A DNA stretch of 64,000 bases from Octopus vulgaris. Lineage: Eukaryota. Positions 1-64,000 of the stretch are shown here, in pieces. How positions within the stretch are numbered: the first letter of the stretch is position 1; each line of letters begins with the position of its first letter. The position numbers and the translations under genes are program-made. Location of the stretch: contig OX597830.1 in assembly GCA_951406725.2 (NCBI GenBank), forward strand, positions 71,362,001-71,426,000, given 5' to 3'. The notes under the pieces are model-generated. The model ran no database searches and was not told the origin of the DNA. It worked only from the letters and a program-made list of their open reading frames with translations.

Positions 1-164
1 TCCGAGAAGTAATTAAACATTCCGTAATTGGAGAAAATTTTTATAAGAACAAAAATACAAACATTATCGTTGCAAATATTGCGAAGGAAACTGGGAATTT
101 AAAACTTGGTAAATAATGTCCATTCCGTCTAATATTTTCTATTGTTATTATTATTATTATTAAA

Positions 165-357
165 GTGGGGAGCTGGCAGAGTCGTTTGCACACCGGGCAA
201 AATGCTTAGCGGCATTTTAGTCCGTCTGAATTCTGAGTTCAAATTCCACCAAGGTCGACTGTGCCTTTCATCCTTTCGAGGTCGAAAAAATAAGTACCAG
301 TTGAACACTGGCGTCGATGTAATCGACTCATCCTCATCTCCCCCAAACTGCATTTGT
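165..357 (+). mobile_element. tRNA-derived SINE family B, degenerate
   Basis: Head GAGCTGGCAGA, B-box-like GAGTTCAAATTC, central GCCTTTCATCCTTTCGAGGTCGA block shared with other copies in the window. Confidence 0.8.
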
Positions 358-549
358 GGCAAAAAAAAAAATTCAAATAATTTTTATTGTGATTAAAGCG
401 GGGAGCTGTCAGAGTTGTTTGCACGTCGGGCTAAAAATCTGCGATGCTGATTATGTTTTTCCCCAATTAATATGTCGTAACATAGCTATTAAACAAAGGA
501 ACAGCAACCGATAAAGTAATTATACAGCATGGCTGCTGTCCAAAAACTG

Positions 550-725
550 AATGCTGGTGTGTTTACGTCCCTGTAACTTAGCGGTTCGGCAAAAGGAGAC
601 CGATAGAATAAGTACTAGGCTTACAAAGAATAAGACCTGAGTTGATTTGTTCGACTAAAGGCGGTTCTCCAGCATGACAACAGTCAAATGACTGAAACAA
701 ATAAAAATGTAAAAAGAGAGTAAAG
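550..725 (+). mobile_element. SINE family A, 3' half only
   Basis: Matches the GGTGTGTTTACGTCC...CGACTAAAGGCGG...ATGACTGAAAC tail of full copies such as 4300-4690. Confidence 0.85.
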
Positions 726-1211
726 AGTAGACACTATAAAATATAATTTTCCAATTGAATTTCAACAAAAGCTGTTTTTTATCCAAACACTCTTAAATTT
801 TCCTAGTATTCGTTCACCATTAATCTATGAAGCCAGAAAATACTGAGTCTACTCAATCATTCAAGTCATATGACCATCAGGCATACTCCACTTATTTCAA
901 AAGCATATGTTCCTTGCGCTACTCTTAAAACCAAAAGATATTCCGAACCTGATGTTGAAAAATTGGCAAATGCTTTCGAAATACATTGTTATGAACATCT
1001 TTAACTTTTCCACCACCGAACCAAACCAAACCAAACCATAAACTTCAATATTGGAGTATCTAAAATTATGATAGAACCCAAAATTTAATAACAGAAACTT
1101 TACATTAAATGAAAGATAATAGTGATTTTACAAAAGTGTATCGCGAAGTCCTACAAATCCTACTTTCTCGAGAATTGCTCTATGACCGTAATTTTAACAA
1201 AGCTTATAAAC

Positions 1212-1841
1212 CAGTGATATTTAACTGGGGTCCATATTGCCCCTGACGGTCCATACGGCGCGTGAGGGTCCATATGGCCACTGAGGGTTTATATAAGCTT
1301 TTGTTGGGCCCACACAACAAAATTATAAACTGGGGATCCACGATAATATTCTAAAGATTTTGCTTCCGATTTATGTATTGGTAAGTATTGCAAGAGTGGA
1401 GGCGCGTGGCTTAGTGGTTATGGTGTCAGCATCATGATCGTAAGATTGTGGTTTCGATTCCTGGACCGGGCGACGCATTGTGTTCTTGAGCAAAACACTT
1501 CATTTCACGTTGCCCCAGTCCACTCAGCTGGCAAAAATGAGTAACGCTGTGATGGACTGGCGTCCCGTCTAGCTGGGCGAACCGGGCCCATTAGCCTGGC
1601 TCAGCTTTAAAAGGGCGCATTTATTTATATATTTTATATATTGCAAGAAACTGCTAGGTTTCTTTCTCTAACATTTTACATAGCTCAATGAACACAGGTT
1701 AATGTGTGACAAACCAAATAAGAATTTTGAAAGAAGTTTTTATTAAACTAGTTTTTAAACATCGAATGGATGTGGGGTTAAACCAGATTAAAATAGTAAT
1801 GAAACGGGTCCTTAGATAAAAAAAATGGTTGAGAACCTTTG
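1212..1841. mobile_element. hAT-type MITE interrupted by a SINE
   Basis: Degenerate TIRs CAGTGATATTTAAC / GTTGAGAACCTTTG; exact 8-bp TSD TTATAAAC at 1204-1211 and 1842-1849. Confidence 0.8.
1396..1638 (+). mobile_element. tRNA-derived SINE family C1
   Basis: A box TGGCTTAGTGG, B-box-like GTTTCGATTCC; 10-bp TSD TATTGCAAGA at 1386-1395 and 1639-1648. Confidence 0.85.
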
Positions 1842-2197
1842 TTATAAACTGTACAAGAAACTCAGAAACATACGCTTTCTACAACCCAGTTACGATCAAG
1901 TAGTCACTTCTAAGTTCCATGTATTTTACTTTCTGTTTTCTTTCAATGAATATGAGGGTAGGTTATTTCCCTTGCATTTACTTCTTATACATATGAGACA
2001 CTTTTCGACATTCATTACCCAATTTTCTCCTTATTAGTTTACAGGTGCTTTGCTCTCCTTCACTCCAACCTGTCTCGTAATACTTAAACTAATCGCTTTA
2101 TCTCCATAAAATGCGTATGTATAAATGAATGAACATGTATGTAAGTTGTATGTATATATGCATTCATGTATGTACGTATGTATATGTGTATGCATGT

Positions 2198-2289
<92 letters not shown>

Positions 2290-2295
2290 ATATAT

Positions 2296-2470
2296 AAAGG
2301 GCGAGAATTCACAAAAAAAGAAACAAAAGACGAAGACAGCTGCTGTAGACAACAAACAGATGTATTAGTATAACTCTCGGAAAGTGAAAAAGTCTTTAAC
2401 GTTTCAAGCCTACGCTCTTCGACAGAAAGGAATACAGAAAAAAAAAAAAACAAGGAGAGAAGATAAATAG
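2296..2470 (-). mobile_element. Penelope-like pseudo-LTR fragment beside (TA)n
   Basis: Homologous to 32241-32405; contains an HHR-like motif; abuts a TA microsatellite. Confidence 0.6.
2394..2429 (-). ncRNA. Type I minimal hammerhead-like motif, A6U variant
   Basis: Minus strand CTTT-CTGTCGA-A-GAGC-GTAG-GCTT-GAAAC-GTT-AAAG; stems I and II pair. Confidence 0.55.
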
Positions 2471-4299
2471 AGAAAATAAAGAATAATAAAGATCTCTCTC
2501 TCCCTATATATATATACTAAAAAGTGAAAAGCTCTACTGATTGCGGAACTCAAGACTGAAAGTAGATCCAAATTTGATATAAACCTCGTTGGAACTAAGT
2601 TTCGCCTAACAGCTTATTCAACCAGTTTGATTGCATATATCGTTTGCTGAAATTTACACCATAATTCTAGCAATGAAAATCAAATATACACTTTATACCT
2701 GCTAAAATATTTTGAAATGGTTTGTTTGGAGTTTTTAGCACAAGAAATAAGATATCTCCTGGCAAACACAATGACAGAAGTTTTCTTATTAACTTTGAAA
2801 GAGCAATATCTGTATTACAAACTGTGTTTCAAAACTTCACCCTGCCTGTGTATCTATCCATTGTGCTCTCTGTATATCTATATACAACTGTTTGTTTGTT
2901 TGTGTGTGTATGTGTGTGTGTGTGTGTGTGTGTGGAACAGTCATATATATGTATGCATTTATATTTATAAATATGTATATGCCTGTGTATTTATGTATAT
3001 ACTTCACACGTGACTGTGTAGATATGTATGTGTGTATGTGAGCGTGTGTTTGTGTCAGTGTGTGTATATATACCCACACTTGTGCATATGTAAATATGGA
3101 TTTGTGTGTATGCATACATATACATACATATGTTTGTGCATACATATATGATATGCATATGTATATACCTGTATACGTATACATACATGTATGTATATAT
3201 ACATATATATATGCACACACATATACAAGCCCACACATAAAAGCACACACGCACTCACATATATTATTAGTGTATATATCGGTATATCTGTGAGTGTATG
3301 AACTGTATATGTTTGTGTGTGATTGCATATGTCTGTAGGCCTATGAACTTATACGCTTGTGTTTACAGAGTTTCAGAAATTTTTATTACCTTCATAAACG
3401 TTTCTTTTGGTAACCCAATACAGATACAAGCGTGGAATATGTTAGTGTGAAACGGTACCGAATTATTATTTCACGCTGCAAGTATTAATATGTATTAAAG
3501 TTTATAAAACCAAATAGTTTCATATTATTGCGTAGCTATTTTCGATTCATCTGCATGTTATATCCGTGGTAATCCTGTTAGATTATTCAATATTACACGT
3601 GGGACCGATTATTTAGCATGACATCTGCTTAGTAACAGAAAATTTATCAATTGCTATATCTCTATCAATGAGTTAGCGTCACATCGACCATTCTCTCGAA
3701 ATTTGAGTCTGATCTGTGATTTAACAGTGAAATATGGTATCATGAATGCTGTGTCTAACTGATTACCGAACATGGCTGTCTCTTATGTACCCTCTGGCTG
3801 AAATCGAATTTTACCTGTTTGTCTCCGGACAACCATTTAAAATTTTAGCCATTCCGGATTTGATTAAGCATCGTCTCCGAGGAATAATGAGCATAATCGA
3901 AACTGGTTTTGATTTTAGTGGACATTTGCCAAGCGAGTTCTCGGAACTGGTTTGAATAATGTTCCAGTGATATCTCGTACGTGTGTTATGGTTGTTTACG
4001 CTTATATATAACCGTATTTGTTTTTGCTTGTAAGTTCTCCCTCCCCAGCGAGGCTAAGTATACAATATAGGTTCGAATCCTGGATGGGTTATTTCAATTT
4101 ATTCACTTCTTGAGCTTTTAGTTACCATTTAAGAAGCTTCCGAAACATTGTTAAAATTGCAAGAAATTACAACAAAACTTTCCTCAAATAACATCCAACT
4201 ATCTCAAAGGAAATACTGCACGCACTCACAGCGCAATGTATTTATAAAAGTTTGGCTAGTCTCGATTAGTATACTTTTCATACTAAGTCAATTTGCACA

Positions 4300-4459
4300 T
4301 AGGAGTGGCTGTCTGATAAGTAGTTTGCTTACCAATCACATGGTTCAGGGTTCAGTCCCACTGCGTGGCACCTTGAGCAAGTGTCTTCAACATATCCTCG
4401 GGCTGACCAAAGCCTTGTGAGTGGATTTGGTAGACGGAAACTGAAAGAAGCTCGTCGTA

Positions 4460-4497
<38 letters not shown>

Positions 4498-4690
4498 TGT
4501 GTGTGTTTGTGTGTCTGTGTTTGTCCCCCCAACATCGCTTGACAACCGATGCTTGTGTGTTTACGTCCCCGTAACTTAGTGGGTCGGCAAAAGAGACCGA
4601 TAGAATAAGTCCTGGGGTCGATTTGCTCGACTAAAGGCGGTTCTCCAGCATGGCCATAGTCAGATATGACTGAAACAAGTAAAAGAGTAT
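4300..4690 (+). mobile_element. SINE family A, near full length
   Basis: tRNA-like head with B box GGTTCAGTCCC, internal (TA)n(TG)n, tail GTAAAAGAG. Confidence 0.9.
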
Positions 4691-4798
4691 ATATGATCTA
4701 AGAGTGAACTGCCCCGCGTAATTTCGCGCCGATCGAATGCTTTTGTGCTATCACAAGCACATCAGCAAACTTAGTAGACTTTCATTTGCTGTCCTAAC

Positions 4799-4922
4799 TT
4801 CATCATCATCATCATCATCATCATCATCGTCGTCATCTTCTTCTTCTTCTTCTTCTTCTTCTTCTTCTTCTTCTTCTTCTTCTTCTTCTTCTTCTTCTTC
4901 TTCTTCTTCTTCTGTTTCTTCT
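4799..4922. repeat. (CAT)n(CTT)n compound microsatellite
   Basis: Direct inspection. Confidence 0.95.
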
Positions 4923-5199
4923 TAATTCATACTTCATATAATTGCATATAATATTGCTCCTTCCCTTAAGTAATAATATTCATATCGTGTTTTAAGTGTT
5001 TTAAGGGATTATATATCCTTCTTGTAGTTGCAGCCGCCTTTTTCTTTCTCATTATCATAACCACTGAATTTATAAAGTGACATTGTTGAGAATTAGCAGC
5101 AGCATCTCTCTCTCCATCATCAATATCAACGTAACCACGATTTAATTTTATTATCACAATAATTATTATTTATCCTGTCTCTCATTGTCATTACTGATA

Positions 5200-5232
<33 letters not shown>

Positions 5233-5922
5233 ATGCTAATTGACCTAAACGTTAAAAAAAAATTTTGCCATATTTATGAGGATATTTTATCGCCATAATT
5301 CGATTTAATTACCAACCAGAGACTTTTATACAGTTTCGAATTGAGAAAATATTACCGCCTTCACTTTGATGAAATAAATAACTATTAAAAAAACAAAACA
5401 AATGAAGATCAGAGACAAATTTTAAATAATTATGCATCTTCAGAGAGGTCTTCTTGGTAGGAATACAACCAGGCGTGTTAACAGAAATCCTCGTGTTACA
5501 TTCAGCGCAAACCGGCATCACTTAAAAAATTATACTGGTTACAAAACAAGATCTACGAATTCTTAAATAATTTTCAGTTTAAATATAGAGAAATAAATGT
5601 CAAATATAGACACAGAAAAACAATAATCAAAAACGTGTGTGCATGCACGCACACACGCACACACACAAACACACACACACACACGCATACGTATAAATAC
5701 ATGCATTTTGATATATTTAAAGTGTTAAAGTGTTATTAAGATGGCTAACTGGCACAAATGTTAGCGGCATTTCGTCTTCACTTCCTGAGTTCAAATTCCG
5801 CCGAAGTCAAATATGCCTTTCATCCATTCGAGGTCAGTAAAATAAGCACCTTGAAATTACTGGCAAAAATTTGAAATCAATATATTTAAAGTGTTAGAAA
5901 ACGGTCGTAAAATCTAATCTCA

Positions 5923-6291
<369 letters not shown>

Positions 6292-7075
6292 TACAACCGG
6301 TGCTAGTTTGTTTATGTTCCTGTAACTTTGCAATTCTGCACGAGTAACCTGTAAAATATGTAGCAGAATAAGAGAACGATATACGACAGGTAATTTGTTA
6401 GACTCGACCCTCCAAAGCAGTGTTCCACCATGAAATAAATATAAGATTTATTAATTTGTAGTTATAAACATGCACCTAATTGAAATTTCATTCTTGGTGC
6501 GGCTTCTGGTTCTAACTTAAATCCCAGGCATGCCTTGGAATGGGTCATAACTGGTGTTCCTAGAGTCCTAAGTCCAGTCTTTCTACTCATTAAATCTCAG
6601 AAATTCCTTGCCCAGTGTCCAGCCCCTTTTATCCAGTACCATATAATAGATTTGTTTGTAGAATCGGTTATGGACTTTGCGCCGGCTCTAACCTCACTAC
6701 AATACAAAGATTCGTTAAAAGAAGGCACTGCATTCGTTTCTGAGAACTAAACCGAAAATATATCTGTTAGTAGCAGAATTTTCCCGAAATGTCTAATTTA
6801 TAATCATAACACACTTTTCTTCAAATGGTTTTGGTTGTAGTAATGTGTTATCGATATGATATATTTTGGAATATGCAATAAAATATTTTAAAATAATTAT
6901 GGTTATCTATTTCCAGCACATATCTTTGTATGTTAAAATGATTTGATTGTAATATTATAATTTGAGAAGAACTCAGTGCAACTTAAAAGGAATAGCGCAT
7001 TTTCCTATATTAATGGTTACTTTTTCACATAAATATGTATGAATGTATGCATGTAAATATGTGTGTATGTGTGTG

Positions 7076-7115
<40 letters not shown>

Positions 7116-7585
7116 AACCAAGCCCAAAAGGCATAATTTATTTTTTCTCCTAGCAGTGTCCGGATTTGAACGCAACCAGCTGGCACACAGCCCAAGGAAT
7201 TTTGTTCAACTATACTTTAAGAACTCTACCAATTTAGCACCACTCACACACACACACACACACACACACACATGGTTGTATAATAAATGCATATTCAATT
7301 TCTGAGCTACAAATCCAATGTTATTTAGGCACTGAATATAGAAAGAAGAGAAGCACCAAAAAAAAAAAAAAAAGCATGACGTTATCTCCCATTTCCATTC
7401 CCTTAGATGCCAATTATATTCAAAGAAATTCCAACCTGTTGTACGTCTTCGATTGGACGATCTCTTGTCGTCTTCTTATCGTCTTTCTTTTTCAGATTAA
7501 CCTTTAATTATTGTTGCGATGCTACTTTCCTTCCATTGATATTTTTCTTTCCTTCATTCACTTTTTAAGTTCTTTCATATATATA

Positions 7586-7676
<91 letters not shown>

Positions 7677-7856
7677 AGGTATATATATATATATATATAT
7701 ACATATATATTACTTCTTATCTTATCCTCAAACTTTAAAACTAAAGCCTTCTCTATAATCTTTTTCCTCCAACACAATCACAGTCACCAACTAGGAACAT
7801 TCCCACCATAATCATCAAGTAAATATTGCAGCATAAATAACAAAAGCAAATGAACA

Positions 7857-7934
<78 letters not shown>

Positions 7935-8906
7935 TTGATGATGTAAAGTTGCATTCATTTCGATCCTCTTCTTGATATAAAGTGGCAGGTATTCACCTTA
8001 AGCTCTTGGTTGTTAAGGCAACTCCACCTTCCACTCATACACAACTTATTGTTTGGGTAGAAATATTTTCGTGCAGATCTCCGGTTGTTGCACACTCGTG
8101 TGCACGCACTCATACACGCACGCACCGTTCATAAGCGCACGCACACATACACACAGGTACACACACGCACACATACACACACAGATACACAGAAACTTCT
8201 GAGAAATACACACACATGCGTACGTACAGACATCACATACACACATATCGGATTCTTAAATCGCTTACCAGACTTTTAGATTCTGTCTAGTTTTATGGTA
8301 ATATAATGAAGTTTTGCGTTGAACGCTTCTCCGTCTTCTAGCTTCGTACGTTCTTAGTTCTCTGGCTCTCTCTTTACTTCAGCCTGACACAATTAGCAAT
8401 TTAAATGTCAGGTAATATATAGAAGCGTAATTTTCGCAAGACAACTACCAATCAACCATCTACACCGATGCGCAGACCAGCAAACTATCTCTGGACATGC
8501 AACCAGCACATAGATTTTTTTTCGAAAATAGGCACTGCGATCTAAACTTTCTTCCAGTGAAACGGTTAATTTAGAAAATTTATTGCCTATTTCTACCGAA
8601 ACCACCCTCTCGATCATTTGATCAAATTTATTCTTCAATTGGTATTTTTGTAGAGATTTAACTTCTTAAAAAAAAAAGAAGCAACAACAAAGAGCGAAGT
8701 ACAAAACAAAACAAAGCAAAAAAAAAAACAAAAAAAAACATAGTCTTTGAAAACACTTAAATTTACCAAGCCTTCGAATAAATTTCTTTTTACTTCGTTC
8801 GTGCGTGTAATATCGGGATTGGAACATCTTTAAGAAAGAAACCTGATTACTATGATAAGAATCAGGCAACAAATACATACATCAGGTAAACTGAAGGTAT
8901 ACACGT

Positions 8907-8939
<33 letters not shown>

Positions 8940-8947
8940 CATATACA

Positions 8948-8997
<50 letters not shown>

Positions 8998-9247
8998 TGT
9001 ATGTATGTATATACATATAAGCATATACACACAAACACTCCCATATATATGTGTACATATATATATATATATGAATGCATGGCTACACATACACGCACAA
9101 ATAACAAACATGTTCGCACACACGCGTTTGTTTACTAAACAGGCGAAAAAGAACTCAATACGCAGAACAAGGTATAAGTTTCTTTAGTTATTTTCTGTTA
9201 GAACAGATAGAAACAGACTATGCACACACACACACACACACATACAG

Positions 9248-9339
<92 letters not shown>

Positions 9340-10405
9340 CGTATATGAGTGATTGGGGATGTGATATGTGTAAAAAGATGTGACCGTGAATTTGTTAAAT
9401 GCAAAGACGGAGAACAAAGAATGAGAAAGAAAATGTTTGCATTCACACACGCATGCGCACACACACTCACACGCAAACACACACACACACTCACACACAA
9501 ATACAGCTTATCTTTACTTACCATTTTTTTATAGGAACAATTCTATCTTTCTTTTTAATGGTAAGGGGGGTTTAATTAAATCGATTGTAAATCTTTAATA
9601 AATAAATTTCAAAGTGAGATTAATCTAGACTATAATCCTTATAAAGGATAAATCAAATAGAAACAAATACTGTCCACAGATTACTGAAGATTAAGTGATA
9701 TTCATGCTGTATACATGTGTGTGTGTGTGTGTGTGTGATATTCGGTGCGAGAAGTTCATGACAGGTTGAAATTTCTGGAATTCAGAAAATCTATTGAAAA
9801 ATATATTAGTATAGGCCTTAGCCATGTGAATAAAAATTTAATTTATAAATCCGGTAGATCTGTGTTCAATATCACTGCACAGAACTTTGGGACATTTTTT
9901 TTTTCTTGGGTTTCTGGTCGATTAACAAATTCCTTGTTTGCGAAATTGTATATCTTTTATCTTTTAAATGTTTCAGTCACTGGGATGCAGCCTTTCAACA
10001 GCCCCACCGTAAAGGGATTTAGTTGAACAAATCAACCGCCGGCAGTTTTTTTCTTCTGTTTAAAGCCTGTTAATTATTCTATCGGTAACTTTTGCCGAAC
10101 CGTCACGTTACGGGGACAACCAACAAACAACACCCTGGTAGTGATAGCTGAGCAGATTTTGGAGTTAGGGTAAATAGAAGAGAAGTAGCTTGTGGATTAA
10201 AAGTGCCCGCTGGTTATGAACCCTAGGGATAAAATTGCGGAGACGTAAATCGACAACACCGGTTATTATGCGGTGGCTATGGGACAAACACAAACGCATA
10301 CATGTACGTATGTATGTAAGTATGCATGTATGTATGTATGTATGTATGTATGTATGTATGTATGTATGTATGTATGTATGTATATATATATATATATATA
10401 TATAT

Positions 10406-10564
10406 AGGAGTGGCGGTGTGGTAAATAGCTTCCTTACGAAGCACATGGTTCCAGGTTCAGTCCCACTGCGTGGCACCTTGGGCAAGTGTCTTCTACAATA
10501 GCCTCAGGCCGACCAAAGCATTGTGAGTGGATTTGGTAGACGGAAACTGAAAGAAGCCCGTCGC

Positions 10565-10625
<61 letters not shown>

Positions 10626-10700
10626 TCTGCATTTATGTTTGCGTATATCTTTGTGCGTCTGTGTTTGTCCCCTCCAAAATCGCTTGACAACCGGTGTTTT
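10406..10700 (+). mobile_element. SINE family A, 3' truncated
   Basis: Head and internal microsatellite match family A. Confidence 0.85.
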
Positions 10701-11006
10701 TTTTGATTTTTGATTCATTTACTTTCGGAAAAATTCCTTTCATGCGTAAAATACAGTATATTTTCGATATGTGGATGCCTGAGATATATGAAATAAGGTA
10801 GTTCAGGTTACGAAACTGAACACTTATTGTCGAAACTGACAGTGATATATTTTGCAAAAAGATGATAGAAGAAAATCGGTGCGTCAAACAATATTACCCT
10901 ATATTACTGTGCCTAGTCCGTGTTCGCTTCGTGTCTTATGTGGTTGACAAAAGAAACAGGTAAAATATTACAGTTGATATATATCGCCAGCAAACATACA
11001 TAGCTG

Positions 11007-11483
11007 CAGGCATGGCTTTGTGGTAAGAAGCTTGCTTCCCAACAACATCGTTCCGGGTTCAGTCCCACTGCGTGGCACCTTAGGCCTGTGTCTTTTACTT
11101 TAGCTTCGGGCCGACCGAAGCATTCTTAGTGCAATTGGTAGACGGAAACTGAAGGAAGACCGTCGTATATGTATATGTATATATATATATATATTTCTTT
11201 ACTACCCACAAGGGGCTAAACATAGACGGGACAAACAAGGACAGACAAAGGGATTAAGTCGATTACATCGACTCCAGAGCGAAATTGGTACTTTATTTAT
11301 CGACCCCGAAAGGATGAAAGGCAAAGTAGAGAGAGAGAGAGAGAGAATCCACTTAAAAGGATTCTACGCGTTAGAAAGAACAGCTAAGTTCTATAACGCG
11401 TTGGACCACTGTAAATGTAATTTTTGATTGAATGATTTTAACTTTAATTAAATTCCATTTCCCTTTGATATGATTGTATATAC

Positions 11484-11552
<69 letters not shown>

Positions 11553-11775
11553 CATATATGTGTGTGTGTGTGTTTGTGTCTGTGATTCCCCCCACCACCA
11601 CCACCATCACTTGACAACCGATGTTGGTGAGTTTACGACACCTTAACTTAGCGGTTCTGCAAAAGAAACCGGTACAATAAGTACTAGGTCTACAAAGATC
11701 AAGTCCTGTTCGACTAAAGTCGGTGCTCCAGCAAGGCCGCAGTCAAATGACTGAAACTACTAAAAGAATAAATGA
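11007..11775 (+). mobile_element. SINE family A with an inverted family B fragment (11194-11328) in its microsatellite
   Basis: Head 11007-11166, tail 11570-11775, antisense B segment between. Confidence 0.8.
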
Positions 11776-11959
11776 ATAAAAGAATACAAAATCGGTGAAT
11801 GCTCCAGCCTGGCAGTTGTCTGGAGATGTAACAACTATTAAGGTTAAAATAATACCGCTGAGATGCCGAAAATACCGTTTTGGAGAGGGAAGTAGATTGT
11901 TTTGGAAGAGGAAAATGCATATTGAACGATTCAAGGAAAGCACTGTAGTAAAATTTTAT

Positions 11960-12363
11960 AGTGGCTGTGTGGTAAGAAGCTTGCTTCTCCTCCACATGGT
12001 TCCGGGATGAGTTCCATTGTGTGGTACTTTAGGCAAGTGTCTTTCTTTATAGCCCCGGGCCAGCCAAAGCCTTGTGAGTGGATTGGGTTGACGGAAATTG
12101 GATGAAGCCCGTCGTATATATATATACATATATAAGGCGGCGAGCTGGCAGAAACGGTAGCACGCCGGGCGAAATGCGAAGCCGTATTTCGTCTGCCGTT
12201 ACGTTCTGAGTTCAAATTCCGCCGAGGTTGACTTTGCCTTTCATCCTTTCGGGGTCCTTGAATTAAGTACCAGTTACGCACTGGGGTCGATGGAATCGAC
12301 TTAATCGCTTTGTCTGTCCTTGTTTGTCCCCTCTGTGTTTAGCCCCTTGTGGGTAGTAAAGAA

Positions 12364-12410
<47 letters not shown>

Positions 12411-12560
12411 CATATATGTGTGTCTGTGTTCACGTCCCCGTATCTTAACGGTTCGGGAAAAGAGACCGGTACAATAAGAAGTCCTGGGGCCAATTTGTTC
12501 GACTAAATGCGACGCTCCAGCGTGGCCACAGTCAAATGACTGAAACAAGTAAAACAATAA
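11960..12560 (+). mobile_element. SINE family A hosting a full family B copy (12134-12366)
   Basis: A head, (TA)n, complete B element, (TA)n, A tail. Confidence 0.88.
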
Positions 12561-13703
12561 GAGAATGAAAGAATAACTAACATTTCAATAATCCGAAATA
12601 TTAGCTTAGAAAGATTCTGTGAAATAGCGAATATTGTTTCCATTATTGGTCACTATTTTCTGAGAATACAGATTGTGAATTTTCCTTTTCCTATAATGAT
12701 GCTTCTACTTTCGCTCTACATGAGCATTTAAACATTTTGGGGGCTAATGCAGTTTCGCACCTCTCCTTGAAAGATGCATTTTTTCGAAAAAAATTTTTTC
12801 GGATTCCTACCTTTTAGAAGTCGGAGATTACGAATATGCCAAAAAAAAATTATTTTAAAATTTCACTTCCCCCAACTCCCCCCCCATTCCCCCTCAATTA
12901 AAAATGTTTATTTTGTTTACTTTAAAGATATTGTATATATGCAAATCGAAATTAAATACAGACAAAAACATTAAAGTGAAAAGAATTAACGTTTTACTTG
13001 TATTTGCCTTAAATAATCGTAAATAATAAAATAATGCAAAATTTAATATGCACCATTTTATGAGAAACAAACATTAACATTTAATAATTAACGATATGTG
13101 GAGGCTAAGCATTTTGCCTGACATGCTTCTGGTTCTGCCAGCTCACCACCTTACACTACAAAGAAATGTGAAGGACAGGCTTGCTCTTGTAGAAAATATA
13201 AAAATTGATCTAGTGAAGAATGGGACAAAGTGATTTTATTTCAGTTGTCTGGGATATCTAGAAAAAGGCTCGTCAGAAGGCGACAAAGTGAACGCTATGA
13301 TGAGGTCTGAATCATATTGAAAATTTGTAGTCCTTCTTCAAAATCCGAGTTGACAGGGAAAATCAAATATTGAACAGTTGAATGTTGTCATACAGCAAGA
13401 ATGGCGGTTTATAAACATAGAACTGACTCAATCATTGGTTTCCAGCATGCATAAAGAAATCATGGACGTCCCGAAAAATAGGGGTCGCCACTGCAAATAT
13501 TGAGAGAAAGTTGAAAAACTGTATATCACGTCTTATTATTGTTCATATGGTTCAAGTGCGAGATTACTTTTCGTTAATATGCTCGTACGCGCTCAAATAG
13601 ATTAAATTTCTGCCTTAGATAGGCATGTTTATATATTTTGGGTGCAAGATAACGCCTTTGACAAAATCATGGCCACAACGGTATACATACATACATACAT
13701 ACA

Positions 13704-13736
<33 letters not shown>

Positions 13737-14329
13737 GTATATATATATATATATTAGTATTATGTTCACAATTCACTCAAGACTAGGCCCCCGTGCAATG
13801 CGTCCCCAACAAACGTCGAGATCACATCACATAAGAACATTGCGACACAATTTCTTCACTGCAAATGGCCCTGCACTGTATATATAAAATATACATACAT
13901 ACACACACACACACGCACATATATATATATATATATATACACACATGCATGTATGTATGTAGGCATACGATGGGCTTTCGCATAGTTTCTGCCAACCAGA
14001 TTCGCTTAAAAGTTATTGGCTGACCCGAGAAAAGCAGAAGACTCCTGCCTAAATTGAAGTGCAGTGGGACTAAACCCGAAACCACATGATTGCAAAGCGA
14101 TCTCCTTACCCATAGATTTCCCACATTCACACTACACAAATATTGATTTCAACTTTTGCACAAGGTCAGCAATTTCAGGAGATAACACTGTACATTTTGA
14201 ATTCCATGCACAATTCATTCGATAAGCTTCTTTCATCTCGTAAAGGCGAACAAAATACTCCTAAGCATTTTGTGCAGCATAATAAAGATTCAGTCAGCTG
14301 TTACCTTCTTCAGAATATTAATAATTCTT

Positions 14330-14550
14330 TCTGCTATTGGAATTCGGTCTGAAATTTGGGGCGGGGTGAGATTGTTAGTTGATGACATCACTTCCCGGTG
14401 CTTGACTGGTACTTATTTTATCGACCCCAAAAACGATGTAAGACAAGGTCCACCACGGTAGAATTTGAACTTAAAATGTAAAGAGCAGGAAGAAATATCA
14501 CAAAGCATTTTGTTCGTCATACTAACAATTATGCCAGCTTGCCGCTTAGG
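14330..14550 (-). mobile_element. SINE family B, old copy
   Basis: CTGGTACTTATTTTATCGACCCC...GAATTTGAACT...GCCAGCTTGCCGC. Confidence 0.75.
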
Positions 14551-14939
14551 ATGATGATAATGAGAATAATAATAATAATGATAATAACAATGGGGGCCTT
14601 GTGCCTATGTAAAAAAAAAAAAAAAAAGGAAATCAATGCCTTCACAGATATGACGAACGTTGAAGCGGGAGAATAGTCAATGAGTCGAAAATGCAGCAAA
14701 GAAGAGCGGTCGTAAAGAAAATATACGCTTTATGTTAAGTGTGAAAGCAATTAATGAGCAATTGTCGGTGTAATTTCCATCTTAAAAACGCCATTTGTAA
14801 TGATGTTTATGCAATAGAATAAATATAAAAACTGGAGTAAGAGAGATATAAATACAACGGTGGAAGACATAGATAAATAAATGAAGAGATAAAAAGTTTT
14901 ATTTCTTGCTCTTTACCTAACTGACTTATCTTATTTGGT

Positions 14940-14975
<36 letters not shown>

Positions 14976-15258
14976 TATGTAAATATACATACACGTTTAT
15001 ATATATATATACGTATATACCATGTTTCTATATGTGTTCACATATCTATACATACATATACAAATATATACATTTGTATAAGTCTGTGTGTATATGCATA
15101 CATATATATTCATATACATTTGTGCCAACATAAACTTATATATACAAGCGTGTATACATACATACATACATATATATATTCTATAAGTATATATGTATAT
15201 ATGTGGGTGTGTATAAGTATATATATATATGTGTATGTATGTCTCTCTCTCACTCTCT

Positions 15259-15361
<103 letters not shown>

Positions 15362-15438
15362 TTTTTGTTTACACGGTGTGGTTGAATATGTTGCTATTTG
15401 TTGTCATCGTTTATTACTATTAGTATTACAACTAACAA

Positions 15439-15484
<46 letters not shown>

Positions 15485-15799
15485 GTTGTTGTTGTTGTTG
15501 TTGTTGTTTCCATTGTTACTGTTCTCTTTGTATTTGTCGTTCTTAGCAGTAGTTATTGTTGTTGTTGTTGTTGTTGTTGTTGCTTGTTATTGTTATTGGA
15601 CCTCCATCTGGCCTCGCTCTTCAATAACTGACGTTTTAGTTGACTCTTTATGGCTGTTGCTGCATCAAATATACATTCACATGCGTTTATTATCTACGTA
15701 AAATGAATTTAAATGCTTCGCACAATAAACTATGTCACAAGTTGGAATAAAATCTAATGAAATCGATCTCGTTACTACTACTACTACTACTACTACTAT

Positions 15800-15852
<53 letters not shown>

Positions 15853-15962
15853 GTTTGCATATAGCCTTAGTTTTTAAACAATGATTAAAATAAATTTGTT
15901 ACTGTATAAAACAAAAACTGGAAACGAAACGGAAAAGAATTGATCGCAACTGGCGATTCGCA

Positions 15963-16029
<67 letters not shown>

Positions 16030-16532
16030 TGCGTGTGTGTGTGCGTGTGTGTGTGTGTGTGTGTATCCAAACGTTCAATTACTTACACTGGTTGTGAATA
16101 TTTACTTCTTCATTAAATATCAAGTTAACATATCATCAATGCTATATGGTTTTGGTGTTTAACGAGATGACCATATTCTAAGAATGTATGAATTAATCGC
16201 AAACAGCCTCTAATTTCGGCTACTAAAAATACTTGTTTAACGCTACTGGTTTGGAAAATTCTTTCTATTGGCTGAAAGCAATTTTGTTCTGACATGAGTA
16301 GAAGAAACTTTCCTACGCATTCATCACCATATCTAGTGGTAATTACAAAATATAAAATGAGGCGAATACATATATATATTTGAGTAGTTGAATGAATTAT
16401 CTTATTATGGATAATTCGGTTAACCGATACCTGGGTAGCAAATTCACGTCAGAAATTAGGAATATGCAGCCTTCGAAACATATGTCGAAAATAAAAGAAT
16501 TTTGTTAATTCTTCGTTCAACTCCATTCTTTC

Positions 16533-16587
<55 letters not shown>

Positions 16588-16661
16588 CATACATATACAT
16601 ACACACATATACATACATATACATACATATATGTATATGTATATGTATATCTATCTATCTA

Positions 16662-16709
<48 letters not shown>

Positions 16710-16712
<3 letters not shown>

Positions 16713-16877
16713 GAGCAGGAGTGGCTGCGTGGTAAGTAGCTTGCATACCAATGACATGGTTCCGGTTTCAGTCCCACTACGTAGCAGATTGGGCAAGTGT
16801 CTTCTTCTATAGCATCGGGCCGATCAAAGCCCTGGGTGTGGATTTGGTAGACGGAAACGTAAAGAAGCCCGCCGTAT

Positions 16878-16911
<34 letters not shown>

Positions 16912-17123
16912 GCGTATGTTTGTATGTATATGTTTGTGTGTCTGTGTTTGTCCCCCACCTTCGCTTGACACCAAGACACCGATGCTGGTGTGTTTACGTC
17001 CCCGTTACTTAGTGACAGAATAAGTACTAGGCTTACAAAGAATAATTCGTGGGGGTCGATTTTTTTGACTAAAGGTGGTGCTCCATCATAGCTGCAGTTA
17101 AATGACTGAAACAAATAAAAGAA
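16710..17123 (+). mobile_element. SINE family A
   Basis: Head, microsatellite and tail all present. Confidence 0.88.
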
Positions 17124-18557
17124 TCTCTCTCTCTGTCTGTCTGACTGTCTGTCTCTCTTTCTCTCTCTCTCTCTACACACACATATATATATATATGTAT
17201 TTATATGGAAACAGACAGACATATAGATAAACACGTGCACATGTATATACATGCAAACACACGAGCGCACACACACACACAGATATATATATAGAAGAGG
17301 GGCTTCCACTTTTGCCTTTCTAACTCACTCAGAAAGCATTGGACGATATAGAGTTAGAGTAGAAGACAGAAGGTCAAATAGTTACGCAGTTATATTGAAC
17401 ATTAAATCCTGTTGTCTTGAATCAGAATTCTCAACCTCAGACCGGTTTAATCAATTGAACAATCACTGCATGCATTTCACTAAAGTATCATATATTTCTT
17501 TATGCCAAGAAAATTTGGACAGCTTCTTCAAAGTTTCAAACTAGTTATTTTCGCCGGACTGTAAGGTACTTCTGGGTTTCGGAGCAAAGTATCTAGCCAC
17601 ACTGTCAACAGTTTTCTACAATAAATACCATAATATAAAGGAAAAGGCTGATAATGTCTTCGACGTTTCGGATTACTTTCCTTTGCAAGTCGATAGGGTA
17701 TATTTGGTATTTCGAGACTAAAATATATGTTTGGTGCAAGTTATGGATTAAATAATGTGGCTGAAAATAAGTGTGATATATTTGTGTATTATTTGAGGAA
17801 AATAAAGAAATGCATTTTTTCATAGCTTCAATGGGCGGGCGAGAATATTTATCTTGTAGCGAAAACAGATGAATAAAAACGGAAGTAAGAATCAGAAAAA
17901 AGAATGCAAAGGGTTATGAGTTGATGGTGGTGGAAGGGCGGGGGGAGAAACAATAAAACGCCAAAAGTAAAATGTTTAACAAATTTCTGGAAAAGTCTGA
18001 ATTAAACTCCATTTTTGACTGGCCATATGTAAGTTAAGGATAACGATGATGATGATGTGGATGTGGAAGCGTGATTATAAAAATTAATACTGATAATAAG
18101 TATTATGATACCACGACGCTGGTGTTGAATCTAATGAAGATATACACAATATCGTTTTCATTATGTAGCTTATATTATTCTAACAGAAATATTAAAAAAA
18201 AGAAACCCCGAAAAATCTCAATACTACGAGTATCTCCTTTTGGACTGATTATTTATTACAACTCTTTGCCCATCCCTCTATATCCATATACCGTTAATTG
18301 TTTGAAACTATACATTAATTTATAATTTTCACGATATTGATTCCATTTTCTCCTTTATTTCTGTCATTCTTTTATTTCCTTAATTCTCTCCAACACGCAT
18401 TGATTAAAAATAAAATATAAATGAAACGAGAATAAAACATGAAAAATACATTTGGGTTTTGCTTCCACGCACGCGGAAGACAGTAAGTGGGCTAAATCTA
18501 GTTACAGTAAGTATCAAGTGTCGCTACATAACCACTGTTCGTCGTGTGTTTCATTAT

Positions 18558-18925
18558 ACTCTTACTCTTTTACTCTTTTACTCTTTTACTTGTTTCAGTC
18601 ATTTGACTGCGGCCATGCTGGGGCACCGCCTTTAGTCGAGCAACTCGACCCCGGGACTTATTCTTTGTAAGCCCAGTACTTATTCTATCGGTGTCTTTTG
18701 TCGAACCGCTAAGTGACGGCGACATAAACACACCACCATCGGTTGTCAAGCAATGCTAGGGGGACAAACACAGATACACAAACATACACGCACATACATA
18801 TATATACATATATACAACGGGCTTCTTTCAGTTTCCGTCTACCAAATCCACTCACAAGGCTTTGGTCGGCCCGAGGCTATAGTAGAAGACACTTACCCAA
18901 GGTGCCACGCAGTGGGACTGAACCC
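18558..18925 (-). mobile_element. SINE family A, 5' truncated, young-looking, (TAAAAGAG)n tail
   Basis: Close match to other copies; TACTCTTT repeats at 18558-18590. Confidence 0.9.
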
Positions 18926-19815
18926 ATTACTTATTTTATAATGTTTTAATTTGTCCCCATTGCAATTCTATTTTGCCCGAATCAGTGAATTGGTGTACCA
19001 GACAAACACTTGTCAACATATCGGACAGAAGTCTTGGGGCATTTCTTTCGATTTCAAATTCCGCCGCGATCGACTTTGATTCCATATTTTAGAAATCGGT
19101 AAACTAATTAACAATCAACAAATGGAGGCGATGTCCTTGGTTACTCCCCTATCACTAATTGCTAGTCTTGTGACAAAACTTGTAAACAATTATTAAGTGG
19201 CGAGCGGAACGAATCGTATAAATAGTGGACAAAATTCTTCGCAGCGTTTCGTCAATCTTTATGTTCCATGTTTAAATTCTATCGACTTTAGCTTTGTCTT
19301 TCATCCTTTCGGGGTCGATAAAATAATTTCTTGTTCAGCCCTAGTGTTATTAATCGACTAAGCCCCTCCAACGAACTGTCAGGCCTTGTGCCTTTAGAAA
19401 AAAAAGGATTATTGATATTCGCATTTAACTTTTACATTTTTCAATCGGTTTTTCGCCTACACACATACACACACACATTTGTATACGTGTGTGTGTGTAT
19501 GTATATATGTGTGGGGGGGTGTACATATGCGTGGCTGTGCGGTAAGAAGTTTACTTCCCAATCACATTGTTCTTCCAGGTTCAGCCCGACTGAACAACTT
19601 TGGCAAGCGGTTTCTACTATAGGCAGACACAATCTGACCAAAGCCTCGAGAGTAGATTCAGTAGACGGAAACTGAAAGAAGCCTGTCGTATATATCTGTA
19701 TATATATCTATGTGTCTGTGTTCGTTCCCCACTTTATGTTACAAAAATGAAAAAAAAATTAAAAATAAAAAGATATATATATATATATGTATATATATCT
19801 TTTTATTTTATATAT

Positions 19816-19991
19816 AGGCGTGGATGTGAGGTAAGAAGCTTGCTTCCTAACCACAATGTTCCGAGTTCAGTCCCACTGCACCGAACCTTGAGGAATTGTC
19901 TTCTACTATAGTCTCGGGCCGACCAAAGCCTTGTGAGTGGAAATGGTAGGCGGAAACTGAATGAAGACCGTCGTATACCTCTCTCTCTCTC

Positions 19992-20024
<33 letters not shown>

Positions 20025-20280
20025 ATGTGTGTGTGTGTGTGTGTGTATTTGTATCTGAGTTCGTCCCCCCACACCTTACCTTGACAACCGATGTTGCTGT
20101 GCTTATGTCCCCGTAACTTTGCGGTTCGCCAAAAACGAAGAATCAAATAAATACAAGGCGTAGCAAAATAATTAAGTACTGGGATCGATTCATTCGACTA
20201 AAGATTCTTCAAGGTGGCGCCCCATCATGGCTGCAGTCTAATGACTGAAGCATGTGATAGAATAACAGAATAAAAGAATA
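19816..20280 (+). mobile_element. SINE family A, diverged
   Basis: Head, microsatellite and tail recognisable. Confidence 0.8.
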
Positions 20281-20743
20281 CATATATGTATATTACTTTC
20301 TTTCTCCGTCTTATAAATTCCCTTAGCATTATTTTCTTCTATACATTATTCTTCCGTCCCTGCCCATTAATATACAATATAAATTATTGTAGATATCTGG
20401 CGAAACATCTTGACGTATAAAATATTCGCATTTTATATTGAAGGAATCTTTATTGCTTATGTTGTTTTAGTTAAGGATTGCTGGAAAGGCCTCTTTTTAA
20501 ACTTTGCTTTCTTTTCTTTTTCTTTTTTTTTTTTTTAAACACAACTATATTTAGCTAATATCTCAAGCACAGAATAGACAGGAAAATAATGCACGCGCGT
20601 GCAAAGCGTGTGTATAATAAACCACTTTCATTTTTTTACAGACTCATAATTTAGAAAACAAAGATTTAAAGAAAATTCATTTGCTAACTCCGCCATACAG
20701 CACTATGGCGCTGAACTTAATTACTAGTGCGAAAAAATCCGGG

Positions 20744-20774
<31 letters not shown>

Positions 20775-20796
20775 TGTATGTATGTATGTATCTATA

Positions 20797-20879
<83 letters not shown>

Positions 20880-21859
20880 AGATTGATAGATACGGTATAC
20901 ATGCATACGCTTGGCTCTGTGGGTGCTTGTGTTCATTACCAACAACTTGTAAATGTCATTTCACTTATCTTTTGTATAAATCTAGGCAAAGTGGCAAAAC
21001 TAGCAAGCGAAGCAATTTCATGAAAAAAGACCTTTAATGAGTCATTCAACCTCCTAAAGAAAGGAGCAGCCAAATTTTCTTTAGATTATATCCTGTTCTC
21101 ATTTAAACTGAACGAGCTATTGGACAATGTACTCTTACTTATTTTGTATTTGGAAGAAAAGTATATATAGGCGCGTGAGTGGCCGTGGGGTAAGAAGTTT
21201 GTGTTCCAACCACATGATTCAGTGTTAAGTCCTACTGCATGGCAATGTGGGCATGTCTTCTACTATAGACTCGGACCAACCAAAGCTTTGTGAGTGGATC
21301 TGGCAGACAGAAACTAAAATAAATGAATAAAAGAATTATAAAAAGTAGGCACGATTTTCACTATGAGTATTCTATAGATCATTGTTCTACATGAGCAGAT
21401 GTGACATGATGTTAAACAGCAACTAAGGCAACATCAAAAATAATGCATTCTTCTATAAGCTCAAGTCCTGAAATTTTGTGGGAGGGAACTAATGCATTTT
21501 ATCAAGCACGGTGCTTGATCAGTAGTTGTGTATTTCTCTAAAACTATATACCTCGAGCAAGGCCTAGTGCTGCCATCTCTAGCCAAGGTTAGTCTGTGCC
21601 AATGAAGGGAAATAACCGAAAAACCTTAAAAGCTACCGTTTAAGGCTGAGTGGTAACATTAGCTCCTTTCTTCGAGGTATAAGGACGCAGTTGTGTGTCG
21701 ATAGCCAGCTGGAAAAGATGTTTTCAAGGGGCTAAAATATAAGATAGTAACACCGTCCTAATCAGGACTGCCACTTTACGTTGGCAAATAGTACTACTCT
21801 ATAGTACTGTTACTACTTATTTCTTGCTCAGAGATGTAAAAGTAATTGTTTTTCTCCTA

Positions 21860-21904
<45 letters not shown>

Positions 21905-22818
21905 AAGATGTGTTATAACACTATTCCACAGCCATACCAACAATCTAACATACCTCCATCATCAGCTGCATCACGGATGTCCTTATGGTTTCGACACTTG
22001 GCCAGTACCATTCAATCCGGCGATGTCAACAGCACTAAAATCAGTGTTGTTTGGAAACAAACAAGACAAAGAGACCACAACATTCAAACACATTCCCACT
22101 ATGTACAACCGTATCAGTAAATAAATTCTCTAAGTAAATTACAACCATCTTCTAAATACGTAACTAAACAGCGACAAACTATTAAGTCTTACAAAAATTA
22201 AAATTCCTACTGTCTTCCATAGTATAATATAAAAGTGAAAGCTTAACAACCACATTCATTCAATCAATTTATTTGCAGGATTAAACACTAACTTTAATAA
22301 AACTACAACAAAGAAGTATAAACCAATGTACAATATATCGGTAATAATAATAAACTGCATCAACTAAATTATGTGCTAAATCGCGACCACTCTTTACGTC
22401 CATACAAATAATAATCCCACCAGTCTTCCATAGTTACTACTAGAATGAAAGTTAAGTCTTTATATAAATCTCTCTAAATCAAAACAAACACGATTGAAAT
22501 TAATTTAAGTAATAACAGTAATGAGTGAAATACATTATTTTATCGTTCAAAAGTTAATAAAATTCTATATACTCATTAACATATCACTACTACAAGCTAT
22601 AATATTAAATTATCAGTAACTAATAGAAACATTAGATTTCTTTAAATAAGAACTAATAAAAGTACTTGTAATAAACTATTATTATTAAACTTTGCTATGT
22701 TTAAAGCTAATCAAAACTGTTTAAAAGATAATAAAACTACAAACATTAACACTTACATATATATATATATTTATATAACATTTATATATATAATATATAA
22801 ATATATATATACATTCTG

Positions 22819-22852
<34 letters not shown>

Positions 22853-22865
22853 ACATACACACACG

Positions 22866-22920
<55 letters not shown>

Positions 22921-23450
22921 GGCAAATAAGAAAATGGAGAGTATACAAAATCGACAGACATCAGCCGGTAAACTTTCTAGTATATCTATTTATTCTCATG
23001 TATTAGATGAATACATACACATTTATTAGTGGTACAGAATATTAAAGAGAATGAGATGGCAATTGCAAGAACAAGGGTGTGGAATCATATAATCATATAG
23101 GAACAGATGATTAATTAAGTAAATGAGCAAATTAGCAGATTGTCAGTAGTTGCTAGATCCTTACGGCCGTTTCTGCCGAGAGGCAACGAAATCTTCTAGG
23201 TTATCTCCATTCTTCAGTGTTATTTAGGGATGAGCAGGTAAGGCTTGGATAATGAATGTGCCTCTAGGCTTCTTCAGAGGGTCAAAGTGGTTGGGAGAGC
23301 TAACATAAATGAAAAACAGTTAATAATTGCTACAGTTTGTCTTTTTAAAAAAGGGTAGAGAAGGAGTAGGAGTAAGAATAAGAACAAACATGAGGATGTG
23401 AGTGAAGTACATCTTAATGTATTGATTTGAGTATAGTAAGGGGTAATGAT
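22921..23450 (-). mobile_element. Probable Penelope-like pseudo-LTR remnant beside (TA)n
   Basis: Begins at the TA tract edge and contains an HHR; right boundary uncertain. Confidence 0.5.
23156..23283 (-). ncRNA. Type I hammerhead ribozyme with long stem II and 73-nt loop
   Basis: GACCCT-CTGAAGA-A-GCCTAGAGGCA-(73 nt)-TGCCTCTCGGC-A-GAAAC-GGCC-GTA-AGGATC. Confidence 0.7.
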
Positions 23451-23499
23451 TTGTGTACAGAGTGGTATACAAGAAAAGGCATAAGTAATGAACCTCAGT

Positions 23500-23820
23500 A
23501 CTTACTTTTAAAATATATATTCTTTTGGCTTATTTTGTCGAACCGCTAAGTTGCATGCACTTAAACACACCGAAACCAGTTGTCAAGCAGTAGGTGGGCG
23601 TGTGGGGAAGCACTTACACACTCACATGTATGTGTGTGTGTATATGTATGTATGTTTGCATGTACTTCGGGCTTCTTTCAGTTTCCATCTACCAAATCCA
23701 CTCACAAATGTTTGGTCGGCCCGAGGCTATAGTAGAAAACACTTGCCCAAGTTGCCACACAGTGGGACTAAACCTGAAACCTCGTGATTTTTAAGGAATA
23801 TTCTTACACAGCCACGCCTG
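23500..23820 (-). mobile_element. SINE family A, diverged
   Basis: GGGCTTCTTTCAGTTTCC...GGCCCGAGGCTATAGTAGAA. Confidence 0.8.
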
Positions 23821-25345
23821 TACCTTTTATATATGTAATATAATATCATATTGTGTTATATCATATTATACACGCATTACACAATCACTTTGGCAAAATG
23901 CATAGCTACATTTATATAAAATTTTTATTCTGATATCTGATAAATCGTGGCGAGATTGAACTTTCCTTTCATGAATTGGAGGTGGGTTTCAATACACTGA
24001 ATATGAAGTGTTGGATTCTCTATAGACAGCTTCTCAAAATCCTAAAATATGTTGCCGCGTGACCCTGTTGGAAACCTTTGTTAAGTTACCCATCTCTGAT
24101 TCAATAGGTCAACCAGCGTAGGATAATCAGTATTTGGTGGTTCGCTTATGGTTCGTTCCTTTGCACTACGTTTATTATTTGCCAAGAATGTTAGCCATAT
24201 CAGCTGTTCAGTTCATCAATCTATAAAAATCACCACAAACCAAAACCAGTCCGTTGTTGGACTACATGTTCTAATATGTTATATGTACTCAGTTTACTTA
24301 TTTGTGTAAATGTCCGGTAGATTAAAATTAGCCAAGTTTAATTCTTGATACCTTAACTATTATTACTTAATTTACCTACCTGTAAATAGGACGTGTAGAG
24401 TTAAATTACTCATAAAAGAAAACATGTCACTACTATGAAACTGTTCAGTGAGTGATGTGTTCGGAGGTCATTGCTGTACATATATATGCAATTCTGGACA
24501 AGAATTTAACTGTTTATGAAGAAGACAATCAACAGTCCATACATGCGGACGTGGGCCGACACAACTGCTCGTCAACGATCTTGCTATGAAAAGGTAAAGA
24601 GACGGAACAGTTACCGCGAGGGTCTCGCCGATTTTTCTAGCAGTTCCACTAATCCATCACCCCAATTGGTAGTTTCTAATCGAAAGATAAAAGGCAAAGA
24701 TGTCCTCAGTGGGATTTGAACTCAAAGTTTACAAAGTCAGAACAAATATTGTAAGGCACTTTTCGAAAAAAATACCGTCGACTCCACAAATTTGCCGCCT
24801 GCCGCGTGAATATCAGACGCCATATTTTGTTTTGATAAGTCACCGAAATATTTCTATTGCTTTCATTTTTAATTACCATTTTCAATTTGATAAAGAAATT
24901 TGATTCAGCCTAAGACTTACTTTCTGCTAAAAGTAATTTACTTTTACAACATTTCCAGAATTGCTTCGCGTTCTGGGATTTATTCTATTTCTAAAGTCTC
25001 AAGTAAAATCTTAGCTGTCACTCGTAAGCAAGTGTGACCTTGTTTTGAGTTTACGTAGTTGTGAGCGGACATAGACACCATATCAGCTTCTTGTCCGTCA
25101 TCCAGTAGATCACCAAGGATGTGAAATCTGGAGAGACATACAAACTACCAACAAGCTTGAACACAGTTACAACTTTACTTATTTACCAACGCGTTTACGA
25201 TTTTACCAGGTTGTCACCTTCTTACTAAAATTATGGATCTTCAAATGATAGATTTGAACTGGAAGCATTCTCATACGAAACGCGCTATTGGTTGTTACCA
25301 AAACCAACGCACACTGTTTCTGCTTATGCAATAAATCTTTAACTT

Positions 25346-25404
<59 letters not shown>

Positions 25405-25424
25405 CAACAACAACAACAATGATA

Positions 25425-25645
25425 ACTATCCTCTCTATTAAAGGCACAAGGCTTGAAATTATTGGGGAGGGGTATAAGTCGATTTGATTGATACCAGTGC
25501 GTAACTGGTACTTATTTCATTGACACCGAAAGAATGAAAGGCAATTCGACCTCGGTGGACTTTGAACTCAGAATATAAAGACAGACGAAACGCCGCTTAG
25601 CATTTTGTCCGGCGTGCTAACGATTCTGCTAGCTCACCGCCTTAA
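25425..25645 (-). mobile_element. SINE family B with (AAT)n-associated tail
   Basis: Family B head and central block in reverse. Confidence 0.8.
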
Positions 25646-25668
25646 TAATGCTGCTGTTGACAATCATA

Positions 25669-25754
<86 letters not shown>

Positions 25755-25788
25755 GATGTTGATGATATGTGAATGTGTGATGATAATC

Positions 25789-25826
<38 letters not shown>

Positions 25827-26180
25827 AATGTGTTGATGTTGATGATAATGATGTTGATGATGAATGATAGTAAACTTGGTGTGTTGTCGACATGGTAAGA
25901 TTGTTATATTTTAAGTTACGTATTCTAGGCTTTTATGTTGAATTTATTTACAGTTAAAGAAATATAAGATTATTTATCGTGGACCACATCTCTCATTTGA
26001 ATTTGAAAGACTGGGATCATGGGCGTTATATGATGACAGCAATATGTATTATGTGTGTGTGTGTGTGTGTGTGTGAGTGTGTGTGTATGTGTGTGTATGC
26101 GAGTGTGTGTGTGTGAGTGCATGTTTATGTACAGGCGCCTGCTGTATGTATGTATGTATGTATGTATGTATGTATGTGTA

Positions 26181-26239
<59 letters not shown>

Positions 26240-26295
26240 TTGTTCCACGTCCACGCGTTGTTCTGTTTGCTCTTTGTGTTTTAATGTTTGGATTA

Positions 26296-26353
<58 letters not shown>

Positions 26354-26760
26354 GCAAATTTCAGCACATAAATATATACACATATATATGCACACAGATG
26401 TATATATATACATACATACATAGGTACATACACACATACACATAGAGATAAGCACTTGTACGTACGTACATGTTGATAGCTGGAATAGCGGATAGGCTAG
26501 TAAATAGATAGACGGATATATATCAACGAGTTTGTTGGCCAATGGAAATATGTGGGTGCTTAAATGATTAACCAAGTTGTTTATTTAATTTCGTATCTGT
26601 ACTTAAAAATATTGCTTACATTAAAACATTCGATACCCAATTATGCTTCTCAGCAGTTTGAGTGGTTCATGTATAAACACAGAAACTAAGGCGTTTGGAT
26701 CAATGACGAAAACCCATCAACAACAAAACAAGCAGGACAATAATAATAATGATAATAATG

Positions 26761-26833
<73 letters not shown>

Positions 26834-26863
26834 TAATGATAATAACAATAATAATATTCTTTC

Positions 26864-27271
26864 ACTCTTTACTCTTTTACTTGTTTCTGTCATTTGACTG
26901 CGGCCATGCTGGTGCACTGCCTTTTAGTCGAGAAAATCGACCCCAGGACTTATTCTTTGTAAGCCTAGTACTTATTCTATTGGTCTTATTCTATTGGTCT
27001 TATTCTATTGGTCTCACCATCGGTTGTCAAGTGATGTTGGGGGGGACAAACACAGACACACAAACATATACACACAAACACACATACACATATATATATA
27101 CATATATATGACGGGTTTCTTTCAGTTTCCGTCTACCAAATCCACTCACAAGGCTTTGGTCGGCCCGAGGCTATAGTAGAAGACATTTGCCCAAGGTGCC
27201 ACGCAGTGGGAATGAACCCGGAACGATGTGGTTGTTAATCAAGCTACTTACCAAACAGCCACTCTGGCGCC

Positions 27272-27273
<2 letters not shown>
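26864..27273 (-). mobile_element. SINE family A with internal (CTTATTCTATTGGT)x3
   Basis: Full head and tail; 14-bp triplication at about 26971-27012 replaces part of the body. Confidence 0.88.
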
Positions 27274-27345
<72 letters not shown>

Positions 27346-27516
27346 TAATAAATCATTCTATTATAGCCACAAGGCTTGAATTCTTTGGTGGGAGGGCTAG
27401 TCGATTACATCGTCCCAGTATTCGACTGGTACTTATTTTATCGACCCCGAAATGATAAAAGGCGAATTCGACCTTGGCGGAATTTGAACTCAGAACGTAT
27501 AACAGAAATATTAATG

Positions 27517-27586
<70 letters not shown>

Positions 27587-28419
27587 TAATAATAATAATA
27601 ATAATGATAAAAATAAAAATAATAATAATAATAATATTAATAATAATAATAAAAGCGTAGTTTAAAAAAGTACGCTTTAATTAAAATTAGGAAATTCTGT
27701 TTTGATTCTTCCAACACAAACAAGAATGAAATTGTACATAACAATCACCACCACCACCACAACCACCACCACCACCGCCACCACCACCACAATTACCGCC
27801 ATCAGCGTTCCGTGTCAATATGTGATATTTCGAAGACATTTTGCACCATTAAACTGGTCTTTCGCTTGCTTGGTTCTTATGGTTAAATATTCCCAGACAT
27901 TTTGTACAACGGTATCACGTCCAAACTAGTATATCTTTTATGTTTTCTTTTCAGGAGTCCGTGTACAATCTGAACAGCTTACGATATCTTACCACTCTAT
28001 AAATCTCACTTTTATGTGCATGACGAAATATTTTTTTCACGCTCATATATTGAATGGCGCCTTTCCACTAAGACAAGTTATATATATTTTTTTTAAAAAC
28101 ACACCAGACGTACTTCAGAACTGTCTATATACACTCGTTGATAGGAACTGCCATTTTAGCTTTTTCTTCGTCTTTTTTTTTTTATCCGTGTACCTCACTC
28201 ACCACACAAGAAAACATATTTATTTGTTGATAATAGGTCAGTCGTTTCGTTAACGGGAAAAGAAAGGATTGTGTGTGTGTGTGTGAGTATGTGTGTATGT
28301 CTGTGGAAGTGTTTATAATACATACACACAAATATATAATATATATATATATATATATAATATACATACACACACACTCAGGCATATACACATGTTAAAT
28401 GTATGTATATACCTTCGTA

Positions 28420-28461
<42 letters not shown>

Positions 28462-28581
28462 GAGCTAATCTTATTATAAATATAAATATATATATATATA
28501 CGTCAGTATATATGTACGTATATATATATATATGTGTATGTATATGTGTGTATATAAATGTGTGTGTGCGTGTGTATGTGT

Positions 28582-28991
28582 ATACTCTTTTACTCTTTTA
28601 TCTGTTTCAGTCATTTTACTGTGGTCATGCTGGAGCACTGCCTTTTAGTTGAGCAAATCGACCCCAAGACTTATTCTTTGTAAGCCTGGTACTTATTCTA
28701 TCGATCTCTTTCGCCAAGCCGCTAAGTTACGGGGACGGAAACACACCAACATCGGTTGTCAAGCGATGGTGGATGGACAAACACAGACACACAAACGTAT
28801 ACAGACATACATATACATACATATATATGTATATATAGATATAGATAGATAGATATACATACATACGACGAGCTTCTTTGGTCGGCCCGAAGCTATAGTA
28901 AAAGACACTTGCTCAAGGTGTCACGCAGTGGATTGAACCCAGAGTCATGAGGTTGGTAAGCAAGCTACTTACCACAAAGCCACTTCTACGC

Positions 28992-28995
<4 letters not shown>
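28582..28995 (-). mobile_element. SINE family A with internal deletion
   Basis: Family A tail and head in reverse. Confidence 0.85.
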
Positions 28996-29029
<34 letters not shown>

Positions 29030-29109
29030 TAATAAATGAATAATACATATGCATATATACATACATATATGTACGTACCTACCTCTACATGTATATATAT
29101 GGATATATG

Positions 29110-29470
29110 GATACAGGACACCAAAAAAACGTCGAACACAATGAGAAACGAAAACATAAACACAAAAACAAGGAAATGGACATATTTTTAAACAACGAAA
29201 AAATAGAGTCCAGGACATACAAAACAAGGAAAATTCCCCTTCTTCAGTCGCCTTAGATTCATCTACTCCACGTTTCGAACGTCAATGCGATACATGACTT
29301 CAATGAAAATTTCCTTCCCGCGAAAATCAAATTAAATAAAATTTGAGATTTTTTTGCGGAGGGGTAAAAATGGTAACAAAAACAGGACAGTAACGACAAT
29401 ACAAAATATAAACAGTAAAAGACAGGACACGGAGAATAACAGTAACACAAACAAGAAGGGCTGTTAAGCC
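29110..29470 (-). mobile_element. Possible Penelope-like pseudo-LTR remnant
   Basis: Strongly A-skewed, next to TA-rich repeat; minus strand has CGAAAC and CTGAAGA half-motifs. Confidence 0.35.
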
Positions 29471-30098
29471 AAACGAGATAAAAATGTTTTTACGAACGCT
29501 ATTTTTTGAGACGGCAGGAGCAACAGATTTACCGTCTCTACTTGGAGGAAGTCAGGAGAAGAAGGGCAGAGATAACCATCTCATCACGTGACCGCGACGG
29601 GAGGGAGGAGGATGAGTAAGAGAAATGGAGAGAATATACATACATACATACATATATACATACATACATACATACATACATACATACATACGAGGGAGAG
29701 AGAAATGCAGGTGCCATCTACTTCTGAGTTGAGGCTCTGAATATATAAGCATGGGTGATTTGAATGCAATCGTCAGCTGGCGGTGAGCTTCGGTGTACAG
29801 TAGGAATGATTGTTGAAAAATGAATTAGCTTACCTAGATTTCAGAATTAGCATGGCTAAACTAAAAAGGTAATATTTCTGCACTCTCTTATTCCACTCAT
29901 TTTACCTTATGTTCTTAATATATCAATTTCGCATTCCATTTTTCATAATCGTCCGAAGATCGGCACCAAGAAACTCGGAGAAAACTGCTTCGAAATTTCA
30001 GATTGCCCTGTATGAAATGACATTCTTTTCCATAATGTATTCGTCCCACTATTTCTCTTCCATGCAATTCTATATATACGCACACACCTACATACATG

Positions 30099-30099
<1 letters not shown>

Positions 30100-30130
<31 letters not shown>

Positions 30131-30300
30131 CATACATACATGCATACATACATACATACATACATACATACATACATACATACATACATACATACATACA
30201 TACATACATACATACATACATACATACATACATACATACATACATACATACATACATACATACATACATACATACATACATACATACATACATACATACA
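30100..30300. repeat. (TACA)n tetranucleotide array of about 200 bp
   Basis: Direct inspection. Confidence 0.95.
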
Positions 30301-30851
30301 ATATGTGTGTGAGTGTGTGTATGATCTGATATTATTTTACCAATTTCAATCATTGGACAGTGACCAAACTGCAGCATCGACTACCAAAATGGGTCTTGTG
30401 CATACCTTATTAAGAAGAGGAAAGCAATCACAACCTGAACGGAAAGAGACTTAAATTTGTTCTACGCACCGTTCGTAAACGGTCTTCCTACGCGTGAACA
30501 CACACACACACACATACAGACACACATGCAAGCACTCACACAAATATTTAGTATATCTGCTATTGGTATTTACATAAATTTAAATGCATTTGCAATTTTT
30601 GTTCCTTTTCTTTATATATTTGCTTGTATTAAAGTAATAAGTACCAAAATGAAAAAAAAAAACAACACTAGAAAAACGTGTTAAATTGAATTCAGAGTTA
30701 ATACGAAGCTTTTGGTTGGGAGAGAATGGAAAGGAATCATTGAGAACGGAACGAGCGTTTCTTTTTTTGTTTTTCAGTCCCACTTCAAATATATATACAT
30801 ATGTGTGTGCGTATATATATATGTATGTATAAATATATGTATGTATATGTA

Positions 30852-30964
<113 letters not shown>

Positions 30965-31286
30965 ATACATACATACACACAGGCATAAGTGTGTGTATAT
31001 GTATATTAAAATAAAAGTATAAGTACATTCATGCATAGACACATGTGTGTTTATAAATATGTATATATATATTTGTATGTATATGTGTATATATATATAC
31101 ATACATACATACATACATGCATGCATAATAGTGGGCAAAAGAGAAAAAATGTATAAAGAATGGAAAGAAGAATCTCTTCGATTTTTGGTCCATGTTTTAT
31201 TCCATTTCCTAAAACAGTTAGATACTTTCTCGATCTTACTTACTTCCTACAATGCCATTTTCCCCTTCCCTAAACCTACATATACC

Positions 31287-31323
<37 letters not shown>

Positions 31324-31873
31324 ATATCTCCGGCGTGAAACTTCAGCAAAAGCAGTGACCGACCACCTAGGTAGAGAAAAGATGGTGGTAAAATGGAATT
31401 AGATGAGATACATTGACGTTAAAAAGCGACTTAATTAAGGCGAAGGAATCACCCCCCGTTGATCAGTCGACATGTATTGATTTTCTCTTAATAAATTTGG
31501 GAAATGGATTAAAAGCTGCTGGCTATAAAACTCATATTACACTTAGTAGAATTTCAAATATTCACAAAACATCTCATAAACGATAGTTCTCAACATTGAT
31601 ATCTGTTTCTAGCCCTTCCTCATTGAATCTTTCACTTTGTCTTTCACTCTCTAAGTTCGTATCTGTTTCTAACAAGCTCTCTCCTTGTACATTGACTTCA
31701 CAGCTAACCCTTCGTCTCTATATATCCCGCTATCGTTCTCTCTATGTTTTTCAATCTCTCTCGCTTATCAATTATATAACGTTATGCATATACATAACAC
31801 ACAAAATATACATGATATCATGTCGATTCCCTCAATTCAAATCACTGCTTTAGTTTTATAATTTTTCACAGTG

Positions 31874-31933
<60 letters not shown>

Positions 31934-32144
31934 GTGGTGGTATAATACTTAGGTTTATTTCATACATGCTAACGGAAGATCTACTTTTGCATCAAGAAAA
32001 TAACCGTTACAGAAAATTTTGTGGAAAAAAAAATCCATCTTACCAAATAAAGAAATAAAATATTCCTTAAAGTTAAGGGAAAACCTCAATACCATGTACA
32101 CACATATAATGTGTGTATATGTATGAGTGTGTTTGTATGTATGT

Positions 32145-32190
<46 letters not shown>

Positions 32191-32191
32191 G

Positions 32192-32240
<49 letters not shown>

Positions 32241-32242
<2 letters not shown>

Positions 32243-32405
32243 CGGGAAGGTTTACGAAAATAAACAAAAGACGAAGGCAGGTGGAGTACAAACAAACAAT
32301 TGTATTAGTATGGCGCTCAAGGATAGAAATAAAACAAGTCTTTTACGTTTCGAGCCTGCGCTCTTCCACAGAAAGATACACAGAAAAGAAACAAGGAGAG
32401 AAACA
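32241..32405 (-). mobile_element. Penelope-like pseudo-LTR fragment inside (TA)n
   Basis: Homologue of 2296-2470, flanked by TA-rich microsatellite on both sides. Confidence 0.6.
32339..32376 (-). ncRNA. Type I minimal hammerhead-like motif, A6U variant
   Basis: Minus strand TCTTT-CTGTGGA-A-GAGC-GCAG-GCTC-GAAAC-GTA-AAAGA; 5-bp stem I, 4-bp stem II. Confidence 0.6.
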
Positions 32406-32452
32406 GTACATATACACATATATATGCACATATATACATATACACATATATA

Positions 32453-32491
<39 letters not shown>

Positions 32492-32507
32492 ATATGTATA
32501 TATACAT

Positions 32508-32553
<46 letters not shown>

Positions 32554-32937
32554 ACATGTGTGTATGCGTGCGTGCGTGTGTGCGCGTATGTGTGTATATA
32601 TTTATGTTATAATAAAAAAAATCAATTTTGCATTAAGCTGAAGGAGTACTCAGTACTTTTTGTTGCATAATATTGACAACGACTTCGAAGTTCCTGCCAG
32701 CGAAGTCATCATCCATATCTTCAGGGAATGATATCTTAAAAACAGGTACATTTGCTGTAAATCATTATTCCATATGAAAGATTAGAATCTTTGAACGTGA
32801 GATACAATGCATTCAAACAGCTGTACCATTGTACTCTATATGTATACCACACTAAATCCTATCTTTTGGCATAGTCACCTCGATCTTCTTCCCAGTACTA
32901 CACACATAAGAGATTTACGCTTAATTCTCTCTATATA

Positions 32938-33160
32938 TTTGTTTCTTTACTACCCACAAGGAGCTAAACACAGAGGGGACAAACAAGGACAGACAAACGG
33001 ATTAAGTCGATTATATCGACCCCAGTGCGTAACTGGTTCTTAATTTATCGACCCCGAAAGGATGAAAGGGAAAGTCGACCTCGGTGGAATTTGAACTCAG
33101 AAAGTAACTGCAGACGAAATACGGCTACACATTTCGCCCGGCGTGCAAACGTTTTTGCCA
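32938..33160 (-). mobile_element. SINE family B
   Basis: Close match to 12134-12366 in reverse. Confidence 0.88.
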
Positions 33161-33338
33161 TTGTCGGTATACAATACATCCACAGTATCGGATGTTCTGC
33201 TCTACGTCGCTCTGCTGTGACGTGTAAGCTGTTATTGACTTTAAATTTCAGCACAGACAATGCTGATAGCCACTGTGTTCAATATGAAGAATAAAACCAT
33301 TTGTTAGTGATTGTCATTTCTCGTCTACATGCTGTAAA

Positions 33339-33555
33339 CGACGGGCTCCTGAAAAGTCCCTGGCTTTAAGGGTATCGTGAAAGGCGTGGTTGAAGACCCA
33401 AATTTCCCAGCTCTTTCATAGGGTTTAGAAAAACTGAAGGACTGCTGCAATAAATATGGGAATCTGAGAGGGGAATATGTTGCATAAAACCATAGCCAAC
33501 TGACCCTCCTGTATTTTCTTTTGTTCAAGTCCAGGAACTTTTCAACACCCGCTCG
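33339..33555 (+). mobile_element. Non-autonomous mariner deletion derivative
   Basis: Imperfect TIRs of about 28 bp (33339-33366, 33527-33555, TA follows); 33422-33487 encodes GLEKLKDCCNKYGNLRGEYVA*, resembling the mariner transposase C-terminus. Confidence 0.8.
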
Positions 33556-34065
33556 TATATTTTTTGTTTCGTCTTTAAATTAGATCAGAAACCAAGTGCC
33601 CATAACTGATGTAGAGACTGAGATTGATTTAGGTATATCAGAACCGGAAACCTGACCAGAATGGTAGCAACAGAATAGAATTCGCTCAAAATTCATCCAA
33701 GTTGACAGCTGATGTTGTTAGCCTGAATGATAAGTTGCATGTAACACGAACGTTAAATCGTCTACAAAAGATGGACGTGAGTGTACCTGTTTGAAAATGC
33801 CTATGTATCTGTGTATATGTGTGTGCATGTATGTATGTATGTACGTTGAAATTGATTTCCTTCAACATGTATAAAAGGTTAATATATAATGTGTTGTATG
33901 AATGTGGTACACATAGACTTCCTCTTCTAAGTGTAAAGTCATTTAATGTAACATGTATTCATACAAACACACAGATACACATAATGTCTATAGAAGATAA
34001 CAGATCAACAAAGAGAAAATGAAACAGGAACATTACACACACACACACACACACGTTACATACAC

Positions 34066-34101
<36 letters not shown>

Positions 34102-34133
34102 TAGATACATACATACTTACATAAAAACATACA

Positions 34134-34170
<37 letters not shown>

Positions 34171-35644
34171 AGGTGATGTTTGTGTGTATATACATATATA
34201 GGTATATACACACACATATATATATATATATACATAATATAATATAATATAATATTATATATATATACACGTTTATAAATCTATATCTATATACATACTC
34301 AAAAACAAAAGATTTTTTCTACAAATATATAATATATTCAATGAAAAAAAAACCTAGCTTCTTCCCATTAAAAACATAATTATTTTAATATATACCAAAA
34401 AAAAAGAAGAAAAAAAGAAAGAAAACATAAATGAAGCGAAGCGGGAGATTTAGGATCCGTTACCTTGAATCATTCGTATTTAAAAAGCCTTCCTTTCAAA
34501 TTTAGAAAGCTTTTAAATACTTTTAAACAATTTTAAACTCTAAACGAATTCCCATTAGACAGCGACAAATAGAAATTTTTCAAGGTTCAACGATTTATTT
34601 GTCCAGTGTTGATAGCCTAAAATTATATACACCAAATCGATTTTATTTGTTTTTCGTAGCTTTTTTTTTTTACTTTTTAGATGTTTATATTCGTTGTTGT
34701 TCTTGAGGAGTTTTTTTCTCTGTGTTTTTTCTTTTTTTACATTTTTGCCTTAGAAACACCTTATTCTAAAGCAAACTGAAACTCTGTAAATTGGAATCCG
34801 GTGTGGTCAAATTATATTCTTAAAGGACTGAATATTTGTATGAAAAAATATAAAGGAAAACAAAGGTATGAAATATTCTTAAAATACCACAATAAATGGC
34901 TTTTTTTTTTTAGATAACTATATGTGATTATTATTTATATTTTTAAACATTTTAACGTATCAAAGCAATATTTGTTTGTTTATTAAGGAAAAGAAATGCA
35001 GTATCGAAAGAATTTTGCTTATTAAAGAATTTTTTTTTATTTATGAATTGCACTGTTTTTTTTTTTTGTAGCTAATTTTTATACTTTTCCTGATAAAAAA
35101 AGTGAATCCATGAGGAAAATAATCATTAGTGTTTGTTTGTATATATATATATATATATATACATACATACATAAACACGCGCACACACAATGTATGTGTT
35201 TATGTCCGTAAATTTTGCTTCAAGACGTTAAACCATTGTTTTCGTGAAGTATCGGAATCGTTCATTGTCGGATAATATGCTCGGTAGCATTTGTTTCGAA
35301 ATTCTGTGCTGTGATTTCGAATCCCGCTGAGATCATGTTTCCATTTCAAACTTTCGAGAAAAGGTAACAATCTCGGGCAGTTTATTGGTGCTATTGTAAG
35401 GACCCTGGACCTGAGGACTTGCGGTGTTTGTTTCGACTGTTTTGCTGTCAATTCACGCATGGACTACTTTGGCTGGAAAACTTAACCTCGTTGCCTAGGT
35501 TAATACTACCGCCTGACACTTCGGATGCTTTTACTGGAATCTACTTTGTTGCAAACATTCGAATCAGGTCTTCGGTTAGGGTATACTTTCCTCTCACTCC
35601 CTCACCCGTCTTTGAGACCCTAAAATATAAACAGGTATAGGTAT

Positions 35645-35865
35645 TTATTTCTTTATTGCCCACAAGGGGCTAAACATAGAAGGGACGAACAAGGACAGAC
35701 AAAGGATTAAGTCGATTATATTGACCCCAGTACGCAACTGGTACTTATTTAATCGACCCCGAAAGGATGAAAGGCAAAGTCGACCTCGGCTGAATTTGAA
35801 CTCAGAACGTAAAATCAGACGAAACACAGCTAAGCATTTCACCCGGTGTGCTAACGTTTCTGCCA
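35645..35865 (-). mobile_element. SINE family B
   Basis: Close match to family B; ATAGGTAT on both flanks. Confidence 0.88.
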
Positions 35866-37507
35866 TAGGTATTGTCTTACGAAAAGATTTTAACAAAAAT
35901 GTAATTTCCGAGGAGATTGTTCTACACAGGGAAGCTGAAATACTTTTCCTTCATCGTCATCATCATTATCCTCATCATAATCATCGTCGTCACCATCATC
36001 GTCATCATCATCCGCCTCCTCCTCCTCATCATCATCATTATTATCATCATCATCATCACAACAACATCTACGAATAAAACTTGCACATGCAATGAGTGCA
36101 ATCCCTGACGTCTCACATCCAGTTCCATTATGTTCACTGCGGTGATGGCATGACTATTTTAGCAGGGTTCTGTCTATGATTTATAGAAGAATGCCATCCT
36201 CTCATTGGCTCGGTGTTTTTGGTGAAATTTGTATGGCAGGAAGTTTTGGGAACTAACCCAATGAGAGGAAAATCCATGAACTTCTTCCTAATTCACCTAC
36301 AACTGCCAATCTATCTGTCATCTTACTGCTCAAATGCGATCGGTTGATATTTCTAAAGCCTTCATGCTTAGTTTCCAGTGAGGCAACCAAAATATCCTGT
36401 AGAGAAACACATCCCGTTGTTGTTGTTAGTTAAGCTTCAGGTCTATGATCAGATTTTTCTTTGATTCTTTCTGTAGATATCGTGTATCAAGGATTATAGA
36501 ATCCAATACATCTAGAAAACTCCTTTACAATGTTCTGGCCGCCCTGGGCCAATAGAAGAAAGTATTTGTCCAAGGTACTGTACAGATGAACTGATCCCGA
36601 AAACATATAGTTCCAAAGGGAACTTGTTAACCATACAGCCATTTCTGCGGCTTGTCTTGTGTATTTACTTATCAGATAAAAGAACTACCAATTTTTTCCT
36701 TAATTATAAATCCTAGACATCACATTTAAAACTTCTAATGTCTACCTCTGTCTGGTTTCATATAGCTTAGGAAAAGGGTGAAGAGAATGTGTAGAGCTCT
36801 TTTCTTGCAGTGAAAATCCTACCCATTGTGTGAACGGGAAACCTATGAAAGTGAAATTTTCACATCACCACTAACATTCGTACAGCGCGAATGACGTACG
36901 AGCTCTCAGAAAGCCCAGCCGTGACCGGTTACATACTGTTGCTATCACCCGTGTTATACCTACACCGTGACCTCATAGGACTGGAATAGAGTAACACTAA
37001 AAGAACACATGTATATCCTTGTCGGTGTTGCGTCGAATAAGAGCATCGTGCCAATACACCGTTCCTGGTGTTTATGACAACTTTGCATTTCATTTCGTTA
37101 TAATATCTAAATCCTGATGAGACCATCCCTATGGATGGAAAACATGAGGTTGAATCTAATAGGATTTGCAAAGCAACAATTGTTAATTCCGGGATGTGGA
37201 AGTACCTTCCATAGAACTATGAACAATTATATGTGTCCACGGCTTTAGTTTAATGCAAATATAAAGAAAACCTACTAATAAAACATTTCCTAATATGAAG
37301 TTACATATATGAACACACAAATACAGTAACAATCAGAAATACACACACACACGTACATACACACCCATACTTTCATGCATGCATACGTACATATATGTGC
37401 GAGTGTTTGAATACATGTGTGTATGTGTGTATATTGTATATATGTATATATGTATAAGTGTGGGTATGTGCTTATGTGCGTGTGTGTGTGTGTGTATATA
37501 TATATAT

Positions 37508-37737
37508 CTATTTCTTTATTACCCACAAGGGGCCAAACATAGAGGGGACAAACAAGGACAGACACAGGTATTAAGTCGATTACATCGACCCCAGTGCGTA
37601 ACTGGTACTTAATTTATCAACCCCGAAAGGATGAAAGACAAAGTCGACCTCAGCGGAATTTGAACTCACAACGTTGCGCCAGACGAAATACCGCTAAGCA
37701 TTTCGCCCGGCACGCTAACGTTTCTGCCAGCTCGCCG
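37508..37737 (-). mobile_element. SINE family B
   Basis: Near full length. Confidence 0.9.
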
Positions 37738-37739
37738 TA

Positions 37740-38047
37740 TATATATCACCGTGATCACCGTGACCGACCCGCCTATCAGATGTTACTACACATCGCTGGT
37801 CACAATGCGCTTCGCATTGTTTTAGCCTTCAAATGACGCCACCGCCCTGGCTAAGGCGAGCAGGCCAACAGAGAAAAAGTTGTGGCGAAAGAGTACAGCA
37901 GGGATCGCCACCATCCACTGCCGGAGCCTCGTGAAGCTTTAGGTGCTTTCGCTCAATAAACACTCACAAAGCCCGGTCTGGGAATCGAAGCCGCGATCCT
38001 ACAACTGCGAGTCCGCCGCCCTAACCACTGGGCCATTGCGCCTCCAC
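37740..38047 (-). mobile_element. tRNA-derived SINE family C2
   Basis: Minus strand A box TGGCCCAGTGG, B-box-like GCTTCGATTCCC, tail (TCACGGTGA)x2. Confidence 0.85.
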
Positions 38048-38567
38048 ACACACATATATGTGTGTATGTGTGTGTGTTCATAAATATGTGTATATACATA
38101 TGTATGTATACATCCATTTATGTGTGCATGCATCTATGTACGTCTCTCTTTGTACGTATGTAATTGAAAAATGACAGTAGAATAACTTTATTGTAAAATG
38201 TGAAACAAACTAGATCAAGTTCGTTCATGCATCCTCAAGGGTAGAGTTATTTTAAGGTGTCCTGCCTGGCCACATTCGCACTTTTCTTCTCTTATTTACT
38301 TGACTGATATTGAGAAGAGACGAATAAACTATCCGTTCTAGCCAGCTTTGGTACATGAGAATGAACAAGCCAATGAGAAAAAAGATCATAGAAATTAGCA
38401 CAATGCCTTCACTGAAGACTGTGTGTCTTCAAGAAAAATCAAATCTTACTCGTTAGTTCTCGTGAGATAACGAGTCCATTGGAGGTATGTGTATATACAT
38501 TTGTATTTATTCATACAACTACACAGACACATATGTGCACTTCGCTCTGTCTTTGTGTCTTTCTGTG

Positions 38568-38624
<57 letters not shown>

Positions 38625-38850
38625 ACATATATGTCCATATATATATGTATATATATGCATATGTATATATATATATGTGCATATGTTTATATATATGTAT
38701 ACATATATGTATATATATGTATACACTCATATATAGTCATTGCAATGTACATGTAAATGTATATATACATATATAATATATATACGTATATATATGTATA
38801 TGTGTATATATATATGTGTATATATATATATCTATATCTATATCTATCTA

Positions 38851-38903
<53 letters not shown>

Positions 38904-39259
38904 GGAGAGGGAGAGAGAGAGAAAGAGGTGGGGCAAGAATGTGTGAAAGACAGACTTATGACAAAATAATTTTTCATTAAACACAATTCACGCTTCATTT
39001 CTAATATCAGAATGTTTCAACATCTCAACACTTGATTAATATTTGATCAACAAAATCACGATGGACCGAGACAATGGCGTTCGATGTCTCGTGCGATATC
39101 ATCTTTCAATATTTCCTCTCGGTATTTAAACAAGTCAAACATACTACTTGCCTCTGCAGAGAATCTAAATAATATTGACTCTCCCGAGTTGTTGTTGGTG
39201 TTGTCGTTTGTATTGTTGTTGCTGGTATTGTTGTTGTTGTTGTTGTTGTTGTGTTGCTC

Positions 39260-39309
<50 letters not shown>

Positions 39310-39331
39310 CTTCTTCTTCTTCTTCTTCTTG

Positions 39332-39378
<47 letters not shown>

Positions 39379-39618
39379 GAGGCAGCGAGCCGTCAGAATG
39401 GTTAGCACGCCGGGCAAAATGCTTCACGGCATTTCGTCCGTCTTTCTGAGTTCAAATTCTTAGTTTTGAATTTTGAGTTCAAATCCCACCGAGGTCGACT
39501 TTGTCTTTCATCCTTTCGGGGTCGATGAAATAAATACCAGTTGAGCACTGAGGATGATTTAATCGACTAGCCCTCTTACCTAAAATTTCAGGCCTTGTGC
39601 CTATAGTAGAAAGGATTA
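39379..39618 (+). mobile_element. SINE family B, alternative tail, duplicated B box
   Basis: Two GAGTTCAAAT motifs; tail GGCCTTGTGCCTATAGTAGAAAGG. Confidence 0.85.
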
Positions 39619-40160
39619 TATATATATATATATATTTCAATTTTTTTACAGTTTTTTTTCTTGGTTCTGCTATTTACTCTTTATACTCCAAATCTCTTCA
39701 GTATATTCGCTGACGAACTATTACGACAAATTCGAAACTCTGAGACTGATAAAGGAAAAAAAAATTAATTAATTAATTTACTGATTATATTCTTTTATAT
39801 GAATTTAATTTTCCTCGTTAAATTTGTTGCTTTGTTGTTGCTTTCACTTTGGTTGTAAAGTGGGCTTCTGAACCATAAGCATAGATTTTCTAAAATCTTA
39901 CGTGATGCGTGACGCACCTATATCACCGTTTGAGAGCAACTGGTATAGAGAGCCCTTTGTAAGATTTCGCAAGGTCAAAAAAATTATTGTTCGGACTTAA
40001 ATGGTAGCTACAGCGGATAATAGGAAGCAGGTAGTGAGCAAGTCAGAGGATGGGATTGGCCGAGAACCTGCCGTAGGCCCACTAAATTATTTCTTGTTTA
40101 TTTCTATACTCCTGTCGCTTTATCGTGCAGATTTCTCTATTAAGTATTTCAAATCGTGAA

Positions 40161-40590
40161 TGGCTACGAGCTGGCAGAAACGTTAGCGCGCCGGGCGAAA
40201 TGCTTACCGGTATTTCGTCTGCCGCTGCATTCTGAGTTCAAATTCCGCCGAGGTCGACTTTGCCTTACATCTTTTGGTGGTCGATTAAATAAGTACCAGT
40301 TACGCACTGGGGTCGATATAATCAACTTAATCCCTTTGTCTGTCCTTGTTTGTTCCCTCTATGTTTAGCCTCTTGTGGGGCAATAAAGAAATAAGAAACT
40401 TTAGCACACCGAGTGAAATGCTTAGCGGTATTTCGTTTATCTTTACGTTCTGAGTTCAAATTCTGCTGTGGTCGACTTTGCCTTTCATCCTTTCGGGGTA
40501 GATAAATTAAGAACCAGTTGTGTACTGGAGTAGATTGAATTGACTGCCCTCCCACCCCCAAAATTTCGGGCCCTGTGCCTAGAGTAGAAA
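40161..40590 (+). mobile_element. Dimeric SINE family B
   Basis: Two head-to-tail monomers with different tails. Confidence 0.85.
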
Positions 40591-41831
40591 AAAAGAGTAT
40601 TTCAAATCATGAGCTAACGGTTAAAGTTTAAAACCTATTATGGAACCATGTACATGGTTACTAAAACTGCTAGAGATAACAGCAAAACATCTTTCAAATG
40701 ATAACTAACCGTCTCTAAAAAAAGAAGTAAGAATAACAGTTTAAGTTCACCAGCATACTGATAAACGGGATTACGAATCAAATAGTTTATAGATATGAAC
40801 CGTGGTTTGCTCTGAACAAATTTAACGAACAGTTGTTTGTCCAAAATTAGAGAGCGATTCAGTTTACTATCTTTAAAGAAAAAAAACCTGACATTATAGT
40901 TTTTTTATTATTTTTAGTTCAGCTACATCTGGAAAGACTTGGTTACGAATCAAATACAGATGTAGATATGAAACCTGGTTCGCTCCATCAGAGATAAAAT
41001 GGGACATATTTTACTAACACTTGTTTGTTCAATTTAGAGAGAGAGAGAGAGAGAGAGATTTTGTTTATTACTTGTTGCGAAATCGATAAAATGTATACCA
41101 GTCATATAATGGTATACGAGTTAGAAAATAAATGATTACGGGTGGGTATCCGGTAAAATTTGATCTATATAAAAGACTATATTGGTTGTATATCAGTGTA
41201 TATGCTGCAGGTGCTCTATCCGTGAGAAAATTTAATGGTCCAAAGATCGATTTGCAGTTATGATATTTATGAAGTATATAACTAATATTTTTATGTTGTT
41301 TTTATGTGGCAATCCTTCATTTAACATATACTTACTTTCACTTTACTTCTCTATTTCTCTCTCTCTCACACACACATACGCATACACATACGCATACACA
41401 CTTACACACACATATAAACGCACACGCACACGCACAAGCAACAGCTTTCTGTCTCCTCTCTATTCTCTCTTCATACATCCATATTCACAAACCTTTGAAA
41501 TGTTTCATACCCATACACACACGTGTATGCATGCGTATACTTTGCATATATACACACACACACACACACACATACATATAATAGTGCATGTATATGTACG
41601 CATGCGTGTGTGTGTGTGTGTGTGTGTGTGCAATTTTAGCAAAAATATTTTCTTCAGTAAATCAACCAGGTAACACCAAACGCAAAAACTATTTTTAAAA
41701 AAACTAAATAATTCCGCAACACATTCACCTGCACATACATAGAAACTCACATTCTCATACACATGTACGCATACTTACATTGATACACACACACACACGC
41801 ACAAAAAGACTTTCGTATATATATGCACATT

Positions 41832-41863
<32 letters not shown>

Positions 41864-41903
41864 TACGCGCCGTACATACATCAACACACACATGCATACA
41901 TAC

Positions 41904-41975
<72 letters not shown>

Positions 41976-42641
41976 CCGCACCGTACATACATCAACACAC
42001 ACACACACATGCACACACACACACATACACGTCCCGCGCCATCGTAATTTCCTCCTACTTTCTCTTTCTCCTCCACTTTGGGTTGCCTCTATATACTGAA
42101 CGCACTTAAAACATAATTACTGATTGGGAATACGTCGGTAATTGCAGTTTTACTACCTAGGAAATTATAGATTTATGATCCTAACTTGGTTTAAACGATG
42201 CAACTTGTATTGAATCGCAGCTCTGAGCAATTTCCTATCACTCACGATAAATCATTCTGTTATATTACAGAACGATAATTATCTCTAAACCGAAAATGTG
42301 CAAATCTTCTTGCGTCTAATAATATTGTTATTACGAAAGCATTGGAAAATGAAAACAATTGCCGAAGAGGAGACTTTAATTAATTTTCCATATAACAATG
42401 TAAAAAAAAATTACACACACGTACACATATATATATATATGTATATACATACACGTATACATAGGTATGTACTTAGAAGTCCTCTAACTTTACAGACTAC
42501 TCTCGCCACTAATATTACTACCAGGAGTCAATGAAGAATGCTCTACCTGGTCGATTGATCTTCTAGAAATAGCAGTTATATCTCCTTCATATATTATTCT
42601 ATCATCTTAAACAAAGGATATGTCAGATAAAGTCATTTTAA

Positions 42642-42792
42642 TACAAGTGGGTGCTGAAAATTTCCTGACTTTGATAGTATCGTGAAAGGCCTGATTGCTG
42701 GACCAACCTACCGAGTTCTGTTACTGGACTTGGAAAAACTGGAGGATCGGTGGCATAAGTGTGTGAATTTGAGAGAGGAATATGTTGAATCA
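42642..42792 (+). mobile_element. Mariner deletion derivative, same family as 33339-33555
   Basis: Shared GTATCGTGAAAGGC; encodes LEKLEDRWHKCVNLREEYVE. Confidence 0.78.
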
Positions 42793-44014
42793 GTACCCCT
42801 TCGGATATGATACACATTTCGTTGGAATGCTCATGATTGGAACATCTTTCTTGATCAAATGAGTGGAATTCATGAGAGCAGAGAAGGTGTTTATCGTCAA
42901 CGACAATCATAAATACAACATAGATGTATCGAACCATCTAGTGTGATTCTAACTAGTCGCTCGTTCTGCTACAAATATCAGTCAAATTTCCAGCAAATTT
43001 CATCTTATCTTCTTAAAGGAAAGTTCACACTCGTTGCAAGCATGGTTGTGAAGGTAAAAAATTCACTTACAATCACTTGGTTTCAGGCAAGTATCTTCTA
43101 GCCAGGCCAACCAGTGCCTTATAAGTGAATGTGGTTGATGGAAACTGTGAGGAAACCTGTTGAATGTGTATGTATGTGTCTTTATGTTTGTGTTCCACTA
43201 CATACACACCACTTGACAACCGGTGTATCTATGTATATGTGTCTTTATGTTTGTGTTCCGCTGCATACACGCCACTTGACAACCGGTGTTAGCAGTATGG
43301 CATAGAGATCGACAAAATAAATTCCAGACATACAATAAATAAATACAGGGAGTGGATTTTTCAACGAAACCGTTCAAGGCAGTGCCCCAGCTTGGCCGCA
43401 GTTCATTGACTTAAACAAGCAATAGATAAAAGAATAGATAACGAAGATCTCCGCCATAAAGAAAGATGTGGTGTGGATGGTCATGGCTGGAATGTTTTTG
43501 ATCAGGCGATCAGGCGAAGTTGCGTTTACTTATAGTTCACTTCATATAGAAAAAATAAACAAAGCTGTAAATAATAACCGTTATAATTTACGCAGTAACC
43601 ACAATTCAGTGGTTAAAGGCGATTAGCTTTTATTTGTGGTTTGATTTCTTTCTCAACATATTTTTTCACATCACTCAGCAGAAATGTGGAGATATCCCAA
43701 AGCTCTAATGAGCTGTTTCTCCTGAAATGGAACTAAGCCTCTTATGTGAGACAAAAGAGAAAAAGTGAACGAACGTTTCGATCTTTATGGAAGACTTCAT
43801 CGAATCGAGGAAGAAGCATTTCTGCTCAGTAGCGATGCGTGGTTCAAATATGAAATCATGAAGTAGCGTAGCTATTTTTAATATTATTTTTTTTTATACT
43901 AAACATCTATATCTATGTCTAGTTCATAGCTTGAAAGATATCACAATAATCATTATATGCAGGCGCATATATAATAATTCTCTCTCTCTCTCTCTCTCCA
44001 TCTCTCTCTCTATA

Positions 44015-44089
<75 letters not shown>

Positions 44090-44514
44090 ACATGTATATA
44101 CAGGAAGCTTATTGTTTTTCGTTTTACTAATGATGCACATACACGTCAGTTTCAGTTTTTAAGCGTCCAGAGATTCGATCAAATACACAGCCTACAGACT
44201 GAATTAATGTGTAAAGTGACTGAGTATTCCGCAGACACATGTAACTTCAATTTATTTTCAGAATCAGTGTGTCACAACTGTGACAAACCATGACTCTTCA
44301 ATTACAGTTTTATTTCATCTCATGGACTTCTATACATTTTCCATCAATCCAAATGAGGGGATGTTAGTTAGATCGACCTCATTGCCTAGTGGGTACTTAT
44401 TTTATCGACCTCAAACGAATGAAAGACAAAGTTGACCTTCGAGGCATTTGAACTCAAAACGTAAAAACCGTAAGAAATGCAGCTAGTTTTGTCAGTTGTA
44501 AGGATTCGGAAATT

Positions 44515-44749
44515 ATTCTTTTACTTGTTTCAGTCAATTGACTGTGACCATGCTGGAGCACCGCCTTTAGTCGAGCAAATTGACCCCAGGACTTATTTTT
44601 TATAAGCCTAGTACTTATTCTATCGGTCTCTTTTGCCGAACCGCTATGTTACGGGTACGTAAGCACACCAGCATCGGTTATCAAGTGATGTTGGTGGGAC
44701 AAACATAGACATACAAACATACACACACACACACACACACACACATACA

Positions 44750-44799
<50 letters not shown>

Positions 44800-44970
44800 C
44801 ATACATACGACGGGCATCTTTCAGTTTCCATCTACCAAATCCACTCACAAGGCTTTGGTCGGTCCGAGGCTATAGTAGAAGATACTTGCCCAAGATGCCA
44901 CGCAGTGGGACTGAACCCGGAACTATGTGGTTCGTAAGCAACCTACTTACCACTCAGCCACTCCTACACC
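44515..44970 (-). mobile_element. SINE family A inserted in an old family B copy (about 44370-44990)
   Basis: Full family A; B body to the left, B head remnant TAACGATTCTGTCAGCT to the right. Confidence 0.85.
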
Positions 44971-45539
44971 TGGTAACGATTCTGTCAGCTTACATGACAT
45001 CAAAACTGAATACTGCATGAAAAGATCTTTTCTCGCAATTGACTTTGTTATAAGAAGAAAAGACAATACTCAAGACATATTTTTAGGTCTTCTGAAGCAA
45101 GTAGAAGGAAGTGGGCAACGTATCGTCAGACAAGAGACATTACCTGAGTATTTGCAATTGAATGGGCGCTGGTAAAGGCAACCACCATATGTGTGGTGAT
45201 GATAGCGTTTCATGACTTACTGTAGCTAATTACGTGCTGTCTCTCTGACAGGCACCCACGGTATCTCTCCATTAACTCTCACAGGCAGGGTTTTGGTCAG
45301 ACTGAATACACTTATCTAAAGTACTGCAGCAAGGAGTCGAACCTGAAACGATGTAGTAAGCGTAACTAACTTTCTTACCACACAACCACAACTACACCTG
45401 GTTTACTACGTGAACAATATAGAGGTAACGATTATGCACAGGTACACATGCATACATAATTGCATAAATTCGTTCGTGTGTGTTTGTCAGTATGTTTTGC
45501 GAGTGCTCACAGACACACACATAGATAATTAAATAGATG

Positions 45540-45619
<80 letters not shown>

Positions 45620-45633
45620 TAGATAGATAGATT

Positions 45634-45691
<58 letters not shown>

Positions 45692-46559
45692 CAGACAGAT
45701 AGACGGATAGTGGAATGGATGGAGAGACAGATACGTAGATAGGTAGATATATGGGTATACGTGTCACAGAAAAGAAGAGAGACGTAGAGAGAAAGATTTT
45801 CTCATTCCGTTAGCTTTAAAAGGATTCAAAGAATTAACCCTGTAGAATTTCATGTTTATACCAATGAAATATGATAATTCATTTATACGTGTGTGTGTGT
45901 ACACATATATGTATATATTTGCATTTCCATGTAAGTGTGCGTGTATGTTTATATTAATGCGTTTGAGTGAGTAAAGTGCAGCTCATCAAATGTAGTGATA
46001 AAAACCAGTTTATATATTTATATTTCCGCTAGAATGTAAACTGAATTTATTGTCGATAAAACGTTTTATACGTAACTCTATACTTCTACAATTTTAACTT
46101 AGTATTTATGTTATTTTTATTTTTCATTAAACCATTCTGAACTACAATCGTTACTACTAAAACCACTAGTATCTACAAGCTACTTATCAGCATCAAAACA
46201 AAAAAAAAATAATAATAAAATGTGGAAGAGTGGGAACTGTTAATATTGGAAATGATTGACATAACGAGATAGTTTTTTAATATAGACATTTTTCTTTTAA
46301 GAAATTGCCAATTATACTAATTGGGAAAAGCTAGCAATCATTGTGTGTAGTTATATACAATCCGATTGTCGGATTATTCACGAAAGCTGGTGTAAATGAG
46401 CTTTTAGGTGAATCAAAATGGATTTTATAATAAATTTGACTATTTTTTGCATAAAGTCTATCCATCAGTAAATATCTATTGTTGTTAATATTCTACCAAT
46501 ATATAACGAGTAAAAAAAATAATAATTGCTTGGCAGCGTTACATTAACTCTTTTACATT

Positions 46560-46759
46560 AACTCTTTTACTTGTTTCAGTCATTTGACTGAGGCCATGCT
46601 GGAGCACCGCCTTTTGTCGAGCACATCGAGACCAGGACTTATTCTTTGTAAGCCTAGTACTTGTTCTATCGGTCTCTTTTGCCGAACCGCTAGTTTACGG
46701 GGACGTAAACACACCAGCATCGGTTGTCAAGTGATGTTAGGAGGGACAAACACAGACAC

Positions 46760-46806
<47 letters not shown>

Positions 46807-46970
46807 TATATATATATACGACGGGCTTCTTTCAGTTTCGGTCTACCAAATCCACTCATAAGGCTTAGGCTGGCCCGAGGCTATAGTAGGAGACACTTGC
46901 AGTGGGACTGAATCCGAAACCATGTGGTTAGTAAGCAAGCTACTTACCACACAGCCACTCCTGCGCCTAT
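46560..46970 (-). mobile_element. SINE family A
   Basis: Head and tail present, small internal deletions. Confidence 0.9.
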
Positions 46971-47644
46971 TGAACTTTTGTTGTTGAACATATCAGTACA
47001 AAACAACCTACCCACGCGTGCGCACGCACCACAAACACGCACACGTAGAAACACAAATACAAACACAAACACACACACGGATAACTGTGTCGAATGGTGA
47101 CTAATTACCAAATCATTTTGACCGGGATACAGTCAAACCACGCTTAATCTGACAAATAATCCACTGAACATTTGGAAAGTATTGGAACTAGCAACACATG
47201 CCGCATTCTACCAACTGTATCATTGTATCTTGGTAGTCATTATTATCATCAGCGTCATCTTCGTTATTGCTACCATCATCAGCGCCGTCATCGTCGAGCA
47301 CACTTTATCACCATTATCATCTTCATCATCACCATCACTTTTACCATGATGATGATGAATATCTTCCTCATCATTGCCCGGAAAGAAGCAGCATTAGTCA
47401 TTCTGTTCAGCATTCAAACACCGCCATTGTCCACTTTGCCGTTTCATCCTTTCGGGTTCGATAAAATGTAATATTTGTCGACTACCGGGGTTCAATGTAT
47501 ACGACTACCGCACACCCTTGAAAATTGTTGGTATTTTGCCAAAATATGGAAGAAAAGTGACCAGAAAAGACGTTAAAATCGACTAACTTCATTACCTTAA
47601 AATTGCTGGCATTGTGCTCAAGCTAGAGAGTATTATTATTAAGA

Positions 47645-48025
47645 AGTCGACGAGCCAGCAAAATCGTTAGCACGTGGTATTTCGTCTGCCGTTACCTTCT
47701 GAGTTCAAATTCAGCCGAGGTCGACTTTGCCGTTTCATCCTTTCGGGGTCGATAAATTAAGTACCAATTACGCACTGGGGTCGTTGTAATCGACTTAATC
47801 CGTTTGTCTGTCCTTGTTTGTCATGTCTGAGTTTAGCCCCTTGTGGGTAATAAAGAAACAGATATTCCGTCTGTCTTTACTTTCTGAGTTCAAATTCCGT
47901 CGAGGTCCACTTTGCCTTTCATCATTTCAAGATCTATAAATTAAGTACCATTTGCGTACTGTGGTCGATGTAATCGATTGCCTCCTCCCCCAAAATTTCG
48001 GGCTTTGTGCCTAGAGTAGAAACGA
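47645..48025 (+). mobile_element. Dimeric SINE family B
   Basis: Same two-tail order as 40161-40590. Confidence 0.85.
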
Positions 48026-48199
48026 ATATCAGTTCTGCTCTTGATTCGGCAGACCTATGAGGAAAACCTTCCTAGCCGTCGTCAGTCCATCTTTCTTTCA
48101 AACATTGTGTTCTTTCTTTTACTTTTGAGTATTAGGTTGAGATTTCAAGGATGTTTGACTCTTATTTCTAGCATTGTAACTCTCCACATAGAGACGCCC

Positions 48200-49745
48200 A
48201 CGCTATTCTTCGTGGTTTTGAAGGTGATATCGGCGGTTGTCCTGCAAACTATGATAGTAAAGGTTATGCTTATGATGTCGATAGGAAGGACGGTGTTGCA
48301 GAAGGTATCAGAGGTAGTCTTGGTTTTACTGGTGGTATTGATGAAGGTGGTGTTGGTGGTGGTTGCGGTTTTGGTGATTACGTTAATGATGGTGGCGCTG
48401 GTGCTGGTGTTCGTCATAATAACACGGTGGTATTCGTTGTTGTTGCGATGGAGGCAGTGGTAATATTGGAAATGGTGGTAGTGATGCTGACAGAAGTGAT
48501 GTTCGCGGTTTTCCCGGTATTGCTGTTGTTGATGGTGATGCTGATGGTTGTGGGGATGTTGTTACAAACAACCTGTTCTTTGTTGTTGTTGGTGGTGGTG
48601 GTGGTGATGGTGATTGTCAAAGTAGCATTGTTGGAAGCAATATTGTTGTTAGTATTAGTGATGGTGGAAGTGGTGGTGGTGGTGGTGATTGTGGTGGTTG
48701 TGGATGTTATGGTGTTTGTGGTGGTGGTGGTGGAGATGGTGAAGATGGTGGTTGTGATGGAGGTGGTGGTGATTGTGGTCGTTGTGGTGGATGTGGTGTT
48801 TGGGGTGGAGGTAGTGTTTGTGGGGGTGGGGTGTTGGTGGCCGTGGTGGAGATGGTGGTAGTTGTGGTGAGTGATGTTGGTGAGAGTAGGAGCCGTACTG
48901 GTGGTGGTAGCTGAGGTGGTGGAGGAGGAGAAATCGATATTCGATGTGTCAAATTTGGTCTCGTTATTGCAAGTGGTGTTGGTTGCAGTTTTGCTGGAAA
49001 TGCATAGGGTGATGTTGCTAGCGCCAGAACTACTGATGCTGGTGGTGGTAGTGGTATTGGTATTGGTATTGGTGGTGATGGTATCGTTAGTATTCTTGGT
49101 GATGGTGATGGTGGTGGAGGTAGTCTTCTCTTGCTGGTAGTTTCCATGGTAGTAAGAGCGTTGGTGGTATTCTCGATGCTGATGGTGGTGGTAGTAGTAG
49201 TGGTTTTGGTGACGGTGGTACAGGTACTGGTGGTGTTGGTGAAAGTGCTGGTGATGGTGGTAGTGGTGGTGGTATTGGTGGTATTCACCATGGTAATGGT
49301 AGTAGCGTTGGAATTATTGGTGGTAGTCCTGGTTTTAATAGTTAGTGGTGATGGTGGTGTGTTGGTGGTAGTCTTGGTGATGGTGGTAGCGACAGTGGTG
49401 TTGGTAGTATTCTCTCTGGTGGTTGTAGTGTTGGTTGTCTTGGTCGTAGTAAAGGTGGTGGTGGTGTTGGTGGTGGTGATGGTGTTAGTGGTGGTGGAGT
49501 TGTTGATGGAAACGGTGTTGGTCGTGTTGCTGTTGTTGATAGATGTGGTGTTGGTGTTAGGGTGGTAGTTTTGGTGGTGGTGGTGGTGCTGGTGCTGGTG
49601 GTAGTGGTGGTGTCAATGATGAACGTGGTAGTGTTGTTGGTAGTAGAGATTACTAGCGGCAGTAGTAGTGGTACCGCGCTGGTGGTGATGGCGTTACTGC
49701 ACAAGATGGTGTTGGTGGTGGTGGTGGTGGTTGTGTTAGCGTTAG
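48200..49745. repeat. About 1.5 kb of degenerate (GGT/GTT/GAT)n cryptic repeat
   Basis: G/T-rich plus strand with triplet periodicity and phase shifts. Confidence 0.85.
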
Positions 49746-49759
49746 GCATTCATTAAAAT

Positions 49760-49930
49760 CACAACTGATTTGTGAAGGTCGACCAGAAACGAGGTGAAAA
49801 TGGATGAAGTGGATCGTGCGATGATCTGTGATCCGCTTGGAGTCGACATGGCGCAAAACGATTTGCCGGAAGTAGGTCGTAACACAGATCGTTATATTAA
49901 CGCACACCACCAGGGGTCGCTAGTCGCTTG
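49760..49930. promoter_or_regulatory. CpG-rich unique island with YY1-, ETS- and CTCF-like motifs
   Basis: ACATGGCG 49846-49853, CCGGAAGT 49866-49873, CCACCAGGGGTCGCTAG 49907-49923. Confidence 0.45.
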
Positions 49931-50123
49931 TATTAACACATCATCTTTGTCATCTTTTGTCTTTCAGCATTTGCTTTCAAAAGCAAAAATATAAAAAAAC
50001 AAACAAACAAATAAACCAATCCTTTCCTTTCCTCTTATTTTTATTTATTTCTTATTTATATTTTTTGTATATTGATTTGTTTATTTTTCCATGAAATGTT
50101 CGGTGTTCGCAGAGCGAACATTA

Positions 50124-50240
<117 letters not shown>

Positions 50241-50413
50241 TAATAATAATAATATTGGAGGACGGAGGTGGTGGCGTTCATGATGGTGATATTCAGCCGC
50301 CATATTTGCTGACTGGCTGTAATTTGATTGCATTTAACATCGTCCAACCTTAAGTTTCGAAAATTCACCTGCGTCTCGAACTGAAAATAATAATAATAAT
50401 AATAATAATAATG

Positions 50414-50447
<34 letters not shown>

Positions 50448-51090
50448 TAATAATAATAATGATGATGATGATGATGATGATGATAAAAACAGTAATAACA
50501 ACAACAATAACAATATAATGATGATACCACCTTGTTTTAGTGCTTTGACCAAGAATAGTGAAAAGGGAGTGGTGGGAGGATTGCTTATAGCAAAAGGGAA
50601 AGGGAGGAAATGTAGAGAGAGTAAAAGAAAGGGGTAAGACGGAGGTGAATAAAAGAGATCCAGTTTGAGGAGAAAGTGAAAGTACGGAGACAGGGAAAGA
50701 AGCAGGTACAGAGAGAGGGAGAGTGAGAGAAGAGGAGGAAGGAGGAAAGAGTGGGAAAGGGAGTGGGAGGGCAAAGCTGAAACAGATTGTGCGCGTAAAG
50801 AAGGGGAAGGGATTGAGATGAGTGAGAGAGACCTGAGAAGAGAAAGAGACGGAGTATTGCATAGAGAAAAGTGCAAAGAAAGAGTGATGAGTTCGCATGA
50901 AGAGAGAGAGAGAAAATTTACAAGAAGAGAGAGAGAGGGGGGGAGAAGGGGAGGTAATGTAAAGGAAATCAAACACTGCGAAAAAGGAGGCTGAAAACGA
51001 GAGAGAAAACGTGAGAGAAAACAAGTGCGTGTGTGTAAATGTTATGTGCGCGCAAGGAAGCATATCTATCTATCTATCTATCTATCTATA

Positions 51091-51122
<32 letters not shown>

Positions 51123-51143
51123 CATATATATACACATATATAC

Positions 51144-51176
<33 letters not shown>

Positions 51177-53169
51177 CATATATATACTCACATATACATA
51201 TATATATATATACATATATATACTCACACATACAGACATACATGCATACATATAAATGCACCTACATATATATATACACAAAGTGAGAGAGAGAAGTAAT
51301 TGATATTGTAAGAGAACGAAAGTAGATGGATATATATTAAGGTGCCTGACTACATAAATTTTGATTTTTATTGACGATTAGTTTAATAGAAACATGAAAA
51401 AAAAAATGGTGGTAATAATTAGGTGTAAAATAATTTGGAAAGGAGGAGCTTAGAATGATAGAATAAAAACGGGGCTGCGGTAAACATAGATAGCCGCTGT
51501 GAAATATATGAAATTTTCCAAAATACTAAGTATGAGACACGCCTTGAATATTATCGGAAAACGACAAAAATACTCCTTTTTCTTGTTTTTCATCCACCGG
51601 GCATAAGAAATTTATCAAGTCCTTCTAGTGCCCTTTACCTTTCGTATTGTGAATGCATAGAAATGAACAGCATTTACTGTAATCTTACTCAAACCTTGTG
51701 AGTGTATGCCAATTTTAGAGAGACAGGGACGCTATGCCAAGCTAAAAGTTTTAAACTCTTGCGTTCTTTAATATTTTAAGTATCGTTCAAAATTCTCAGC
51801 GGCATTTCATTCATCTTTACGGTCTGAGTTCTAATTCTTCTGACATCAGCTATGCCTGTCATCCTGTCGGGATGTACCAATCATGTACTGAGGTGTCGAT
51901 TTAATCGACTTTACTCGCCCATGAAATTGCTGACCTTGTGCCAAAATTTGAGACTAATGTTTCTAATATCGTTCAGGCGGCACACCAGGCAAAATTTTTA
52001 GCGGAATTTCATTCTTTACAATCTTGAGTTCAAATTTTGCTGTGCCGAGGTTGACTTTGCCTTTCATCCTTTCGAGGTCTATAAAATAAATACAAGTTAA
52101 GCACTCTGGTCGATATAAGTGATTTACCGCTCTCTCTCAAAGTTGCTGGACTTTCGCAAAAACTTGAAACCGACATTTTAAATATCGTAAATTCTACTTT
52201 GTGTTATAAATTCAAATCATTTTGTATTACTTTTTCATCAAGGGCTGGGAACAATACCAGGAATATAAGAGGATTCTTTAAGCGGTAGCACAATCTGCTA
52301 GAAGTAGCAAACGAAATCATCCTAAAGACAGCTTACAGCATGAGAAAAATGCAAAAATAACGTTTTGAAGCTGGAAGTGTATGCAATTATTATAAAGTTG
52401 TATATTGTAAAATGCAGAAGAAATACCGACATTTCAGTCCCTAACTATCAGAAGCCTTTTATAATCTACACCAATTTATGAGTAGGACCTTCCAATTCCT
52501 GCTGCCTTCAGACTAGTTTCCTGGCTCGCTCTGTTTCACTGTACCTTGCACATACTATGGTCATACATTTGTATTGGTTATACTGATATAAAGTACTTGT
52601 ATTTCATTTAGTTACTTAAGTGTACTTAATATTTGCTTAATTTTGAGGTGTCTAACTCAGGAAAAAATTTTGGAACGAAATGTTCTGGAAAATCGATTAC
52701 GTACCTATAGTTAGTAAAAACAAACGCTACTTTTATTTGGAGTTATCCTTGCCATTAGCTGGCAAAAACACTCACAAGTTGTATGTAAAATTTAAACATA
52801 TTAAGCGATTTAAGACCAACCACATCGGCTGAGTGGTATTTTTTGAAATATATACATTATGCAGATCAAAGTATAACTTTGTGTTTAAATCTCACCGATA
52901 CACTAAGCGTGAATAAGAAGGAACAAAATAATGATAGCTCGAATGTCTTTGATCGAAGAGAATGGTTTCGCTTGGTTGGGAGTTAACTGCAAGATAAACA
53001 ACAATAAATAGGGGTCTACTGAACTTTACACTCTACATGGCGCAGTTATATTTCTGCTATCATCAATATTTGTAGCAGCAGCGGCCCTGGATTAATCATC
53101 CTCAACGCCGTGGTCTTACCTTGTGAAATCTCTCTGTGTGTGTGTGTGTGTGTGTATCTGTGTGTGTGT

Positions 53170-53208
<39 letters not shown>

Positions 53209-53460
53209 CATATACCTTCTAATGATCAGATGTAAGAGGACGATGATGATGAAAAACATGTTGCTAAGAAATATAAGGTTGGGTAGTTATCTAGTTCTTG
53301 TTTTTGGTTAAATGCATATACAAGCATAAATAATTATATATATATATGTATGTATATATATAGAGAGAGAATGAGAGAGAAAGATAGACAGATAGATGGC
53401 TGGATGAATACATAGATGCATACATGCATTCATATATATCTATATAACTATATGTTTATT

Positions 53461-53493
<33 letters not shown>

Positions 53494-53713
53494 TCATGTA
53501 TGTACGTATGTATGTGCAAATATCTATGTATGCGTGTATATATAAGTACATATGTATATATATATATATATGTCTATATGTAATGTGTATATATACTTAT
53601 ATGTATATGTGTATGCGTGTTTATATATATATATATATGTATGTATGTATGTTTGTATGTATACACACATATATAAACACGCATACATATATACACATAC
53701 ATATATACATATA

Positions 53714-53746
<33 letters not shown>

Positions 53747-54373
53747 GAGTCGCTGAATGTCTCCGCTACAACAGCTGTTGTTCTCGAGCAATAATCTCCA
53801 GTTGAAAAAAGAAGTGTCTTCTTTTTCATGGTCCCCTGAAGAGCAATTTCTCTCATTCACTTACAACTATCTTCCATCCATCCATTCATTCTTTCTTTCA
53901 GTTTTCTTCAATACTTTCTCTTTCATTCTTTCATTTGTTCATTCGCTCGTTGATTCAATGCAATGCCAAATGCTCTGGCGAATGGGAAAACAATAAATAA
54001 AAAGAAGATGTAGAATAGCAAAACGAAAAGAAAACTAAAATCCAATAAGAAGATTGAAGCCCAGCAAATAGAAAATAGATATAAGAAACAAACGGGAAAA
54101 CTGCAATGTTTATTTTCTTCCCCTTGTGTTAGTTTGAAGGAAGAAATTGATAGATAGATTAGATGGATGGTTGGATGGATAGATAGATAGTTAGATGAAG
54201 ATACATATGGAGAAATACAGAGAATTCTGAGCTTAAGAATTGGACAAAGATTATGTGTGTGTGTGAGCATCTACATATGTGTTCGTATTTCTTTCACCGC
54301 TCTCTCTCTCTCTTTCACTTTCTCTGTTCCTGTCCGTCTGTTCGTCTCTCTATCTAAATACATACACACACAC

Positions 54374-54473
<100 letters not shown>

Positions 54474-54622
54474 ATGTATACACGTATATCTGTGCCTGGA
54501 TTTACATTTATATGCATATATATTCATATGCATTTATATACTCACATAAGCATATACGTTTCTGTATACATACATACATACATGCATACATACACATACA
54601 TATAATAGTATATGTATGTATG

Positions 54623-54667
<45 letters not shown>

Positions 54668-54784
54668 ACAGACATATATATACACTTATATATATAACGT
54701 AAAGATAAATACATTTGGTTTTATATATTTATATACATATGCACAAGTTGAACAAACTTATATAAACACACACACACACACAAT

Positions 54785-54852
<68 letters not shown>

Positions 54853-55012
54853 TGTGTGTGTGTCAGTGTGTGTGTATGTATGTATGTATGTATGTATGTA
54901 TGTGTGTATGTATATATATGTATATACTTATACACACCGACATACTGACGAACAATGAAAACAGAAAATGAGGCAAATATATAAAAAGAAAGACAGAATT
55001 ATTATCAGCATG

Positions 55013-55046
<34 letters not shown>

Positions 55047-55881
55047 GCAACGTAATACAACACATACACAGACTGGCAACTCACAACTCACTCTCTCTCT
55101 CTCTCTCTGTCTGTCTCTTTCTCTCCCTCACAAACACACACAGAGCAGAATTTCAGAATTTGCTGAAAGCCTTAGGATGGTAATTCTCTGGTGTGTCTTC
55201 AGAAAACAAGCCAAAGGGTAATCACTGTTGATTAAGAAATGATAATGAAGGCAAAGCCGGAAGATAATTGCTACTAAAAGCGTGGAGTGGCTTGTAGAAG
55301 CTGTCAATCCACCGGCTGCAGCCGATTGTCTATTACATTGCGGGAGGAACGACGTTTACATGTTCAACGCTTTTGCCTTCTATTTTGTTTTGTTTTTTTT
55401 TCCTAACCCCTTTCTCTCTTATTACCTCTACCATCACTACAAGAACAATAACAACAGCAACAATAACAATAATAACAACGACAATAACTGGAATAACACC
55501 AACAACAACGACAACAATAACGAGTGCAGTATTATTTGCTCGTCGCTTGAAATTCTCATATGAGTTGGAACGTCATCGAAGCAAAACAAGACGAAGAAGA
55601 CACACGTTCGGAAATTTACACTGAGTTTAAAGATGGACGTGGGTTGTCGATGGCAGTGGTGGTGATGGCGATCACGGCGACGGTAGTGCAGTGGCCGTGG
55701 TGTTGGGGTGACTTTAGGGTGGGACAAGGTGTGGTGGTTCTTTATTATTCCAGTCCTTTCTTTATTTTGCCTTGCTCTTCTATCCTTTTCTTTGTGTGTG
55801 TGTGTATGTTTGTGTATGTTTTTTTCTATATCTTTTCTCTCACTCGTGTAGGGTTTTTTTTTCATACTTTCTTCGATGAAA

Positions 55882-56235
55882 TTTCTTTCTGTGTTCTAAC
55901 TTTGCTACAATCTGTTTGGTTTCTTCTTCTTCTTCTTCTTCTTCTTCTTCTTCTTCTTCTTCTTCTTCTTCTTCTTCTTCTTCTTCTTCTCCTTCTTCTT
56001 CTTCTTCTTCTCCTCCTGCTCCTGCTCCTCCTTCTTCTTCTTCTCCTTCTTCTTCTTCTTCATCTTCTTCTTCTCTTTCTCCTTCTTCTTCTTCTTCTCC
56101 TTCCTCTCTTCTTCTTCTTCTTCTTCTTCTTCTTCTCCTTCTTCTTCTCCTCCTCCTTCTTCTTCTTCTTCTTCTCCGCCTCCTCCTTCTTCTTTCCCTC
56201 CTCCTCTTCTTCTTCTTTTCCTCCTCCTCCTCCTT

Positions 56236-56267
<32 letters not shown>

Positions 56268-56450
56268 CCTTCTTCTTCTCCTTCTCCTCCTCCTCCTCCT
56301 CCTCCTACTACTACTACTACTACTACCACTACTACTACTTCATCCTCCTTCTCTCCATTACCCCATTATCTTTCCCCTCCTCCTCCCCCCTTCCTTCTTT
56401 CACAGCATCATCGTCATCGTTATCGTCATTGTCGATATGATGATCATCAC
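55882..56450 (+). repeat. Direct duplication copy 1 (unique anchors around a (CTT/CCT/CTA)n core)
   Basis: Anchors TTTCTTTCTGTGTTCTA.CTTTGCTACAATCTGTTTG and ACAGCATCATCGTCATCGT recur at 57688-58095. Confidence 0.85.
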
Positions 56451-57004
56451 TGAAGCCACTGTCTGACGGCATCGCCAACATCATCATATTTTTTTCTTAC
56501 TTACATTTACTTTTAGGCATAATCCTTATCACCGTTGTTAGATTAGCCGAATGTAGGGAAAATATTTTGCGGTATTCATTCCGGTTCTCCATCTTGTGAT
56601 TTCAAATCCCACCAAAGTCAATTTTGCCTATTTCTCCGGGGTGGATAAAATATATACACCACGAAAGGACTGTACATGACATTGAATAAGCCCCTCGCCT
56701 CAAAATGTATGACCTTGTGCCTGAATCAGAAAACCTGACGAGCTGGCAGATTCGGTAGTACTATTTCGTCCGTTTTTACGTTCTGAGTTCAAATTCCGCC
56801 GAGGTCGACTTTGGCTTTCATTTCGGGTAGATGAATTAAAAGTGAAACACTGGGATCAATGTAATCGACCGGCTCCCTCCCCCAAAATTTCAGGCCTTAT
56901 ACTTTATTTGAAAGGATCTATTTAGCAATACGCTTGTACCGTCGGTGTTTGTCACACTAAGGGTGATACGTTAGAATGAAATTCGAGTTATTTCCCTTGA
57001 CTTC

Positions 57005-57530
57005 TGGACTGGCATTGCTGTAACACTCTTGAAAGGTGGTAAAACACTTCACAGGATATTCAAGCTTCCATTTTCTTTGAGTGAAACAAGCGTGTGCAAT
57101 GTTGCACCAAATTCTAATCAAGGAAACATTCTTAGGCGAGTAAAAGTCTTCGTTATTGACGAAGCTTCAATGATACAAGTTTATGCTTTGAAAGTTATTG
57201 ATAATTGTTTAGGAGATATTATGAATAGTAATAATATACTTGGTGGGGAAAATATCGTATTAGGAGGAGATTTTACACAAGTTCTTCCAGCTGGTACCAG
57301 AGCTACTCCTGCAGCTGTACTTGATGTCTGCCTCAAATGCTCCTGTATGTGGGATAATTTTCATCAAATGCAACTTATGCAAAACATGAGAACAAATGCA
57401 AATGAACAAGGTTTTACGAGGTGGCTTGGCTACTACAACTTGGAAGCGGATTTCTTCAAAGCTCTTTTGATAATCTCGCAGAAGATACTATTGATGTTCC
57501 TGAGGCCTTTCATATGTGACAATTTTTTTG
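57005..57530 (+). pseudogene. Helitron-type PIF1 family helicase fragment, frameshifted
   Basis: WTGIAVTLLKGGKTLHRIFKLP (motifs Ia/Ib), VIDEASM (Walker B), LGGDFTQVLP (motif III), L..NMR (motif IV); frameshift after FTRWL; no Walker A. Confidence 0.9.
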
Positions 57531-57687
57531 GTATCTGATATATTCGACAATTATCAGGGCGTCGGACAAAATGCTTAGCAAACATTTCCCCCGAATCATT
57601 CCATTATAATTTCGAATGCTACCGGAGCCGAGTTTACATGGACACGACGCACGCACGCGCACTCACAATTACATTTAAACATGTACG

Positions 57688-58095
57688 TTTCTTTCTGTGT
57701 TCTACCTTTGCTACAATCTGTTTGCTTCTTCTTCTTCTTCTTCTTCTTCTTCTTCTTTTCTTCTTCTTCTTCTTCTTCTTCTTCTTCTTCTTCTTCTTCT
57801 TCTCCTCCTCCTCCTCATTTTCCTCCTCCTCCTTCTCCTCCTCCTTCTCCTCCTCCTTCACATTCGCCTCATCCTTCCTCCTTTTCCTCCTCATTATCCC
57901 CATTATCTTTCCCCTCCTCCCCTCCTCATCTTCCTCCTCCTCCTTCTCCTCCTCCTTCACATTCGCCTCATCCTTCCTCCTTTTCCTCCTCATTATCCCC
58001 ATTATCTTTCCCATCCTCCTCTTCTTCCTCCTACCCCTTCTCCTTCCTCTCTTTACAGCATCATCGTCATCGTCATTATCGATATGATAATCATT
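57688..58095 (+). repeat. Direct duplication copy 2 with internal 99-bp-period repeat
   Basis: Same anchors as 55882-56450; CACATTCGCCTCATCC at 57859 and 57958. Confidence 0.85.
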
Positions 58096-58812
58096 CATTT
58101 AAACCGCTTTCACATACGCACATTATTGTACGCAACCATATGTGTAACTATACCCAGGCTGTGTTTGTGAACGACACTGACTTAACAATTGAATTGTCTT
58201 GGCAAGTTCGTACACTCTCCATTAAGTAATTGGTGAACGACTATTTAGTCAGTCTTAAGCTATGTGTCCGCATTCAGTAATGATTTCGTGAGTATTTAAG
58301 AAAGTAGACTGCCTACAATAGGAACGTAGTTTGTTAATTTGTGAGAGACTGTACTAGATTTAGACACATCTGGCTGGACAACATTTATTGCAACACATGA
58401 GGATAATTTTCAACTCTACAACGATTATATATTAGAGCAAGGACTTTCTGGATTTATACATAACTGTGAAAATTATTATGAATTACTATGAGCTCTCATT
58501 TTATTTTCCTGTCTCTTCCGTTTACGTTTCACTCACACACACTCTTTATCTACTACCCTTTCTTGCTGATGACAGCGTGGTACGTTTGCATGATTTATTT
58601 ACATTCCTCAACAAGCATGAATCAGTAGCCAGGGAAAATATATAAAACATCTTTTATTTTTGTTTTACTTGTTTCAGTCATTTCAGATTAGGGTCATGCT
58701 AGGGCACAGACTCGAAGGATTTTAGCCGAGAGAATCGACCCCAGTATGTTTACTTTATTTTCAATGTCTGGTACTTATTCTATCGATCTCTTTTACCGAA
58801 CCACTATACATA

Positions 58813-58848
<36 letters not shown>

Positions 58849-59035
58849 CATATATATAATAATAAATATTAGGGAATAAATCCAAATTTACAGGGAAAAA
58901 TCAGATTTAGGATTAAATCCAATTTTATAGTAAAATATTATATAATATAATTCGAGACAAAACCACTATTTTGCAAAACAAACAAGGAAAGACTTAATCA
59001 ATACATAAAAAATTTTAATATAAAGAAATAAACCG

Positions 59036-59078
59036 CCACTACAATCGTTTCATGTCTTCAATGACATTCGTCAGGTGG
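59036..59078 (-). ncRNA. Type I minimal hammerhead ribozyme, minus-strand copy
   Basis: Exact reverse complement of 59292-59334. Confidence 0.85.
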
Positions 59079-59291
59079 ATTTTCGATCTCCTAATCTGTT
59101 TTAATTTATGAATACTGGGGTCGATTCTCTCGGCTAAAATCCTTCGAGTCTGCCCTAGCATGACCCTAATCTGAAATGACTGAAACAAGTAAAACATAAA
59201 AATAAAAGATGTTTTATATATTTTCCTTGGCTACTGATTCATGCTTGTTGAGGAATGTAAATAAATTAAAACAGATTAGGAGATCGAAAAT

Positions 59292-59334
59292 CCACCTGAC
59301 GAATGTCATTGAAGACATGAAACGATTGTAGTGG
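59292..59334 (+). ncRNA. Type I minimal hammerhead ribozyme
   Basis: CCAC-CTGACGA-ATGTC-ATTGAA-GACAT-GAAAC-GATT-GTA-GTGG; complete core, stems I-III, GUA cleavage triplet. Confidence 0.88.
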
Positions 59335-59432
59335 CGGTTTATTTCTTTATATTAAAAATTTTTATGTATTGATTAAGTCTTTCCTTGTTTGTTTTGCAAA
59401 ATAGTGGTTTTGTCTCGAATTATATTATATAC

Positions 59433-59572
<140 letters not shown>

Positions 59573-61115
59573 GACGAGCTTCCTTCAGTTTCCGTTTGCC
59601 AAATTCACTCACAATGCTTTGATTGGCTCGTGGCTATAGTTGCAGACATTTGCCCAAGGTGCCACGCTGTGGGACTGAACTCCGGAACCATATGGTTGGG
59701 AAGCAAACATCTTAGCACACAGCCTAACCGCCTATGAGGAAAAAAAATGCTTACAATTATTTTTTTCTTTCCTCTGTCTCTCCCTCTCTCTGTCCTCCCT
59801 CTCTCTCTCTTTGCTTATGTGTTTGTCTGCTCTATTTTTCGCGTCATTTCATTAAGGTACACGCGCGCGCGTGCACACACACAATGTATGTTGATACATT
59901 TATATATGTATGTGTATATATGTATGGCTATTTATTTCCGGTAGTGATTGTGAGAACTTTCTTGCCGTTTGTTTCCTATAATTCGTTGAATCTCTATTAA
60001 CTAATAGCGATTCTTTTACTATTTAGCTTTCGATTTGATTAACTTCACGCCTATTATGGCACTTTGAACTAGAATCAAGAAAGAACCAAATGATGGAACT
60101 TAATATGGTTAAAAGGCACTTCCGGAGATACTATAAATCAATGTATTTGTCAAAGAAATGGCGGAAACATCTTGTAGAACCGAACATAATTATCAGATAC
60201 TGAAAGTAATTACAACGTTTCGTTATGAAAAATAAACACCGCAACGAAACAATGAATGGCGTGGATGAATTTGTATGACAACCGCTAACTATAGAAAATA
60301 ATATCAATTTTATAGAAAATATTAAGGCTCTTGTTGGTGCTGCTGTTTAGCCGTTTAGCCACACGTCATCTTTCATCCACGAGATGAATTAAAGGTGTTT
60401 TTACCAGTTTTTACCATTTCGTATTTTGTATATCCAAAGAGTTATTCGTGTGAGAGAAAAAGTTACAATGCGACTGATTTGAAAGGAGAATCGTTGGAGA
60501 AATGTCGTACAGTAACTAGTCCAGCTCTTTGCCATTCTATGTTCAGTTCAAAGCATGCCGAAGGCGATTTTGCTTATTATTGCTTGAACGGGTGAAAATT
60601 CACCCCAGCATCGGCCAGTAAGAACGTCAGATGCACTTTGACATTTTGGGTGTTTTTTATTGAAACGTACTTTTAATCAGCGACATACTCGGATGAGAAT
60701 GCGTCGAGAATAAAAACACGAATGTTACAAATTATACCGGATAAAAACAATGTACTCCTCATTTACTGAGTTTTCTCTCATTTACTCGTTCTCTCTCTTC
60801 CTCCATCTTCTTCTTTGAATTGGATATTCTGTGCTCGTAGAGGGATGTGGTGAAGAACTACAGAAACTCTTTCAAAGCCACGACTTCCTCACTATTGCAT
60901 TAAAAAAATGAGGTCGATGAGGCTCTAGTAGCATATGACACATGATGATGGATGAAATAGTAAAAACATTAATAATGAAGCTACCTTTCATAGGCACAAG
61001 ACCTCTAGATTTGTTCTCAGTTGTTGGTACATATTCGATTGCCATCTAAGTAATGAACTGTAATTTTCCGTTACATTATCTGATATAACAATGTTGCATA
61101 TCGCTACTACATTAG

Positions 61116-61200
61116 TATTGGGTTGTCCGGAAAGTTCGTGCCGATTTTTAAAAGAAAGAAAAAGGTCAATAAATACTTGCTATTAAATTTTTGATCAACC
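61116..61200 (+). mobile_element. Possible solitary mariner terminus
   Basis: TATTGGGTTGTCCGGAAAGTTCGTGCCGATTT resembles mariner TIRs; partner TIR not found. Confidence 0.45.
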
Positions 61201-61253
61201 AAATGTGAACCATTTTCTTTGTCGCTTTGATGGCATGCACTGCTCTCTCACTC

Positions 61254-61312
<59 letters not shown>

Positions 61313-61364
61313 TAATAATGATAATAATGATAATAATAATAATGATAATAATAATAATAATAAT

Positions 61365-61570
61365 ATTTTCTACTGAAGGAACAAGGCCTCATATTTGTGG
61401 GGAGGGGAGTTGTCGACACCAGTGTTTCACTGGTACTTAATTTCTCGACCTCGAAAGTATGAAAGGCAAAGTCGATCGCGGCGGAATTCGAACTCAGAAC
61501 GTAAAGATGGACGTAATGCCGCTAAACATTTTACCCGGGGTGTTAACGGCTCTGCCAGCTCGCCGCCTTA
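61365..61570 (-). mobile_element. SINE family B with (AAT)n tail
   Basis: Family B head and central block in reverse. Confidence 0.82.
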
Positions 61571-61831
61571 ACACTTTGTAATATTTAAGCTATGTCTTCA
61601 TTTATTTTGTGTTCCTTGTTCATATACTTCATCACCTGTTTTTCCTCTTCATATTCCTTATATCTGCACTCAGATTTCTTTTGTAGACAGCTTCCAAAAT
61701 GCTGGTTGCTTACACATCAAAACTAAGCAAACTGCCATGTATGTATGTACGTACGTATGTATGTATGTATTTATGTATGTATGTATGTATGTATGTATGT
61801 ATGTATGTATGTATGTATGTATGTATGTATG

Positions 61832-61865
<34 letters not shown>

Positions 61866-61995
61866 CTTATCTATGTGTGTGCTTATATATATATTAATAT
61901 ATGTGTATATACATGCCTGTTTGTGTGTATGTGTATTTCTGCGTATGGATAAATATATATCAGGGCACACAACACACGCACACACAACAAACACA

Positions 61996-62027
<32 letters not shown>

Positions 62028-62273
62028 ACACATACACTTAGCTCATACGCCTTGCCTTCGTCACAGATAATAAATTATGAAAAACAATTTTCCTACTTAA
62101 GGCTTTTTACTTAATTCATTATCCCTTCATTGTCTATTGGCTGTGTTGTTTTTTTGTTTGTTTTAGTGTTGCATTTTTGTTTTTCCTTTCTTCATTTCCG
62201 TCCATATTTATTCTTTCTATCTTTGAAGCTTTCTTCATTTTACACACACACACACAAATATATACATACAAAT

Positions 62274-62383
<110 letters not shown>

Positions 62384-62502
62384 CACTCTCTCTATTTTCC
62401 CCAACTTAAGTACTAGAAATATCTAACTAAAAGTACTTTTAGTTCATATCCTTTGATTTTCATTTAATAATTTGCGTCTTTCTTGCTTTTTTCTTTACTG
62501 TG

Positions 62503-62582
<80 letters not shown>

Positions 62583-62802
62583 AAATGCAATAACCATAAT
62601 GTTAGGGACAGTTCTGGTATGTTTTCCAAAACAAGTGTTCACGAAATATCCTAATTCTTTTGGTTTTGAGGTACTTGAGGACATACTTTTTGGGGGTCAT
62701 TGCTGCATTTTTACTAACTCTATATAATCTTTGTTTCAGAAAATAATAATGGTAGACCCTCAGTTCACTCAAGAAACGAAGAAGCATGCTGTTATTTTGG
62801 TT

Positions 62803-62852
<50 letters not shown>

Positions 62853-63156
62853 GTTCTATTGACCTTTGTCCTATTTGTTCCAATTTGCTCCATCTTCAGT
62901 GAATATAATATACGTATTAGCTGTGACTAAGCTTAAGGTCTCTCTGATGACATTATATGTAACACTTCTAATTACAACGGATAAGAATTCTTCTTAAAGT
63001 CCAAAGAAACTTACTAATATGAATTTCAATATCTGAAAAAGAAGGTTATGCTGTCTCTAGTATATCGAATTATTTAACTCTATATTAATTTTGATTATAT
63101 GTATGCATATTAACATTGAATTATGCCAGATGAATAAGAGACGAGTGCTGAATGAT

Positions 63157-63748
63157 GCATGGTATAGAGTATTTAAACTGGATATATACATCATCACTGG
63201 ATTTTCACACCGTTGTAAACTTGAGTCGACGCTTATATTACAGGCATGAGATCGCAGTTGCTTGAAACTCGGGTTTCAATAAGCTACATATTCAATATAT
63301 TTTTGCTTACCTTCATCGTGACATGGTTCAATATACTGTGGCTTGGCTTCTTTTTATGATTATTCTTATTGTTATTATTGCTTTCTGCATTCGCCAGTTA
63401 TTGCTGAAAAAGTAATTATTTTCTAACGTACACACACACACACACACACGCTTCTATATATCTTCAGTTATTGCTGCCTTGCATGGTATAGAGTATTCAA
63501 ACTGAATATCACTGGATTCTCAACACGTTGCGAACTTGAGTCGAGAAATAAATTTCTGGCATGAAGATCGCGATTGCTTGAAACTCAAGTTTCAATAAAC
63601 TACATAAGCTATATATTTTTGTTTGCCTTCATTGTGACAGGATGCCATGTACAATAGCTTGGTTTCTTTTTTTCATTATTTTTATTGTTATTATTATTGC
63701 TTTCTGCATTCGCCAATTATCGCGAAAGAAATTGTTTTCTATCGTCTA

Positions 63749-63804
<56 letters not shown>

Positions 63805-63835
63805 CGCACATATTCATTTATTTATTGCTGTCATA
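63157..63835. repeat. Diverged tandem duplication, unit about 325-350 bp
   Basis: TGCATGGTATAGAGTATT at 63157 and 63480; colinear motifs through (CA)n and TTATTGCTG. Confidence 0.88.
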
Positions 63836-64000
63836 TATGAATCCCAAATATCGCACTCCATCATCTATTTACCCTTTTCCATCTTAATCTATCTCAGCAT
63901 TGTCTTTGTTTTTTTTTTTGTTTTTATTTTTCTCTTTTCTCTCTTCTTCATTCAACCGTCACTACACCTCCTTCCATCGAAAAAAGCAAAGCTTTCCATA

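What the first reader, a model, noticed from the sequence alone, without database searches (positions are those of the whole stretch)
23156..23283. Hammerhead with an 11-bp stem II enclosing a 73-nt loop that holds a second CUGAAGA
Seen (minus strand): stem I GACCCT/AGGATC (5 of 6 pairs), core CTGAAGA (23277-23271), stem II GCCTAGAGGCA/TGCCTCTCGGC (10 of 11 pairs), GAAAC, palindromic stem III loop GGCC, and GUA. The loop (23186-23258) contains another CTGAAGA at 23217-23211. An A-A mismatch sits at the base of stem II. Known: PLE HHRs usually have short stem II and palindromic loop III. Inference: a split-core architecture that descriptor searches with short loop limits would miss. This copy may be decayed.
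Basis: partly seen in the sequence, partly recalled or inferred. Interest (0 to 1): 0.78.

Follow-up and report, generated by a model that had tools for sequence, protein, structure and literature searches.

The report
Long-armed hammerhead in a Penelope transposon
This is a decayed copy of a jumping gene (a Penelope-like retrotransposon) carrying a likely self-cutting RNA whose second arm is about 100 letters long instead of the usual 10-30, an arm kept across the family and missed by the standard RNA-family library.

Summary
The motif is real and not chance (0 of 200 shuffled windows). It is one 5'-truncated copy of a repeat with at least about 790 exact half-motif matches. The repeat is the 3' UTR/pseudo-LTR of a Hydra-clade Penelope-like retrotransposon: RWK, DKT, CxCx5C and C-terminal GIY-YIG motifs are linked to it. 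The two core halves close a type I hammerhead across a 95-109 nt helix II domain in four lineages. The long-range stem shows three compensatory pairs, stem I one, the inner helix two to three. The '73-nt loop' is therefore mostly an irregular hairpin extension, loosened in this subfamily and decayed in this copy. The second CUGAAGA is not a core: it fits no hammerhead permutation and is lost in 58 of 58 B/C1 copies. The A-A pair is subfamily consensus, not decay. Rfam finds no hammerhead. Cleavage is untested. Verdict: new variant of a known kind. Side lead: the neighbouring Naiad element may carry a non-circularly permuted hammerhead.

The parts
22913..23447 (-). 5'-truncated 3' UTR/pseudo-LTR fragment of a Hydra-clade Penelope-like element, ending at the family's internal 3' end
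   Evidence: BLAST to 29 other copies; internal end shared by 15 of 30 copies; ORF linkage in other copies
23278..23285 (-). stem I 5' strand (3 bp distal, 2-nt internal loop, 3 bp proximal); private change at 23284 breaks one distal pair
23271..23277 (-). catalytic core, first half CUGAAGA
   Evidence: intact in 100 of 128 copies
23270..23270 (-). A facing A23174 at the base of helix II; A-U in B/C1, G-U in D
   Evidence: columns 25/141
23259..23269 (-). long-range stem II, 5' arm
23186..23258 (-). helix II extension: irregular hairpin in the family, decayed here (inner helix 23250-23247 with 23194-23191; private changes at 23224, 23210, 23197)
23211..23217 (-). second CUGAAGA: 3' strand of the apical hairpin, not a core
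23175..23185 (-). long-range stem II, 3' arm
23163..23173 (-). core second half GAAA and the self-complementary 8-mer 23170-23163 (stem III: 2 bp plus GGCC loop as monomer, 8 bp as dimer)
   Evidence: sequence; palindromic GGCC or AGCT in 93 of 128 copies
23161..23162 (-). predicted cleavage site after the GUA triplet (between 23162 and 23161)
   Evidence: hammerhead consensus; the only block solution found; not observed
23154..23161 (-). stem I 3' strand
22757..22919 (.). (TA)n microsatellite at the 3' junction, the typical Hydra-clade target
   Evidence: PMC8557442 section 11

Best explanation
This is a decayed, 5'-truncated copy of the 3' end of a Hydra-clade Penelope-like retrotransposon, and its type I hammerhead, with helix II extended to a roughly 100-nt hairpin, likely cut the RNA of the source elements after the GUA triplet. 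Shown: family membership, linkage to the RT/endonuclease ORF, position about 0.3-0.4 kb before the element's 3' end and, in tandems, upstream of the next ORF, and compensatory pairing in stems I and II and the inner helix. Inferred: the extension folds away as a rod so that the core assembles like a compact hammerhead; cleavage likely needs two copies pairing through the palindromic stem III, and probably help from the element's own protein, as reported for the Anolis Poseidon element; cuts at successive pseudo-LTRs would release unit-length RNA from tandem or read-through transcripts. This copy keeps the core but has lost the inner fold and is likely inactive.
For: Family: 42 matches from 390 candidates, full-length ones 79-89% identical; 503 and 289 exact 3'-half matches against 0 and 1 controls. 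Linkage: L091 holds RT and EN remnants, a 2.5-kb 3' UTR with the ribozyme, and an inverted copy of the ribozyme tail abutting the truncated ORF; EN end and UTR lie in the same orientation at six places by coordinates; sense ribozyme upstream of the ORF in L265, L267, L276. Selection: core plus stem II arms 87-100% identical between 8 subfamily majority sequences, insert 56-72% between lineages. Covariation on 35 copies of four lineages: stem II pairs GC:21/UA:14, AU:21/GC:13, GC:14/UA:14; 88.9% of cells paired against 20-43% in slid controls. Inner helix on 55 copies: CG:29/UA:21 and CG:26/UA:12. Domain II z -2.0 to -6.0 in 8 of 8 majority sequences and -4.0 in D. Dimer and protein dependence are by analogy: PMC4209133, PMC11167929.
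Against: No cleavage data. The compensatory changes are few events (lineage splits); the measure 'pairs with a change on both sides' does not beat shuffles (467, 354 and 106 of 500). RNAalifold on 44 decayed copies found no consensus structure. Only 48 of 86 copies give stem II probability above 0.5, and the B2 majority prefers another fold (0.05) in full context. The insert alone is not significantly structured in A1 (z -0.36, +0.64), A2 (-0.8) or D (-1.45). GGCC to AGCT in stem III could be CpG decay. A-A at the base of helix II may lower activity (recalled, not tested). PLE hammerheads cleave poorly in vitro, and no reads ended at the site in the Anolis element.
Confidence: 0.75

Rival explanations
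1. The hammerhead fold is kept mainly as a binding or positioning element for the RT/EN protein and cleaves little or not at all.
For: In the Anolis element, ribozyme cleavage was not needed for insertion in vitro and needed protein (PMC11167929 passages). The A lineage amplified with an A-A pair at the base of helix II.
Against: All catalytic nucleotides and the GUA site are kept across four lineages while N7 and the stems vary, the pattern expected for catalysis.
Confidence: 0.15
2. The core is a working hammerhead, but the extension is a tolerated neutral expansion whose only constraint is to fold out of the way (compatible with the main reading; it denies the arm any role of its own).
For: Inner structure is loose in A1, A2 and D; inner helices slide in register between lineages; length is 98-109 nt in D.
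Against: Length is 95-97 nt without indels in A, B and C at 56-72% identity while flanks fall to 13-60%; inner helix has compensatory pairs; no short-loop version of this family was found (9 compact hits, none homologous to the L091 element beyond simple repeats).
Confidence: 0.5
3. The second CUGAAGA is an alternative core that makes a nested, switchable or permuted ribozyme.
For: Present in 46 of 68 A-lineage copies and 1 of 2 C0 copies; it could be a relic of an old duplication.
Against: No stem I/II/III solution in any block order within 250 nt in three A majority sequences or this copy; absent in 58 of 58 B1, B2, C1 copies and not seen in D; it sits in the apical helix.
Confidence: 0.04
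4. Chance assembly of motif pieces in repeat-rich DNA.
For: This copy folds no better than shuffles.
Against: 0 of 200 shuffled windows; hundreds of copies; covariation.
Confidence: 0.01

Closest known systems
Hydra-clade PLE hammerheads (Craig et al. 2021, PMC8557442; section 11 and File S2 read)
   Same: Type I motif near the 3' end, extra base or mismatch at the base of helix II, near-palindromic stem III, (TA)n targets, RWK/DKT/CxCx5C protein.
   Different: Listed Hydra loops II are 3-10 nt on 3-7 bp stems; here domain II is 95-109 nt. Published elements are mostly under 3 kb; this family has a 2-3 kb 3' UTR. The listed Hydra-1_Obim ribozyme is a different sequence.
PLE-X1_sMoe and PLE-X1_sTam hammerheads (same File S2, marked 'deviates from canonical structure')
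   Same: PLE hammerheads with a lengthened helix II region (9 bp plus 35-nt loop; 29-nt loop; counted by me from the table).
   Different: Spike-moss EN-minus elements; loops less than half as long; the table gives no covariation for them.
Minimal PLE hammerheads (Cervera and de la Pena 2014, PMC4209133, parts 1-2 of 4 read)
   Same: Larger helix II (7-8 bp), base between A9 and 10.1, palindromic stem III, dimer model.
   Different: Here stem III has 2 bp plus a tetraloop and helix II continues for about 80-90 nt more.
Clec2 discontinuous hammerhead (seen only as described in review PMC6155905 passages; the original was not held)
   Same: Core halves far apart in a 3' UTR.
   Different: Type III with the long insertion in helix I (150-1500 nt), single-copy host gene; here type I, helix II, transposon.
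Anolis Poseidon PAc hammerhead (PMC11167929, passages)
   Same: PLE pseudo-LTR hammerhead; model for protein-assisted cleavage.
   Different: Poseidon clade, compact helix II overlapping the start codon.

Membership tests
Type I hammerhead ribozyme | CUGANGA, GAAA and NUH core in C-G-S order | tested here: met
   one solution, type I, in 6 of 6 majority sequences and this copy
Type I hammerhead ribozyme | Three helices supported by covariation | tested here: met
   few independent events; stem III change may be CpG decay
Type I hammerhead ribozyme | R-Y pair at the base of helix II | tested here: inconclusive
   A-A then G-C in A lineage; A-U in B/C1; G-U in D; many published Hydra motifs have U-U there
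Type I hammerhead ribozyme | Match to an Rfam hammerhead model | tested here: not met
   0 gathering hits in the window; no hammerhead among 48 matches at E<=1 in 4 better copies. The compact Penelope-type motif at 59296 is also missed, so this says little about membership.
Type I hammerhead ribozyme | Site-specific self-cleavage | not testable with these tools
   no bench data; only contigs available
Hydra-clade PLE | RWK motif | tested here: met
   RWK in L265, L272, L274, L276; RWR in L267, L268, L273, of 13 loci scanned
Hydra-clade PLE | DKT in place of DKG | tested here: met
   11 of 13 loci
Hydra-clade PLE | CxCx5C linker, C-terminal GIY-YIG EN without CCHH, CxxC and CxH motifs | tested here: met
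   motifs read in L132, L133, L126; Pfam GIY-YIG in 3 of 5 EN-bearing fragments, best E 1.9e-4, 22.1 bits, just under the 22.6 cut-off
Hydra-clade PLE | (TA)n insertion, tandem pseudo-LTRs, 5' inverted copies | tested here: met
Hydra-clade PLE | Generally short (<3 kb) | tested here: not met
   ORF end to terminus 2.5 kb in L091 and 3.1 kb in L127; a typical trait, not a diagnostic motif
Hydra-clade PLE | Placement in an RT phylogeny | not tested
   reference proteins were not available as stored sequences; assignment rests on motifs
Non-LTR retrozyme | Short head-to-tail repeats with no coding part | tested here: not met
   no such array in the window; the element carries an RT/EN ORF
Non-circularly permuted hammerhead (SGC/CSG/GCS) | Blocks in non-circular order | tested here: not met

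The most novel reading that the evidence does not exclude
Probability: 0.3. Interest if true: 0.75.

Novelty: new variant of a known kind. Interest (0 to 1): 0.5.

Why it matters
What hammerheads do in Penelope-like elements is an open question. This family offers natural variants (A-A, A-U or G-U closure; tight or loose arm; four lineages) in which core and long-range stem were kept under selection, which makes protein-assisted or dimer cleavage testable. It also shows that Rfam and short-loop descriptors miss hundreds of genomic ribozyme copies. The copy in the window is itself a dead insertion, and long helix insertions are compatible with known hammerhead chemistry, which limits the surprise.

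Tried and rejected
Rfam: nothing. RNAalifold on 44 decayed copies: no structure. A covariance model was built but not used for any search. Naiad origin: considered, rejected once the Hydra ORF appeared; the Naiad fragment is a separate neighbour. Non-autonomous element or retrozyme: considered when L061/L062 showed 2 kb without RT; that stretch is the long 3' UTR. Idea that stem II is sequence-invariant rather than covarying: held until lineage D. Compact ancestors: 9 hits, no homology beyond simple repeats and one weak EN match (E 0.009). Expression: no RNA holder listed; four guessed-RNA runs held contigs of other copies, which cannot show ends or strand: no verdict. Four runs labelled as other organisms (B, C, D, E) held family-like contigs at 80% likeness; summed depth peaked over the two ribozyme halves, but contig depth is no copy number, so it is not counted as evidence. 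Protein search with the EN fragment gave one unnamed hit among 118 candidates; Pfam found nothing for RT and UTR fragments. Earlier scan findings: none.

Full report
Observation. A type I descriptor allowing up to about 150 nt between the core halves and at least 10 of 11 stem II pairs finds only this site in the window and none in 200 shuffles. The copy itself does not favour the hammerhead fold, and Rfam reports nothing.

Repeat family. The genome is 2.8 Gb and, by its likeness to published octopus Naiad elements, probably an octopus (inference). The region is one copy of a dispersed repeat: 42 matches from 390 candidates, of which 40 were scored. The window copy spans 23447-22913, is 5'-truncated and ends in (TA)n. 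Of 30 copies, 15 end at the same internal point, 12 at a terminus about 165 nt further on, 3 elsewhere. Exact matches to the 3' half number 503 for lineages A-C and 289 for D; these are lower bounds.

Parent element. Walking upstream gave 2 kb without RT, then in L091 a broken ORF with RT and C-terminal endonuclease remnants, a 3' UTR of about 2.5 kb that holds the ribozyme, and an inverted copy of the ribozyme tail abutting the truncated ORF. EN end and UTR recur in the same orientation at six places. L265, L267 and L276 carry the ribozyme in sense upstream of the ORF, the tandem pseudo-LTR layout. RWK, DKT, CxCx5C, CxxC and CxH motifs and a near-threshold Pfam GIY-YIG match are the features that Craig et al. 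give for the Hydra clade (PMC8557442 section 11). I saw no intact ORF in the 21 long loci translated. No tree was built.

Ribozyme anatomy. From 183 profile hits, 129 distinct near-full-length copies were kept (short hits and duplicates dropped; one rearranged copy removed later) and split into 8 subfamilies; lineage D was found afterwards. B and D copies were selected by their 3' half, so only their 5' halves are unselected; in D, 13 of 30 have the exact complementary 5' arm and 15 of 30 an intact first core, the others being truncated or mutated. Core plus arms are 87-100% identical between majority sequences, the insert 56-72% between lineages. Domain II is 95-97 nt in A-C and 98-109 nt in D. 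On 35 copies the long-range stem has three pairs changed on both sides between D and the rest, and stem I has one. On 55 copies of A-C the inner helix has two well-populated compensatory pairs. Slid controls pair 20-47% of cells against 86-89% for the model. These changes are few evolutionary events, the count of doubly changed pairs does not beat shuffles, and the structure was chosen by me from folds of the majority sequences. RNAalifold finds the stem on the 8 majority sequences but not on 44 decayed copies. The insert alone is clearly structured in B1, B2, C0 and moderately in A3 and C1 (z -2.1 to -4.6), but not in A1, A2 or D, and not at all in this copy (z +2.3).

Second CUGAAGA and A-A pair. 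The second heptamer has no partner stems in any block order, is present in 46 of 68 A copies and 0 of 58 B1/B2/C1 copies, and forms the 3' side of the apical hairpin. The A-A at the base of helix II is fixed in lineage A and is A-U or G-U elsewhere; published Hydra motifs often have U-U there.

Mechanism. Shown: family, linkage, position, pairing. Inferred: the arm folds as a rod and lets the core assemble; the self-complementary stem III favours dimers, as proposed for PLE hammerheads (PMC4209133; PMC6765202 passages); protein help is by analogy to the Anolis element (PMC11167929 passages); cuts at successive pseudo-LTRs would free unit RNA. I put 0.75 on this, 0.15 on a mainly non-catalytic role, and about even odds that the arm itself is merely tolerated.

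Known context. Hydra loops II listed by Craig et al. are 3-10 nt; the longest in that table are 35 and 29 nt in spike-moss elements. Clec2 ribozymes have a long helix I instead (PMC6155905 passages). Seven literature searches listed no paper on a roughly 100-nt helix II hammerhead in PLEs or on octopus PLE ribozymes beyond Craig et al.; most hits were seen as listings only. Lunse et al. 2017 (small PLE variants) and Martick et al. 2008 were not held, bioRxiv supplements were closed, and Repbase/Dfam could not be checked, so prior cataloguing is possible. Papers seen: PMC4209133 parts 1-2 of 4; PMC8557442 passages, section 11, supplement parts 1, 2, 24 and search passages; PMC10085705 section 13 and passages; bioRxiv 10.64898/2026.07.22.740005 part 1 of 5 and passages; passages only of PMC3088659, PMC6765202, PMC11167929, PMC13725137, PMC7229834, PMC6155905.

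Verdict. A real, previously unnoticed variant as far as these searches reach: a type I hammerhead with a roughly 100-nt helix II in a large Hydra-clade family, here as a decayed copy. Interest 0.5. The permuted-hammerhead lead in the adjacent Naiad element may deserve more attention than the finding itself.

Noticed in passing
window 21959-22011 (-), within a Naiad 3' UTR fragment at about 21901-22757: Hammerhead blocks in S-G-C order: 5-bp stem III, GUA site at 22008-22006, GAAA at 21992, CUGAUGA at 21965; stem I 6 bp in the family majority (3 bp here); stem II only 2 bp. 17 of 30 copies fit an SGC descriptor; 1618 first-look candidates. Craig et al. class Naiad_Ovul as 'HHR_half_core'. By eye, their Nippostrongylus (Nbra-3), Heligmosomoides and Stegodyphus mimosarum Naiads parse as C-S-G with full stems I-III of different sequence, and Euprymna as S-G-C without stem II. 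Naiads may thus carry the non-circularly permuted hammerheads of Eckert et al. 2023 (PMC10085705); searches listed no paper saying so. No covariation statistics or assay.
   Followed up: partly
window 59296-59335 (+) and 59035-59074 (-): Compact type I hammerhead in an inverted pair (176 bp at 99%), typical of a PLE insertion of another family; missed by Rfam.
   Followed up: partly
L114, L123, L129 (55-nt domain II); L264 (84 nt); L122 (41 nt): Other, unrelated-looking hammerhead motifs in this genome with long hairpin-like helix II: long arms may recur in this genome's PLEs.
   Followed up: partly
L091 oriented 5072-7565; L124; L127: The family's 3' UTR is 2-3 kb, far longer than in listed Hydra elements; it holds microsatellite-like tracts and a 123-codon hydrophobic stop-free stretch in L062 (5686-6054) with no Pfam match.
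   Followed up: partly
L001-L030, 3' ends: Two preferred 3' ends about 165 nt apart (15 and 12 of 30), the internal one ending in GTATA against (TA)n, suggesting internal priming of reverse transcription.
   Followed up: partly
window 39638-39701 (-): Loose type I descriptor hit with 5 stem II pairs; within chance expectation.
   Followed up: no
L164, L165, L166, L169: A compact hammerhead family whose helix II starts with similar bases; no homology to this element found.
   Followed up: partly
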